Below, in pieces: positions 1-64,000 of a DNA stretch of 64,000 nt. This DNA comes from an uncultured Alphaproteobacteria bacterium (GTDB taxonomy: Bacteria; Pseudomonadota; Alphaproteobacteria; RF32; CAG-239). Made by a program: the position numbers and the translations under genes. Location of the stretch: assembly GCA_934254585.1 (NCBI GenBank), contig CAKQLF010000001.1, positions 28,093 through 92,092 on the forward strand, in the 5' to 3' direction. The notes below the pieces were generated by a model. It had not been told where the DNA came from, did no database searches, and saw only the letters and a list, made by a program, of their open reading frames with translations. Position 1 is the stretch's first letter, and each line of letters starts with the position of its first letter.

Positions 1-691
1 AAGAATTATATCCTCGCAACATTCTTATAGATATTCCCATAAACTGTAATTGGATAATGCCGACAACTACAAAAATGATACAAAAAGAAAAAATTATGCT
101 AAAATTACGCCCTTCTGTTTTTTGTAAAATCATTGCGAAATCAATTTTCTTCACTCCATCTAAATAATAGCTGACGGCAGACGACAATCGCAAAGTTAAA
201 AACGGTAACCAACAGCAGCTGAAAGCCAACAGAAACCAACAAAATTCTATAAGCCAATCCGGATTAGGTTTTTTCAGCATAATTGTCATAAATATCATTA
301 TCGGTACGATAAACAATAAAAATTCTAAAAATAAAAATAACATTTTTAACAGCTTATCTTTGCTAAATTGAAAGACTGACTTAAAATAAAACTTTTGTTT
401 TCTGACCGTAGCGGCGAAAATATCTGTTCCAAATGAGCAATATAAAATCAACTGCAAAATCATATTAGCCAAAAACATACTAAACACTAACCACGCATTT
501 TCCGGCTTGATATTACACCACCAATTTTCATTGTCTATCATACAACTTTGCCGCCATTGTCCCAATGGCAATGAAATTAAAACCGATACAAACGCATAAG
601 CAGCAAAAAGCTTTAATTCTAAAAACATTGTCTTTATTAATGAAGTCATTTTGTTCAAAATTCGTAATAAAGATAATTTTTCTTCTGCCAT
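1..691 (-). CDS. polytopic membrane protein, partial (start at 691, 3' end beyond window edge)
   Basis: Open minus-strand frame from ATG (691-689) to position 1 with no in-frame stop. It is absent from the ORF track because it is unterminated. SD aaggag lies 9 nt upstream, 4 nt after the dnaE stop. Several hydrophobic segments are visible (FVSVLISLPLG, LLFIVPIMIFMTIML, IIFSFCIIFVVVGII). Confidence 0.4.
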   Translation of the reverse strand, partial: MAEEKLSLLRILNKMTSLIKTMFLELKLFAAYAFVSVLISLPLGQWRQSCMIDNENWWCNIKPENAWLVFSMFLANMILQLILYCSFGTDIFAATVRKQKFYFKSVFQFSKDKLLKMLFLFLEFLLFIVPIMIFMTIMLKKPNPDWLIEFCWFLLAFSCCWLPFLTLRLSSAVSYYLDGVKKIDFAMILQKTEGRNFSIIFSFCIIFVVVGIIQLQFMGISIRMLRGYNS

Positions 692-694
692 TTG

Positions 695-3600
695 CTATAT
701 CTCCTTTACTAATGTTACGCCGGCAATTGCCCTGATTGACGACAATAATGAACCATCGGCCAATGCATAGCCGTTTTTCAGCTCTATACGAATATTCCAA
801 TCTTCAATTTCAGGCTTGATATAAACTTTATTGGTGCCATATCTTTCGTGTGACAGAACTTGACGCAACGGGCGCACTGCCTCAACATTGTTTATAACAA
901 TAACCAGTCCTTTGGAATTTTCGGTAATTTCCTCGTCTAATGTTTTTATAACGTTAAACAACATCCGCGGCGGCATATCTTCGGCCTGCTTTTCTATTTT
1001 TACTTTGACATATAACGGCAAACCGCTGTTTATGGCGTGTTCAAATTTAGTTATGCCGTCTGAAAATAACAACCCCTCATAGGCTGAAGTTGTGTCAGAA
1101 AGCTTAACAAATGCAAAAGGTTTTCCGCTTTTACTGATTTTACGCTGAAAACTTTGCAGGCAACCGGCTAAGTTGGCATAAATAACATCTCCGGTTTTTA
1201 TACCTTTAACCGCTTCGGCATAAGTGCTGACACCCAAGCGTTCCATACTTTCCTTATACACATCAAGCGGGTGCGCCGACAAATAAAATCCAATGGCTTC
1301 CGCCTCAAGCTGCAAGCGTTCCAAAGCCGGAAAATCAGGTTTATCCTGCAACTTAACTTTAGCATTAAGCTCCTCATTGCCAAACAAAGAAGTCTGATTA
1401 CTGTTCTTTAATTCGGCCGCTGCCGCCATGTGACGCATTATATTTTCAATATTGGCGAAAAGCTTGCCGCGATTGGTGTCCAGACAATCAAAGGCTCCGG
1501 CTTTTATTAATTGCTCCAACTGCTTTCGGTTGATTTGTTTAACGTCCACACGATGAATAAAGTCGGAAACATCGCGGAATTTGCCGTTTTTTTCACGCTC
1601 CTCCACAATGGCGTTCATATTCGCTTCACCGACGCCTTTTAAGCCGGCCAAAGCAAAGCGGATATTGTTTCCCTCTACCTTAAACAGGGCGTTAGACATA
1701 TTGATATCCGGCGGCAAAACTTTATAGCCCATATTTTTAAACTCTTCGGTATAGAACAAAACCTTGTCGGTGTTTGTAATATCAAAGTCCATAATGGCGC
1801 ACATAAATTCAACCGGATAGTGGGCTTTTAAATACGCTGTTTGGTAAGAAATAAGCGAATATGCCGCGGCGTGGGATTTGTTAAAACCATAAGACGCAAA
1901 CTTTTCCATTTGGTCAAAAATAGTTTTTGCCACTTCACCATCAATACCTTTTTTGATAGCTCCTTCGGTAAACATTTCGCGCTGATGCGGAATTTCATCG
2001 CGCATTTTTTTACCCATAACCTTACGCAATTTATCGGCACCGCCCAAAGTGTAACCACCCAAAACCTGAGCAATTTTCATCACTTGCTCTTGGTAGACCA
2101 TAATTCCGTAGGTTTCACCGAGAATCGGCTCTAAATCAGGGTGTAGATATTTAATTTCTTCTCGCCCGTGCTTGCGGTTTATGTAAGTTGGAATATTATC
2201 CATCGGCCCCGGACGATATAGAGAAATAACCGCAATTAAATCTTCAAATCGGTCAGGTTTGATTTGCTTCATAACATCACGCATACCCGACGATTCAAAC
2301 TGGAAAATCGCACTGGTGTTGCCTTCCTGCATCAACTCGTATGTCGGTTTATCGTCTAAAGGAACCGATGCCATATCCAATTCAATACCGTGCGTTTTTT
2401 TAACCCAATCCACCGCGCGCTTGATAACCGTAAGGGTTTTCAACCCCAAAAAGTCGAACTTAATCAGACCGGTTTCTTCCACAAATTTCATATCATATTG
2501 AGTAACCGGCATTTCCGCCCGCGGATCTTTATAGAGCGGCACCAGTTGGTCAAGCGGTCTGTCGCCGATAACCACGCCGGCCGCGTGCATACCTGAGTTG
2601 CGGTATAACCCCTCCAACTTCATCGCAATATCAAACAATTTGTTAATCTGCGGGTCTTTTACGCGCATTTCTTCCAGTTCGGGCACTTGGTCAAGAGCCT
2701 CTTGCAAAGTCGGATTTTTTCCTCCTTGCCCAGGCGGAATCATTTTTGAAATTCTGTCAGCCTGACTATACGGCATTTGCAACACGCGCGCCACATCGCG
2801 AATAACGGCCTTAGACTGCAATTTACCATAAGTGATAATTTGCGCAACGTGATCGTAACCATATTTTTTTTGCACATATTCAATGGTCTTATGACGATTT
2901 TCCTGACACAAATCCACGTCGAAATCCGGCATATTAACACGTTCCGGATTCAAAAAACGCTCAAACAGTAAATCCAAACGAATCGGGTCAAGGTCGGTAA
3001 TTTTCAGTGCCCAAGCCACAATGGAACCGGCACCGGAACCTCGCCCCGGCCCAATCGGAACGCCGTGCGTTTTCGACCAACGAATGAAGTCCGACACAAT
3101 AAGGAAATACCCTGGGAAACCCATTTTCTTTATAACGCTTAACTCGTAATCCAAGCGTTCGTAATAGTGTCTGTCTGTTTCCGCCCGCTCTTCAGCCGTC
3201 ATTCCCTCGTGATAGACTTGGATTTTCATTCGCTCGTTTAAGCCTTTGTAGGCTTCTTCGGTAATAAACTCGTCTTGCGTTTTGCCATCAGGGCAAATGA
3301 AAATCGGTAGCAGCGGCTCCATTTTAGAAGACAGATAGTTGCAACGTTTAGCAATATTCACCGTATTTTCAACAGCTTCCGGAATATCCTTAAACAATTC
3401 CAACATTTCTGTTTCACTACGCCAATGGTTCCCCGGCAAATATTTGCGGCGGTTTTCATTCGCCACATATTCTCCGGCAGCAATACAGCATAGCGCGTCG
3501 TGCGCCTCATACATATTTTCATCAAAAAAGAACACATCGTTTGTGGCCACCAGCGGAATATTGTGCTTGTAAGCAAACTCCAAAAACACCGGTTCGGTTT

Positions 3601-4168
3601 TCTTTTCTTCTTCATAGCCCACGCGGGAAATTTCAATATAGAGTCTGTCGCCGAAAATTTCTTTATATTCAAGCAGTTTTTTTTCGGCTTCATCTTTACG
3701 ATTTTGCAAAATCAGACGACCGATAGGCCCCTCATAACCACCGGTAAGACATATTAAGCCCTCGTTAAAATCCCGCAAGTTTTGCATATTAAGCTGTGGC
3801 GTGTCGCTGTGTTCCATATTATCCAGATAGTAGCGGCGAAACATTTTCATAATAGATTTGTAGCCGTTTTCATTTTTAACTAAAAGGATAATCCTATCCG
3901 GCGGAAGTTCTTTGCCTTTTGACAGAGCTAAATTTTCCGAATCTTCGTTATGCACACAAAGTTCCGAGCCGAGAATCGGCTTAACGCCTTCATCTGAGGC
4001 ATATTTGGAAAAACATTTTCCCCCAAACAAATTGCCTCTATCGGTAATGGCGCAACTTGGTATTCCTAAATCGTGCATTTTGTGCACCAACTTTGGCACC
4101 AACATTGCTCCCAATGACAGCGAATAAGCGGTGTGAACGCGTAAGTGTATAAATTTTGGCTCGGACAT
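695..4168 (-). CDS. dnaE: DNA polymerase III alpha subunit
   Basis: 1157-aa ORF. N-terminal PHP domain (HLRVHTAYSL), followed by the palm/fingers region and an OB-fold-bearing C-terminus. Length and motifs are typical of DnaE. Confidence 0.95.
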   Translation of the reverse strand: MSEPKFIHLRVHTAYSLSLGAMLVPKLVHKMHDLGIPSCAITDRGNLFGGKCFSKYASDEGVKPILGSELCVHNEDSENLALSKGKELPPDRIILLVKNENGYKSIMKMFRRYYLDNMEHSDTPQLNMQNLRDFNEGLICLTGGYEGPIGRLILQNRKDEAEKKLLEYKEIFGDRLYIEISRVGYEEEKKTEPVFLEFAYKHNIPLVATNDVFFFDENMYEAHDALCCIAAGEYVANENRRKYLPGNHWRSETEMLELFKDIPEAVENTVNIAKRCNYLSSKMEPLLPIFICPDGKTQDEFITEEAYKGLNERMKIQVYHEGMTAEERAETDRHYYERLDYELSVIKKMGFPGYFLIVSDFIRWSKTHGVPIGPGRGSGAGSIVAWALKITDLDPIRLDLLFERFLNPERVNMPDFDVDLCQENRHKTIEYVQKKYGYDHVAQIITYGKLQSKAVIRDVARVLQMPYSQADRISKMIPPGQGGKNPTLQEALDQVPELEEMRVKDPQINKLFDIAMKLEGLYRNSGMHAAGVVIGDRPLDQLVPLYKDPRAEMPVTQYDMKFVEETGLIKFDFLGLKTLTVIKRAVDWVKKTHGIELDMASVPLDDKPTYELMQEGNTSAIFQFESSGMRDVMKQIKPDRFEDLIAVISLYRPGPMDNIPTYINRKHGREEIKYLHPDLEPILGETYGIMVYQEQVMKIAQVLGGYTLGGADKLRKVMGKKMRDEIPHQREMFTEGAIKKGIDGEVAKTIFDQMEKFASYGFNKSHAAAYSLISYQTAYLKAHYPVEFMCAIMDFDITNTDKVLFYTEEFKNMGYKVLPPDINMSNALFKVEGNNIRFALAGLKGVGEANMNAIVEEREKNGKFRDVSDFIHRVDVKQINRKQLEQLIKAGAFDCLDTNRGKLFANIENIMRHMAAAAELKNSNQTSLFGNEELNAKVKLQDKPDFPALERLQLEAEAIGFYLSAHPLDVYKESMERLGVSTYAEAVKGIKTGDVIYANLAGCLQSFQRKISKSGKPFAFVKLSDTTSAYEGLLFSDGITKFEHAINSGLPLYVKVKIEKQAEDMPPRMLFNVIKTLDEEITENSKGLVIVINNVEAVRPLRQVLSHERYGTNKVYIKPEIEDWNIRIELKNGYALADGSLLSSIRAIAGVTLVKEI

Positions 4169-4217
4169 AATGTCAATCGGGAGACTCAGTTTAGAGTCCC
4201 CCTCTCTCTCGGTTTAA

Positions 4218-4463
4218 TTATTTGTTGTCTTGACCGGCTTTCTGATAGCAGCGGCAATGACAAATACCATCGCGCTCAATATCACTGCGGCAAAGCTCGG
4301 AAATGCAATATCTTTTTTCGTTTGTTCCGTCACAAGGACAACGCTGCCATTCGGCATCGCCAAACATCATATTTTTTGCTTTTGCAATTTTTTCTATGTT
4401 CTGTGTCGGATAATAACCGGCTTTTTTGCAGTTTTCTAACATTTTTTCTAAAATCGTAGCCAT
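4218..4463 (-). CDS. ferredoxin-thioredoxin-reductase catalytic-subunit-like Cys-rich protein
   Basis: 81-aa ORF with SD aggaga 7 nt upstream. Cys pattern CPC...C....C....CHC resembles the FTR catalytic beta chain. Confidence 0.45.
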   Translation of the reverse strand: MATILEKMLENCKKAGYYPTQNIEKIAKAKNMMFGDAEWQRCPCDGTNEKRYCISELCRSDIERDGICHCRCYQKAGQDNK

Positions 4464-4473
4464 TTTGTTTCTC

Positions 4474-5388
4474 CTATCTTTGTTCTAAAATATCTAAAAG
4501 TGTGCTTAATTCAGCAGGTGTGTTGTAGTGCAATGTTATACTACCTTTACCTTTTTTTCCAGCATTTATTTTAACTTTAAGTTTTAATTTTGCTTCCAAA
4601 TCCGCCATAATTCTTTCAATATCTTTATCAATGGTTTTTTGTGCTTTCGGAGCAATATTTTTTACATCAAGTTCTTTGTAATTTGCAGCCAAGGCTTCCG
4701 CCTCGCGCACGCTTAAACCCTCGTTGATAATTTTTGCGGCGAGCTCCGCGGCATTATCTTTACCGACTAAAGTTCTGGCGTGACCGGCTGACAATTTATT
4801 TTCTTTTATCATTTGCTTTATTTCGTCCGGCAAGCTCAAAAGTCGCAAAGTGTTGGCAATGTGACTACGAGATTTGCCAATGACTTTGGCTATAACCTCT
4901 TGGGTGTATTCATATTCACTCATCAAGCGGTTAAGCCCCTCAGCCTCTTCTATTGCCGAGAGATTTTCACGCTGTAAATTTTCAATTAAGGCAATTTCAA
5001 GCGTTTCGCTATCCGTCAAATTTTTAATAACAGCTGGCACAGATTCTAAGCCGGCCAATTTAGCGGCTCGCCAACGACGCTCACCGGCAATAATTTCATA
5101 TTTTTCGCCTTTTTTACGCAAAAGAAGTGGCTGCAGAATACCTTTTTCTTTTATGGATTGCGCCAATGTTTCCAATGCTTCCTGATTAAATTCCGTTCGC
5201 GGTTGAAAACTGCAAGGCTCAATATTTTCTATATTTATTTCATTGGAGTTTTCGCTTTTAAATACACTGTTCTCCACAAAACTATTAACATCTGCAGTTT
5301 CATCATCTAAATTTAAGTTCAGGTCTTCATCACCCAACAAAGCCTCAAGACCGCGTCCCAGTCCGAACTTTTTATTATTTGTATTCAT
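4474..5388 (-). CDS. parB: chromosome partitioning protein ParB
   Basis: ParB/Spo0J motifs (GERRWRAA, HTH region KSRSHIANTLRLL). Lies immediately downstream of parA. Confidence 0.9.
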   Translation of the reverse strand: MNTNNKKFGLGRGLEALLGDEDLNLNLDDETADVNSFVENSVFKSENSNEINIENIEPCSFQPRTEFNQEALETLAQSIKEKGILQPLLLRKKGEKYEIIAGERRWRAAKLAGLESVPAVIKNLTDSETLEIALIENLQRENLSAIEEAEGLNRLMSEYEYTQEVIAKVIGKSRSHIANTLRLLSLPDEIKQMIKENKLSAGHARTLVGKDNAAELAAKIINEGLSVREAEALAANYKELDVKNIAPKAQKTIDKDIERIMADLEAKLKLKVKINAGKKGKGSITLHYNTPAELSTLLDILEQR

Positions 5389-5389
5389 T

Positions 5390-6157
5390 TTACAACTCCT
5401 TTTCCCTTTTTAAGACTTCTTTAGCCAATTGTATATAGGCTTGAGCTCCGGCACTTTTGAAATCATATATCAAAATAGGCTTTCCGTGCGATGGAGCTTC
5501 CGCAATACGCACACTACGCGGTATAACCGTTTGATACACCTTGTCGCCAAAATATTTTCTAACATCGGCTTCAATCATCTGACTTAAATTATTTTGTTTG
5601 CTGTACATCGTCAAAATAATTCCCTGCAAACTAAGCGAGGGATTAAAATTACGCTTGATAGCGTTAATATTTTTCATTAAATCAGCCAAGCCTTCCAAGG
5701 CTAAAAACTCACATTGCAATGGCACCATAACCGAATTTGAACTGACTAAGGCGTTAATTGTAATCAAGTTCAAAGATGGAGGGCAATCAATCAGCACATA
5801 ATCATAGATATGGGCTAAATTGCTCAACGCTTTTTTCAAAACAAACTCACGGTGTTCAACCTCAACCAATTCAATTTCAGCCGCGGCTAAATCAGGAGAA
5901 GAAGGAATCATATCAAATCGCGGTAAATCCGTATGAATTACGGCATCTTTGACATCACATTTTCCAATCAACACATCGTATGATGAAAAATGCTCTTTTT
6001 GCTTTGGGATTCCCATTGAGGTTGTGGCGTTGCCCTGCGGGTCAAAGTCTATAACCAAAACTTTCTTTTCAATTGCCGACAACGCTGTGGCAATATTAAT
6101 TGTGGTTGTTGTTTTTCCCACACCGCCTTTACGGTTCGCAACAGAAATTATTTTCAT
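5390..6157 (-). CDS. parA: chromosome partitioning ATPase ParA
   Basis: Deviant Walker A KGGVGKTT, 255 aa, in a parA-parB operon. Confidence 0.9.
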   Translation of the reverse strand: MKIISVANRKGGVGKTTTTINIATALSAIEKKVLVIDFDPQGNATTSMGIPKQKEHFSSYDVLIGKCDVKDAVIHTDLPRFDMIPSSPDLAAAEIELVEVEHREFVLKKALSNLAHIYDYVLIDCPPSLNLITINALVSSNSVMVPLQCEFLALEGLADLMKNINAIKRNFNPSLSLQGIILTMYSKQNNLSQMIEADVRKYFGDKVYQTVIPRSVRIAEAPSHGKPILIYDFKSAGAQAYIQLAKEVLKREKEL

Positions 6158-6780
6158 TTTATCTTCCTTAAATCAAAAATTTCATACAAATAACCATCTG
6201 CACAATATTTGTTGGCAAAGCTATTGACTTTGAATATCCATTTTTTTCTTGCTTCTTGCAATTCTTCATTTCCGCTTTTACCTTTAAGTAACAAATAGCG
6301 AGTATTTTTTGAGTATATAGTTTTTGTAAAGTTAAAAATCTTATCAATTGTCGCAACAGCGCGCGCTGTTATATAATCCGCATTTTTAAATACAATGTTT
6401 TCAGCACGATTATTAACAACTTCAACATTCGTTAAACCCAAACAACCGCAGACATCTTTTAAATACACTGTCTTTTTAGTTATACTTTCAACTAAAACAA
6501 TCTTCGCTTCCGGAATTTTTTCTTGTAAAGCTATTGCCAACACAATTCCGGGGAAGCCGGAACCGCTTCCGATATCTATAATTAATTTTGCATTATTATC
6601 TATATGTTCAAGCAATTGTAAAGAATCTAAAATATGCCGAAAATCCAATTCGTTTTCCGCGTTTTTACTGACAAGATTTATCTTTTGGTTCCACTCCAAT
6701 AGTTGAACCTTAAAATCTTTTAATTTTTGCAATGTTTCACGTGAAACATTATATTTTAAAACTTCTTCATCAAAACTCAT
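6154..6780 (-). CDS. rsmG: 16S rRNA m7G527 methyltransferase RsmG (GidB)
   Basis: SAM-binding motif IDIGSGSGFPGI. Adjacent to mnmG and parA in the conserved order. Confidence 0.88.
   Translation of the reverse strand: MSFDEEVLKYNVSRETLQKLKDFKVQLLEWNQKINLVSKNAENELDFRHILDSLQLLEHIDNNAKLIIDIGSGSGFPGIVLAIALQEKIPEAKIVLVESITKKTVYLKDVCGCLGLTNVEVVNNRAENIVFKNADYITARAVATIDKIFNFTKTIYSKNTRYLLLKGKSGNEELQEARKKWIFKVNSFANKYCADGYLYEIFDLRKIK
6733..6748. promoter_or_regulatory. parS site (perfect TGTTTCACGTGAAACA) inside rsmG
   Basis: The 16-bp palindrome was read directly. Confidence 0.9.
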
Positions 6781-6845
6781 TTTTGCCTCTGTCTAAAGAC
6801 TAATGGGGATTTTTTATTTATGCAACAAAATATCTTGGTTATTAA

Positions 6846-7691
6846 CTAAAACTTCAAACGATTCTTAATTTTGTGCGCGGCAAGTGTAGCTTCGGCCAAA
6901 TCAAAACTATCCCCCAATTCAGCAACGCTGTGAGCATCATCACTTATCACAAAACTAATGTTACGTTTTGCAGCTTCCGTCAGTATCCAGTCGCAAGGAT
7001 AAAAATCCCCTATCTTCCGCAAACCTTTGCTACTTATTTCCATAGGCATATTCTGTTTTTGCAGCGCGTTTAAAATTGATATCTTTTCGCTTTTATAATC
7101 GTCTTTTGCGCAAAACTCTTCACCAATCTTACGAGCATAGTCAAGATGAGCCAAAAATTTAAATACACCGCTTTCAACCGCCATTTTAATAGTGTTGAAA
7201 TGACGTTGCAATAAATCTTTCTGCAAACTTTTATCAGGACAGAGCACCGGTAAGTCAGTAATATCAAATAAATTTTCGCATTTTTCATCAAACAACATAT
7301 GATTTCCGGAGATTAAATAATCATAATCAAGTTTATTTAAAAAATCTTTTAATTCTTCCAACCAACCATCATAAGTAAAAAAATCAACCTCGAATCCAAC
7401 GTACAATTTAAAATTTTCTCGTTCGGACAGTTTGCGAATTTTTTCACAATGACGTTGATAATCACTTAAAACAGACTTAAAATCATTATTAAAAATATTA
7501 TATTTACCGCGCTTATGCCAATATGGCCAAGATAAGCTTTGCGCCATATTTTTATGCACTATCAGATGGTCGCTGATTCCAAGTTCTTTGAACCCGATTT
7601 TTTTAGCTTTCGCCACCATTTCTTCCAAACTATTATTACCATCAGAAAAATTTGTGTGCGAATGATAAGAAAAATTTTGAATATCCGTCAT
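6846..7691 (-). CDS. PHP-domain phosphoesterase (histidinol-phosphatase-like)
   Basis: N-terminal HSHTNFSDG followed by DHL, the PHP metal-binding signature. 281 aa. Confidence 0.65.
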
Positions 7692-9571
7692 TTTTTTAAA
7701 TAACCTAAAATCGCGGTTACAGCAGCCGGTGTTACACCGCGAATGCGAGCGGCCTCGCCAATTGTTTTTGGGCGCACCAGAGTAAATCTTTGAATCATTT
7801 CCGTAGAAAGACCACCGATTTTACTATAATCTATATCTTCCTTTATTTCCAAATTTTCATCACGCTTAAACACCGCAATATCTTCATATTCACGTTTCAA
7901 ATATCCAGAATATTTTGCATCAATCTCAACCTGTTCAAACACATCGTTTTCAACCTTGCCGGTTTCCGGAAACAGTGTAGAAATTGTTTCACGTGAAACA
8001 TCTTGATAGCCAAGCAAATCTTTTAACGTTTTTTTACCATTATGTTTTACGGTTATTCCCAGTTTTTCAATTTCCGGATATGACACAATTTTATCACAGC
8101 AAAACTCGTTAAACTTGGATATTTTTTCTTCTTTTATTTTAAATACACTGTATCTATTTTCTGAAACACAGCCAATATTGTAACCTAATTCCGTCAAACG
8201 ACTGTCCGCATTGTCGGCGCGCAACACCAAACGATATTCCGAACGAGAAGTAAACATTCGATATGGCTCATCAACGCCCTTGGTTATCAAATCATCAACC
8301 ATAACTCCGATATATCCCTGACTACGGTCAATTTTTAATTCCTTATTTTTATTTAGAGCAAACAGTGCCGCATTTACGCCGGCAAGCAATCCTTGGGCTG
8401 CCGCCTCTTCGTATCCGGTTGTTCCATTAATTTGTCCGGCCAAATATAATCCTCTGGTCTTTTTTACAGCCAAACAATGGTCAAGTTCTTGCGGGTCGAC
8501 ATAATCATATTCAATGGCATAGGCATAGCGCAAAATTTCAACATTTTCCAAACCCTTCATTGTGTGAATAAATTCATCTTGCACATCGGCGGGCAAAGAG
8601 GTTGAAATTCCATTTGGATAGACAACATTTGTGTCGTAACCCTCGGGCTCCAAAAATATCTGATGAGATGTTCTATCCGCAAAACGTACCAACTTATCTT
8701 CAATACTCGGGCAATAGCGCGGACCTTTACCGGTTATCAATCCGGAAAACAAAGCGCATTTAGAAAAATTATCACGAATAATCTTATGGGTAGTTTCGTT
8801 TGTATATGTAACACCGCAATCAATTTGCTTATTTGAAAGATTTTTTGTTAAAAATGAAAATGGTATCGGATTTTTATCGCCGCTTTGCTTTTCCAAAACA
8901 GCCCAATTAATCGTATCACCATTTAAGCGTGAAGGCGTTCCGGTTTTTAAGCGACCAAGTTTTAACCCCAAAGATTTTAAATACGGTGTTACGCCAGTAC
9001 AGGAAATATCTCCGACACGGCCTCCGATACTAGTTTGATGACCGGTAAACATTATGCCGTTCAAAAATGTTCCTGTTGTTAAAACAACAGCCTTTGCTCT
9101 GTATTCCGAATTGTCAGCCAACTGCACTCCGCAAACCTGTTTATTTTCATCAATAAGCAAACCTTCAACCGCTCCCTCTTTTAATTCAAGATTCGGAGTA
9201 TTAGCCAGTGCCTCTTGCATATATTTTTTGTAAAGACTCCTGTCTGCTTGAGCGCGAGGGCCTCGCACGGCCGGACCTTTGGAAAGATTCAACATTCTAA
9301 ATTGGATTCCGGCTTTATCAATAACTTGCCCCATTAAACCGTCAAGCGCGTCAATTTCTCTCACCAGATGACCTTTTCCCAAACCGCCAATTGCCGGATT
9401 GCACGACATTTCACCAATAGTGGATATTTTATGCGTTATTAATAAGGTTTTTGCTCCGGTTCTAGCCGCGGCCGCACAAGCTTCACATCCGGCATGACCG
9501 CCGCCGACAACAATAACATCAAATATATTATTCATCTTTTCCCTCATAAATTTTTTTATAATAAAGCACAA
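7688..9571 (-). CDS. mnmG: tRNA uridine-5-carboxymethylaminomethyl modification enzyme MnmG (GidA)
   Basis: FAD-binding [14 protein letters not shown], about 620 aa, conserved GidA core. The true start is probably internal (MNNIFDV). Confidence 0.95.
7985..8000. promoter_or_regulatory. parS site (perfect) inside mnmG
   Basis: Read directly. Confidence 0.9.
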
Positions 9572-9593
9572 ATATATTATAATTGCAAATTAA

Positions 9594-9625
9594 AATACGC
9601 TGTATAAATTTAAATACAGCGTATT
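9594..9625. repeat. perfect 12-bp inverted repeat aatacgctgtat-N8-atacagcgtatt between mnmE stop and mnmG start
   Basis: Read directly. The arms carry the AAATACAG core of the recurrent regional motif. It could also act as an mnmE terminator or an operator. Confidence 0.7.
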
Positions 9626-9657
9626 TATAAAAATATTTTTTAAATACATCGTTACAT

Positions 9658-11031
9658 TTATTTGCCAATGCAAAAACTACTGAAAATTTTATCTAAAATT
9701 TCATCAACTTCAACCTGTCCGGTAATTTTGCCAATAGCGCGGCAAGCCAGACGAATATCCTCGGCAGCCAATTCAATTTCTTTATGCAAATTAAAGCGAG
9801 ATAAATTTTGCAAACATTCGCCCAACGCCTCTTTATATCGCTGACGAGTTATAAGTTGGGCAGTGCCTTTTTCATACATATCCTGAAATGTTTTATAAAT
9901 AGTTTCGGTTATAACGGAAATATTTTTACTTTCTTTGGCCGATATTAAAGCACAACCATTTTTTATTAAGTCGGCTTTTTCAGCTTCATTAATCTTATCC
10001 ATTTTGTTAGCCACAAACAAATAAGGAACTTCTATTTTATTTAAGTATTCCGAAAATATTTCCGGCGTATCCACCGCGGCGTCAAACATAAACAAACAAA
10101 AATCAGCTTCGGCAATTTTATCCTTAGCTAATTTGACACCAATTTGCTCTATTTCATCAGCAGTTTCCCGCAAACCGGCCGTATCTGAAAAAATAACCGG
10201 AAAGCCTTGGATATCGACATAAGTTTCAATCACATCACGCGTTGTACCGGCAATGTCTGAAACAATAGCCACGTTGCGTTTAACAATAGCGTTTATCAAG
10301 CTTGATTTTCCGGCGTTGGTCGGTCCGGCAATCACAACCTTAAAGCCATCACGCAAGCGTTCTTCTATTTTATTATCCTGAATATGCTTTTCTATTTCCT
10401 CAGATATTTTAAATACACCATTTTCAATTTTAAATACAGTGTCCTCAGGTATATTTTCATCAGGAAAATCAATATACGCCTCAATATATGACAGTATCGA
10501 CACCAAACGCGAACGCCAATCATTATACAAATTAAACAGATTTCCGCCCATTTGCTGCAAAGCAACTTTTTGCTGCAAAGAAGTTTCAGCATCAATCAAA
10601 TCAGCCAAGCCATCAGCCTCGGTCAAATCCATTTTACCATTATAAAAAGAGCGGCGTGAAAATTCTCCGGGTTCAGCCAACCGAAAATCAGGCAAAGCCG
10701 ATAAAGCGGTGAGAAAGCTTCTTATAACTGCCTTCGAACCGTGGCAGTTTATTTCAACAGTGTCTTCACCGGTAAAAGAAGCCGGAGATTTAAAAGCCAC
10801 TAACAAAGAATTATCCAATGTTTCACGTGAAACAGGATTATAAAACTTTGTTAAATACATTTTACGGCTGACAATTTTAGAAACATCTAAATCCGTCATT
10901 TGTGAAATAACGTCAAAAGCTTTTGCTCCGGAAATTCGAATTACGGCAACTCCGGACTTTCCAAAAACCGTTGACAAGGCATAAATTGTTTTGTTATCCA
11001 TTTTTATCTTTCTTCTGTTATTAAAATTCAC
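9658..11031 (-). CDS. mnmE: tRNA modification GTPase MnmE (TrmE)
   Basis: G-domain motifs GPTNAGKSSL, DTAG and NKMD, with C-terminal CIGK. Likely start is at the internal MDNKTIYA. Confidence 0.9.
   Translation of the reverse strand: MNFNNRRKIKMDNKTIYALSTVFGKSGVAVIRISGAKAFDVISQMTDLDVSKIVSRKMYLTKFYNPVSRETLDNSLLVAFKSPASFTGEDTVEINCHGSKAVIRSFLTALSALPDFRLAEPGEFSRRSFYNGKMDLTEADGLADLIDAETSLQQKVALQQMGGNLFNLYNDWRSRLVSILSYIEAYIDFPDENIPEDTVFKIENGVFKISEEIEKHIQDNKIEERLRDGFKVVIAGPTNAGKSSLINAIVKRNVAIVSDIAGTTRDVIETYVDIQGFPVIFSDTAGLRETADEIEQIGVKLAKDKIAEADFCLFMFDAAVDTPEIFSEYLNKIEVPYLFVANKMDKINEAEKADLIKNGCALISAKESKNISVITETIYKTFQDMYEKGTAQLITRQRYKEALGECLQNLSRFNLHKEIELAAEDIRLACRAIGKITGQVEVDEILDKIFSSFCIGK
10819..10834. 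promoter_or_regulatory. parS site (perfect) inside mnmE
   Basis: Read directly. Confidence 0.9.
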
Positions 11032-11153
11032 ACTTCAAAAATAAGGCCGATTTTTTCATCATAGAAGCATATTTAATCTTTTTGTGACTAACTTATCATT
11101 TTTTATAAAATACACCCCTAAAAACCCATCTGACGAAGCCGATTTTTTAAGCA

Positions 11154-13064
11154 TTAACGACCGTGATTTATTCGTTGCAGACAATTATGTTGCGAATTTG
11201 CTGAATTATTCGGTTGCCTAACATTTAAGCATTTTTGCAAATCAGCTGCCGGAATATCTTTCATATTTTTCAACAACGTGAAATCTGTCGGTAAATTTCC
11301 TTTCATTTGACGCTTGTTCACAACACAAGCAACATAAAGTTTTAAGGCTTGTTCTTTAGTTAGGGTATCCTTAAAAATTATCGGCTTGTTTTTATTACTC
11401 GGTTCCTGTAATAATTTTATATACGCATTATATTCAGCATCTTTATTTAAGTTCACCTTGTTTTTTGCCTTATAAGATATTATGCTTTCATTTACGGCAA
11501 ATGTGTATTCGTTTTCTGTGCTTGCTAATTCTTTATATCCATCAATTTTCTGCCAATATTCTCTTAAATCTTTACTCCATTTGACAGGCTGAGGAGTCAC
11601 TATTGGCCGCGGCTGAACAAAATCGTCCGGCAAAGAGGAAATTTCCAAACCGTTTATTTGATTAATAAAACGCGGATTGTGAAGATTATCTCGCATTAAT
11701 CTTTTCGCTTCCGGCACTAACTCCGGATTAATTATTCCCCTGCTCTTATCACGATTATATTCCGTCAAACGGCGAGACAATTTTTGTTGAGACGGAATAA
11801 TTATATTTTGCCTTGCATCTGCGTCTATTTTAACCTCTTGTTCGGGACGAATCAGACTTGCTAAATTCTTTTCTTCGTAAGCTCCGGTTTGCGGATTATA
11901 TAACTTATAATGATATAAAAGCGAACGGCGAAGAAAAAATTCTTTTCTGTCATCATCACTTGGAACCGTAAGTGGAACTTTTTCCATTCGAATTAGTAAA
12001 TTATCTTTGAACTGTTGAGAATCATAGTCTTTATGATGATTTCTCTCGAATGATTTAAATGCCACATCCAGTAAAACCGGCAAATTTTGCACATATTGCA
12101 AACGCTGTCCGCGCGGCAAACCACTAACCGTCCGCACAAGCTCCTTAGCCTCGATATCAAACATCGTGAAATCATCAAGATTGCCGTTTTTCATATAGAC
12201 ATTTACCGCATTGATAATTTGCGAAAGATAGGCACTGCGTTCGTCCTCCACCTCCAGACGATAATAATCTTCAACCGACATCCTTTTTTCGGTGTCTTTC
12301 AGACTTAATCCCGCCATAAGAGCGTTATTCTTAATGTGTGTAAGCTCGTGCTTCAAAATCAATAGACGATGATTAACTGTGTTATATTCGTTTGCATAAA
12401 TATTAAATAAACTTCTCTCACGGGAATCACGAATCGAACTTACAAACTGAAAAACACTTAACGTCGGATTATTGCGCTTATTTCTTTCCCAAGAAGCAAT
12501 CAATCGCTGCATCGTAATATATTCTGCCGGCGGCAAAGTAAAATGATTTCGCACTAAAATAATTTTACGTTTATCCGTATTGACTGAAGCACGGCGTTTT
12601 GAAAAGTCTCGTATATCATATTCTTGACTAACATTGTCAAAATAAACATCATATAAATTATCTTCAGGCTCTATCTGAAAACCAAGATTTTTGATTAGTG
12701 GTGAAATTTCCATATCATCAATATGATTATCAAAGTGCAAAGTACAAGGTTTAGAGCGTATGTGTGCCGGAATATTATCGGTTGATACCTGATTTTCATA
12801 GTTATACTGTTGCTTGCGCAAATCCATACGGAATATTTCTTTATTTATAAAATTAGTATTATCAACGTCAAAGGAATCATACATTTCTTGTCCGGAATGT
12901 TGGTAGCGGACAAACAAATTAAAAAATTCAGATTGCGTGCGCTGTTCGCAAAATTGTTTATAGGCCAAAACCTTACGTCGCTTTTCAGCATCATTATTAT
13001 AGTCCAAGTTGAAAACGATAATACTATTATCTGCCGTATGCAGCAACAATTTTTCTTTGGTCAT
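11154..13064 (-). CDS. hypothetical protein with HExxH zinc-metallopeptidase-like motif (effector-like)
   Basis: 636 aa, no signal peptide. Motif LILKHELTHIKN with downstream acidic residues (SVEDYYRLEVEDE). No other recognisable domain. Inserted between mnmE and typA. Confidence 0.55.
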   Translation of the reverse strand: MTKEKLLLHTADNSIIVFNLDYNNDAEKRRKVLAYKQFCEQRTQSEFFNLFVRYQHSGQEMYDSFDVDNTNFINKEIFRMDLRKQQYNYENQVSTDNIPAHIRSKPCTLHFDNHIDDMEISPLIKNLGFQIEPEDNLYDVYFDNVSQEYDIRDFSKRRASVNTDKRKIILVRNHFTLPPAEYITMQRLIASWERNKRNNPTLSVFQFVSSIRDSRERSLFNIYANEYNTVNHRLLILKHELTHIKNNALMAGLSLKDTEKRMSVEDYYRLEVEDERSAYLSQIINAVNVYMKNGNLDDFTMFDIEAKELVRTVSGLPRGQRLQYVQNLPVLLDVAFKSFERNHHKDYDSQQFKDNLLIRMEKVPLTVPSDDDRKEFFLRRSLLYHYKLYNPQTGAYEEKNLASLIRPEQEVKIDADARQNIIIPSQQKLSRRLTEYNRDKSRGIINPELVPEAKRLMRDNLHNPRFINQINGLEISSLPDDFVQPRPIVTPQPVKWSKDLREYWQKIDGYKELASTENEYTFAVNESIISYKAKNKVNLNKDAEYNAYIKLLQEPSNKNKPIIFKDTLTKEQALKLYVACVVNKRQMKGNLPTDFTLLKNMKDIPAADLQKCLNVRQPNNSANSQHNCLQRINHGR

Positions 13065-13126
13065 TTTAGTTATCCCGTTAAATTTATAAGCACATTAGCA
13101 TATTCTTGACAAAAATTCAACAGAAT

Positions 13127-13690
13127 TTATACCCGACCATTTTCACGTTTTTGAACTTGCTGATTTTGCAGCTGATATTCTTGATAATGATAATCAAGTT
13201 CATATCGCACATTGCGAAGCAAACTTTCGTCTTTTGGAGCTCTGTCAATAGCTTGCAGCAAAGAGTTTCCTCCCTTGCTGTTTAATATTGATTGCATCAT
13301 ATTGCGCTCGGTAGCGTCCAACACCATATATAGATTTATAACCAAATTATTTAAATATGTATTACCGGCTAAAGGCGGCTTATCGCCATATCTATCCGCA
13401 AGAAAATCGGCAAATTTTTGGCGTATAGCCTCCTGCTCTCGTTTTTTACCAAGTTCAATCTCATTATGTTTTACCACAGCCTTTTGCCACATTTCTATAC
13501 GATTGTTCAAGGTTAACCCCAAAGATTTGTATGATTCCATACGCTGAGCCGGATTCAAACACTCTTCACACTTTTGCGGCAAACCAAAATGATTTTGCAA
13601 TGATTTTCTAAACAGCTCGCAAAATGTGTTCTTAGCCTTCAAAAAAGGGCAATATTCCGGACATAATTTATGATTTTCTTGCTCTGACAT
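13127..13690 (-). CDS. hypothetical Cys-rich protein
   Basis: The track ORF starts at a TTG (13720). The better start is ATG 13690 with SD gggaga 6 nt upstream. N-terminus carries CPEYCP...C...CEEC, a zinc-finger-like arrangement. It sits upstream of the HExxH gene on the same strand. Confidence 0.5.
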   Translation of the reverse strand: MSEQENHKLCPEYCPFLKAKNTFCELFRKSLQNHFGLPQKCEECLNPAQRMESYKSLGLTLNNRIEMWQKAVVKHNEIELGKKREQEAIRQKFADFLADRYGDKPPLAGNTYLNNLVINLYMVLDATERNMMQSILNSKGGNSLLQAIDRAPKDESLLRNVRYELDYHYQEYQLQNQQVQKRENGRV

Positions 13691-13742
13691 ATCATTCTCC
13701 CTATTTTCAGGGTAACGCAAAAATGCTTAATTTTCAATAAAT

Positions 13743-13768
13743 AAAAGCACCTTTCGGTGCTTTTTTAA
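13743..13768. terminator. terminator after typA (bidirectional)
   Basis: agcacc-tttc-ggtgct flanked by A and T runs. Confidence 0.75.
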
Positions 13769-13769
13769 T

Positions 13770-15620
13770 TTATTCCATAGCTTCCGGTTTAGCTCGCTTA
13801 CGGGCAATAGGATCCAAAATTCGTTTTCTTAAACGCAATGATTTCGGAGTAACCTCCAAAAGCTCGTCAGCCTGAATATAAGCCAAAGCCTGTTCCAAAC
13901 TCAATTTACGAGGCGGAATCAAATCTATGGCTTCATCTTTGCCGGCGGCGCGGATATTGGTCAATTGCTTAGATTTTGTCGGGTTAACTTCAATATCGTT
14001 ATATTTTGTATGTTCACCGATAATCATACCAACATACACCGGACTATTGTGCTCAACAAACATCGGGCCGCGGTCTTGCAGTTTCCACAAAGAATAAGCA
14101 ATTGCCTGACCGTTTTCGCTGGAAATCATCACCCCGTTGCGACGATCTTCAATTTCACCCTTATACGGCTCAAAAGCATAGAAAATACGGTTCATAACAC
14201 CGGTTCCGCGTGTATCTGTCAAAAATTCCGAATGATAACCAATCAAACCGCGGGAAGGAGCGTGGAAAATCAAACGCACTTTATTACCGACTTGAGACGG
14301 AATCATTTCTACCAATTCCGCACGGCGTTTGCTTAATTTTTCTACCACCGCGCCAGAAAATTCTTCATCTACGTCAACCACAACTTCTTCAACCGGCTCT
14401 AAAAGCTGACCATTTTCATCGCGTTTCATAATAACGCGCGGACGGGAAATTGAAAGTTCAAAGCCTTCGCGACGCATAGTTTCAATCAAAACACCAAGCT
14501 GCAACTCACCGCGACCGGCCACTTCAAAAGTGTCTGAATTATCGGTGCGAGAAATTTTAAGCGCGATATTACCTTCGGCTTCTTTTTCCAAACGTGCCCA
14601 AATCACACGGGATGTAACTTTATCACCTTCCTTGCCGGCCAAAGGCGAATCATTCACAGAAAAAGTCATTGCCAATGTCGGCGGGTCAATCGGCTGAGCT
14701 TTGATAAAATCTTTAACATCAACGTCTAAAGCGCAAATAGTGTCGGCAACCGTGCCTTTAACAATTCCGGCAACAGCAACAATATCTCCGGCGTGAGCCG
14801 AATCCAAAGCCACTCTTTCCAATCCTTTATAGGCCATAATTTTAGTAATTTTAGCCCGCTCTACTTCGCCACGCTCGTTAATAACTTTTACCGCATCGTT
14901 AACCTTAACGCTGCCGCTCTGAATCTTACCGGTCAAAATACGACCGACAAACTTATCAGATTCCAAAGTTGTCGCCAACATTCTAAATGGTTTATCAGGC
15001 TCGCAAACCGGCTCGCTGACATAAGACACAATGGTTTCAAACAGCGGCGTTAAATCTTTATGTTCATCACTAAGCTCGCGAACAGCCCAACCATTGCGGC
15101 CTGAAGCGTATAAAATAGGAAAATCCAATTGTTCATCACTTGCATTCAAGCTGACAAACAAGTCAAAGATTTCATTCAAAACTTCATCAGGGCGAGCGTC
15201 CGGCTTATCGGCTTTATTAATAACAACTATCGGTTTTAAGCCGATTTTTAAAGCTTTTCCCAACACAAATTTCGTTTGCGGCATCGGACCTTCAGAGGAG
15301 TCAACCAACAAAACAACGCCATCAACCATTGACAAAATACGTTCAACTTCACCACCGAAGTCAGCGTGTCCCGGAGTATCTACAATGTTTATATGAGTAC
15401 CGTGCCAGTCAACCGAGGTGCATTTTGAAAGAATTGTAATACCTCTCTCTCTTTCCAATGCGTTGCTATCCATAACACAATCAGCCACTTTTTGATTATC
15501 ACGGAATGTACCGCTTTGCCGCAACAAACCATCAACCAAAGTTGTTTTACCGTGGTCAACGTGGGCAATTATGGCAATATTTCTCATACTCATAAATTTA
15601 TCCTTTTTTAAAATCTCCAC
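13770..15620 (-). CDS. typA: translational GTPase TypA/BipA
   Basis: AHVDHGKTTL, DTPGHADF and NKADK G-motifs, with an EF-G-like C-terminal domain. About 600 aa. Confidence 0.9.
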   Translation of the reverse strand: MEILKKDKFMSMRNIAIIAHVDHGKTTLVDGLLRQSGTFRDNQKVADCVMDSNALERERGITILSKCTSVDWHGTHINIVDTPGHADFGGEVERILSMVDGVVLLVDSSEGPMPQTKFVLGKALKIGLKPIVVINKADKPDARPDEVLNEIFDLFVSLNASDEQLDFPILYASGRNGWAVRELSDEHKDLTPLFETIVSYVSEPVCEPDKPFRMLATTLESDKFVGRILTGKIQSGSVKVNDAVKVINERGEVERAKITKIMAYKGLERVALDSAHAGDIVAVAGIVKGTVADTICALDVDVKDFIKAQPIDPPTLAMTFSVNDSPLAGKEGDKVTSRVIWARLEKEAEGNIALKISRTDNSDTFEVAGRGELQLGVLIETMRREGFELSISRPRVIMKRDENGQLLEPVEEVVVDVDEEFSGAVVEKLSKRRAELVEMIPSQVGNKVRLIFHAPSRGLIGYHSEFLTDTRGTGVMNRIFYAFEPYKGEIEDRRNGVMISSENGQAIAYSLWKLQDRGPMFVEHNSPVYVGMIIGEHTKYNDIEVNPTKSKQLTNIRAAGKDEAIDLIPPRKLSLEQALAYIQADELLEVTPKSLRLRKRILDPIARKRAKPEAME

Positions 15621-15719
15621 AAAAAAGCTACGCGGAAAACCATTCCACGCGCAAAATTTGCCTTACCATAACGCATTTTTTTTAAATTTCAAGAGTTTTT
15701 ACGCTTTAATTTTAAGCAT

Positions 15720-17087
15720 TTAACGATAAAAAATTCTCTCAATATTTTTAATATCCACCGGAGAAACATAAATAATTAATATATCTTCTGCACAAAGCCT
15801 GTATTTTTTAGGATTATATAAATATTCGCCGTTGTGCTCCACCGCCATAACCGCGCTGTTATCAGAAATTTGCAAATCTTCAATATCGCGGTCAATATTG
15901 CTGCTGTCTTCTCCCAAGCGAATTTCCCAAATTTCCCCCATTTCTCGCCCAAGCGCGTAAGCCTCATTAATTCGAGCCCGCCGCAAATATTGCAAAATAC
16001 CGGAAACCGTGATTACCGAACGATCAATCAAAGTATTGTTACGAATATTGTTTGCCAACAGATTATATTCACGCGAATTTATCAATGAAACCGCCTGTGT
16101 ATCTTTGTTTTTTGATGCTAACAACGAAAGTAACAAATTATCCTTATCTTTTTCCGTCACGGCTATGCTGATATCCGACTGCGAGAAACCGACATCTTCC
16201 AATATCTTGTCACTCATCATTTCCCCGACAATTACCGACGCTTTGTTTAATTTTTCCGCTAATTTTCGAGCCTTTTTCACATCATTTTCCACAATGCTGC
16301 AATTTAAAATGTTTTCATCTTCTTCCAGTTGCTTAGCCAAATAATAAGAAATGGCGTTAGCTCCGAATAACACAACTTTTTCATACGGATTATGGTCAAC
16401 ACCGAACAGGCGCATAACTTCTATATTATGTTCCGGCAAACAGGCAATATAAATTAAATCATTCCGCTGTAAATAAATATCCTCATCCTTAGGTAAAATA
16501 CGATGATTTCCGCGCAAAATCATTACTACCGCCGCTGATAATTCCGCCAGTTTATTATTTATATGGCTAAGCGAAAATTTCATAAAAGGAATATCCGTAT
16601 CACGCTGCCGAAAACTAAACACATTTAATTTACCTGAAAAAAACGGATAAACAGCCGTGCTTCCCGGGAGCTTAAACAGTCCTTGCAAAACTTCGGCAAT
16701 TTCAATATCCGGTGTTATCACCAAATCAACCGGCAAACTTTTTTCATTATAAAGCTTATTCCATAACGGGTTCAAAAAATATTGCGAATCCACTCGGGCT
16801 ATTTTACGCGGAACACCGAATAAGGTATATGCCACCTGACAGGCAACCAGATTAACTTCATCATTTTCTGTAACGGCTATCAGCATATCTGCTTTTTTCA
16901 TTTCTACCGCTTCTTGAATATCCGGATTGGAAATTGAGCCTAAAACCGGTTGAATATCATATTCTCTGGCTATTTCATCAAGTTTTTCCGCATCTTCCGC
17001 CACCACAACAATATCGTTATTGCCTAAACTCAGATAACCAACCAAACTTTTTCCGACACTTGAAGCTCCGCCAATCACTATTTTCAT
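15720..17087 (-). CDS. trkA: potassium uptake protein TrkA
   Basis: Two Rossmann NAD-binding domains (GGASSVGKSL, FGANAISYYLA), 455 aa. Confidence 0.8.
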   Translation of the reverse strand: MKIVIGGASSVGKSLVGYLSLGNNDIVVVAEDAEKLDEIAREYDIQPVLGSISNPDIQEAVEMKKADMLIAVTENDEVNLVACQVAYTLFGVPRKIARVDSQYFLNPLWNKLYNEKSLPVDLVITPDIEIAEVLQGLFKLPGSTAVYPFFSGKLNVFSFRQRDTDIPFMKFSLSHINNKLAELSAAVVMILRGNHRILPKDEDIYLQRNDLIYIACLPEHNIEVMRLFGVDHNPYEKVVLFGANAISYYLAKQLEEDENILNCSIVENDVKKARKLAEKLNKASVIVGEMMSDKILEDVGFSQSDISIAVTEKDKDNLLLSLLASKNKDTQAVSLINSREYNLLANNIRNNTLIDRSVITVSGILQYLRRARINEAYALGREMGEIWEIRLGEDSSNIDRDIEDLQISDNSAVMAVEHNGEYLYNPKKYRLCAEDILIIYVSPVDIKNIERIFYR

Positions 17088-18046
17088 TATTCTAACCTCG
17101 AAAAATAATCATCTACTAATTTTAACGCAACGGACAACTCATTTAACTTTGTATATTGCTCACGAAACTTTTTGGCCTCGTATAAACTTTTGACATACCA
17201 ACCAATGTGTTTACGAGATATGGCCAATCCGCCTTTTTCACCATAATATTCAACAAGTAAATGCAAATGTTTAAGCAAAATTTGCTTAATTTCGGACACA
17301 GTCGGCACAGAAGAAAGTTTATTATGACGCAAATATTCATCTGTTTGGGCTAAAAGCCACGGATTTCCCAAAACCGCACGGCCAATCATCACTCCGTCAA
17401 CTCCGCTTTCTTCCATTCTTTGCTTAGCTTTTTGAGGAGAGTCAATGTCACCATTGCCGATTACAGGTATTTTTACGTTTTCTTTTACGACTTTTATGAT
17501 ATTCCAATCCGCTTCTCCGCTATATCCTTGAGAACGAGTTCTGCCGTGCACGGTGATATATGAAGCTCCGCTTTCTTCACACATTTTAGCAAACTCCACA
17601 GCGTTAACGTGTTCATTATCCCAACCTTTGCGAAATTTTACACTAACGCTGAGCGGCGTGGCTTTTGCCACTGTTTCAATAATTTTGGCAGCACGAGGCA
17701 AATCTTTCATCAACGCAGAACCGGCCTCATTGTTTACAATTTTTTTTACCGGACAGCCCATATTTATATCTAAAGAACGCGCTCCTAAATCCGCCACCAA
17801 TTTTGCCGCCTCGGCAAACAATTCGGCATCATTTCCCACCAATTGCACCACAACCGGATAGTTTTCTGACCGCACATCAGCAATTTGCCAACTCTTGGGG
17901 TTTTTACGTTGCAACGCATTTATGGCTGCCATTTCCGCATACATATTACCTTTTCCGCACGCGGCTAAAATTTCCCTAAACGGCCTGTCGGTAACTCCGG
18001 CCATCGGAGCCAAAAAAACTTGACTGTCAAACCCGCAAAATGACAT
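17087..18046 (-). CDS. dusB: tRNA-dihydrouridine synthase DusB (NifR3 family)
   Basis: LAPMAGVTDRPFR and DINMGCP TIM-barrel Dus signature. 319 aa. Confidence 0.85.
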   Translation of the reverse strand: MSFCGFDSQVFLAPMAGVTDRPFREILAACGKGNMYAEMAAINALQRKNPKSWQIADVRSENYPVVVQLVGNDAELFAEAAKLVADLGARSLDINMGCPVKKIVNNEAGSALMKDLPRAAKIIETVAKATPLSVSVKFRKGWDNEHVNAVEFAKMCEESGASYITVHGRTRSQGYSGEADWNIIKVVKENVKIPVIGNGDIDSPQKAKQRMEESGVDGVMIGRAVLGNPWLLAQTDEYLRHNKLSSVPTVSEIKQILLKHLHLLVEYYGEKGGLAISRKHIGWYVKSLYEAKKFREQYTKLNELSVALKLVDDYFSRLE

Positions 18047-28244: not shown

Positions 28245-28292
28245 TTTTATCTCCTTTAGCGTAACGATATGTTGTTATTACAAAAAAGGAGT
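28245..28292 (+). promoter_or_regulatory. possible SD-sequestering stem (RNA-thermometer-like) in leader of heat-shock operon
   Basis: Anti-SD ctcctt (28245-50) could pair with SD aaggag (28287-92) across about a 36-nt loop, upstream of the small peptide and Hsp20 genes. Confidence 0.25.
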
Positions 28293-28297
28293 AAAAA

Positions 28298-28444
28298 ATG
28301 AAAAAAGAATCTAAGTCATACGATAATAAAAAGTCATCTCAAAAAGCTCAACCAACTGTTTCTAAAGGCGGTTGCGGTTGTGGTTGCAGTGGTTCTTCCG
28401 TTTCGGAAATGGAAGAAATTGATGAAATTTCACTCAACAAATAG
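28298..28444 (+). CDS. small Cys/Gly-rich peptide (48 aa)
   Basis: Strong SD aaggag. Sequence MKKESKSYDNKKSSQKAQPTVSKGGCGCGCSGSSVSEMEEIDEISLNK. Ends 12 nt upstream of the Hsp20 gene. Confidence 0.4.
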   Translation: MKKESKSYDNKKSSQKAQPTVSKGGCGCGCSGSSVSEMEEIDEISLNK

Positions 28445-28456
28445 AGAGGCGTTTTT

Positions 28457-28936
28457 ATGAAAAATATGGCAGGTAACAGCCGGAGCCGCCATTCTGAAGT
28501 TGCCGCAGCTAATCGTCAAAACAATGACTTTGGCAGCCTTATGAATTATTTTTGGAATTATACAGATATGCCCGAAAGTTTTACCGAAGACTTGGAACCA
28601 AAAATTCAAGTAACGGAAACCAAAGACGCAATAAACGTTTCAGCAGAACTTCCGGGGATTGATGAAAATGATTTGGATTTGCAAATTTCCGCCAATGGTT
28701 ATTTAACTATTTGCGGCGAAAAGAAAAATTCAAACTCAAGTTCATCAAAAGATGCTTATTTTTCTGAAATTTCATACGGTATGTTCAAAAGAACAATTCC
28801 TTTGCCTTGGGATTTGGCTTTTGACAACGCTGACGCAACTTACAAAAACGGCGTGCTTAATGTTTTGATACCTAAAACACAGGTTGAAAAACAAAAATTC
28901 AAAAAAATTGCAATAAAAACAACTGATAAAAACTAA
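28457..28936 (+). CDS. small heat-shock protein (Hsp20 / alpha-crystallin family)
   Basis: Alpha-crystallin domain (LPGIDENDLDLQI....GVLNVLIPK). 159 aa. Confidence 0.85.
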   Translation: MKNMAGNSRSRHSEVAAANRQNNDFGSLMNYFWNYTDMPESFTEDLEPKIQVTETKDAINVSAELPGIDENDLDLQISANGYLTICGEKKNSNSSSSKDAYFSEISYGMFKRTIPLPWDLAFDNADATYKNGVLNVLIPKTQVEKQKFKKIAIKTTDKN

Positions 28937-28942
28937 AAGAAA

Positions 28943-28982
28943 AGTCTGTGTTTCAATTTTAATGGAACACAGACTTTTTTTT
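28943..28982 (+). terminator. rho-independent terminator
   Basis: agtctgtgtt-loop-aacacagact followed by T8. Confidence 0.8.
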
Positions 28983-29045
28983 ATGTGACACCCTCGCAAA
29001 CTTAATCAAAATTTAAATTATTTTATATAGATTACAGTTGAGTTT

Positions 29046-32000
29046 ATGTACAAAAACGAGGGTAAAATGTTTAAAAATAAAGTTTTAACAGAAACAACAG
29101 GTTTTGTAACGTTGATTTGTGTGGGGACATTAGCTTTGCCTACCAACTTAAAAGCCTATTATTTGCCGCCTGTTTCTTTTTCGGAAATGTATCGTTTAGC
29201 GCAAAGCGGTGATGTTGAAGCTTTAAGAGCCTCCGTCAGACGAGGATTAAATATTGATACAATTAACCAAAACGGTGATACCGGACTTTGTATAGCCGCA
29301 CGACGCCGTGATACCTATACTTACAATGCCTTTCGCGCTGCGGGTGCAAACCCTCACCACCCTTGTGTGCAGCGTATTGATTATTATAACAATTTTTTAA
29401 TTTCATCAAAGGCCGTACCTATTACCGCCACACCAAGAGAAGCTTACGGAGCTATTGGAAAAGAAACTTATAAAATTTCTTCAACAACGTGGTGGATTTT
29501 GGGAGGTCTGGCCGTTGGCGGTGGAATTGCCGCTTTAGCTATGGGCGGAGGAGGAGGCGGCGGTTCGTCTTCGGAAAAATCCAGTGAAAGCGGTATTGGC
29601 AACGTTATCGGTTCATCAGGTTCAACCCTAAAAACAACCTCTGGTTTGGCCACAAACAGTTCAGAGCTTAGTGTTGGCAATTCAAACTTATCTGAAGTCG
29701 CCGGAATAAATTTTAATAAAGATGTTATTTCCGCTGCAAAATCTCTAAATATTGCATTAAAAGCTGAAAACGGAGGTCAATATATAAACACTGCTGACAC
29801 AACCATAAATATAGGAGCCGGAGGAGCCGGTTTGGTTGCAGTTAATAACAGTAAGGTTATAAACAACGGTTATTTAAAATCAACTGAAACAGATTTTAAT
29901 GCGTCGGCAGGTATGATGGCCAGTAATAACTCCGAAGCCATAAACAATGGCAAGGGAATTATTGACAGAACAGGCGCAAACGGAATTGATTTAAAATTTT
30001 CCGGTTATAATGAAAACAACCTGATTATAGGTATGTACGCCGACACAAGTTCAAAAATAACCAACAACGGAGATATAAAAGGTTCGGCCACTCAAGCTAT
30101 TTCGGACCCGACAGCCGAAAACAAAAACAATTCTGAAAATTCTTCATCTTCCGGTTCGACAACGGCCGGCACTACTTCCGGCAACGGCACAATTGTCGGT
30201 ATGGAAACAATGATTATTAATGCCAACAAAGATTCAAGCGGAAATACTATCTATGCCATCAACGGCGAAAATGGCAATATTTCGCTGAGTGCCGGTGAGG
30301 GTATATCTTCCGGTACAGATGTAAAGCTAAACATTATTGGTATGAGTAGTTTTTTAGATAACTCTTTTCTTAATGGCAGTAAAAATATCCAACGTGCGGA
30401 AAAATCTTTTCTGGAAAATAATGGAAATATAACTCTGAGCTATACCGGTTCTTATTCCGCCGCGGCAGAAAACACTTTACGCAAAGGTCTGGGCGGAATT
30501 GTCGGTATAAGAGCTGATGCCAACACTACCGGCGTCAATAACGGCAATATAAACATAAAATTGACCGACACCACATCGTCAGCTGCAAACTCGGTTGATG
30601 TGGCGGCAGCTATGCAATCTGTTCACAGCGGTAACATAACCAATAAAAATAACATTAAAATTTCAACTTCTTCCACCAATGCCCGTATAACTTATGGTAT
30701 GATGGCCGTAGAAGGTGATGGTTCTGTTTCCGGATTATATACGGAAAATAAGCAAACTTTAGATAATATCGGCACAATAATAATGAATGCCAGTAATTCT
30801 TATGCTATGGCCTCATTCAACGGCGGAACGGTCGTCAACAATGGAACAATTACTATCGGCAACCAAGATGACAGTAATTTTGGTAAAAACACGGCAATGT
30901 ACGGTTCCGGCGACAGCTTTTTAACAACATTGAAAAATAATGGAACTATAAACGTTTACTCACAAAATTCTTACGCTATGCGCAACGACTTTAGCGGCGG
31001 AAACGTTATTTCTAATGATGGAACAATTTTTATTTCAAATTCAGCCAAAGGTTCAAATGTTTTCGGCGGAAATTACAGTAAAATTATTAATAACGGAACA
31101 ATTCAATATAAACCTGCAGCCTCAAATACTTCTGGTTCCGGCGGTTCTTCAGGTTCATCAACAACCGGCGGAACAGTTGGTGACAATTTGAATTTAACCC
31201 TTAATCAACACGTTATGGACACTAAATCTCCAACCGTTTCTTCCGTCACTTCAAGCGGTAACGAACAAGCTCTTAACAACGGAACTATTATTACAGAAAC
31301 TTCAAACACCTCGGCCATGAGTGTAGAAACTTCACAAGGTTCCGCTATTAACAACAATATTATTACAGTTGCGGCAAATAAATTAAAAGATAATGGAGTT
31401 AATGCCGGAATGTATCTTTCTGCAGATACTGAAAAATCCGCGAAAATTGTCAATAACGGACAAATAAACATTAATACTTCTTATTCCGTGGGAATGGGTA
31501 GCGCGTCTTCATATAATTCAAGAATCGAAAACGCCGAAAACGGAGTTATCAACCTTAATGCCGATAAAACCATCGGTCTTTATGCTTCGGGAAACAGCAA
31601 CTTGTTTAATAATGGCACTATAAATGTAAATAGTGATGACAGTATTGCTATTTTTTCGGCCGGAACAGGAACAGGGCAAAACAGCGCGCTTATATCCAAC
31701 AGTATTATCAATGTCAAAGGGAAAAATGCCATTATCTATCAAATTAACGGCTCTGCGGAAATAAATCAAAACGGGCGCATTAATATTGACGATTCCGTAA
31801 AATCAACTGCCACTTATTACTATGTAAACGGTTCTTTAAACTTAAAGAATATTGATTTAGGTATTGATTCCGGAAATTTTGTAAAAATCGGCTCTAACGG
31901 CAACGGAACTTTATCTATAGATGAAACAACTTCACTTTCAATCAGCAAGCAAGGAACAATTATAAACGCTGAAAACGGAGCAACATCTATCATTAATAAA

Positions 32001-33959
32001 GGAACATTAAGCTTACCAAGCGGTTCGGGAAGTTATGTTATGCTTTTAGATAAAAGTGCTAAAGCCGAAAATTATGGCACCATAAATGTTAATGGTGAAA
32101 ACAACTATGGTGTTTATATTAAGTCAGGTGAATTCAGCAATAAGAGTATAAGCACCGGCCCAGAACAACCAACTATAAATGTAAAAGGAAATAACAATTA
32201 CGGTATTTTTGCCATAAATGACGCCAAAATTACCAATGAAGGAAATATTAATGTTTCCGGAAACGATAATTACGGTTTATATTCTCAAAGCAGTGAAGAT
32301 ATAACCAATTCGGGAACAATTACCTTAACAGGTTCAAATAACTATGGTATTTATTCTGTTGCTGAAGGAAAAATAATCAACAGCGGCCGCATAAATGTTC
32401 AAGGTTCGGGAAATATTGGAATATACACCTCGCAAGCTAATGTTGAAAATAACGGAACAATTAATGTTTCCAGCGGGTCGACGGGAATAAAAGCGGAAAA
32501 AGCCGGATTAGTTAAAAATAACGGTGTTATCAACGGCAGCGGAACAGATATTGACCAACCAAGCGATGAAACTTCGCAAGCCTCTTTAGCCGCTAAAAAC
32601 TTTTTACAGGTTAAAACTAAAGGTATTATAAAAAACAATGGCCTTATTACCGCCAAAAATTTTAATTTTGACGAATCTAACGATGGAAGCGGACAAATTG
32701 TTGTTGGTAAAAACGGAACATACAAAGCACAATCACTAAGCGGAACTGTTGTTGCTGATGCCGACATTTCTCAAAACGGATTTAACACAGTCTATAGAAA
32801 TGATAATTCCTTTATCGGAAAAGACAATGGTTTAAATATCGTTTCCGGCTCTTATTTGTTTAATGCGCAAAAAGCTCTAAACAGTAATGGTAACACCGAT
32901 GTTGTTATGACAATGAAATCATTTAACGATGTAATAGATAATCAAGAATTTGCTGATTATTTAACTGAAAACTACCAAGCGCGTAAAGGTGAAGAAACAT
33001 TTAATTTGCTAAAAGGAGCAACTACCGCCCAAAGTTTTACAACTATAAAGAATAGAGAATTCGGGTTTAGTATGCTGCCAAACTTAGCAAAGCAGGATTT
33101 AGACATTTTAAACAATGTCAACCGCGCTATAAATGATGATGTTTTGGTTTCAACAACAGAAAACAGCCGCGCTAAAGTTAATGTTCTTACCTATCAGCAA
33201 AAAATAGGCAACAAGCAAGAAGTTTCCGGTTATAAAGATATGGTTAAAGCTGTTTACGGATTTAACGATTATCAAACAGCTGACAAATGGCGAGTTGGAT
33301 TTGGTGCCGCGGCGGCGCGTTCTGACACCAAATTTAACGATAATTCAAAACGTTATAACAATATATTGGAAATATTTACACCCTTAACTTATGTAAATGA
33401 CAATTTCCGCGCTATGACAAAACCTTTAATCGGTTTTGGAAAAGGTCATTATCGTCGCTTTGGCGGTAGCAATATTTATAAGGCCGACTTAACCAACTAT
33501 TATTACGGTATAAACACAGAAGCTCGTAAAACTTATGATTTAGATGCCGCACAGCTTGAACCGACTATCGGGTTTAATGTTACAAATATGCGAATTGACG
33601 GCATAAAGGAAAGCAATAACGGCTTAAAAACTGATGATGACAACGTATTGTCGGCGCAATCGGTTATAGGATTAGATATTAAAAAGGATTTTGAATTAAC
33701 TGAAAATCAAACAATTTATTTAACAGCCGGTGGAAAATATTTCTATGAATTTGGAAATAAATATTCTACACAAGCAACTTTGGGAGATTTAATAAATTCT
33801 TATAAAATAGAAAGTAATCGTTTACAGCGAAACAGCGGTTTATTAACCGTAAAAGCACAATATGAAAATAAAAATTTAGCAATAAGTGCTTCGCTTAATA
33901 AGCCTTTGGAACAAAAGAATAATACTTATTATTTGTTTAACTTAGGATATAAATTTTAA
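29046..33959 (+). CDS. autotransporter-like adhesin (type Va) with beta-helical passenger
   Basis: 1637 aa. Signal peptide (probable start at ATG 29067 after SD gaggg). One ankyrin-like repeat (NGDTGLCIAARRRD...AGANPHH), a hydrophobic Gly-rich segment and a Ser/Gly linker. About 1000 aa of N-N-G-(T/V)-I-N repeats are typical of parallel beta-helix passengers. The C-terminal roughly 300 aa beta-barrel-like region ends ...NLGYKF. Confidence 0.75.
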   Translation: MYKNEGKMFKNKVLTETTGFVTLICVGTLALPTNLKAYYLPPVSFSEMYRLAQSGDVEALRASVRRGLNIDTINQNGDTGLCIAARRRDTYTYNAFRAAGANPHHPCVQRIDYYNNFLISSKAVPITATPREAYGAIGKETYKISSTTWWILGGLAVGGGIAALAMGGGGGGGSSSEKSSESGIGNVIGSSGSTLKTTSGLATNSSELSVGNSNLSEVAGINFNKDVISAAKSLNIALKAENGGQYINTADTTINIGAGGAGLVAVNNSKVINNGYLKSTETDFNASAGMMASNNSEAINNGKGIIDRTGANGIDLKFSGYNENNLIIGMYADTSSKITNNGDIKGSATQAISDPTAENKNNSENSSSSGSTTAGTTSGNGTIVGMETMIINANKDSSGNTIYAINGENGNISLSAGEGISSGTDVKLNIIGMSSFLDNSFLNGSKNIQRAEKSFLENNGNITLSYTGSYSAAAENTLRKGLGGIVGIRADANTTGVNNGNINIKLTDTTSSAANSVDVAAAMQSVHSGNITNKNNIKISTSSTNARITYGMMAVEGDGSVSGLYTENKQTLDNIGTIIMNASNSYAMASFNGGTVVNNGTITIGNQDDSNFGKNTAMYGSGDSFLTTLKNNGTINVYSQNSYAMRNDFSGGNVISNDGTIFISNSAKGSNVFGGNYSKIINNGTIQYKPAASNTSGSGGSSGSSTTGGTVGDNLNLTLNQHVMDTKSPTVSSVTSSGNEQALNNGTIITETSNTSAMSVETSQGSAINNNIITVAANKLKDNGVNAGMYLSADTEKSAKIVNNGQININTSYSVGMGSASSYNSRIENAENGVINLNADKTIGLYASGNSNLFNNGTINVNSDDSIAIFSAGTGTGQNSALISNSIINVKGKNAIIYQINGSAEINQNGRINIDDSVKSTATYYYVNGSLNLKNIDLGIDSGNFVKIGSNGNGTLSIDETTSLSISKQGTIINAENGATSIINKGTLSLPSGSGSYVMLLDKSAKAENYGTINVNGENNYGVYIKSGEFSNKSISTGPEQPTINVKGNNNYGIFAINDAKITNEGNINVSGNDNYGLYSQSSEDITNSGTITLTGSNNYGIYSVAEGKIINSGRINVQGSGNIGIYTSQANVENNGTINVSSGSTGIKAEKAGLVKNNGVINGSGTDIDQPSDETSQASLAAKNFLQVKTKGIIKNNGLITAKNFNFDESNDGSGQIVVGKNGTYKAQSLSGTVVADADISQNGFNTVYRNDNSFIGKDNGLNIVSGSYLFNAQKALNSNGNTDVVMTMKSFNDVIDNQEFADYLTENYQARKGEETFNLLKGATTAQSFTTIKNREFGFSMLPNLAKQDLDILNNVNRAINDDVLVSTTENSRAKVNVLTYQQKIGNKQEVSGYKDMVKAVYGFNDYQTADKWRVGFGAAAARSDTKFNDNSKRYNNILEIFTPLTYVNDNFRAMTKPLIGFGKGHYRRFGGSNIYKADLTNYYYGINTEARKTYDLDAAQLEPTIGFNVTNMRIDGIKESNNGLKTDDDNVLSAQSVIGLDIKKDFELTENQTIYLTAGGKYFYEFGNKYSTQATLGDLINSYKIESNRLQRNSGLLTVKAQYENKNLAISASLNKPLEQKNNTYYLFNLGYKF

Positions 33960-34036
33960 CGATTATATATTTGTTAAGAAGTGTTTGTTATAATCAAGGT
34001 GTTTAATGATTCACCTAATTTTATGAGGAAAGAAAG

Positions 34037-34087
34037 ATGAAAAATAAGCTTAGCAAAGGTCTCTCTCTCTCTCTCTGCAAATCCTAA
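34037..34087 (+). CDS. 16-codon upstream ORF containing a (CT)8 tract
   Basis: SD gagga 7 nt upstream. Encodes MKNKLSKGLSLSLCKS. Speculative as a translated uORF. Confidence 0.2.
   Translation: MKNKLSKGLSLSLCKS
34060..34076. repeat. (TC)8 dinucleotide microsatellite
   Basis: tctctctctctctctct read directly. Only such tract in the window. Confidence 0.9.
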
Positions 34088-34475
34088 ATGTCTGATTAAA
34101 GGCATATTTTCTGCCGCTACAGACGTTTTTGCAAGTTTTTTCAGAAAAAATGACATATTAAAAAATAACAAGCACAGCACGAAACTGGCAGGCGGCACAA
34201 AGCAAGCAATTCTAGCACCAGTCATTATAGGCCCTGTGCCTAGAATCTTGTTGCAACAAGGTACTAACCTAGTCAATAAATTTGCCTTATTATTACATAA
34301 GTGTCGGTTCGCACAAGATTCTCGGGACAAGCCCGAGAATGACGGTAGCTGGAGGTGTTGGCTTAGTATTTGTTACAAGTTATTTAATTACCCCTCACCA
34401 GCAGACAAGTCTGCGACCGATAAGCCATCAAAGGGTTTGGATGTCGTGCGGCAATACGCCGTGCTTTTTGAACGA

Positions 34476-34495
34476 CGTGTACAGAGTAGTACACG
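34476..34495. repeat. palindromic element cgtgtac-N6-gtacacg (copy A)
   Basis: Perfect 7-bp arms. Lies within the conserved direct repeat cgacgtgtaca...agtacacgag. Confidence 0.8.
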
Positions 34496-34588
34496 AGTGA
34501 GAAAAGCGCAAGCAGTGAACGGACAGACAAAACATATTAGAAATCTTCTTCCGCAATGTGCGTCAGATGCGACGGGATTTTTAAGCGA

Positions 34589-34609
34589 CGTGTACAAAAA
34601 AAGTACACG
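34589..34609. repeat. palindromic element cgtgtac-N7-gtacacg (copy B)
   Basis: Same arms as copy A, about 113 bp downstream and 26 nt before the pilin-like GTG. Confidence 0.8.
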
Positions 34610-34634
34610 AGCGCGAAAATTCCTAGCAGATGGC

Positions 34635-35282
34635 GTGCAGTACGGTAGAAGTATGATTGAGATGTTGGGCGTTTTGGCCATCATCGCTGTTTTGAGCGTT
34701 GGCGGTATTGCCGGATATTCTAAGGCAATGGAAAAATTCAAACTTAATAAGGCTATGGATGAATACAGCTATCTTATTTATGGGTTGCTGGAACACTTAG
34801 ATGAAATTAAATATTCCACTAAATCCAGAGACGGAAATGATACTCCTGTTGTGGAATTAGCTAATAATTTGAATTTGGTTCCTCCGACATGGACAATGAT
34901 AGCAAACAATCTTAATGTTAGTCATAAAAATTTATTTGAAGACCCATATAACAATCTTTTATCTATTTACTCAAAAAACGGAAATTTGCGTTTTGATTTT
35001 ATTTTAGGCGGTTCGCAATTTAAGGACGAAGGTTCTTGGATAACTGAAAATTTTTCAACCAAATTCTGTATGGAATTGGTAAACAATGTTGTCAAACCAT
35101 TGCATTCTTCTTTGGAATTTTTATTTTTTTACAGGTCAAAAGGAAACTCATCCACTTTTTATGGTGATAAGAATTGTTCTTCCGGACGCAAATGTTTGAG
35201 TGATATCAGTATAAAAGAAGTGTATGATAATTGTAAACGTTGCTCAAAAAAAGAAGTTTGTTCAGTAACTATAGACTTTTAA
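34635..35282 (+). CDS. type IV pilin-like protein, paralog 1 (class-III-signal-like N-terminus)
   Basis: Track ORF 34236..35282. The start is reassigned to in-frame GTG 34635 because DNA conservation with paralog 2 begins exactly there (gtgcagtNcggNagaagtatgat). N-terminus ..G-RSMIEMLGVLAIIAVLSVGGIAGYSKAMEK has Glu at +5 of the hydrophobic segment. The C-terminal Cys motif CSSGRKCL...CKRC...EVCSV is shared with paralog 3. Confidence 0.55.
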   Translation: MQYGRSMIEMLGVLAIIAVLSVGGIAGYSKAMEKFKLNKAMDEYSYLIYGLLEHLDEIKYSTKSRDGNDTPVVELANNLNLVPPTWTMIANNLNVSHKNLFEDPYNNLLSIYSKNGNLRFDFILGGSQFKDEGSWITENFSTKFCMELVNNVVKPLHSSLEFLFFYRSKGNSSTFYGDKNCSSGRKCLSDISIKEVYDNCKRCSKKEVCSVTIDF

Positions 35283-35394
35283 ATTGTATATAATAGATAT
35301 CCACCAGTAATGATGAACTTCTTCCTTAAAGGTGGGTTTCCACTTTCTGGGGTACAGTTCAAAATCGGGTGATTTCTGTAACGAATGTATTAAA

Positions 35395-35424
35395 AGCTCG
35401 TGTAACACTGAATTTACACGAGCT
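35395..35424. terminator. bidirectional hairpin terminator; also third copy of cgtgta...tacacgag palindrome family
   Basis: agctcgtgtaa-cactgaat-ttacacgagct, then ttcattttt on plus and T-rich on minus. Between convergent pilin-like gene and rho. Confidence 0.6.
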
Positions 35425-35445
35425 TTCATTTTTATCATTCAAACT

Positions 35446-36699
35446 TTAAGAATTCATATTTTGGAAAAAGTCAGCATTATTTTTAGTTTGACGAAGTTTA
35501 TCCAATAAAAATTCCATACCGTCAGTCATACCCATTTGCATAAGCACACGGCGCAAAACCCACATTTTGGTCAATGTAGCCCTATCAACCAACATTTCTT
35601 CCTTACGGGTGCCGGAACGAGTGATATCAATGGTAGGGAACAATCGTTTATCGGTTAATTTTCTATCCAAAATTATTTCCGAATTACCTGTTCCTTTAAA
35701 TTCTTCAAAAATAACTTCGTCCATACGCGAACCGGTATCAATCAATGCTGTGGCAATAATGGTTAAAGAACCGCCTTCTTCCACATTTCGAGCCGCACCT
35801 AAAAGACGCTTAGGACGTTGCAGAGCGTTGGCATCAACACCACCTGTTAAAACCTTACCAGATGATGGAACAACCGCGTTATACGCTCTTCCTAGACGAG
35901 TAATTGAATCTAAAAGAATTACAACATCTTTTTTATTTTCAACCAAACGCTTAGCTTTTTCAATACACATTTCCGCAACTTGAACGTGTCGTGTTGATGG
36001 TTCGTCAAAAGTTGAAGAAATAACTTCGCCTTTAACCGAACGTGTCATATCCGTAACTTCTTCCGGACGCTCATCAATCAACAACACCATTAAATATACT
36101 TCAGGGTGATTAGTGGAAATGGCGTGGGCTATATTTTGCAGCATCACGGTTTTACCGGTGCGCGGCGGTGCCACAATCAAACCGCGCTGCCCTTTGCCTT
36201 GCGGAGCTATCAAATCAATAACGCGTGTTGTATAATCCTTATCCTTGCATATAATGTCAAAATTAAGCTTTTCTGTCGGATATAACGGAGTTAAATTATC
36301 AAAATTCACACGCAATTTAGATTTTTCAGGGTCATCAAAATTAATGGCATTAACCTTGGTTAAGGCAAAATAGCGTTCATTATCTTTTGGCGCGCGAATT
36401 TCACCTTCCACAGTGTCCCCCGTGCGTAATCCATATTTTTTAACCTGAGCCGGAGAAACGTATATATCATCAGGACTGGCTAAATAATTTGATTTTGAAG
36501 AACGTAAAAAACCAAACCCGTCTTGCAAAACTTCTATTACTCCGTCACCGCAAATAACCGTGTCTACTTCTGACAGTTTTTTCATTATGGCGAATATTAA
36601 ATCTTGAACACGCATAGAAGATGCGTCTTCAACTCCCAAATCTTCTGCTTGAGTTAACAACTCAGTCGGAGATTTCTCCTTTAATTCTTTTAAATGCAT
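35446..36699 (-). CDS. rho: transcription termination factor Rho
   Basis: 417 aa. N-terminal RNA-binding domain, Walker A GKT and RecA-like core. Confidence 0.95.
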
Positions 36700-36872
36700 T
36701 TTTACCTTAAATTTTGTATGATTGTTAAAAATAGAATGTGAAACATTGAAATGTTTGTTGGTTTGCTTATATAAAAGATGAAGTTAAAAGTCAAATGTTT
36801 TTTATGCACATTTCTTTTCCCTTATTAATATTTTAAATTTAAATAGTTATTGTTATATATGCTTGCGAAATA

Positions 36873-36894
36873 TGTGGATAAATTTATATCCACA
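36873..36894. promoter_or_regulatory. inverted pair of DnaA boxes (tgtggataa / atatccaca)
   Basis: The 9-mer TTATCCACA is perfect on the minus strand at 36873-81. It matches 8 of 9 on the plus strand at 36886-94. Confidence 0.6.
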
Positions 36895-36927
36895 GAGTTA
36901 ATAACATTAATAAATTGTTTAACAAAG

Positions 36928-36969
36928 TTAATAAATAGTTAATTATTCAATAAGTTAAAAAATAGTTAA
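36928..36969. promoter_or_regulatory. two CtrA-box-like sites TTAA-N7-TTAA within an 18-bp direct repeat AGTTAAnAAATAGTTAAT
   Basis: ttaataaatagttaa (36928-42) and ttaaaaaatagttaa (36955-69). The region is about 80% A+T with several gttaataa repeats. Confidence 0.35.
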
Positions 36970-37097
36970 TATTTTTTTCAACATATCTTAATAAAATTTA
37001 TCTGATGTTAATAAGTTTGTATAATATTTTTACAAAAAGTTGATACTTTGTTAAAAACTAAAGTTGTAATAAAGTTATGCACATTTTGGGGTGTGTT

Positions 37098-37106
37098 TGT
37101 GGATAA
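37098..37106 (-). promoter_or_regulatory. DnaA box (perfect TTATCCACA) 30 nt upstream of coaE
   Basis: tgtggataa read directly. Confidence 0.6.
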
Positions 37107-37136
37107 GCATTATAACTTTTTGATATAAGGCAAAAG

Positions 37137-37724
37137 ATGAAAATAATTGCGATTACAGGTTCAATTGGGTGTGGTAAAACATTCTTAACCAATATCATAA
37201 GAAATCTTGGATTTGTGGTTTATAATATGGATAAATGGGTTAAATATTTATATTATAAGCCGGCGTTTCTTAATGTGGTAAAACAAAATTTTCCTGAAGT
37301 TTTTGAGGCAGACGGCAGTTTTAATAAACGAAAATTAAGAAATTTAGTGTTTAATGACAGTAAACGTTTAAAAAAGTTAGAAGCTTTGATTTATCCGTTT
37401 TTAAAACAAAAATTATTGAATATTATTCGTAAAAATTCACAAAGCGATAAAATTTTCTTTTTGGAAGCGGCTTTGCTGTTTGAATGTAATTGGAATGTTT
37501 ATTGTCAAACGGTTATTTTGGCTGATGTCGCTAAAAATGTTCAAAAAGAAAGAGTTATGGCAAGAGATAATATAAGTGCCGAAGATTTTGAAAAAATTAT
37601 TGCCTTACAAATGGATAATGAACAAAAAAAACAATATGCCGATGTTGTGATTAATACGGATAAAACTGAAAACTTATTAAAAGTCGAACTTATAAAAATA
37701 ATAGAAGAGTTAACAAATGCGTGA
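37137..37724 (+). CDS. coaE: dephospho-CoA kinase
   Basis: P-loop ITGSIGCGKT. 195 aa. In a coaE-dnaQ pair. Confidence 0.85.
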   Translation: MKIIAITGSIGCGKTFLTNIIRNLGFVVYNMDKWVKYLYYKPAFLNVVKQNFPEVFEADGSFNKRKLRNLVFNDSKRLKKLEALIYPFLKQKLLNIIRKNSQSDKIFFLEAALLFECNWNVYCQTVILADVAKNVQKERVMARDNISAEDFEKIIALQMDNEQKKQYADVVINTDKTENLLKVELIKIIEELTNA

Positions 37725-38436
37725 AATATGTTTTGATACGGAAACAACAGGTTTAGACCCTGATACCGGTGATAGATTGGTGGAAATAGGCGCGGTCGAG
37801 CTTATTAATCATTTGCCAACAGGAAAGATTTATCACGAATATATAAATCCGGAAAGAGATGTTCCCGAAGAAGTTGTAAAAGTGCACGGTTTGGACAATG
37901 AATTTTTAAAAGATAAACCGGTTTTCAGAGATGTGGCACAATCTTGGGTTGATTTTATAGGCGATGACGGAATTTTGGTGGCTCATAATGCCTCATTCGA
38001 CTTGAAATTTATTAATTTTGAACTGAAAAAATGCGGTTTTAAAACTTATGATTGGGACAGAGTTGTTGATACGTTGGCAATTGCCAGAAATGAATTTCCG
38101 GGGGCTCGTAATAATTTGGACGCCTTGTGCCGTCGTTTTAATGTAGATAATTCAGCGCGTACATATCACGGAGCTTTGTTAGATGCGCAATTGCTTGCCG
38201 AAGTATATTTGCAGTTATTGGGAGGCGATGAGCCAAGTATAAATTTTGTTAAATCATCGGCAGAAAATTCTCAAAAACACGGCGAAAATATCAGTTTTAC
38301 GGCGCAAAACGTGCAAAAAAGAGTGTTTGCTTTATCAGAAGAAGAACAGCAGGCTCACTTAGATTTTCTTGAAAAAAAAATTAAGAACGCTTTATGGTTA
38401 AAAAATACTGAAAGTGATATAAATAATGATGCTTAA
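37717..38436 (+). CDS. dnaQ: DNA polymerase III epsilon subunit (3'-5' exonuclease)
   Basis: Exo I motif FDTETTGLD, Exo II HNASFD and Exo III YHGALLDAQLLAEVY. Confidence 0.85.
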   Translation: MREICFDTETTGLDPDTGDRLVEIGAVELINHLPTGKIYHEYINPERDVPEEVVKVHGLDNEFLKDKPVFRDVAQSWVDFIGDDGILVAHNASFDLKFINFELKKCGFKTYDWDRVVDTLAIARNEFPGARNNLDALCRRFNVDNSARTYHGALLDAQLLAEVYLQLLGGDEPSINFVKSSAENSQKHGENISFTAQNVQKRVFALSEEEQQAHLDFLEKKIKNALWLKNTESDINNDA

Positions 38437-39697
38437 CCAACTCAATAATGTTTATAAAACTTACATAAATAAAAGAATGCTTATATTATTGGCCTTGGGT
38501 TTTACCAGCGGTTTTCCTTTTTTATTAGTGTTCGGAACTTTGAGTTTTTGGTTAAAAGATTTGGATATTTCCTATACTTTAATAGGTACTTTTTCTTTGG
38601 TTAAAATTCCGTATTCGTTAAAATGGGCTTGGTCACCCATAATTGATAATGTGAAAATACCTTTTTTATATAAGTTAGGACGCCGCCGTTCTTGGGCCGT
38701 TTTTATTCAAATTTTATTGTTTTGCGCTTTGATTGCTATGGCCTTAACTAAGCCGGAAATACACACTTTATATATGGCGATGTTTGCATTGCTTGCCAGT
38801 TTTTTGTCAGCTTCTCAAGATATTGTTTTGGACGCATTCAGAGTTGAAAGCTTTGAAAATGAACCCGAAAAACAAGCATCTGGTGTGGCTATTTATGTTT
38901 TGGGGTATAGATTGGGATTGATTTTTTCAGGTGCCGGCGCAATTTATTTAGCCTCGGTAATTGATTGGTCTGAAGTGTATATGATTATGGCTTGCGGTTT
39001 GCTTGTCGGATTAACCGCGATTTTATTGGCAAAAGAACCGCAAAAATATATTTATAAAAAATATAAATTTAAGTTTAAAGACAGTGTTCTGTTTTTTAAA
39101 AATTCAATAATAAACCCTTTTAAGGATTTTATTAAACATCAGCATTGGTATTGGATATTATTTTTTATTTTTACATATAGATTAAGCAACGCTTATTTTG
39201 CACCTATGAGTTTTCCTTTTTATGTGGATTTAGGTTTTACAAAAGCGGAAATTGCTTCAGTTATAAAAGTTTATGGTATGGTCGCGGCTATTTTAGGCGG
39301 GTTAACCGGTGGTTTGATTATTATGAAAATAGGTTTGAAAAAAAGCTTGATGTTTTTTGGTTTGGCTCAATGTTTGACAACATTTTTGTTTGCGTTGCAA
39401 GCAGAATACGGGCATAATATGCCGCTGTTTATGATTATAATAACTTTAGAAAATTTTTCTTCAGGTTTGGCCACTACGGCTCTGGTTGCTTATATATCAT
39501 CGCTATGCAACAAACTATATACGGCAACACAATATGCATTGCTGTCATCGGTAATAAGCTTATCAAGAGATATTTTTGCTTCAACAAGCGGTATGCTTGC
39601 GCAAATGGTTTCGTGGCAGGTGTTTTTTATTATTTGCGGATTTTTAAGTTTACCAAGCTTGTTTGTTGTGTGGTTTTGTTTTAAAACCGATAAATAA
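38426..39697 (+). CDS. ampG: MFS transporter, AmpG-like (muropeptide permease)
   Basis: About 12 TM segments. 423 aa. N-terminal FPFLLVFGTLSFWLKD resembles AmpG. Confidence 0.6.
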   Translation: MMLNQLNNVYKTYINKRMLILLALGFTSGFPFLLVFGTLSFWLKDLDISYTLIGTFSLVKIPYSLKWAWSPIIDNVKIPFLYKLGRRRSWAVFIQILLFCALIAMALTKPEIHTLYMAMFALLASFLSASQDIVLDAFRVESFENEPEKQASGVAIYVLGYRLGLIFSGAGAIYLASVIDWSEVYMIMACGLLVGLTAILLAKEPQKYIYKKYKFKFKDSVLFFKNSIINPFKDFIKHQHWYWILFFIFTYRLSNAYFAPMSFPFYVDLGFTKAEIASVIKVYGMVAAILGGLTGGLIIMKIGLKKSLMFFGLAQCLTTFLFALQAEYGHNMPLFMIIITLENFSSGLATTALVAYISSLCNKLYTATQYALLSSVISLSRDIFASTSGMLAQMVSWQVFFIICGFLSLPSLFVVWFCFKTDK

Positions 39698-39752
39698 GTG
39701 ATTGTCAAAAATGAAAAAATAGACTATACTCTATATTGTTTATTGGAAAGAT

Positions 39753-40883
39753 TTGAAAATGACTGAAAATAATAAAAATAAGTTTGAAACCGGAAAATAT
39801 AATAGTGAAAGTGCTGATAATATTTTAGAACGCAGCGAATCTTGGCAGGCAGTGGCAAAACAATTTGACAAGTATTCCGAAAAATCCGGTGGAAAAGGAC
39901 AAATAAGCAACGATATAATATTTTCAGGTAAAATGCTGCAAGGCGGAAGTTTTAACGGCGAAAATTTTGAAAATGCCGATTTTAGCGGCAGTAATATGCA
40001 AGAATGCAGTCTAAAAAACGCTAATCTGCAAAATGTTAATTTTACGGGAGCGGATTTGAGCGGCGCGGATTTAAGCGGCGCAAATTTAGACGGAGCAATT
40101 TTTATAGGTGCTCAGCTTATAGGTACAAATTTTACCGGTGCACATATGCACGGCGTAAAGTTTCAAAATGCCGATTTACAAGACGCGATATTGCTTGATG
40201 CCGATTTGGATAATCTTTCAATTGAAGAATTGCAGGAATTGGTTGAGTATTTGGCTAAATATTATCCGCATAAGCTTAATTTAACCAGACTTAATTTGAC
40301 TTTGCTTGATTTGAAACGTATTGATTTAACTCAAGTAAATTTACGCGGAGTTGATTTTACGGGATGTGATTTTACCGGTGTAAATATTTATGAACTTGAT
40401 TTAAGTGAATGTGTTATTTCTCCGGCGCAAATTGAACAGGCAATCGGACATATTCCAACAGCTTTGGAACTGAAGAAAATTTTGGCACCGAAAAAGAAAA
40501 GTATAAAATCAAAACAGATGGGAATCGATTTTGAAGATTTTTTTACCGGTGGAAGAGGTGGTTTTGATTTAGATACAACAAAAATGAGTCTTGATGTTTC
40601 CGGTTTGTATAAAAAAGGAAAAAATTTTGTTAAAAGTTTTACCCGTGATGCTTCCGATAATAAAATTATAGAAAATTTTGATAAAGAAAAATCTGAACAT
40701 AAAACGGATAAAAAAGAAAGTAATATTGATGAATTAAGAAAAACAATTGAAGAACATAAACGTGAAGTGTTAGAACGCCGACAAGAAGAACTTAATAGAG
40801 AATCTAAAGAAAAAATGCGTGAACAAATTCGTGAAAAAATAAATGAAAATAAAGCAATGTTAAGAACTTCTCGAGAAAGATAA
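39753..40883 (+). CDS. pentapeptide-repeat protein with charged C-terminal tail
   Basis: Tandem A(D/N)LSG pentapeptides (ADFSGSNMQECSLKNANLQNVNFTGADLSGADLSGANLDGA...). C-terminal K/E-rich region. Confidence 0.8.
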   Translation: MKMTENNKNKFETGKYNSESADNILERSESWQAVAKQFDKYSEKSGGKGQISNDIIFSGKMLQGGSFNGENFENADFSGSNMQECSLKNANLQNVNFTGADLSGADLSGANLDGAIFIGAQLIGTNFTGAHMHGVKFQNADLQDAILLDADLDNLSIEELQELVEYLAKYYPHKLNLTRLNLTLLDLKRIDLTQVNLRGVDFTGCDFTGVNIYELDLSECVISPAQIEQAIGHIPTALELKKILAPKKKSIKSKQMGIDFEDFFTGGRGGFDLDTTKMSLDVSGLYKKGKNFVKSFTRDASDNKIIENFDKEKSEHKTDKKESNIDELRKTIEEHKREVLERRQEELNRESKEKMREQIREKINENKAMLRTSRER

Positions 40884-42202
40884 TGGAAGACACTTTATTT
40901 TCAAATAAAATAAAAAGACCTTTAGCAGACAGGTTACGGCCGACAAAACTTGAAGATGTTGTTGGGCAAAAACAAGTTGTTGGTGATAATGCTCCGTTGG
41001 GGCGTATGTTAAAATCAGGTAAAATCAGTTCTTTTATTTTGTGGGGACCTCCAGGATGCGGAAAAACCACAATAGCGCGCTTGATTGCCGAATACACAAA
41101 CTTATATTTTGAACAAATTTCCGCTGTTTTTTCAGGGGTTGCCGATTTAAAGCGAGTTTTTCAATATGCACAGGAACGTAGGGCTAATCAAGGAAAAGGC
41201 ACTCTGTTGTTTGTTGACGAAATTCATCGTTTTAATAAATCTCAGCAAGATGGTTTTTTACCTTATGTCGAAGATGGTACGGTTATTTTAGTTGGTGCAA
41301 CCACCGAAAATCCGTCATTTGAATTAAATTCGGCTTTACTTTCGCGTTGTCAGGTTTTTGTTTTGAATCGTTTAACTGCTGATGATTTTGAAATTCTTTT
41401 GGAGCGTGCCGAAAAAGAAGAAGGTAAAAAGTTACCGATTGATGACGAAGCCAGAGATTTTATTAAGGAAATTGCCGACGGAGATGGTCGCTATATTTTG
41501 AATATTGCGGAAAATATTTGGTCATATGCGCAAAATGGAGAAATTTTTAATAAAGAACAAATTTTGAATATTATTCGTTCGCGAGCTCCTATATATGATA
41601 AAGGTCGCGACGGACATTATAATTTGATTTCCGCCGTACATAAATCTTTGCGCGGTTCAGATGTTGATGCGGCTTTATATTGGGTGGCGAGAATGCTTGT
41701 AGCCGGTGAAGACCCGCGCTATATTTTAAGACGATTATTAAGATTTTCGGTTGAGGATGTTTCTTTAGCTGATCCAAACGCCGTCAGCCAAGCGATTTCG
41801 TGTAGTGAAACTTATGAACGCTTGGGTTCACCGGAAGGAGAACTAGCTATTATGCAATTAACAGCCTATTTGGCAACAGCTCCTAAATCTGCAAGTGTAT
41901 ATAAAGCGATGCATAAAGCATTTGACGCGGCGCGTCAGACAGGTTCATTGATGCCGCCAAAACATATTTTAAATGCACCGACTAAGCTGATGAAAAATTT
42001 GGGATATAAAGATGGATATATCTACGACCAAGATTTGGAAGACGGATTTTCCGGTCAAAATTATTTTCCGGATGGTATGAGCCGCGCTAAATTTTATAAT
42101 CCGGTTGAGCGCGGTTTTGAACGGGAAATTAAAAAGCGTATAGAATATTTTGATAAGCTGCGTAAAGAAAAACAAGCCAAAATGAAAGAAAAAAATGATT
42201 GA
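40883..42202 (+). CDS. rarA: replication-associated recombination protein A (AAA+ ATPase)
   Basis: Walker A GPPGCGKTT and Walker B LFVDEIHRFNK. 439 aa. MgsA C-terminal domain. Confidence 0.9.
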   Translation: MEDTLFSNKIKRPLADRLRPTKLEDVVGQKQVVGDNAPLGRMLKSGKISSFILWGPPGCGKTTIARLIAEYTNLYFEQISAVFSGVADLKRVFQYAQERRANQGKGTLLFVDEIHRFNKSQQDGFLPYVEDGTVILVGATTENPSFELNSALLSRCQVFVLNRLTADDFEILLERAEKEEGKKLPIDDEARDFIKEIADGDGRYILNIAENIWSYAQNGEIFNKEQILNIIRSRAPIYDKGRDGHYNLISAVHKSLRGSDVDAALYWVARMLVAGEDPRYILRRLLRFSVEDVSLADPNAVSQAISCSETYERLGSPEGELAIMQLTAYLATAPKSASVYKAMHKAFDAARQTGSLMPPKHILNAPTKLMKNLGYKDGYIYDQDLEDGFSGQNYFPDGMSRAKFYNPVERGFEREIKKRIEYFDKLRKEKQAKMKEKND

Positions 42203-42250
42203 TTATCTTTATGATAATAGGAAAAATTAACATAAAAAAGGTGGAAGATA

Positions 42251-43180
42251 ATGTCAGGTGTAACAATTGTTAAAATAAAAGCTGAAGATGACGGAATCAG
42301 ATTAAATCGTTGGTTTTTGAGAGAATATCCGTCTTTAAGCTTGGGGCGTTTGCAAAAACTGCTGCGTACCAAGCAGATAAAAGTTGACGGCAAGCGAGCT
42401 GAAACATCTACCAGATTAACCACAGGGCAGGAATTGCGCCTGCCTCCTTTGGATAATGAAAAAGCTGTTAAAACGGCAGAAAATATAAGTAAAAATGATA
42501 CAGACTATATTATGTCGTTGGTTATTTATAAGGATAAAGATATTATTGCCCTTAACAAGCCATCAGGTTTAGCGGTGCAGGGCGGAACCAACACAACTCG
42601 TCACATTGACGGGTTTTTAGAAGCTCTAAAATTTGAGAATAATGAAAAACCGAAACTTGTTCACCGTATTGATAAGGAAACCAGCGGAATTTTATTGTTG
42701 GCGCGTAATCGTAAGTCAGCCGATGTTTTAACTAAAGCTTTTAGGGAACATAATTTGCAAAAGACTTATTTGGCCTTAGTGCGCGGATGTCCGCAACAAT
42801 TAAGCGGTGAAATTAATTTACCTTTAGAAAAAGTCGGTGAAAAAATGGAAGTTGTAAAGGGTGGTAAAAAAGCATTGACAACTTATAATGTTTTAGACAA
42901 CGCCGGCAAAAAATATGCTTTACTCGAGGCTTTTCCGCAAACCGGTCGTACTCATCAAATCAGAGCTCATTTAGAGGCGATAGGCTGCCCGATTTTGGGA
43001 GATAATAAATATTATGGTTTGGAACGCGTCCGTTTAAAAGAGGTTGCAGATAAATTATATTTACACGCATATAAAATAGATTTATCGGAAATTTATGGAA
43101 AAAATATGGTAATTTGCGCTGAATTGCCTAAATATTATAAGGAAACTTGTGATTTTTTTGGATTGGAGTATAAAAAATGA
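42251..43180 (+). CDS. RluA-family 23S rRNA pseudouridine synthase (RluC/RluD-like)
   Basis: N-terminal S4-like region. Catalytic motif HRIDKETSGILLLA. Confidence 0.8.
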   Translation: MSGVTIVKIKAEDDGIRLNRWFLREYPSLSLGRLQKLLRTKQIKVDGKRAETSTRLTTGQELRLPPLDNEKAVKTAENISKNDTDYIMSLVIYKDKDIIALNKPSGLAVQGGTNTTRHIDGFLEALKFENNEKPKLVHRIDKETSGILLLARNRKSADVLTKAFREHNLQKTYLALVRGCPQQLSGEINLPLEKVGEKMEVVKGGKKALTTYNVLDNAGKKYALLEAFPQTGRTHQIRAHLEAIGCPILGDNKYYGLERVRLKEVADKLYLHAYKIDLSEIYGKNMVICAELPKYYKETCDFFGLEYKK

Positions 43181-45003
43181 AAAAATTTTTTGTAATTTTA
43201 TTGTTGATAATCTTAATTCCTATAATTGGTTTGGTAGTATTTTTAAAATTTGCCAATTTTAATAATTATAAACCGCAAATAGAAGCCTTGGCTTTGAAAT
43301 ATGCCAATATGATTGTTAAAATCAATGGTGATTTGAAAATGGGAGTTTCTTTGAAACCGAGAATTGAATTAAATGATGTTTCAATTGCTCAAGCCGAAAA
43401 TAATAAACAAGTGGCGCAAATTGGTCAGGCTCAAGTAAAATTTTCGCTGTTGCCGCTTTTGAAAAAAGAAATTGTTTTGGATTCAATAACCACATCGGAA
43501 ACCAGTGTTTTTTATAGTGATAAAGACAGCGTAGATATTAAAAATTTAAGTGTGGCTATGAGCAGCTTTGATTCGCCGGTTAATTTAAGCTTTGATACGA
43601 TGGTTATGGGAACTCAAATAACAGGTGAGGGTGAAACATCTTCTTTTAAATCAATTCAAGATTCCGGCTATAATGATGTGACAGCAAAGCTTGAAGTTAA
43701 CAGTTTGGGATATACTTTGAATTTTGACGGCGAAATAAAAGGTATTTTGAAAGGCTTAAACGTTAAGGGAACTTATGATGTTGAATATAAAACAAATAAA
43801 ATTAATGGTGATGTTTTAGTCGATATGACCAAAGATTTGCCATATCTCAAACTTTTTGCCGGTAGTGAAAATTGGAGTTTGGCAGATTTGACGTCGGTTA
43901 AACAAGCAAATAATAATCTGTTTATTTCAGAAGCTCAAGCTTCGACTTTAATTAAAAATACACCAATTCCGTATGATAGTCTGAAAATGGCAAATGCTGA
44001 TGTTTCTTTAGATGTAAAAAGATTGGAAGTTTTGCCGGAAATGGTTTTGACTAATATTTTAGGCGATGTAAGCTTAAAAAACGGAGTTTTAAAAGCAAAT
44101 ATTAAAAATATTGACGGCGGAGAGGGTAAAATTAACGGCGGTGTAACTGTAAAAGCTAACGAAAAGTCGGCGGCAGCTTCATTGAAAGCCAATAACGTGG
44201 TTCTGCAAAAACTTTACACTTCTTTTGCTGACCAAAATAATGAAATTTTATCAGTTAAAGACGGCGGAAAAATTACGGCGGATATAGATTTATTGACCGC
44301 AGGAGTTAATACTGACCAATATTTAGCTAATTTGGGCGGACAGGCTGTTATTTTTATAGACCCTTCTGTTTTAAGAATAAAAAGCTTAGAGCGTTTGCAG
44401 GGGAATATTATTGTTCAAATTTTGAATAATCTTAAATTAAATATTGTTAATAAAGATATGAATTTGAATTGCGCGGTGGTGCGTACGGACATTAAAAACG
44501 GTGTAGCTGAATTTCCGAAAGGTATAGCTTTTGACGCCAGCGATTTTTATGTTGTGGCTGAAGGTGATGTTAATTTGTATAATGACAAAATTAATCTTAA
44601 TTTACAGCCGTTTTCCGGACGTATTAGCGATACAAACGTTTCATCGGTTTTGGGTTCATTGCTGAGTATTAATGGAACAATATCTAATCCGAGTGTGGGG
44701 CTAAATAAAACTCAAACTGCCAAAACAGTGGTTGGAATCATTGCCACAGGCGGACTTTATAACGCCGGAGATATGCTTTTAAGCGCAGATTCCTCACCTT
44801 GTCACACCGCTCTGAAAGGAACTGTATATGCAAATCATTTTAAGGCTGCAGACAATGGAGTTAAAGATGATGCGTCTAAAACTTATACGGATACAAAAGA
44901 AGTTGTTTCAAAATCTTTGGTCGACACTAAAGACGCGGTGAAGGATTTGGGAAATCAAGCCTCGGGTTTATTAAAAGGTTTGGTAAAGGATATTAAAAAA
45001 TGA
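43177..45003 (+). CDS. AsmA-family outer-membrane biogenesis protein
   Basis: N-terminal signal-anchor KKFFVILLLIILIPIIGLVVFL. 608-aa beta-rich periplasmic protein. Confidence 0.6.
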   Translation: MKKFFVILLLIILIPIIGLVVFLKFANFNNYKPQIEALALKYANMIVKINGDLKMGVSLKPRIELNDVSIAQAENNKQVAQIGQAQVKFSLLPLLKKEIVLDSITTSETSVFYSDKDSVDIKNLSVAMSSFDSPVNLSFDTMVMGTQITGEGETSSFKSIQDSGYNDVTAKLEVNSLGYTLNFDGEIKGILKGLNVKGTYDVEYKTNKINGDVLVDMTKDLPYLKLFAGSENWSLADLTSVKQANNNLFISEAQASTLIKNTPIPYDSLKMANADVSLDVKRLEVLPEMVLTNILGDVSLKNGVLKANIKNIDGGEGKINGGVTVKANEKSAAASLKANNVVLQKLYTSFADQNNEILSVKDGGKITADIDLLTAGVNTDQYLANLGGQAVIFIDPSVLRIKSLERLQGNIIVQILNNLKLNIVNKDMNLNCAVVRTDIKNGVAEFPKGIAFDASDFYVVAEGDVNLYNDKINLNLQPFSGRISDTNVSSVLGSLLSINGTISNPSVGLNKTQTAKTVVGIIATGGLYNAGDMLLSADSSPCHTALKGTVYANHFKAADNGVKDDASKTYTDTKEVVSKSLVDTKDAVKDLGNQASGLLKGLVKDIKK

Positions 45004-45500
45004 TAGATTTTAAACAAGCTGAAAAAGATATTAAAGAGCATCACTCTGAAGTTATTGAAAAACTTGTTGAATTTTCATTTACTGATGTCATTTTATTTTG
45101 GAGTGCAAATGAAGATGTTAAAAAATTGCAAGCCGAGCAATGGCTTCCGGTTTTAAAATGGCTTAACAATCGTTTTAAGATAACACTCAAAGAAACCGAT
45201 GGTTTAACGCCACTTCCGCAAAATGAAAATAATCGCGCTGTATTTACACAAATTTTAGAAAAAATGAGTTTGAAAACTCTTACGGCGTATTATTTGGCGG
45301 CGGTACGTTTGAAATCTCCGCTGCTGGCTCTGGCCTTTGCCGAAAAGAAAATATCGGCAGCAGAAGCCTTTGATTTAGCATATTTGGAAGAGCTTTATCA
45401 AAGTAAATCGTGGGGTGTAGATGAGGAAGCCGAACAGGGGCGGCAATGCCTTAAAAAAGAACTTCTGGAAATAGAAGATTTTTTGCACGGTAAAAATTGA
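45000..45500 (+). CDS. ATP12-family F1-ATPase assembly chaperone (short form)
   Basis: C-terminal LALAFAEKKISAAEAFDLAYLEELYQSKSWGVDEEAEQ matches the ATP12 C-terminal signature. Overlaps the upstream stop by 4 nt. Confidence 0.45.
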   Translation: MIDFKQAEKDIKEHHSEVIEKLVEFSFTDVILFWSANEDVKKLQAEQWLPVLKWLNNRFKITLKETDGLTPLPQNENNRAVFTQILEKMSLKTLTAYYLAAVRLKSPLLALAFAEKKISAAEAFDLAYLEELYQSKSWGVDEEAEQGRQCLKKELLEIEDFLHGKN

Positions 45501-45781
45501 TGCAGCAATGTTATATAATAAGCGGCAGAGTTCAGGGCGTTGGATTTCGCTTTTGGACTCTGCGGCGAGTTAAAGAAATCGGAGAAATTTCCGGTTATGT
45601 TTGTAACTTGTCAAACGGAGATGTTTTGGTGTTGGCGGCCGGTAAGGAAGACAATATTCAACAATTGGAGCAGGCTTTACATAAAGGGCCTGTGTTTGCA
45701 AGGGTTGATATGGTTAAATCGGCTCCGGAAATGACATCTTATTTCCCTTCAATTGTCGAGGGAGTGTTTAAACGCTTATAA
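45497..45781 (+). CDS. acyP: acylphosphatase
   Basis: VQGVGFR motif. 94 aa. Confidence 0.75.
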   Translation: MMQQCYIISGRVQGVGFRFWTLRRVKEIGEISGYVCNLSNGDVLVLAAGKEDNIQQLEQALHKGPVFARVDMVKSAPEMTSYFPSIVEGVFKRL

Positions 45782-45852
45782 CTCTTGATTAGGTTGTTAA
45801 GCTCCTCTTTAGGCTTATATGAATTTTGTGAAAAATAAAGAGGAGGCTTCAA

Positions 45853-46131
45853 ATGCAAGTAGATAAAACAGCTGAAAATATTAAATTATGCCGTTGTATG
45901 ACCTGTCCGTCGTATTCGGAACATTGTAAATTAAAAAATGCACCGGAGAATTTTTTGAAATCTTTAGAAAATTTACAAAAAATACAACATTATGAAAAAT
46001 TGTATTGCGCGTTTGAAAAAAGCAAATGTATTTATCAGGACAAAGGTTGTATTTGCAGTAAGTGTGAGGTTTATAAAAAATATAATTTGCAAAATCACGA
46101 CTATTGTTTGCATAACGGTGGAATTATGTAA
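45853..46131 (+). CDS. small Cys-rich protein (putative metal-binding)
   Basis: Strong SD agaggagg. 12 Cys in 92 aa, including CRCMTCP and CICSKC. Confidence 0.5.
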   Translation: MQVDKTAENIKLCRCMTCPSYSEHCKLKNAPENFLKSLENLQKIQHYEKLYCAFEKSKCIYQDKGCICSKCEVYKKYNLQNHDYCLHNGGIM

Positions 46132-46192
46132 ACAAATTAATGGCTTGACAACAGTAATTATAGGTGTTAAACCTATATAAATTTTAATAATT

Positions 46193-46438
46193 ATGGGTGG
46201 TATAATTTTATTTTTCTCATTTATTATCGGACTTATAATAATTTATTTGTCCTTTATTTATTTTGAAAAGTTTAGAGTTGCCGCGAATATAAATAAATGG
46301 GTTGTTTCTATACTCAACCGCTTAAAATGGGAAGCTGTTGAAAGTTTTAACGACCTAATGAAAACAGGTGTGGGCCTATTGAGTTCAGGTCTGGATTTTA
46401 CACCTGACATTTTCCCTAATGTTCGTTCGCCAACTTGA
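46193..46438 (+). CDS. small membrane protein (uncertain)
   Basis: One N-terminal TM helix. No clear SD. Confidence 0.25.
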   Translation: MGGIILFFSFIIGLIIIYLSFIYFEKFRVAANINKWVVSILNRLKWEAVESFNDLMKTGVGLLSSGLDFTPDIFPNVRSPT

Positions 46439-46473
46439 GATTATTTTTTATAATAATCTTTGTCAGAAAACTA

Positions 46474-46514
46474 CCGCATTGTTCTTCTTTTTAGGGGAAC
46501 ATTGCGGTTTTTTT
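46474..46514 (+). terminator. rho-independent terminator
   Basis: ccgcattgtt-loop-aacattgcgg followed by T7. Confidence 0.7.
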
Positions 46515-46601
46515 GTTTCAAGACATTAATAAACCCCCATTTTAGGCGAACGGTTTATCACACTTTTCAAGTGACAGTTCATTATTTGGGGGTTTATATA
46601 A

Positions 46602-47447
46602 TTAGGCTTTAATTTCAGTTTTATCTGTTTTTAAGTTTTTTTCATACACGGATTTGTCGTGTAAAAATTTGATAACCGTGAAAGGTATGGTTAAAACATA
46701 AAACAGAGTAAATAAACCAAGTGTCAGCCAAGGCTGAGTTAAAAGACAGCTTACAAGTAAGGCGAAAACTATCATCAGCGGCAGAAAATAGTCCGCACTG
46801 ATGCGAGTTTTTTTGAGAGATAAAGTTGGTATGCGGCTGACCATTAAATAGGCCACAAACAACATTATGACACTGCAGAGATATTTGTTGCGCAAAATAA
46901 AATCATATTCCGGATAGGCAAAAGAAATTAACAGGGGCATAACCGCAATTGCCGCTGCCATCGGAGCCGGTACGCCAACAAAGTAGTGCGACCAATATTC
47001 CGGAATAGAAGCATCTTCCAACATTGTGTTAAAGCGAGCTAAACGCATAGCCATTCCGGCAGCGAACATTAAAGTAAAAATCCACCCCCAGTGAGGAATG
47101 CTGTTTAAACACCATTGATACATTAATACGGCAGGAGCCACGCCAAAACTTACAAAATCGGATAAAGAATCCAATTCGGCACCAAATTTTGAGGAAGCCT
47201 TCAATTTGCGGGCAACGCGTCCGTCCAAACCGTCAAAAACGCAAGCTAAAAATAAGCAGACAATGGCATAAGTCCAGTTTTGCAAAATAGCAAATTTTAT
47301 GGTGGTAACACCGGAGCATAAAGCCATTAAAGTTACAATGTTTGGAGCCATTTTACGGAAAGGAACATCTTTTAATTTACCAATGGCTTTTTTTTTGATA
47401 CCTGTGCGTACAGGGTAAGAATAGTTATTTTGATAGTTTTTAGTCAT
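46602..47447 (-). CDS. pssA: CDP-diacylglycerol--serine O-phosphatidyltransferase
   Basis: CDP-alcohol phosphatidyltransferase motif DGLDGRVAR...G...D...D. Multi-TM. Paired with psd. Confidence 0.85.
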   Translation of the reverse strand: MTKNYQNNYSYPVRTGIKKKAIGKLKDVPFRKMAPNIVTLMALCSGVTTIKFAILQNWTYAIVCLFLACVFDGLDGRVARKLKASSKFGAELDSLSDFVSFGVAPAVLMYQWCLNSIPHWGWIFTLMFAAGMAMRLARFNTMLEDASIPEYWSHYFVGVPAPMAAAIAVMPLLISFAYPEYDFILRNKYLCSVIMLFVAYLMVSRIPTLSLKKTRISADYFLPLMIVFALLVSCLLTQPWLTLGLFTLFYVLTIPFTVIKFLHDKSVYEKNLKTDKTEIKA

Positions 47448-48154
47448 TATCTGATTTCTCCTTCAAGACGGGGAGCGTCTGATTTTATATCGGCAATAAT
47501 TGTTTCGCCGCCGATTAAGTATTGTCCGACACAAACCTGTGGTTCTACTTTTTCAGGCAAATATAGGTCAATATATCCACCGAAACGTATAAAACCAAAG
47601 CGTTGTCCGGCTATGAATTCGTCACCTTTTTTCAGCTTGTCAATAATTCTTCGGCTACAAAACAAAGATGTTTGCTGCAAAACAAATTCCAAACCGCTAT
47701 TGTGTTTTAGGGTAATATACATTTTTTCATTGTAAATATCGTTTTTAGCGGTTGAGGCGGAAAAATTTTTTCCGGCATCGTAAAAGGTTTTACTAATAAT
47801 TCCTTTAAGCGGAATTCGATTAATATTAACATCAAAAGGGCTTATATAAATACTCACTTTAGTATAGTTTTTACGGTCAAGACCGAAAATTTCCGGACCT
47901 TTTTCGCGATTGATAGATATTATGTGGCCATCGGCAGGAGCTATAACTGCACCTGATAATATTGGCGTAACACGCAACGGATCGCGAAAACTATAAAAAC
48001 ACCAAACAGTAAGTAAAAACGAAAAACAGCCAAGCGGAAACCATATAACTGCCAATATAAAGGTTATAAAAGCCAGTAGGCTGACAAATTTCCACCCGTC
48101 TTCATTTATATTTGGAAAAAAATAATGATGAAGAGACGTGTCGACAAATTTCAT
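47447..48154 (-). CDS. psd: phosphatidylserine decarboxylase proenzyme (short form)
   Basis: 235 aa. N-terminal TM. C-terminal Gly-rich region ...FGGYIDLY...GGE typical of short Psd. Start overlaps the pssA stop. Confidence 0.75.
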   Translation of the reverse strand: MKFVDTSLHHYFFPNINEDGWKFVSLLAFITFILAVIWFPLGCFSFLLTVWCFYSFRDPLRVTPILSGAVIAPADGHIISINREKGPEIFGLDRKNYTKVSIYISPFDVNINRIPLKGIISKTFYDAGKNFSASTAKNDIYNEKMYITLKHNSGLEFVLQQTSLFCSRRIIDKLKKGDEFIAGQRFGFIRFGGYIDLYLPEKVEPQVCVGQYLIGGETIIADIKSDAPRLEGEIR

Positions 48155-48316
48155 TTTTTTCTCCCCAAGAATACCGAAACGCTGTTTCTGTCGTATTCCA
48201 AAGTTAAACAGAGGAATTTTTTCCTCTTTCCACCAGATAATTAAACATATTTTGTAAAAAATTACAAGTTTTATGTTGCAAATATAAAAAAATTTATGTA
48301 TATAAGACTTTGTAAT

Positions 48317-48403
48317 GCGCTTGTGGCGGAATCGGTAGACGCTGCAGACTTAAAATCTGTTGGGATTTATCCCGTGCCAGTTCAAGTCTGGCCTAGCGCA
48401 CCA
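48317..48403 (+). tRNA. tRNA-Leu (anticodon UAA)
   Basis: Hand-folded. Anticodon stem GCAGA/TCTGT with loop CTTAAAA. Long variable arm. T-arm GCCAG-TTCAAGT-CTGGC. CCA encoded. One acceptor-stem mismatch. Confidence 0.85.
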
Positions 48404-48409
48404 ATAAAG

Positions 48410-48437
48410 AATGCTTTCCTGACGGAGAGCATTTTTT
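48410..48437 (+). terminator. weak hairpin terminator after tRNA-Leu
   Basis: aatgct...agcatt then T6. Confidence 0.4.
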
Positions 48438-48585
48438 GTGAACAACTAACAACTAATACTTTGATTTTTTTCCGCTGTATAAAGGCGGATTTTTTTTGTT
48501 TTTAACGATTAACTTAAAATCTGTTTTAAAATAGTAAAAAATAAAACATATTTAGATAAAACAATTAATTAAAACGCGGTTTAAA

Positions 48586-48627
48586 GTCCGTTTTAAACCA
48601 CCGTTTAAAACGGACTCTCAAAAATGG
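48586..48627. repeat. left inverted repeat (contains perfect 12-bp palindrome gtccgttttaaa/tttaaaacggac)
   Basis: Read directly. Its reverse complement matches 48726-48766 at about 75% identity (shared core ttaaaccaccgtt...ggactct). Confidence 0.75.
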
Positions 48628-48679
48628 AAAATCAAAAAAATCACCAAACCCGAAAAAATGTTGAAAATATAAAAAGTTA

Positions 48680-48708
48680 TTGCAATATTGGCACCTTTTT
48701 CCTATACT
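48680..48708 (+). promoter_or_regulatory. sigma70-like promoter TTGCAA-17-TATACT inside the IR-flanked segment, facing pilin-like paralog 2
   Basis: The hexamers and 17-bp spacer were read directly. Confidence 0.4.
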
Positions 48709-48725
48709 CAAAAAAACAGCAAAAA

Positions 48726-48766
48726 AGAGTCCAAAAATAACGGTGGTTTAAATTGGACTTTAAAAG
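48726..48766. repeat. right inverted repeat (inverse copy of 48586-48627)
   Basis: agagtccaaaaataacggtggtttaaattggactttaaaag. Confidence 0.7.
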
Positions 48767-48997
48767 AAGAAAAAATAAAGGAGAATCAAAGTGTTAGAAA
48801 ATGGCAAAATGGGGCTTTTAAGACGGGTTTTTGAGGTGATTTTTGGGCACAATGTCATTAATCGGCATTTTTTCAAGGTTATTAGTGAGATTTTGGGTAC
48901 CATTCGCGGGCTCCGACCTGCGAATCTGGATTGCCGGATTACGTCTGGCAATGACAGTAAGGTGGAGTGCGTCACGTTCGGCAATGACTATAGAGTT

Positions 48998-49636
48998 GTG
49001 CAGTCCGGAAGAAGTATGATAGAAATGCTCGGCGTTTTGGCTATAATTGCGGTTCTTTCCGTTGGCGGAATTGCCGGATATTCCAAGGCCTTAATGAAAT
49101 GGAAATCAAATGTTCAAAAAAATATGTTGGCAGAATTGTTAACTAATATGATAAAAATTAGACCTAATCTCGATAAAAAATCTACATCATTTGATAACAT
49201 AACCTATGTTTTTGAGGCTATGGGAGCATTACCGGAAGGAATAACTTATAAAAATAATTATATGTATGATAAAGAAGATAATTTGATTTGGATTGATTAT
49301 GGTTTATCGTCGTGGACTAATGAAGATGGTTCCATTGGCACGATGTTTGCTTATGTTTTACGTTTTAATTATAAAATAGGTACTGGTAATCTAACGGTTC
49401 CGGCTAAGGATTTTTGCTTGAATTTGCTTGAGGCTGCTAAAACTATTGCGGAAGAGGTTGTTTGTGTAAAAACAAATTATAGTGATTCTTCCAGTTGGAA
49501 TGGTTCAGGTCAAAATGTAATGTATACAAAAAGGTCTTTAGAAACGGCAACAATGGCAGATATGCAACAGAAATGCAATATGGTAATTAAAGAAGAGGGC
49601 GGAGTTCGTTTTTCATTAATGCTAAATCCTTATTAA
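48998..49636 (+). CDS. type IV pilin-like protein, paralog 2
   Basis: Track ORF 48791..49636. Start reassigned to in-frame GTG 48998 (MQSG-RSMIEMLGVLAIIAVLSVGGIAGYSKALMK). The C-terminal domain is diverged (3 Cys) and not alignable by eye with paralogs 1 and 3. Confidence 0.5.
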   Translation: MQSGRSMIEMLGVLAIIAVLSVGGIAGYSKALMKWKSNVQKNMLAELLTNMIKIRPNLDKKSTSFDNITYVFEAMGALPEGITYKNNYMYDKEDNLIWIDYGLSSWTNEDGSIGTMFAYVLRFNYKIGTGNLTVPAKDFCLNLLEAAKTIAEEVVCVKTNYSDSSSWNGSGQNVMYTKRSLETATMADMQQKCNMVIKEEGGVRFSLMLNPY

Positions 49637-49691
49637 AAAAACTCCCCGCTAAATTGATAACGGGGAGTTTTTTGTAGTCAATCTCTAAAGA

Positions 49692-52370
49692 TTAAGCAGC
49701 TTTCTTTTCTGCGTGGTCTTTTTGAGTTTTACCATATTTGATAGCAGCTTGAGCTGCAGCCAAACGAGCTACCGGTACACGGAACGGTGAGCAAGACACA
49801 TAGTCTAAACCACACTGTTGGAAGAACTCGATGGATTTAGGGTCACCACCGTGTTCACCGCAAACACCCAACAACAAGTCTGGGTTAGTTTGACGACCGC
49901 ATTCGCAAGCGCGTTTAACCAATTTACCAACACCATCAACATCAATAGAAGCAAACGGATCTGCAACATAAATGCCTTTAGCGCGATAGCAATCCAAGAT
50001 GGCACCGGTATCGTCACGGCTCATACCCAAAGTTGTTTGAGTCAAGTCGTTTGTACCAAAACCAAAGAATGCAGCAGAAGCGGCAATTTCTTCAGCCATC
50101 AAAGCGGCTCTTGGCAATTCAATCATTGTACCAACTTCATATTCAATAGATTTGCCTTTTTCAGCAAACAAAGCTTGAGCAGTTGTATCAATGATGTTTT
50201 TAACAATATCCAATTCTTTCTTAGAACCAACCAATGGAACTTCGATTTCAGGCATAACATTAACGCCTTCTTCACGGCATTCCATAGCAGCTTCCAAGAT
50301 AGCGCGGGTTTGCATTTCGCAGATTTCCGGATAAGTAATCGGCAAACGGCAACCACGATGACCCAACATAGGGTTCATTTCGTGCAAAGAGTTAGCGCGG
50401 TTTTTAACTTCGGCTAAAGTTTTGCCCATTTTATCAGCCAATTCCTGCATTTCTGCATCTGTATGAGGCAAAAATTCATGGAGCGGTGGATCCAACAAAC
50501 GAATAACTACCGGATAGCCGTTCATTGTTCTGTACAATTCTTTGAAATCTTCTTTTTGGTATGGCAACAATTTAGCCAAAGCAGCACGGCGGCCGGCTTC
50601 GTCATCAGACAAAATCATTGTGCGCATATCAGAAATTCTTTTAGCGTCAAAGAACATATGTTCGGTACGAGCCAAACCAATACCTTCAGCACCAAAGGCT
50701 AAAGCTTGTTTAGCGTCTGCCGGAGTTTCAGCGTTGGCGCGAACGTGCATTGTGCGGATTTCATCAACCCAACCCATAAATGTACCGAAATTACCGGTCA
50801 TAGATGCGCTGACAGTTGGAATTTCGCCTTCAATGATTTGACCTTTGGCACCATCCAAAGATACCCAATCGCCTTCTTTAATTACAACGCCGGATTTTGT
50901 TGACATTGTTTTAGTTTTGTAGTCGATGGTGATATCTGTTGAACCGGATACGCAAGGAGTACCCATACCACGAGCAACCACAGCAGCGTGAGAAGTCATA
51001 CCGCCGCGAGCAGTAATCACACCTTGAGAAGCATGCATACCGCCAATATCTTCCGGAGAAGTTTCGTTACGGATAAGGATAACTTTTTCACCTTTAGCGG
51101 CCCAAGCTTCTGCATCTTCAGCGCAGAATACGGCACGGCCAACAGCGGCACCAGGAGAAGCTGGCAAACCGGTAGCAATTACTTTTTTGTTGGCTTTAGG
51201 GTCCAACATCGGGTGTAACAATTGGTCTAATTGGTCAGCACCAACGCGCATAATAGCTTCTTCTTTAGTCAACAAACCTTCGTTAACCATTTCAACAGCC
51301 ATTCTTACAGCAGCGGCGGCAGTTCTTTTACCGTTACGGCATTGTAACATCCACAATTTTTTGTGTTCAATGGTGAATTCCATATCTTGCATATCTTTGT
51401 AGTGTGCTTCCAAAGCGTTGCGAACATCTACAAGTTGTTGATACAAATCAGGCCACAATTCTTCCAAAGAGTTGCCTTTGCCTTCAGAACCCATAGGTTG
51501 CGGAGTACGAATACCGGCCACAACGTCTTCACCTTGAGCGTTGATTAAGTATTCACCATAATATCTGTTTTCACCGGTTGCAGGGTCACGAGAGAAGCAT
51601 ACACCGGTTGCAGAATCGTCACCGGCATTACCGAATACCATAGTTTGAACGTTACAAGCTGTACCCCAATCACCAGGGATGTTGTTCAATTTACGATAGG
51701 TGATGGCGCGAGCTGCGTTCCAAGAACCGAATACGGCACCGATACCAAGCCACAATTGTTCCCAAGGGTCTTGCGGAACAACTTTGCCTAATTTTTTACC
51801 GATTTCTTTGTATTCGTTTACCAATTCTTTCAAGTCATCGGTTGTCATATCTGTATCAGATTTATAACCTTTGGCTTTTTTCATAGCTTCAAGAGCACCT
51901 TCATATTCATCAAGGTCTGCACCCAAAACTACATCAGAGAACATTTGGATAAAACGACGATAAGAGTCATAAGCGAATCTTTCATTACCCGAAACTTTAG
52001 CCAAACCTTTAACGCTTTCATCGTTCAAACCAAGGTTTAAAACGGTGTCCATCATACCAGGCATAGAAATTCTTGCGCCGGAACGAACAGAGAATAAAAG
52101 CGGATTTTCTGGATCAGCAAATTTTTTACCCATAATGGCTTCAACACCGGCAACAGCTGCTTTAACTTGGTCTTTCAAGTCGGCAGGATATGTGTTGTTG
52201 TTTGCATAGTAATATGTGCAAACGTCTGTTGTAACGGTGAATCCAGGAGGAACAGGCAAGCCAACTTTGTTCATTTCTGCCAAGTTAGCACCTTTACCGC
52301 CCAGGAGATTACGCATGTTGGCATCGCCTTCTGCTTTGCCATTTCCAAATGTATATACCCATTTACTCAT
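49692..52370 (-). CDS. ppdK: pyruvate, phosphate dikinase
   Basis: 892 aa. PEP-utilising enzyme motifs (GGMTSHAAVVARGMGTPCVSG, phosphohistidine domain). N-terminal ATP-grasp. Confidence 0.95.
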   Translation of the reverse strand: MSKWVYTFGNGKAEGDANMRNLLGGKGANLAEMNKVGLPVPPGFTVTTDVCTYYYANNNTYPADLKDQVKAAVAGVEAIMGKKFADPENPLLFSVRSGARISMPGMMDTVLNLGLNDESVKGLAKVSGNERFAYDSYRRFIQMFSDVVLGADLDEYEGALEAMKKAKGYKSDTDMTTDDLKELVNEYKEIGKKLGKVVPQDPWEQLWLGIGAVFGSWNAARAITYRKLNNIPGDWGTACNVQTMVFGNAGDDSATGVCFSRDPATGENRYYGEYLINAQGEDVVAGIRTPQPMGSEGKGNSLEELWPDLYQQLVDVRNALEAHYKDMQDMEFTIEHKKLWMLQCRNGKRTAAAAVRMAVEMVNEGLLTKEEAIMRVGADQLDQLLHPMLDPKANKKVIATGLPASPGAAVGRAVFCAEDAEAWAAKGEKVILIRNETSPEDIGGMHASQGVITARGGMTSHAAVVARGMGTPCVSGSTDITIDYKTKTMSTKSGVVIKEGDWVSLDGAKGQIIEGEIPTVSASMTGNFGTFMGWVDEIRTMHVRANAETPADAKQALAFGAEGIGLARTEHMFFDAKRISDMRTMILSDDEAGRRAALAKLLPYQKEDFKELYRTMNGYPVVIRLLDPPLHEFLPHTDAEMQELADKMGKTLAEVKNRANSLHEMNPMLGHRGCRLPITYPEICEMQTRAILEAAMECREEGVNVMPEIEVPLVGSKKELDIVKNIIDTTAQALFAEKGKSIEYEVGTMIELPRAALMAEEIAASAAFFGFGTNDLTQTTLGMSRDDTGAILDCYRAKGIYVADPFASIDVDGVGKLVKRACECGRQTNPDLLLGVCGEHGGDPKSIEFFQQCGLDYVSCSPFRVPVARLAAAQAAIKYGKTQKDHAEKKAA

Positions 52371-52610
52371 GGTTATTTAAGCTCCTATTAGCTATTTTGT
52401 TAAAACGAAGTTACAGCCCGCAAGCGAACCATAACTAAAATTAAAAAAACTTCAATTTGCCTTGAATGTATAACACAAAATGTCAGACTTCAAGCAAAAT
52501 ATCACATTTTTCGGGAAAAAAATATGGACATAATTGCTTATTTTTACGCAAAAAATAAAAAGGTTGTCAAAATACAGACAACCTTTTTCAAATACACTTT
52601 TTCAAAGGGC

Positions 52611-53123
52611 TTATTTAGCCAAAATATCCAACAATTTTTTGTTTGCTTCTTCCATTGAACAATTGCTGTAAACCGAAACTTCGCTTGCCAAGCGGTTTAC
52701 CGCCTGTTCGTAAATTTGACGTTCACTGTAAGATTGTTCGGCAATATTTTCATTGCGGTACAAATCGCGTATAACTTCGGCAATAGCCACCGGATTTCCG
52801 GAATTGATTTTGTTTTCATATTCCTGAGCGCGGCGCGACCACATAATTTTACGAATTTTAGCTTTGCCTTTTAAGGTTGTAAAAGCTTCATTCATCGTTT
52901 TGTCGTCAGAAATCTTACGCAAACCAACGTGCTGAATTTTGGAAGTCGGAATACGCAAAGTCATTTTGTCTTTGTCAAAATTTACCACCAGAAGCTCAAG
53001 TTCTGAACCGGCAATATTTTGTTTGGTTACGTCAGCAACTTTTCCAACTCCGTGGGTTGGATAAACTACATATTCGCCGGCGTTGAAAGTTAGTGATGGT
53101 AATTTTTTAATACTCATATTCAC
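52611..53123 (-). CDS. cdnL: CarD/CdnL-family transcriptional regulator
   Basis: N-terminal RNAP-interacting domain FNAGEYVVYPTHGVGKV. 170 aa. Confidence 0.8.
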   Translation of the reverse strand: MNMSIKKLPSLTFNAGEYVVYPTHGVGKVADVTKQNIAGSELELLVVNFDKDKMTLRIPTSKIQHVGLRKISDDKTMNEAFTTLKGKAKIRKIMWSRRAQEYENKINSGNPVAIAEVIRDLYRNENIAEQSYSERQIYEQAVNRLASEVSVYSNCSMEEANKKLLDILAK

Positions 53124-53219
53124 TCCAGAAAAATAAAATTTATTACGAAAACATTAATGAATATAGCACATTTTTAGAGCTAAATCCAGAGCAAAATGTG
53201 AAAAAAGATAAAATTTTTA

Positions 53220-53696
53220 CTATTTTTTTATTTTTGGAAACAGATTTGTCTGGCGGAGAGCTTCGGTTAAAGCCATTGCGGCTGAAACCGCCATATTTAT
53301 GGAGCGAGCTTCCGGCGACATCGGAATCAAAAGCTGTGCGTCGGCCAGTTGGTGAATTTCTTCAGGTACGCCCGCACTCTCTCGTCCCATAAGAATGATG
53401 TCGTTAGGTTTAAAGGAAAAATCTAAAAACGAATCCGCGCCATGAGTTGTCATTAAAACCAATCGCCCATATTCTTCGGGGTGTTGGCGGCGATATTCCA
53501 TAAAGTCCGTCCAACTGTTGTGGCGACGGCAATTAACAAAATCCAAATAGTCCATACCGGCACGGCGCATAGCTTTTTCGTTAAATATGAAACCGCAAGG
53601 TTCAATGATATCCAATTCAAGATTCAAACAGGCACCCAAACGCAAAAGCGTACCTGTGTTTTGCGGTATATCCGGTTGATATAAAGCTAAGCGCAT
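53220..53696 (-). CDS. trmL: tRNA (cytidine/uridine-2'-O)-methyltransferase TrmL (SpoU family)
   Basis: SPOUT motifs (LIPMSPEARSINMAVSAAMAL). 158 aa. Confidence 0.75.
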   Translation of the reverse strand: MRLALYQPDIPQNTGTLLRLGACLNLELDIIEPCGFIFNEKAMRRAGMDYLDFVNCRRHNSWTDFMEYRRQHPEEYGRLVLMTTHGADSFLDFSFKPNDIILMGRESAGVPEEIHQLADAQLLIPMSPEARSINMAVSAAMALTEALRQTNLFPKIKK

Positions 53697-53725
53697 AGCG
53701 GTATTTCCTTTTTTTGTTTTACGAA

Positions 53726-54208
53726 TTATGCCGATTTTTTCGCTTCTTCGGCTTCTTTGGCTTTTTTAGCATTGTACAAAGCCACAAAATCTACCGGACT
53801 TAACAACATCGGCGGTAAACCTGCTGCAGACAAGCTGTTGGCAATAATGCTGCGAACAAACGGGAACAGCAAACGAGGCATTTCAATATACAAAACAGGT
53901 TCCAAATGTTCTTCCGGAACATTTACGGAAACTACGGAGGCGTAAGTCAATTCAACAATAAACAGAGTCTTGCCGTTTACATCAGCGTTCATTTTTGCGT
54001 TGAGAGTAACGTTATAGTTTCCATCGTCCATTTTTTTGCTGTTCATACCCATATCAACGTTTACATTGGGATTTTGTGTTAATTCCTTAAAAATTTCCGG
54101 TGCCAAAGGAACTTCCAAAGACATATCCTTTATATATTGGCTGTGAATTACAATTCCGCTTGGTTGTTGATTGTTGGTTTGATTATTTTCCATTTTTTTC
54201 TCCTTCAA
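53726..54208 (-). CDS. secB: protein-export chaperone SecB
   Basis: 160 aa. Core YIEMPRLLFPFVRSIIANSLSAAGLPPMLLSPVDF matches SecB. Confidence 0.8.
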   Translation of the reverse strand: MKEKKMENNQTNNQQPSGIVIHSQYIKDMSLEVPLAPEIFKELTQNPNVNVDMGMNSKKMDDGNYNVTLNAKMNADVNGKTLFIVELTYASVVSVNVPEEHLEPVLYIEMPRLLFPFVRSIIANSLSAAGLPPMLLSPVDFVALYNAKKAKEAEEAKKSA

Positions 54209-54321
54209 ATTTCAGTTTAATAAGAAATAATACGAAAAAAGCTAATCGTCAAACATTTATATTGATAAAATTTTTATTTGTTTTATATTATTAGCGTATA
54301 TATAGTGAGGTAGAAAAAAAG

Positions 54322-54945
54322 ATGGTTGATATAATTTTTTTGTTAGTGTTGGTTGCCGCAGTTGCTGTACGTCTTTATAGTGTTTTTGGAAAAAACAGCG
54401 AAGAGAAAAATGTTCGCGTTATCTTGAGACCTGTACAAAAAAGTTCTGACGAGCAGGTTGTTGATAACATAATGGAAATTGTTCGGCCAGAGCAGGTTAA
54501 AACCAAAACGGAAGAAAAAAGTTCTGTTTCCGACGAATTTAATAAAGAAATGTTCTTACAAGGCGCGCGTCGTGTGTTTGAGCTTGTTTTGAACGCTTTT
54601 AGCCGTGGCGACTTGCTGCCGGTAAAAGATTTGGTGAGTAAAAAAGTTTTTGAAGCTATCAATGGCGTGATTACCGAGCGGAAAGAAAATAATATAACCT
54701 CGGAAGTTGATTTTATTTGCTTTGATAAAAGCGAAGTTAAAGATGTAAAAATGCTGAAAAACAGTATTAAAGTGGTGGTAGAGTTTGTAAGCGAACAAGT
54801 TAATTTGTTGCGCAACGCTAAAGGCGAGGTGGTTGAAGGTGATGAAAATTTCGTGCAAAAAATCACTGATGTTTGGACTTTTGAAAGAATGTTAAATGCA
54901 AAAAACAATAATTGGGTGCTGGTTTCCACTAAAAAAACAGCTTAG
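54322..54945 (+). CDS. Tim44-like domain protein
   Basis: N-terminal TM helix plus Tim44-like C-terminal domain. Conserved position between secB and mltA in alphaproteobacteria. Confidence 0.65.
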   Translation: MVDIIFLLVLVAAVAVRLYSVFGKNSEEKNVRVILRPVQKSSDEQVVDNIMEIVRPEQVKTKTEEKSSVSDEFNKEMFLQGARRVFELVLNAFSRGDLLPVKDLVSKKVFEAINGVITERKENNITSEVDFICFDKSEVKDVKMLKNSIKVVVEFVSEQVNLLRNAKGEVVEGDENFVQKITDVWTFERMLNAKNNNWVLVSTKKTA

Positions 54946-56104
54946 TTTTATCTTTTTAACCACATTTTTATTGCTTCTGAACGGTTGTTTTCAAGAAAAA
55001 AAAGAAGTTCCGACAACCGAAAAAGGCAAGGTTGTGTTGAAAAAGGTCGGATATTCACAACTTTCAGGTTGGAAAAACGATGATTTTGCTGAGATTATTC
55101 CGGTTTTTGCTAAAAACTGTCAGGCTGTTTTGAAAAATAAAAATACCTATTTATATACTTCAAAAATAAAATTAATAACTGCTGATTATCAGCGAGTGTG
55201 CAAAAAATTTAATGCGGCCGCCATAAAAAACGGTTCGCAGATGAAAAAATTTATTGAAAATGAATTTGTGCCATATTCGGTGAGTAATAACGGAGTGGAA
55301 AACGGCAAGTTTACTTCTTATTATGAGGCAGTAATTTATGCGTCTTGGGAAAAAACGGCAAAATATAAATTTCCGATTTATGGCAGACCTCAAGATTTAA
55401 TAGAGATAAATTTGAAAGATTTTGACAGTTCGTTGCCTAATACTCGCTTAGTGGGGAGGGTAGATGGTAAGAAGTTTGTTCCCTATTATAATCGCCGCGA
55501 AATTGAACAAAACGGGGTGGAGGCTCCGGTTTTGATGTGGGGTGATGATTTGGTCGATATTCATTTTATGCAAATTCAGGGTTCGGCGATAGCTATTATG
55601 AATGACGGTACGGAACAGCGAATCGGTTTTGCCGACAGTAACGGCCGAAAATTTAAAGGTATTGGTTCTATTTTGCTGCAAAAAGGGTTGATTAAACAAG
55701 GCGAAGCCTCAATGACCAAAATCAGAGAATGGTTACGGAAAAATCCGCAAAAAGCCGCCGAGATAATGGCCGAAAACGAACGTTTTATTTTTCAGAGGGC
55801 TGTGGATGCCGATGGTCCGATTGGAGCGATGGGACTTTCTTTGACGGCCGGCCGCAGTATGGCCGTTGACAATCAATTCATTCCTTTGGGAGCTATGCTG
55901 TGGCTTGATACGGTTAATCCCGATAATGATAAAATAGAAAAAGTGGTGTTTGCTCAAGATATTGGCAGTGCTATAAAAGGTGTTGTGCGCGGCGACTATT
56001 TTTGGGGGCACGGCGAAGAAGCGTTGGCTGAAGCCGGACGAATGAATTCCGTCGGTAAATATTATTTGCTTGCGCCTAAATATTCGACACCAAAGGTTAA
56101 CTGA
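54896..56104 (+). CDS. mltA: membrane-bound lytic murein transglycosylase A (lipoprotein)
   Basis: Lipobox LLLNGC. MltA core including GDDLVDIHFMQIQGSA and the 3D domain. The track start overlaps the Tim44-like gene by 50 nt, so the true start may be downstream. Confidence 0.75.
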   Translation: MQKTIIGCWFPLKKQLSFIFLTTFLLLLNGCFQEKKEVPTTEKGKVVLKKVGYSQLSGWKNDDFAEIIPVFAKNCQAVLKNKNTYLYTSKIKLITADYQRVCKKFNAAAIKNGSQMKKFIENEFVPYSVSNNGVENGKFTSYYEAVIYASWEKTAKYKFPIYGRPQDLIEINLKDFDSSLPNTRLVGRVDGKKFVPYYNRREIEQNGVEAPVLMWGDDLVDIHFMQIQGSAIAIMNDGTEQRIGFADSNGRKFKGIGSILLQKGLIKQGEASMTKIREWLRKNPQKAAEIMAENERFIFQRAVDADGPIGAMGLSLTAGRSMAVDNQFIPLGAMLWLDTVNPDNDKIEKVVFAQDIGSAIKGVVRGDYFWGHGEEALAEAGRMNSVGKYYLLAPKYSTPKVN

Positions 56105-56643
56105 TGACAGAACAAAACGACGATGAAAAATTTTGGCTTGAAGTGGTTGAAGGTATTAAACCAATGCAATCCACTCAGGTTGTTTCACGTGAAAAAAAAT
56201 TAAAACCGGTGCAAAAAGAAAAAATTTATTATGCTGTAAAGCAGGAGTTTTCTACTTATTCCAAATTTTTAGATGATTTTGAAAACGGTGGAATAGACAA
56301 GTCTACTTTGCGTAAATTTAAGCGTGAAGAGTTTAGAGTGGAAGCTGTTTTGGATTTGCACGGGCTGACGGAAGACGAGGCTTTTGCCAAGGTTGACAGT
56401 TTTATTCCGCAAAGTTATGCTTTAGGCCGTCGCTGTGTGATGATTATAACCGGAAAAGGAATCAGAGTTCATCCGAATGACGATATTTTTACTTCTAAAG
56501 GCGTCTTACGCAAGCAAGTGCCGCAATGGCTGAATATGGCACGTTTGCGGGCTATGATATTGATTTATAAACACGCTTCGGAAAAAATGGGAGGTGAGGG
56601 AGCTCTCTATATTTTGTTACGGAGAAATAAAGATATTCAATAG
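56104..56643 (+). CDS. Smr-domain protein
   Basis: C-terminal Smr motif LDLHGLTEDEA...ITGKG. Conserved mltA-smr adjacency. Confidence 0.7.
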   Translation: MTEQNDDEKFWLEVVEGIKPMQSTQVVSREKKLKPVQKEKIYYAVKQEFSTYSKFLDDFENGGIDKSTLRKFKREEFRVEAVLDLHGLTEDEAFAKVDSFIPQSYALGRRCVMIITGKGIRVHPNDDIFTSKGVLRKQVPQWLNMARLRAMILIYKHASEKMGGEGALYILLRRNKDIQ

Positions 56644-57731
56644 GAGCGGCGTAAGGATTTTTCTAAATGTTTTTGCGCAATGGCGTATTCGGTATTATAA
56701 TAGGTTTCGTTTGTTTTTAGCTGTAGTTTATCGGCAAGTTGTTTTTGAAATCGTTTTTCCAAATTGTAAGTCACAACTTCCATTGGAATGGATAAATAGG
56801 TTTCGGAATGATCTTGTAAATAATTTAAGCGGTGGCTGAATAGTTCTTCCATTTCCGGAAAATCAGGATAATCGGCGTTTGTTTGTGCAATGTGCGTGGT
56901 TTCGTGAAAGGCCAGAGTTAAACATTCTATACCGGTGTATTTGGGAAAAAAATCTTTATTCAAGTAAATATTCTGATAATCGGAAAAGGCGTCGGTTTGC
57001 ACCCATTGTGAAATTTGTTGGTCATTATTTACTTGTTTTTGGCTTAAATAGTAAACTTTTGGCGGATTAATTCCATTTACCTCGGCAGTTATTCGGCTTG
57101 TTTCATTAAGAATATAACGCCTGTCTTTTTCACGTAGCGAACTGAAATTTTCTAATTTTTCTTTTATATTCGGGATAGACGCTATTTTAGCAACGATTTG
57201 CTGTAATTTTTGATATTCAGCTTCCATAAAACGTGACGGAATTTTAAGTTGAAGCACCGCCTTAAATTTTTCGCTGTTTTCTTCAATAAAATTATATTGA
57301 TTTTGGCGTATTTTTTCAGTCGGAAACAATGTTTGAGCATAAGAAAAAATAATGTCTAATTTTTTGCGATTACTTAAATTTGCTAAAAGTTTGGGCGAAG
57401 ATTTGCGTAAGATTCTTTTGTTTCTTCGTCTGTTTTCAGGCATAAAATATATACCGTGTTCATAGCTGTCATAAATCATATCACCAAAATATTGAAAAGC
57501 CGTATCATTTAAGTTATCAAGGGTAAAACCATTTATTTTAATCCAAATATCTTTTTTATTTTGCCCGCAGGTGCACTTATAATTTTTGAATATTTCTTTG
57601 ATTTTGTTGATATGGTTAGGACGAAATACCTTAAATTTTACAGACTCAGAAGCGTAATCGTCGAGGTTGGGGACGATATTCAGGATATCTGTGTGGCGTT
57701 CAAGCCATTTATAGTCAGCTTCTTTTATCAT
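56637..57731 (-). CDS. hypothetical protein with HExxH motif (second member of HE[LT]THI family in window)
   Basis: 364 aa, no signal peptide. Motif LAFHETTHIAQ with downstream PEMEE acidic cluster, in the same arrangement as the protein at 11154. Confidence 0.5.
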   Translation of the reverse strand: MIKEADYKWLERHTDILNIVPNLDDYASESVKFKVFRPNHINKIKEIFKNYKCTCGQNKKDIWIKINGFTLDNLNDTAFQYFGDMIYDSYEHGIYFMPENRRRNKRILRKSSPKLLANLSNRKKLDIIFSYAQTLFPTEKIRQNQYNFIEENSEKFKAVLQLKIPSRFMEAEYQKLQQIVAKIASIPNIKEKLENFSSLREKDRRYILNETSRITAEVNGINPPKVYYLSQKQVNNDQQISQWVQTDAFSDYQNIYLNKDFFPKYTGIECLTLAFHETTHIAQTNADYPDFPEMEELFSHRLNYLQDHSETYLSIPMEVVTYNLEKRFQKQLADKLQLKTNETYYNTEYAIAQKHLEKSLRRSY

Positions 57732-57848
57732 AATATCAGTCTAACACTTTTTATGCTAAAAATAAACAAACTTTTTAAATTTTTAATTTTAACAACTTTT
57801 TAACCGGAATTTTTGCATAATATTCGTCAGATATTCAGGAGGACTAAG

Positions 57849-58124
57849 ATGAAAAAATTATTTATGTTGGGTATAGTGGCAATGGTTGCGGCTTGTTCTT
57901 CCTCGCCAAAAGAAACTTATCCGTATGGTTTAAGCGAATCTGAATGGAATCAGCTTTCGATTAAAGATAAAACGAGAATTCGTCGGGATTTTTACTTTTA
58001 TGAAAAAGGACAGGTAAATTTTGTAAATCCGGATATGGATATTGAGGGTAAAAAAGAGCAGCCAAACATCTATCAAAAGAAAATTCAGGGAAAAGTTGAA
58101 ACAAAAAGCTTAGAAAACGAATAG
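57849..58124 (+). CDS. small lipoprotein
   Basis: Track ORF starts at 57813. The better start is ATG 57849 with SD aggagg 7 nt upstream. Lipobox MVAACSS. Confidence 0.6.
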   Translation: MKKLFMLGIVAMVAACSSSPKETYPYGLSESEWNQLSIKDKTRIRRDFYFYEKGQVNFVNPDMDIEGKKEQPNIYQKKIQGKVETKSLENE

Positions 58125-58218
58125 AATGATTTAGCATAACTTTGCTGTTTATAAGAACTCCGGTTAATATTTTGGTTATTAACCGCGAGTTTTTTTGTAA
58201 GCTTACAATAAAATTATC

Positions 58219-58247
58219 TTGCTAATTTTCAGCAAATTAGTTAGAAT
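58219..58247 (+). promoter_or_regulatory. sigma70-like promoter TTGCTA-17-TAGAAT with overlapping 7-bp inverted repeat (ctaattt/aaattag)
   Basis: Read directly. Drives the structured region upstream of pilin-like paralog 3. Confidence 0.45.
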
Positions 58248-58254
58248 GTTTCTT

Positions 58255-58467
58255 GAGTTGGTTGTAACCGGCTTAGGGCGTCAGAAACCCTTTATTCAGA
58301 TATACAGTCGTTAAGCATAAGCGACTTTAAATATGTATGCCGACTTCTGCTCTTTTGGACGGATGTCGGTTTTATAAGGCTATAAGCACGAAAATGCCGA
58401 GCCGTTTTTTGTATATCTGATACGGTTTCTGAACATCCGCCCGCCAACAGGTGGGTTTTGTTTTTTT
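58255..58467 (+). ncRNA. candidate structured RNA (sRNA or cis-regulatory leader/attenuator) ending in an intrinsic terminator
   Basis: A long imperfect inverted repeat, tcagaaaccctttattcagatatac (58281-305) paired with gtatatctgatacggtttctga (58411-432), encloses about 105 nt with an internal stem ccgac...gtcgg. The terminator cccgcc-aaca-ggtggg plus U-run lies at 58440-67. Confidence 0.35.
58440..58467 (+). terminator. rho-independent terminator/attenuator 24 nt upstream of pilin-like paralog 3
   Basis: Stem cccgcc/ggtggg (one G-U pair) followed by ttttgttttttt. Confidence 0.7.
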
Positions 58468-58490
58468 ATAATTATACAGGTGTTTAGAAT

Positions 58491-59111
58491 ATGGGATATT
58501 TTTACAATCAAACAGGTCGTTCAATGATAGAAATGTTAGGCGTTTTGGCTATTATCGCCGTTTTATCCGTGGGAGGTATTGCCGGATATTCTAAGGCAAT
58601 GGAAATGTATAAAGAAGATAAAGTTATTGAAGAATATAGCTATATGCTGACAGGTTTTATTGAACATTTGGATAATTTAAAGCGAAATAAATATGAAAGA
58701 CAAACAGGTATGGTTGATTTTGCTCTATCTGCCAATATTGTACCATCTGTATGGACCAGACTAAGCAGTGATTATATAAATGATAGCTTTGGAAATAAAT
58801 TAAGAATATATATGGGAACAAGTGGTATTTTGGTTATTGATTTTTGGATGGGTGGAAAAACTAAAAAATTTGATACAAAATTTTGCCGTAAATTTTTAAA
58901 TAAAGTTGCTTTTCCCTTACATCAGACATTAAAGCAAATTGATGTGCATCGTAATGAAAATGGAAACTTAAATGGTCTAATATGGAAAGGAGATAATTTT
59001 TGCAGTGCGGGGCAAAAATGTCTTAGAGATATTACGTTGACGGAAATAGATGCGGCTTGCAAAACTTGTGTGGAAGATAGAGAAGTTTGTGCAGTTATTT
59101 TCTGGTTATAG
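58491..59111 (+). CDS. type IV pilin-like protein, paralog 3
   Basis: Sequence MGYFYNQTG-RSMIEMLGVLAIIAVLSVGGIAGYSKAMEMYK has a 9-aa leader ending in Gly, then the conserved block. The C-terminal CSAGQKCL...CKTC...EVCAV is homologous to paralog 1. Confidence 0.6.
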   Translation: MGYFYNQTGRSMIEMLGVLAIIAVLSVGGIAGYSKAMEMYKEDKVIEEYSYMLTGFIEHLDNLKRNKYERQTGMVDFALSANIVPSVWTRLSSDYINDSFGNKLRIYMGTSGILVIDFWMGGKTKKFDTKFCRKFLNKVAFPLHQTLKQIDVHRNENGNLNGLIWKGDNFCSAGQKCLRDITLTEIDAACKTCVEDREVCAVIFWL

Positions 59112-59129
59112 AATTGTCTGATAATAGCG

Positions 59130-59170
59130 TAAAAAGCTAAAAAATGGGGTTAGATTTTGCCCTAACCCTT
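59130..59170. terminator. bidirectional terminator between pilin-like paralog 3 and tRNA-Thr
   Basis: gggttag-loop-ctaaccc flanked by an A-run (a T-run on the minus strand). Confidence 0.65.
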
Positions 59171-59179
59171 TGAAAAGAA

Positions 59180-59255
<76 letters not shown>

Positions 59256-59304
59256 AAACACAATAATACATAAAGCACTTTTCTTTAATTTGCAAGTATT
59301 AACT

Positions 59305-61722
59305 TTATTCTGCGTCACCTTTTTTAAGTGCGTAAAATTGATTGTCTTGCGCCACTTTTTCACCAGAGTGGACAACAATTTGCGGAAACGGAATTTCTAT
59401 TCCTTCTTCAATAAAACGCTTATTGATGGAAAAACGCAAGTCGCTTGGCACAATCCAGCCCTTCCAAATATCATTGGTATAGCAACGTAGTTCAAAGTTC
59501 AAACTGCTGTCGGCAAAGTCTTTGAACAGCACATAAGGTGCCGGATTTTTCATAACATATTTATGAGCAAGCGCACATTCAAGCAAAATTTTACGCACTT
59601 TTTCCACATCAGAACCATAAGCAACCCCGACGGAAATGCTTTGGCGAGAAATATTATCGCCGTGTGTGAGGTTGACAATAGAGCTGGATAACAATGTGGC
59701 GTTTGGCACAATCACACTGGTGCGGTTAAAGCTTTCCATTTCGGTCGAACGAATGTTAATTTGTTTAATTTTGCCTTCTGTGCCGTTCATTATTACCCAA
59801 TCGCCCACCTTAAATGGACGCTCAAATAAAATGATGATACCGGATACAAGGTTTTTAATCACATCTTGCAGACCGAAACCGATACCAACTGAAAGAGCAC
59901 CGGCGATAAAGGCGAGGTTGGTTAAATCAACACCGACAGCAATAATGGCCAATAAACACGATATTATGAAACCGACAAAGCTTATACCGGAAATCAGGGA
60001 GTGTTTAATGCCATCATCAATATCCATATTGTTAAAAACATTGGAGGCCAGATGTTTTTTTATCAGTTTAACCACAGTCAGGGAAATGAAAAATACCATA
60101 ATGCCAAAAGCAATGGCAATTAAAGAAATTTGCACTCCGCCGATTTTGAAACCGAATAAAAGCTTTTTACCCATTTGCAACATAAAGTCACCTGGGAGAC
60201 CCCAGAGATTCAGTAAAATAAAAATGAGTGCCAAAACTAAAACCGGATTAATCAGCGAAGTAAGCCAAAATTCTATCTTACTGACGTTGCGTTTGCTCAC
60301 TTTTATGGATTTCATCCACGGGCTGGCCAAAACTATGCGTTTTAAAATATCAATAAAAGCACGGCGAAACAGCTCGAAAACGCCAATGATAATCATAGAT
60401 AAAATAAGGTTTCGTAAAATAAAAGACGACAGCTCCGGATAGCCTACAAGCGATAAACCGAAAATTGTGGCTAAAAGCAAATTACTGGCAACCATAATTT
60501 TAAATCCGCTGTCAAGAGTGTCTGTTTCTTCTTCAGTTTCTTCAATGGTTTCAGATGTAATACCATTCATTTCCCGATAAGTGTCAACGGCTATTTTGAT
60601 AATCCAAATCAAGAAAAAGGCCTTAACCGCACACGATATCATTGTCAGAAAGTGAATTGTATCAATCGGATATTTAGCTTTTTGCGCCACAATAACCTGA
60701 ATAAGAGCAATGGCGTTAAAGATAATAAACATAAATATTACACGGGTAAAACGCAAAGCTTTTTCGTTGGGAATATTTATCAGTCGCCATTGTTCATAAT
60801 TCGGCGCAAAAGTCACTCGGGAAATGGTGGCTTCAATAATGGCTAAAAATGAGGAAAAACCGGTAATCATTAAAACGTGACCGAGCAGACTGTCTCCAAA
60901 AATTTTGGTGCTGACCATCCAAATCATACCCGCGCCGACAAACGCATCCGGAATTAATCCGCGGGCAATGGCAACGGCAATGGCTGCCACCACCTTACGG
61001 CTGAAATGCGGCAACTCCACATCTTCTTTATATCCCCAGTGGGTTAAAATATATTTACGCAAAATAATGGCCACGGCCAAAGCCGCAATTAAAATCAAAG
61101 CCATAGAAACTATGCTTAAAATGGTGTAACTACGGTCACTTTTAGGGATACTTTGATACCAATCAATCGGGGATTTGGTTATGTCCCAAAAGAAAATAGC
61201 ATAGAGTTTTAAGCTGTTGAAAAAAACCATTGGGTTAATCAAGGCCGATTGTTTGGTGATTAAATCACCATAAACTTTTTTGCTTCGGGCGTTTAAAACC
61301 TGCGTGGTTAAATCTTCTATTTTAACAATAAGCAAATCCGCTTCTTTTAAAACACGGTCTTCAGCGGTTAATTCTTTGGTCAGGGTGTTACGTTGTTTGG
61401 TAATAACCTTGTCCTCAGCGGCTCCGTCTTTAGGTTCTCCAAGCGCGTCTAATTGTTTTTGGATATATTTTATATCCTTATCCAAATCTTTGCGGGTAGC
61501 ACTTATTTGTGCTTCTTGATTACTCAGATAATTGACATATTCATTTATGTTGTCTTCGGTCAGATTCTCGCTTTTTAGGGCGTTGTCTATTTGTTCGAGT
61601 TTTTTATTAATCTTATTAAAATCAATGCTGTTTTGCGTATCTGAGCTATCGGCAAAAGCCGGTAACAAAAACAAGAAAGCTGCAAAAATGGCAATAGAGG
61701 CTGTTTTGAAAAATTTAAGCAT
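59305..61722 (-). CDS. mechanosensitive channel, MscK/KefA-like (MscS family)
   Basis: 805 aa. Signal peptide, periplasmic coiled-coil, about 11 TM helices. MscS core ...FKVGDWVIMNGTEGKIKQINIRST. Confidence 0.85.
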   Translation of the reverse strand: MLKFFKTASIAIFAAFLFLLPAFADSSDTQNSIDFNKINKKLEQIDNALKSENLTEDNINEYVNYLSNQEAQISATRKDLDKDIKYIQKQLDALGEPKDGAAEDKVITKQRNTLTKELTAEDRVLKEADLLIVKIEDLTTQVLNARSKKVYGDLITKQSALINPMVFFNSLKLYAIFFWDITKSPIDWYQSIPKSDRSYTILSIVSMALILIAALAVAIILRKYILTHWGYKEDVELPHFSRKVVAAIAVAIARGLIPDAFVGAGMIWMVSTKIFGDSLLGHVLMITGFSSFLAIIEATISRVTFAPNYEQWRLINIPNEKALRFTRVIFMFIIFNAIALIQVIVAQKAKYPIDTIHFLTMISCAVKAFFLIWIIKIAVDTYREMNGITSETIEETEEETDTLDSGFKIMVASNLLLATIFGLSLVGYPELSSFILRNLILSMIIIGVFELFRRAFIDILKRIVLASPWMKSIKVSKRNVSKIEFWLTSLINPVLVLALIFILLNLWGLPGDFMLQMGKKLLFGFKIGGVQISLIAIAFGIMVFFISLTVVKLIKKHLASNVFNNMDIDDGIKHSLISGISFVGFIISCLLAIIAVGVDLTNLAFIAGALSVGIGFGLQDVIKNLVSGIIILFERPFKVGDWVIMNGTEGKIKQINIRSTEMESFNRTSVIVPNATLLSSSIVNLTHGDNISRQSISVGVAYGSDVEKVRKILLECALAHKYVMKNPAPYVLFKDFADSSLNFELRCYTNDIWKGWIVPSDLRFSINKRFIEEGIEIPFPQIVVHSGEKVAQDNQFYALKKGDAE

Positions 61723-61730
61723 AGGTTCTC

Positions 61731-62735
61731 CTATTTTTTTAGAAGAGTTTTTAAGATGTTATAGGCGTTCTTCGCTGTTCCGGCGCGCAAATCGTCGGCG
61801 ACGCACCAAAAACTGAAACCGTTTTCTACGGATACATCTTGTCGCAACCGACTGACGTAAACATCATTTTCGCCTTGAACATCATTGATTGATACATATC
61901 CGCAGTCAACGTGTTTATCAAAAACTACCACGTCTTTAGTGTCGCGCATTTGGTTGCGAATATTGTCAATATCAACATCATCGGCACATTCAACGTTGAC
62001 AAACTCGCCAATTCCGATAAAGGCCGGAATCACGGCACAATTGGCGTGGACTTTGACATCCGCCCCCAAAATTTTTTTGATTTCAACGTTGGCTGCCCAT
62101 TCATATTTTGTTTCATCGCCGATAAATTCACCAACTTGAGGCAGTACATTGAAAGCAATTTGCTTATGAAAAATTTTTTCATCGTCAACAATAGGTTCGT
62201 TCATAAATATTTTGCGGGTTTGAACAAATAATTCGTCCATTGCTTCGCGACCATAAATTGAGGCCGCCATATAGGTGTTAATAACCAAACGTTTAATTTT
62301 ATGCGTTTCCGCAACTTTTTGCAATGGCAGCATAACTTGAGTTACTTGCGGTGAGGGAACGGCAATAATACCTTTTTGAGCATCAGAAATTTTTTCATCA
62401 TTTAATCCGGCAATAATCAAAGGTACGTCAGAATCCGCCGCATAAGCGGAAGAACAGTCAATAACCGTTACTTTTTTCGCCGTAGCGTGCGGAATATAGC
62501 GTTTGGCTATTTCGTCAGAAGTGGCAAAAACAGCTAATTTAACAGAAGAAAAATCAAAATCATCTAAGTTCCAAACGTCCATATCAACATCTTCGCCGTA
62601 AGACACTTGTGTGCCCAGTGGACTGTTGACGTCAACAGCAAAAATGCTGTCGGCGGAAGTTCCGTTTTCTTCTAAAATATTTAATAATTCACGACCTAAG
62701 CTGTTGTTCACACCTACTATGGCAATTTTATTCAT
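61731..62735 (-). CDS. aspartate-semialdehyde dehydrogenase homologue lacking catalytic Cys/His (USG-1-like)
   Basis: N-terminal Rossmann IAIVGVNNSLG. Overall alignable by eye to short-type Asd. At the active-site position, CPNCST is replaced by VPSPQVT, and the SAHSES His region is replaced by FIGIGEF. Confidence 0.55.
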   Translation of the reverse strand: MNKIAIVGVNNSLGRELLNILEENGTSADSIFAVDVNSPLGTQVSYGEDVDMDVWNLDDFDFSSVKLAVFATSDEIAKRYIPHATAKKVTVIDCSSAYAADSDVPLIIAGLNDEKISDAQKGIIAVPSPQVTQVMLPLQKVAETHKIKRLVINTYMAASIYGREAMDELFVQTRKIFMNEPIVDDEKIFHKQIAFNVLPQVGEFIGDETKYEWAANVEIKKILGADVKVHANCAVIPAFIGIGEFVNVECADDVDIDNIRNQMRDTKDVVVFDKHVDCGYVSINDVQGENDVYVSRLRQDVSVENGFSFWCVADDLRAGTAKNAYNILKTLLKK

Positions 62736-62887
62736 AACACGCCTCTTTAAAAAATTTTAAACTATAGCGGCATAATAAAACAAAAATGTTTATAAATAAA
62801 TAAGATTTACGAAAAAATTATCAATATGTTGCAGTAAGATTTTGGAAACAAGTTGTTTTTTTGTTGTTTGGAATTAAATAAAAAAAA

Positions 62888-62913
62888 GCACTCGTGCGGC
62901 GAGTGCTTTTTTT
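62888..62913. terminator. bidirectional rho-independent terminator
   Basis: A7-gcactcg-tgcgg-cgagtgc-T7. Confidence 0.8.
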
Positions 62914-62928
62914 AGTTAGTGCTTTGAT

Positions 62929-63495
62929 TTAATCTTCAAAACCAAGCTCATCTTCCCCAATATAATACTCAGACTCTTCATTTGGCAATGGGTCCATTTC
63001 GGCGGCTTTTTCCTCCAAATCGGCTTTTTGCATTGCCTCTTCTTCTATAACAGCATAAACAGCCGCCTTAGAATTAGGAGTAAGTCGCTGACGAGGCTTG
63101 CGTGGCTCTACAGAAAGCGGACAATAACGTTTGAACCCGTTAACAGTGTCCTGCAGACCATAAGTCACTCCATTGATGCGGAATTTTTTGCCGGCATCTG
63201 TTTCTGAATCGATAATTGAGTTTTCAATCACCTTTGCCGCGCCGGTAATCACGTCAACAACAATGATATATCCGTTATCGGCACTTTTTACAAACGCGTA
63301 AAAAGGCACACCAGAGTTTTTCTTGAACAGCGGTTGTTTCAGCGTCAGTTTCATCAGGTGAGGTTTTTCATCGGTCAGAAATTGTATGGCATCAATATTT
63401 TTCCGCTTGTTCTTCTGATTAAAGTCTTTAATAGCTTCATCAGATTTAATGTTAGCAAGAATTGCATTCAACTTCTCAAGAGCAATAACATTCAT
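62929..63495 (-). CDS. hypothetical protein with acidic C-terminus
   Basis: 188 aa. No recognisable motif. C-terminal EEEAMQKADLEEKAAEMDPLPNEESEYYIGEDELGFED. Confidence 0.5.
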   Translation of the reverse strand: MNVIALEKLNAILANIKSDEAIKDFNQKNKRKNIDAIQFLTDEKPHLMKLTLKQPLFKKNSGVPFYAFVKSADNGYIIVVDVITGAAKVIENSIIDSETDAGKKFRINGVTYGLQDTVNGFKRYCPLSVEPRKPRQRLTPNSKAAVYAVIEEEAMQKADLEEKAAEMDPLPNEESEYYIGEDELGFED

Positions 63496-63576
63496 AAGTA
63501 AAATAATTAAAGAGTTAATAATAAAATCAATGGTTATTGTATATCATAACTTTTTGGCAAAAGCAAGTACAATTTG

Positions 63577-64000
63577 TCAATTTTGGTTTGTTTTTTTACA
63601 TTTAGCAGTTAAATCAAGCTGTTGTTTATATTCTGAAGTAGAAATTCCGCCAATACTCAGCAACGTGTGAAAAAGGTTATCGTGTGAAATCTTTTTATTT
63701 TTCGCGCTTTCGAGGCATTGTTTGTCTAAATTTAGATTTTGAAATGACGAATCATCGGCCCAAATAAAAAACGGAATATGTTTTTGTTCTTGCGGAGCAA
63801 TACGATATGGAGCCGAATGCAGATAAACATTATATTCGCCTAAAGATTCTCCGTGGTCGGACACATAGAATAACATACTGTTATATTCCGGCTTTTTTTG
63901 TAATATTGAAATGATATCGGCCAAATTTTGCGAGGTGTAAAGAATGGTGTTGTCGTAGGTGTTGACAATTTCTTCGGCCGAACATTTATTCAGTTTTTCG
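63577..64000 (-). CDS. phosphoethanolamine transferase (EptA/sulfatase family), C-terminal part; N-terminus beyond window
   Basis: YVSDHGESLGE...YLHSAPY...P signature of the EptA catalytic domain. The frame stays open upstream of the track start (a TTG at 63924) through to position 64000. Confidence 0.75.
   Translation of the reverse strand, partial: EKLNKCSAEEIVNTYDNTILYTSQNLADIISILQKKPEYNSMLFYVSDHGESLGEYNVYLHSAPYRIAPQEQKHIPFFIWADDSSFQNLNLDKQCLESAKNKKISHDNLFHTLLSIGGISTSEYKQQLDLTAKCKKTNQN

Follow-up and report, generated by a model that had tools for sequence, protein, structure and literature searches.

The window, by which we mean the whole 64-kb stretch of DNA that was analysed, has a G+C content of 37%, carries alphaproteobacterial housekeeping genes (ATP12, parAB-gidAB, rho, PPDK), and recurs as identical or near-identical DNA in human-gut metagenomes, Hadza samples included. 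The switch region described here lies between a tRNA-Leu(UAA) gene (48317-48403, + strand), which forms its left genomic context and is followed on the 3' side by two terminator-like hairpins (48406-48437 and 48471-48497), and a pilin-like ORF of 281 aa (48791-49636, + strand). This ORF, referred to as paralog 2, is one of three in the window (34236-35282, 48791-49636 and 58491-59111) that carry the identical stretch GRSMIEMLGVLAIIAVLSVGGIAGYSKA. In the corresponding segments (34641-34730, 49004-49090 and 58512-58600), 28 residues are 100% identical at a DNA identity of about 80-87%, while the 5' regions of the three paralogs are unrelated and their C-terminal domains diverged. Contigs from other assemblies are denoted by L numbers and proteins by P numbers.

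The paralog-2 ORF starts with a GTG at 48791, 7 nt after the strong Shine-Dalgarno motif AAGGAG (48778-48783) in the 5'UTR (48765-48790, + strand), and its product combines a leader of 73 aa (MLENGKMGLLRRVFEVIFGHNVINRHFF...) with a prepilin-type motif (G/RSMIEMLGVLAII) and a globular domain of type IVb-like character. The prepilin motif is located 70 codons inside the ORF and consists of G/RSMIE with a hydrophobic helix; HMM scores were below the respective cut-offs (TIGR02532, 15.3 vs 16.3; PF07963, 13.9 vs 21.2). In an AlphaFold model of residues 70-281 (pLDDT 87), the product has a pilin fold, its long N-terminal alpha-helix of 51 residues lying against a beta-sheet. The first database search alone returned more than 7,000 homologues. 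The prepilin leaders (window 48791-49003; P0012-P0120) are unusually long, with about 70-200 aa, modular, and GC-rich compared to the genome, and contain the peptide modules RPANLDCRI/RVKPEDD and LLRCARNDG. In paralog 2, strains differ by in-frame leader indels of 24, 12, 27 and 3 nt, none of which closes the ORF.

Upstream of this gene, two 30-bp sites with 12-13-bp arms and a 4-6-bp asymmetric centre face each other in inverted orientation. The left site, GTCCGTTTTAAA-CCACCG-TTTAAAACGGAC (48586-48615, + strand; extended arm 48580-48618), includes a perfect 14-bp core, TTTAAACCACCGTT (48592-48605, + strand), and the right site, GTCCAATTTAAA-CCACCG-TTATTTTTGGAC (48729-48758, - strand; extended arm 48726-48764), the matching core AACGGTGGTTTAAA (48739-48752). 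The arms measure 12 nt, or 13 with the flanking C/G pair included, and the centre, (C)CACC(G), is identical at both ends of the switch, but inverted. A repeat search returned the extended arms as an inverted pair of 39 nt with 79% complementarity and a spacing of 107 nt, which is essentially the pair of inverse copies that the original prediction had placed at 48586-48627 and 48726-48766 with about 75% identity; the perfect 12-bp palindrome it had noticed in the left repeat is the left site itself. Within the intergenic region (48404-48790), the top-scoring inverted repeat without gaps has a score of 20, a value reached by none of 500 dinucleotide shuffles (mean 10.3, maximum 16), and is statistically exceptional. 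The 64-kb window holds exactly two matches to the pattern GTCC-N8-CCACCG-N8-GGAC, inverted relative to each other, with an expectation of 0.02.

On the minus strand, a 10-bp hairpin with a T-rich run behind it (48576-48601) reaches into the fixed outer portion of the left site. This hairpin scores as a terminator-like hit in both orientation states and also in other left flanks, and may serve to end leftward transcripts or to insulate the neighbouring genes when the promoter points away.

Between the sites, a promoter scan recovered the promoter-like sequence that had originally been predicted to aim at the pilin-like gene, with TTGCAA (-35, 48680-48685) and TATACT (-10, 48703-48708) separated by a 17-nt spacer (48680-48708, + strand). 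The distance to that gene was corrected: the ORF begins not 290 bp downstream, but at GTG 48791, 83 nt after the -10 hexamer. The promoter matches the consensus in 9 of 12 positions, and the opposite strand holds an equally scoring sequence, GTGCCA-17-TATATT, the -35 hexamer of which is variable among cassette copies. It is therefore conservation, rather than a mapped transcription start, that supports the polarity. In an alignment of 14 cassette copies, the -35 TTGCAA is kept in 13 (TTGCAT in L024) and the -10 TATACT likewise in 13 (GTATAC in L045), and the 17-nt spacing is constant, with 6-7 variable spacer positions. Also almost invariant in these copies are both sites, the 5'UTR with its Shine-Dalgarno motif (14 of 14), and an A-tract-rich stretch of 75 nt on the 5' side of the -35; within the window, the A-tract-rich region at 48616-48679 (+ strand) is a candidate UP element and/or binding region for an accessory protein or the recombinase. 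No better evidence for TTGCAA-17-TATACT as the functional promoter is available than this conservation of the hexamers; from it, we infer promoter activity and the ON/OFF polarity, ON denoting the orientation found in the window, in which the promoter points at the pilin-like ORF.

For a comparison of orientations, we used contigs encoding the paralog-2 protein of the window or its 90-93% identical alleles. The whole region is collinear with the window in L001/L033, L035, L036 and L038. In L011-L018 and L021-L024, the flanks align on the + strand, while the 185-bp element can be aligned in reverse complement only (94-97% identity), with the outer 26 nt of each arm keeping the + orientation. 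At the left junction, the window reads ...CCACCGTT/TAAAACGGACTC and the inverted contigs read ...CCACCGTT/ATTTTTGGACTC; the outer arm and core of the left site are constant and the inner arm is exchanged, with divergence setting in directly after 48605. Considering both ends, the alignment gives ...GTCCGTTTTAAACCACCGTT/TAAAACGGACTCT and ...GAGTCCAAAAAT/AACGGTGGTTTAAA for the window, and ...CCACCGTT/ATTTTTGGACTCT and ...GAGTCCGTTTTA/AACGGTGGTTTAAA for the inverted contigs. The inverted segment is therefore exactly 48606-48738 (133 bp; matched as reverse complement against L011-L025 with the flanks in + orientation), and the exchange point lies within the 14-bp core TTTAAACCACCGTT. As the flanking psd/pssA and PPDK DNA is 97.7-99.4% identical among these strains, with 91.7-94.6% identity for the pilin gene itself, the carriers of the two orientations belong to one species. 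Both orientations, which the original prediction had suggested looking for in sequencing data, are hence present among public assemblies with their breakpoints in the repeat core, and the comparison of these sequences demonstrates site-specific inversion at the population level.

An origin of this picture in misassembly, or in palindromic operator or terminator sites acting without any DNA rearrangement, has next to no probability in our assessment. The cassette is a multi-copy repeat at which many contigs break, as would suit an artefact, but the perfect repeat of 14 bp is far below assembly k-mer sizes, so that the orientation is fixed by junction-spanning reads, and each orientation was recovered repeatedly across assemblers, samples and studies. 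This short core and the recurrence together exclude an assembly artefact. Operators or terminators would leave the reverse-complement homology of the interior unexplained; the operator pair that had been offered as one alternative was dropped, as it fails to explain the inversion.

The ON orientation was found in the window, in four complete contigs (L033, L035, L036, L038) and in two partial ones (L034, L037), stemming from independent assemblies of at least four samples in two studies, and all carrying the window allele. Every other allele or locus is in the OFF orientation (25 complete contigs and several partial ones). The lone window-allele contig with an OFF junction is L040. Its first 141 nt are common to L019 from the same MEGAHIT assembly, the junction is tied to the allele by a single 142-nt graph edge, and the SNP reached is also present in another allele; it is thus a weak hint that the window allele occurs in both orientations. 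A cluster of contig ends is seen at the switch (L002, L019, L020, L025, L037, L039, L040, L054, L055). We considered this clustering as evidence of mixed orientation and rejected it, since a multi-copy cassette breaks assemblies anyway.

We consider it quite likely that 48606-48738 is an invertible promoter (inverton) that phase-switches a type IVb-like prepilin gene. The architecture favoured at the outset, a fimS-type invertible promoter switch, gains support from the inversion of the segment against unchanged flanks of the same species. In the proposed mechanism, a site-specific recombinase encoded outside the window would exchange strands within 48592-48605 and 48739-48752, the identical 14-bp cores of two inverted 30-bp GTCC-W8-CCACCG-W8-GGAC sites, flipping the 133-bp segment between them. 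In the ON state, a sigma70-type promoter would read via the right site, the 5'UTR and the Shine-Dalgarno motif into the ORF starting at GTG 48791; in the OFF state, the flipped promoter would read away from the pilin gene. Since this cassette is also found in front of several further pilin-like genes of the species, we propose one trans-acting recombinase, which would probably set the pilin variants that are expressed.

Rapid, reversible switching within one clone is what we infer beyond the population-level inversion, and here a fixed strain polymorphism has to be weighed, in which the segment was inverted once or rarely in the lineage of the window and the switch no longer works. Orientation correlates almost perfectly with the pilin allele, a picture that a single historical inversion could produce as well, and no recombinase was found in the 64-kb window and the related loci. 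Against this stands the core length: 14 bp are too short for ordinary homologous recombination, so that even a single inversion implies a site-specific enzyme. Further, 14 copies at about six loci have retained the sites, their inverted layout, the asymmetric centre and the promoter hexamers with hardly any change, and such conservation, with neighbouring positions varying, argues for ongoing selection for invertibility; L040, in addition, hints at mixed orientation in the window allele. Taken together, we regard a fixed polymorphism as unlikely.

Copies of the cassette were found in about six genomic contexts, each upstream of a pilin-like gene, and their arms consist of GTCC and eight A/T bases (GTCC-W8-CCACCG-W8-GGAC). 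The copies share the sites, the 5'UTR, the Shine-Dalgarno motif, the GTG start and the first ~28 leader codons (MLENGKMGLLRRVFEVIFGHNVINRHFF), and those with the same sites precede pilin-like genes with the leader MLENGKMG... (L041, L043, L046-L053, L070-L074). Genes for P0103 or P0120 (L046-L053, L072-L074) have dxs, an SNase-like gene, a pheA-type flank or a divergent paralog-1-type pilin gene as left flank, genes for P0062 or P0082 (L070, L071) a DnaJ-domain gene near dnaA, a 313-aa paralog (L041) pheA, and another paralog (L043) an SNase-like gene. Within a single sample (ERZ27287398), the P0103 copy is OFF (L046) while the paralog-2 copy is ON (L033).

The original prediction had also named a MITE, which many copies elsewhere would indicate. 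That we are instead dealing with such a small mobile element with terminal inverted repeats, landed upstream of the gene by chance, appears extremely improbable. Terminal inverted repeats, a non-coding length of ~185 bp and several copies in the species are what a MITE would show, and the copies in about six contexts do exist; however, all of them are located upstream of pilin-like genes, occur in both orientations and are without target-site duplication, the flanks in the window being ...GCGG and ...AGAAG, and the left flanks of other copies ending in GTGG, GCGG or ATGG. At least 14 copies share position, polarity and the downstream 5'UTR, Shine-Dalgarno motif and leader, only one copy is present in the 64-kb window, and transposition does not produce repeat-internal breakpoints. 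No dispersed family appeared in an exact-core scan of 185,579 species genomes, which gave six hits, all unrelated, and in the same scan of IMG/VR all 14 hits were in unrelated coding sequence. A scan of JGI metagenomes returned four related contigs with the same cassette, all with the promoter pointing away, and one further hit by chance. Rfam searches with gathering and E-value thresholds gave tRNAs and chance hits only. With their uniform position and polarity, common leader and two orientations, the copies represent the switch cassette, and the MITE reading was abandoned.

The left flanks differ among L015, L041-L043, L046-L053 and L070-L074, with a border equivalent to window 48578-48580, and the sequences joined to the cassette there are tRNA-Leu, dxs, the SNase-like gene, pheA, the DnaJ-domain gene and the divergent paralog-1-type pilin gene. 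This last context raises the question of a two-way toggle, in which the promoter in its 'away' orientation would drive another target, elsewhere the divergent paralog-1-type pilin gene, and in the window would run antisense to tRNA-Leu, heading to psd. Beside an HI0933-like gene, the promoter indeed aims at the divergent paralog-1-type gene in six contigs (L049, L051, L052, L072-L074). In the window, however, and likewise with dxs, SNase, pheA or the DnaJ-domain gene on the left, it would enter a convergent housekeeping gene from the 3' end in antisense direction, the fixed left border has a terminator-like hairpin, and paralog 1 has a promoter-like sequence of its own. We judge such a toggle to be very unlikely; it extends the invertible-promoter explanation rather than excluding it.

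The identical protein P0103 was found behind four different left flanks, and the left flanks dxs, SNase, pheA, tRNA-Leu and paralog-1 are combined with four different downstream pilin genes. These combinations may be real rearrangements or chimeric joins via the at least 150 identical bases of the cassette. Flank swapping was considered as proof of site-specific recombination between loci and rejected, since at least 150 shared bases exceed k=141 and homologous recombination or chimeric assembly fit as well; one flank-swap breakpoint (window 33963) falls 64 nt outside the site. A genome-wide network, in which a single recombinase flips each 133-bp promoter and also re-pairs left contexts with pilin genes across loci, is a speculative idea that we hold to be rather doubtful. 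If true, it would link large chromosomal inversions with the choice among pilin variants, alongside the candidate (CT)n frameshift switch in another paralog described below.

The arm-spacer-arm layout of the sites suggests a tyrosine recombinase; for enzymes of this class (Cre/lox, XerCD/dif), inverted identical asymmetric centres lead to inversion and not to deletion. A serine invertase may also be compatible with the sites. As originally stated, there is no recombinase gene in the 64-kb window according to a reading of the large ORFs by eye and a Pfam search with 10 unannotated ORFs, and none was found in the related loci, covering roughly 120 kb of gene calls with precomputed Pfam annotations. 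Trans-acting enzymes are normal for multi-locus switches. An IS110-family element (PF01548, PF02371, NF033542) is present in L045 (107-1341), in the leader of a cassette-bearing pilin gene. Its gene was considered as a Piv-like invertase and rejected, as it belongs to a ~1.2-kb insertion in the leader bounded by repeated ATTCGCGGG, a repeat that belongs to a leader palindrome.

Among known systems, multi-locus promoter invertons come closest. To these belong the switches of Bacteroides fragilis, where the recombinase Mpi is a serine recombinase. PMC5386303 describes at least 13 scattered switches controlled in trans by Mpi with a common core consensus, and the systems are alike in their many scattered short promoter segments, in inverted repeats with a conserved core, in serving a gut surface structure, and in a recombinase that is not adjacent to most switches. 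Unlike B. fragilis, the present system is alphaproteobacterial, it targets a type IVb-like pilin family and not capsule loci, its site sequence is unrelated, and the whole cassette is conserved, including the 5'UTR, the Shine-Dalgarno motif and leader codons. A similar size is found in the mpl elements of Mycoplasma penetrans, which are reportedly about 135 bp long with 12-bp repeats (133 bp here). These mpl (P35) lipoprotein genes have one invertible promoter each (Horino et al. 2003 via PMC2268961) and share with the present genes the organisation as paralogous surface-protein genes, each with its own small, independently switched invertible promoter (PMC2268961). Their products, however, are lipoproteins of a wall-less Mollicute with candidate Xer-like recombinases nearby, whereas none is near the switch here.

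In Clostridioides difficile, the flgB switch measures 154 bp with 21-bp imperfect repeats and depends on RecV, a trans-acting tyrosine recombinase encoded elsewhere (PMC5386303); this flagellar switch was first identified since one strain aligned only as reverse complement (PMC5386303). The RecV switches resemble the present one in their very small segments and imperfect repeats, and the same logic of strain comparison by reverse complement applies, but the flgB switch carries no promoter and takes effect in the 5'UTR, once transcription has been initiated, and the RecV targets are without a common core, while the cassette copies here are near-identical. The E. coli fimS switch (FimB/FimE), the textbook analogue, likewise has a promoter on a short invertible element that toggles a pilus or fimbrial gene, and arms around a core. 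It has 314 bp, 9-bp repeats and directly adjacent recombinase genes and, unlike the present cassette, is a single locus for chaperone-usher fimbriae and not for type IV pili. Diversification of type IV(b) pili by inversion is known from the R64/IncI shufflon (Rci, type IVb minor pilin PilV; PMC5430464, PMC9045228) and from Moraxella Piv. There, coding segments are inverted and pilin C-termini swapped, with the recombinase gene beside the sites, whereas here a non-coding promoter flips, the inverted 48606-48738 lying wholly upstream of the start codon at 48791. Hin/Gin-type serine invertase switches have the invertase gene and an enhancer in or beside the segment, and 26-bp hix-like sites with a 2-bp core; here, the segment is non-coding with 133 bp, the sites have 30 bp, and there is no adjacent recombinase. 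Large inverton surveys are available (PMC11602134, PMC11892184), and a literature search returned no description of this cassette or lineage.

The analysis provides direct evidence at the sequence level for DNA inversion as the means by which an uncultured, AT-rich human-gut alphaproteobacterium varies a large type IVb-like pilin family. Much is known of phase variation in Bacteroides, Clostridioides and enterobacteria, whereas gut Alphaproteobacteria have hardly been studied in this respect; the type of switch is itself well known and reveals no new principle. With a compact, highly conserved cassette and clean 30-bp sites, ON/OFF ratios can easily be scored in existing metagenomes, which helps in hunting the recombinase by co-occurrence and in relating pilus variants to hosts, phages and immune pressure.

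Several observations were made on the other pilin-like genes. In paralog 1, an ATG at 34037 with the Shine-Dalgarno sequence GAGGAAAG is followed by a (CT)8 tract (34061-34076), with the ORF continuing to 35282. A (CT)6 or (CT)9 tract puts this ATG in frame with an ORF of 413/415 aa into the pilin domain, and (CT)8, as in the window, leads to a stop after 16 codons; related contigs have (CT)6 (L049) or (CT)7 (L051 and L052). The tract is a candidate slipped-strand translational phase switch, and its pattern points to translation of the long leaders. The 5' region of paralog 3 comprises a promoter-like site (58219-58247) and a leader of about 240 nt (window 58219-58490), with a terminator-like hairpin (58435-58456) and a T-run 35 nt before the ATG; this leader may be an attenuator or riboswitch-like, and had no Rfam match above threshold. 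A 113.8-kb contig (the record of L001), otherwise identical to the window, begins at 34234 within the 5' region of paralog 1, so that here, too, an assembly breaks in the 5' region of a pilin gene. A sister species is 82% identical in the rho region; there, the paralog-2 body is fused to a paralog-3-type 5' region and adjoins rho, not tRNA-Leu. The join is located exactly at the conserved N-terminal coding stretch, at window 49013 (L028, 3552-4107; L032, 3505-4107), and L030 has yet another left neighbour for the paralog-2 body, the genomes of L028, L030 and L032 being without the switch.

Follow-up and report, generated by a model that had tools for sequence, protein, structure and literature searches.

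A many-copy leader RNA cassette, and probable cis-acting attenuator, ahead of cell-surface genes in uncultured gut Alphaproteobacteria

What is the element that directly precedes a type IV pilin-like gene, at positions 58219-58490, in the 64,000 nucleotides of DNA of an uncultured alphaproteobacterium analysed here (the window)? An earlier note on this locus had described a promoter, a long inverted repeat, a terminator and an ORF, and had named an attenuator or riboswitch-like leader, an independent sRNA and a DNA inversion substrate as possible readings. All of these elements were recovered at the same positions, and they are parts of one unit: 58219-58490 represents one among many copies of an uncatalogued cassette, which consists of a promoter, a folded leader RNA of ~205 nt, a terminator and a ribosome-binding site (RBS).

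Folded as RNA, the segment 58250-58470 reaches -80.4 kcal/mol as compared to -52.1 +/- 4.1 kcal/mol for 200 dinucleotide shuffles, none of which was as good (z = -6.86). A covariance model built from homologues of the element gave a single match in the whole window, at 58274-58459 on the forward strand (141.5 bits, E = 4e-34). Both the fold and the model match at this region are far above chance. On 75 distinct copies, the covariance model supports a hairpin at the 5' end (P0), a four-way junction of helices P1-P5, a pseudoknot between a loop and the junction, and the terminator. In the covariance alignment of the 75 distinct copies, 95.6% of the paired cells can pair versus 32-42% when the partners are slid. 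Compensatory changes are present in 28 of the 50 pairs, and the observed values were reached by none of 500 shuffles; many copies are close relatives, so that these counts are not counts of independent events. G-U pairs are abundant in the stems, pair 91/123, for example, being U-G in 64 of 75 copies. Matches of the model on the reverse strand stay at or below 34 bits, and nearly all full forward copies score 108-190 bits. Since covariation is combined with abundant G-U pairs, selection on the leader acts at the level of the RNA; the promoter/leader/terminator/ORF layout is real and conserved.

The window itself contains no second copy of the leader that blastn, nhmmer or the covariance model could detect, and the other two pilin-like paralogues in it (34041-35282 and 48779-49636) are without leader. 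Outside the window, 5 of 15 MAG loci from related Alphaproteobacteria had homologues, which were also found in at least 120 metagenome stretches, and the related loci gave 92 model matches at E < 1e-9. The hosts of the cassette are uncultured gut Alphaproteobacteria. In viral contigs the 3' search pattern had no match; a 5' 16-mer matched there three times, and none of these matches was recognised by the covariance model, which leaves them as chance hits. The element is multi-copy and sometimes tandem, most copies, tandem ones included, having a promoter-like site of their own. Among the matches listed, an ORF starts no more than 70 nt past the search-pattern match, that is ~20-25 nt past the U-tract, in 99 of 120 loci. 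The genes downstream encode autotransporters, pilin-like proteins, lipoproteins and surface-glycan enzymes, and their products include a GT29 glycosyltransferase and an APH/choline-kinase-like enzyme. This fixed position, ~20-25 nt ahead of many different ORFs, argues for the attenuator or leader reading proposed earlier; the label riboswitch that accompanied it is unproven, and a ligand cannot be inferred. The ties of a multi-copy family to surface-protein genes in general, the inclusion of the RBS in a conserved switch, the 5' hairpin and the pseudoknot are features beyond those of the earlier note.

All parts of the cassette lie on the forward strand. The sigma-70-like promoter TTGCTA-17-TAGAAT (58219-58247) matches the consensus at 9 of 12 positions and places the predicted transcription start near 58254. 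Taken alone, such a promoter-like site is no better than chance (7 sites found vs 6.7 expected). Among the homologues, 64 of 79 distinct copies have a TAnnnT -10 element at a distance of 5-9 nt from the point where pairing in P0 begins, together with at least 4 of 6 positions of a -35 element at a spacing of 16-18 nt, so that a similar site occupies the same place in most of them. In P0 (58254-58275; UGAGUUGGU/GCCGGCUUA) the sequence is variable and the hairpin constant: at least 6 bp form in 68 of 68 distinct copies (mean -7.7 kcal/mol), as compared to 37% of 28-mers drawn at random from these loci, and the stem has 59 different sequences among these 68 copies. It is followed by a nearly invariant GGGCG box (58276-58280), the complement of CGCCC at 58438-58442, with which it forms helix P1a; the box is a candidate antiterminator strand. 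P1a is pairable in 98.4% of cases with only 1 compensatory cell and, because GGGCG:CGCCC is nearly invariant, is beyond the covariation test. The MFE fold predicted for the nascent transcript contains this helix.

P1 and P2 of the four-way junction together constitute the long inverted repeat noticed earlier. The 5' strand of P1, UCAGAAACC (58281-58289), has its partner at 58424-58432, and this helix is 97.9% paired. The 5' strand of P2 (58297-58306) pairs with the 3' strand placed by the covariance alignment at 58410-58419, with compensatory changes in 9 of 9 pairs. Such changes, which had been suggested as a check on the long stem, were thus found in homologous copies for both helices, those in P1 including CGAAAA/UUUUCG and, in a divergent copy, GGUAGC/GCUUACC. 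Hairpin P3 (58307-58325) covaries in 6 of 6 pairs, and its loop sequence GCAU (58315-58318) forms a pseudoknot with AUGC at 58337-58340 that is 96.6% paired. Here, U-A is replaced by C-G in 12 distinct copies and G-C by A-U in 2, and the variants across copies include GCAC/GUGC, GCAA/UUGC, ACAU/AUGU and GUGUA/UACGC. The hairpins P4 (58339-58370) and P5 (58378-58403) each comprise two helices of the covariance alignment. P5 has the conserved elements AAUAAGG and AAUAnGCCGAGCC. For most loci, the search pattern fixed GCCGAGCCGU, a block that enters into the conservation of P5, and ACGGUUUCUGAAC, so that the invariance of both blocks is partly ascertainment. Many unpaired nucleotides in the junctions and loops are also invariant across copies.

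The 3' part of the cassette contains a nearly invariant strand, GGUUUCUGAACAUCCGCCC (58424-58442), which is composed of the 3' strand of P1 (58424-58432) and a tail (58433-58442) and is referred to here as the switch strand. Four partners are possible for it, namely the 5' strand (P1/P1a), the 3' strand of P4, the terminator (its 3' half) and the RBS downstream. The canonical terminator recognised in the earlier note, CCCGCC-AACA-GGUGGG followed by UUUUGUUUUUUU (58440-58467), was confirmed as a G+C-rich hairpin directly before a U-tract, the configuration that defines intrinsic terminators; the stem (58440-58445/58450-58455) has compensatory changes of the G-C, A-U and G-U types in 5 of 6 pairs, and the U-tract, with the predicted termination point, extends to 58467. 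P1a overlaps this stem by 3 nt, at a cost of only 5 kcal/mol in the full transcript. The RBS region GGUGUUUAGAA of the pilin-like gene (58479-58489) forms 11 contiguous pairs with UUCUGAACAUC at 58427-58437. The gene itself (58491-59111, ATG at 58491) encodes a type IV pilin-like protein of 206 aa whose N-terminus includes GRSMIEMLGVLAIIAVLSVGG and which has a weak NCBIfam match to prepilin-peptidase-dependent protein and relatives in 18 leader-associated loci.

Furthermore, the complementarity between the switch strand and the RBS was compared with that in background ORFs. The longest RBS complement has a mean length of 8.5 versus 6.3 in the background (Mann-Whitney p = 1.4e-20), a complement of at least 8 is present in 76% of copies versus 16% of background ORFs, and GGAUG near the RBS in 47% versus 1.5%. 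The tail, the Shine-Dalgarno region and P4 change jointly, as in CAUCC/GGAUG/GGAUG, CACUCC/GGAGU and CUUCC/GGAAG/GGAAG. In 5 of 13 read-through transcripts, the tail pairs with the Shine-Dalgarno region in the predicted MFE fold. The pairing is weaker in pilin-type copies, where it consists of UCCG:CGGA plus UUUCUGA:UUAGAAA. Within P4, the Shine-Dalgarno-like 3' strand GGACGGAUG (58357-58365) is complementary to the tail sequence CAUCCGCCC, which would give helix H-a. Together with two further alternative helices, H-b and H-c, it is 94.9% pairable. All three helices persist in the divergent copy L090:9589-9756 through 7 compensatory changes, each of them from this one sequence, the helix between the P4 3' strand and the tail being kept by 3. 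These three helices compete with the junction fold, which is better supported. The fold with the P4 3' strand paired to the tail is ~27 kcal/mol worse than the junction fold when no pseudoknot is allowed. A pairing of the P1 and P4 5' strands (CAGAAA:UUUCUG) in the ON fold was also considered and was dropped, as by eye it is absent in the CGAAAA variants and in the divergent copy.

At the level of sequence, the cassette is a family with a covarying structure, a fixed position before ORFs and alternative complementarities that co-vary. From these features and the modelled folds, it probably functions as a cis-acting attenuator that gates both transcription and translation of surface-protein genes. 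We infer that these pairings are regulatory, that there is a default state and that an effector exists, as follows. A shared cassette stands ahead of many unrelated cell-surface genes, and its leader RNA folds into P0 and the four-way junction P1-P5, which is locked by the pseudoknot that joins the P3 loop to the P4 base. In the OFF state, the last bases of GGUUUCUGAACAUCCGCCC would form the terminator, and in those transcripts predicted to read through, the middle of the same strand would mask the start region and Shine-Dalgarno sequence of the gene that follows. In the ON state, the switch strand would be captured either by the 5' strand, where GGGCG:CGCCC lengthens P1, or by the P4 3' strand with its resemblance to a Shine-Dalgarno sequence, and either capture would abolish terminator and RBS mask alike. 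The state with junction and terminator is the thermodynamic minimum, so that switching ON would need a factor. Presumably an effector (a small molecule, a protein or an RNA) that recognises the folded junction sets the balance between the two states, and a whole set of surface-protein genes would then respond together.

As a special case of this attenuator, the effector might be a small molecule or second messenger; the four-way junction and pseudoknot would then be an aptamer whose ligand fixes P1/P1a and turns the surface genes on, or the reverse. We regard such a riboswitch as possible but rather improbable. It would account for the many invariant unpaired nucleotides in junctions and loops, for the pseudoknot, for the tandem copies, which some riboswitches also have, and for terminator and RBS platforms. 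The leader is a covarying structured domain in a 5' UTR before an ORF, as generally expected of a riboswitch, and mutually exclusive pairings (terminator/antiterminator, RBS/anti-RBS) as in an expression platform are present in silico. c-di-GMP riboswitch regulons resemble the set of pilin and adhesin genes found here, and in Clostridioides difficile the type IV pilin gene pilA1 is preceded by a c-di-GMP-II riboswitch. Such leaders share with the cassette a structured, covarying 5' leader in cis position, a terminator 5' half with an alternative partner, an RBS with a complementary strand in the leader, the occurrence of tandem copies, and downstream genes for pilins or adhesins. However, no known riboswitch model in Rfam matches the leader in sequence or structure, and the genes downstream, structural surface proteins of many unrelated families, provide no metabolic hint of a ligand. 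Unusually for a riboswitch, sequence conservation is also as high in the expression platform as in the 'aptamer', and the promoter, too, belongs to the conserved unit, with terminator and RBS in one cassette.

An independent family of multi-copy, trans-acting sRNAs, with the terminated RNA of ~205 nt as the product and the genes as mere neighbours or targets of secondary read-through, is unlikely in our view, a dual role as leader and sRNA being included in this possibility. It would fit the promoter-like site in most copies, the strong terminator, the tandem copies that each have a promoter-like site, and an intact orphan copy without downstream gene (L013, L125). The only recurrent Rfam similarity points in the same direction. 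With the 4227 models of Rfam 15 at gathering scores, the whole window contains three tRNAs and no family for the leader. At E <= 10, nothing in 58100-58560 scores above the 26.4 bits of sRNA-Xcc1 (RF02221), and 9 of 10 homologous loci score 26.0-34.4 bits with this model, all well below its gathering score of 53. sRNA-Xcc1 is a detected 88-nt RNA of Xanthomonas integron cassettes, located upstream of symE, and is multi-copy and tandem in Xylella (PMC2996969; PMC12189769; bioRxiv 10.1101/2025.06.18.660453). The match to its 87-position model covers the 3' ~90 nt of the leader, and its three helices, two hairpins within an outer stem, would correspond to H-a, H-b and H-c. Both families are multi-copy and both RNAs lie upstream of a same-strand gene; homology between them is possible on this sequence similarity. 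sRNA-Xcc1 differs in that it has no counterpart of the 5' hairpin, P1-P3, the pseudoknot or the separate terminator hairpin, and in its host phylum and neighbouring genes. In the literature, no relevant description was found of such an RNA in RF32, of its conserved 15-mers or at gut autotransporter or pilin genes. What speaks against an sRNA is the same-strand ORF that follows at ~20-25 nt in most of the loci listed, a gap that leaves no room for a separate promoter before the ORF. Moreover, the tail of the RNA and the RBS of the adjacent gene co-vary, which is expected only for cis action and which favours a cis role.

The cis-acting leader could also be operated by a protein, either a CsrA-like protein on the GGAUGU/GGA motifs of P4 and RBS or a dedicated antiterminator that binds the junction and sets termination and translation. 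GGAUGU does occur in P4 and at the RBS, where it is strongly enriched, and leader-binding antiterminators such as RfaH/ops, LoaP and UpxY control surface operons regulon-wide. We nevertheless consider this quite unlikely, as a change in the motif is matched by one in the tail (CUUCC with GGAAG), which argues for RNA-RNA pairing over a fixed protein site, and no candidate protein gene was identified beside the copies. In the known systems (ops/JUMPStart with RfaH, LoaP leaders, EAR and the UpxY leaders of Bacteroides), a short DNA or RNA signal and a NusG-family protein act on downstream terminators. They have in common with the cassette one shared element before many pilus, adhesin or surface-glycan operons and control at the level of transcription termination. 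In contrast, the cassette has a junction RNA of ~205 nt with its own terminator and RBS mask, no linked NusG paralogue and no Rfam match to JUMPstart or another leader. A resemblance of GGACGGAUGUCGG to ops/JUMPStart was discarded, as by eye just 6-7 of 12 positions match.

Very improbable is a DNA-level element in which the long inverted repeat serves as substrate for site-specific inversion or recombination, with phase variation as at 48.6 kb. A long inverted repeat does lie upstream of a pilin-like gene, and a separate, genuine-looking candidate for an invertible promoter of the fimS type is present in the same genome at 48580-48764, such promoters likewise controlling pilin-like genes. However, both arms lie downstream of the promoter rather than flanking it, so that flipping would not switch it; they vary between copies, yet compensatory changes keep them paired, as do many G-U pairs, each of which is a mismatch at the DNA level; the model scores are strongly strand-asymmetric; and no recombinase gene adjoins within the window. 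A diverged housekeeping RNA (6S, SRP or RNase P RNA or a piece of tmRNA), of which size and long closing stem recall 6S RNA, has a negligible probability, as Rfam at E <= 10 and ARAGORN, which found no tmRNA, bear out the failure to match one by eye, and as the element is multi-copy, sometimes tandem and directly before ORFs. Two further candidates were set aside: a retron or DGR RNA, as the neighbouring ORFs that were inspected showed no reverse transcriptase, and a leader peptide, as by eye the copies differ in reading frame owing to indels in the loop of P4.

Overall, recognition of the cassette should be helpful for annotation, as it explains spurious ORF calls in the leader, e.g. the 51-aa ORF at 58292-58447 on the reverse strand, as well as false N-terminal extensions through tandem copies, and marks the true start codons of surface proteins. 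With at least 75 distinct copies, a well-defined structure and clear alternative pairings, the family is also a good target for ligand and protein hunts and for structural work. Tentatively, the leader with its four-way junction and pseudoknot might belong to a novel class of RNA sensors, as a riboswitch for a second messenger or for a signal from the host. Perhaps in tens of copies per genome, it would co-ordinately gate, in both transcription and translation, the whole surface-protein repertoire (pilins, autotransporter adhesins, lipoproteins and enzymes that decorate glycans) of a widespread uncultured alphaproteobacterial lineage of the human gut. If the proposed attenuator function is true, a single RNA module would control the cell-surface make-up of common uncultured bacteria of the human gut; phase-variation and antitermination systems vary the surface in other gut bacteria, and the module would then be their RNA-based counterpart.

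The 206-aa ORF with a type IV pilin-like N-terminus that starts at 58491 (plus strand) is preceded by a promoter-like site (TTGCTA-17-TAGAAT, 58219-58247, plus strand), a structured region and a terminator-like site (58435-58456, plus strand, with a T-run reaching 58467), as an earlier note had described. Folding of 58250-58470 as RNA gave -80.4 kcal/mol compared to -52.1 ± 4.1 kcal/mol for dinucleotide shuffles (z = -6.86). The promoter had been called well-spaced; taken by itself, the window match does not exceed chance (7 sites where 6.7 are expected), and it draws its support from its conserved position across homologous copies. Of 79 distinct copies, 64 have a TAnnnT -10 element 5-9 nt 5' of the first paired base of the 5' hairpin P0, with a -35 element, often TTTACA or TTTACT, spaced 16-18 nt. 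From this fixed position, transcription should start at P0. Further upstream, after a small lipoprotein-like ORF (57813-58124), a 9-bp hairpin with T-runs on either side (58161-58185) resembles a bidirectional terminator and may insulate the leader promoter from upstream transcription. Almost certainly spurious, three mechanically called antisense ORFs of 43-51 aa (58292-58447, 58372-58524 and 58380-58511, all minus strand) reflect the structured RNA sequence with its higher G+C.

A search with the MscK-like protein encoded nearby (59305-61722, minus strand) retrieved 15 loci with 65-96% identity, the majority from human-gut MAGs titled uncultured Alphaproteobacteria. Five of them carry the leader RNA, with 73-97% nucleotide identity and in at least four different genomic positions. 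A metagenome scan with a pattern made from two invariant blocks (GCCGAGCCGT-N4-34-ACGGTTTCTGAAC) matched at least 120 stretches, chiefly human-gut assemblies, and none of the viral contigs searched. The stretches listed hold at least 126 instances and at least 82 distinct full-length sequences; many copies are related and these counts are therefore not independent events. The invariance of GCCGAGCCGT and ACGGTTTCTGAAC is partly forced by the pattern (ascertainment bias); the 5' block AGGGCGUCAGAAACCC, outside the pattern, is nevertheless almost invariant. Four records (loci L003, L005, L008 and L013) titled Bacteroidaceae, [Ruminococcus] gnavus or Eubacteriales have a low G+C locus and an MscK-like protein 90-92% identical to the alphaproteobacterial one, and look like mislabelled or contaminated bins.

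From 46 aligned representatives and a hand-written structure (the four-way-junction helices P1-P5 plus terminator) the covariance model R1 was built. Its E-values are rough: the single match in the window (58274-58459) has 141.5 bits and E = 4e-34, and at E < 1e-9 the searched loci contain at least 92 copies, at least 75 of them distinct. Three matches to the 16-mer AGGGCGUCAGAAACCC in viral contigs are not recognised by R1 and were thus discarded as chance. Across 75 distinct copies, standard pairs fill 95.6% of cells compared to 32-42% with partners slid by 1-3 columns, and the observed pairing values were reached by 0 of 500 shuffles. Compensatory changes, which the earlier note had proposed to seek in homologous loci, occur in 28 of 50 pairs: P2, in the long stem, covaries in 9/9, P3 in 6/6 and the terminator in 5/6, in addition to the tip of P4. 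P1 covaries (CAGAAA/UUUCUG to CGAAAA/UUUUCG and GGUAGC/GCUUACC) in copies found by the model, not by the pattern. As the alignment was fitted to the model, these counts lean towards the structure; the same pairs are already present in a plain MAFFT alignment. All 68 distinct copies have P0 (58254-58275), and its stem has 59 different sequences among them. A pseudoknot between the P3 loop GCAU (58315-58318) and AUGC at the P4 base (58337-58340) is 96.6% paired, with the variants GCAC/GUGC, GCAA/UUGC, ACAU/AUGU and GUGUA/UACGC.

The long inverted repeat reported earlier is real, as the closing helix of a multi-branched fold, whereas its reading as a DNA inversion substrate is rejected: G-U pairs are frequent in the stems of the 75-copy alignment, and R1 scores at most 34 bits on the reverse strand versus 108-190 bits for nearly all full forward copies, which places selection on the plus-strand RNA and not on a DNA repeat. 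Elsewhere in the window (48580-48764), 107 nt with a promoter-like TTGCAA-17-TATACT lie between 39-nt inverted repeats (79% complementary), directly upstream of another pilin-like ORF (48779-49636) and with tRNA-Leu on one side and a PPDK-sized 892-aa ORF on the other; judged by its sequence, this looks like an invertible-promoter phase switch. At locus L014, the pilin-like gene adjoining the same 892-aa ORF has the structured leader instead.

Among the matches listed, an ORF starts at most 70 nt past the pattern match, about 20-25 nt past the U-tract, in 99 of 120 loci. These ORFs belong to at least nine unrelated families, encoding, among the matches listed, autotransporters (PF03797, 25 loci), pilin-like proteins (18), several lipoprotein families, one with a PEGA domain (19, 11, 9, 3 and 2), Cys-rich secreted proteins (3), an APH/choline-kinase-like enzyme (2) and a GT29 sialyltransferase-like enzyme (1). 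On contig UMDD01008274.1, two leader copies each precede one of consecutive autotransporter genes, and in L020 and in L090 a further copy lies kilobases from the first. Several samples contain two or three copy-bearing contigs of equal coverage. The density in the MscK-chosen loci, one match per roughly 56 kb, suggests tens of leader copies per genome, an extrapolation and not a count. Tandem pairs about 270 nt apart, with a promoter-like site and terminator per copy, occur in L018, L029, L036, L084 and L106. All (e.g. L106:874-1043 and 1146-1314) precede the same PEGA-domain lipoprotein gene, where the mechanical ORF call crosses the second copy and gains a false 41-residue N-terminal extension (MSANKALPNK...).

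An intact orphan copy of 181-182 bits without a downstream ORF (L013:12596-12770 and L125:679-853) lies downstream of a 395-aa ORF and converges on tRNA-Thr and the MscK-like gene, unlike in the window and L006, where a pilin-like gene lies between leader RNA and tRNA. A copy of about 80 bits (L056:3868-4048 and L110:2656-2836), which lacks a terminator and 5' block recognisable by pattern and has a ribosomal protein S9-like C-terminal ORF after it, may be decayed. At L038:7587-9125 the leader is intact through GAACAU, where unrelated sequence takes the place of its tail and terminator, and a P4-type tyrosine integrase (Arm-DNA-binding, SAM-like and catalytic domains) lies about 190 nt beyond the break; by analogy with tRNA and tmRNA genes, the RNA gene's 3' end may have served as the integration site of an island.

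The most conserved part of the leader RNA is GGUUUCUGAACAUCCGCCC (58424-58442), a switch strand consisting of the P1 3' strand and the following tail (58433-58442). By complementarity it has four alternative partners. The first is the 5' strand, in P1 extendable by P1a (GGGCG, 58276-58280, with CGCCC, 58438-58442). P1a has three bases in common with the terminator stem, is part of the MFE structure predicted for the nascent transcript and costs only 5 kcal/mol in the full transcript (-74.3 versus -79.4); it is 98% pairable and almost invariant, so that covariation says little about it. The second is the P4 3' strand, in which GGACGGAUG (58357-58365) is complementary to CAUCCGCCC. Recurrent sub-threshold Rfam matches pointed to this pairing, as the three helices of sRNA-Xcc1 map onto the alternative 3' helices H-a, H-b and H-c, together 94.9% pairable. 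Key P4/tail support comes from one copy, L090:9589-9756, which is strongly divergent (53 bits), precedes a pilin-like gene, is predicted to share the junction architecture and retains all three helices through seven compensatory changes.

The third partner is the 3' half of the terminator and the fourth the downstream RBS region, where UUCUGAACAUC (58427-58437) and GGUGUUUAGAA (58479-58489), which in the window ends immediately 5' of the AUG, form 11 contiguous pairs. The longest contiguous tail/RBS complement averages 8.5 across copies versus 6.3 for 871 background ORFs of the same loci, and is at least 8 in 76% versus 16% (Mann-Whitney p = 1.4e-20); GGAUG occurs near the RBS in 47% of copies versus 1.5% of the background. 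Tail, Shine-Dalgarno and P4 strand co-vary: CAUCC/GGAUG/GGAUG is found in the majority of copies, CACUCC/GGAGU replace CAUCC/GGAUG in the L048 group, and the divergent L090 copy has CUUCC/GGAAG/GGAAG. The energy calculations all ignore pseudoknots; of 13 read-through transcripts folded, 5 have a predicted MFE structure in which the tail is paired with the Shine-Dalgarno region. An AUG within the conserved Shine-Dalgarno sequence AAGGAUGUU shares its reading frame with the true start, which follows 9-12 nt later, and naive ORF calls at many leader-associated loci (e.g. L049, L020, L115, L027 and L096) therefore begin MFIMKK, MFNRMK, MFKMKK, MFSMKK or MFNMN.

The family, its fold and position, and the alternative complementarities with their co-variation are established by these comparisons. 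From them we infer regulation by the leader, its default state and an effector: most likely, the leader is a cis-acting attenuator with a double lock. In the OFF state the junction fold would form and the 3' part of the tail would close the terminator; in read-through mRNA the tail, together with the end of P1, would mask the RBS. In the ON state either the 5' strand (through P1 and P1a, which would stack on P0) or the P4 3' strand would capture the switch strand, and either capture would remove terminator and mask together. Since the terminator state is the thermodynamic minimum, switching ON would need an effector, whose target would be the junction, the pseudoknot or the P1-P1a bulge.

Among special cases of such an attenuator, the most interesting would be a small-molecule or second-messenger riboswitch, which is possible rather than probable; the downstream gene set offers no metabolic clue. 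An independent or dual-function sRNA is possible, in line with the promoter-like site and terminator of each copy, the tandem copies and the intact orphan, but cis action is favoured by the co-variation of the RBS and by the constant distance to ORFs, which also supports the attenuator-like leader of the earlier note, which belongs to no catalogued Rfam riboswitch. A protein could possibly operate the leader, through CsrA-like sites at GGAUGU or as a dedicated antiterminator, whereas the compensatory tail change favours RNA-RNA pairing. A housekeeping RNA, which the earlier note had not recognised either, was rejected, as Rfam 15 gave no such family for the leader region at gathering score or E <= 10 and ARAGORN found no tmRNA.

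In the whole window, Rfam 15 at gathering scores recognised three tRNAs only. At E <= 10 on 58100-58560, the Rfam search, a check proposed in the earlier note, had as its top match sRNA-Xcc1, with 26.4 bits against its gathering score of 53 and covering the leader's 3' half only. Full-text literature searches by lineage, gene context and conserved 15-mers returned nothing relevant. The leader resembles riboswitch and attenuator leaders in its terminator and RBS platforms, and differs from them in belonging to no catalogued family. RfaH/ops, LoaP and UpxY systems use one leader for many surface operons; the family shares this regulon logic, with an element of a different nature. The RNA of the closest model, sRNA-Xcc1, has 88 nt and precedes symE in integron cassettes of Xanthomonas, with five tandem copies in Xylella (PMC2996969; PMC12189769; bioRxiv 10.1101/2025.06.18.660453). 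Distant homology of the leader's 3' module to it is possible. Overall, the leader RNA, whose function we infer from anatomy only, is a real, conserved and previously uncatalogued family; the architecture of its cassette is unusually complete, and its regulon is one of surface proteins.
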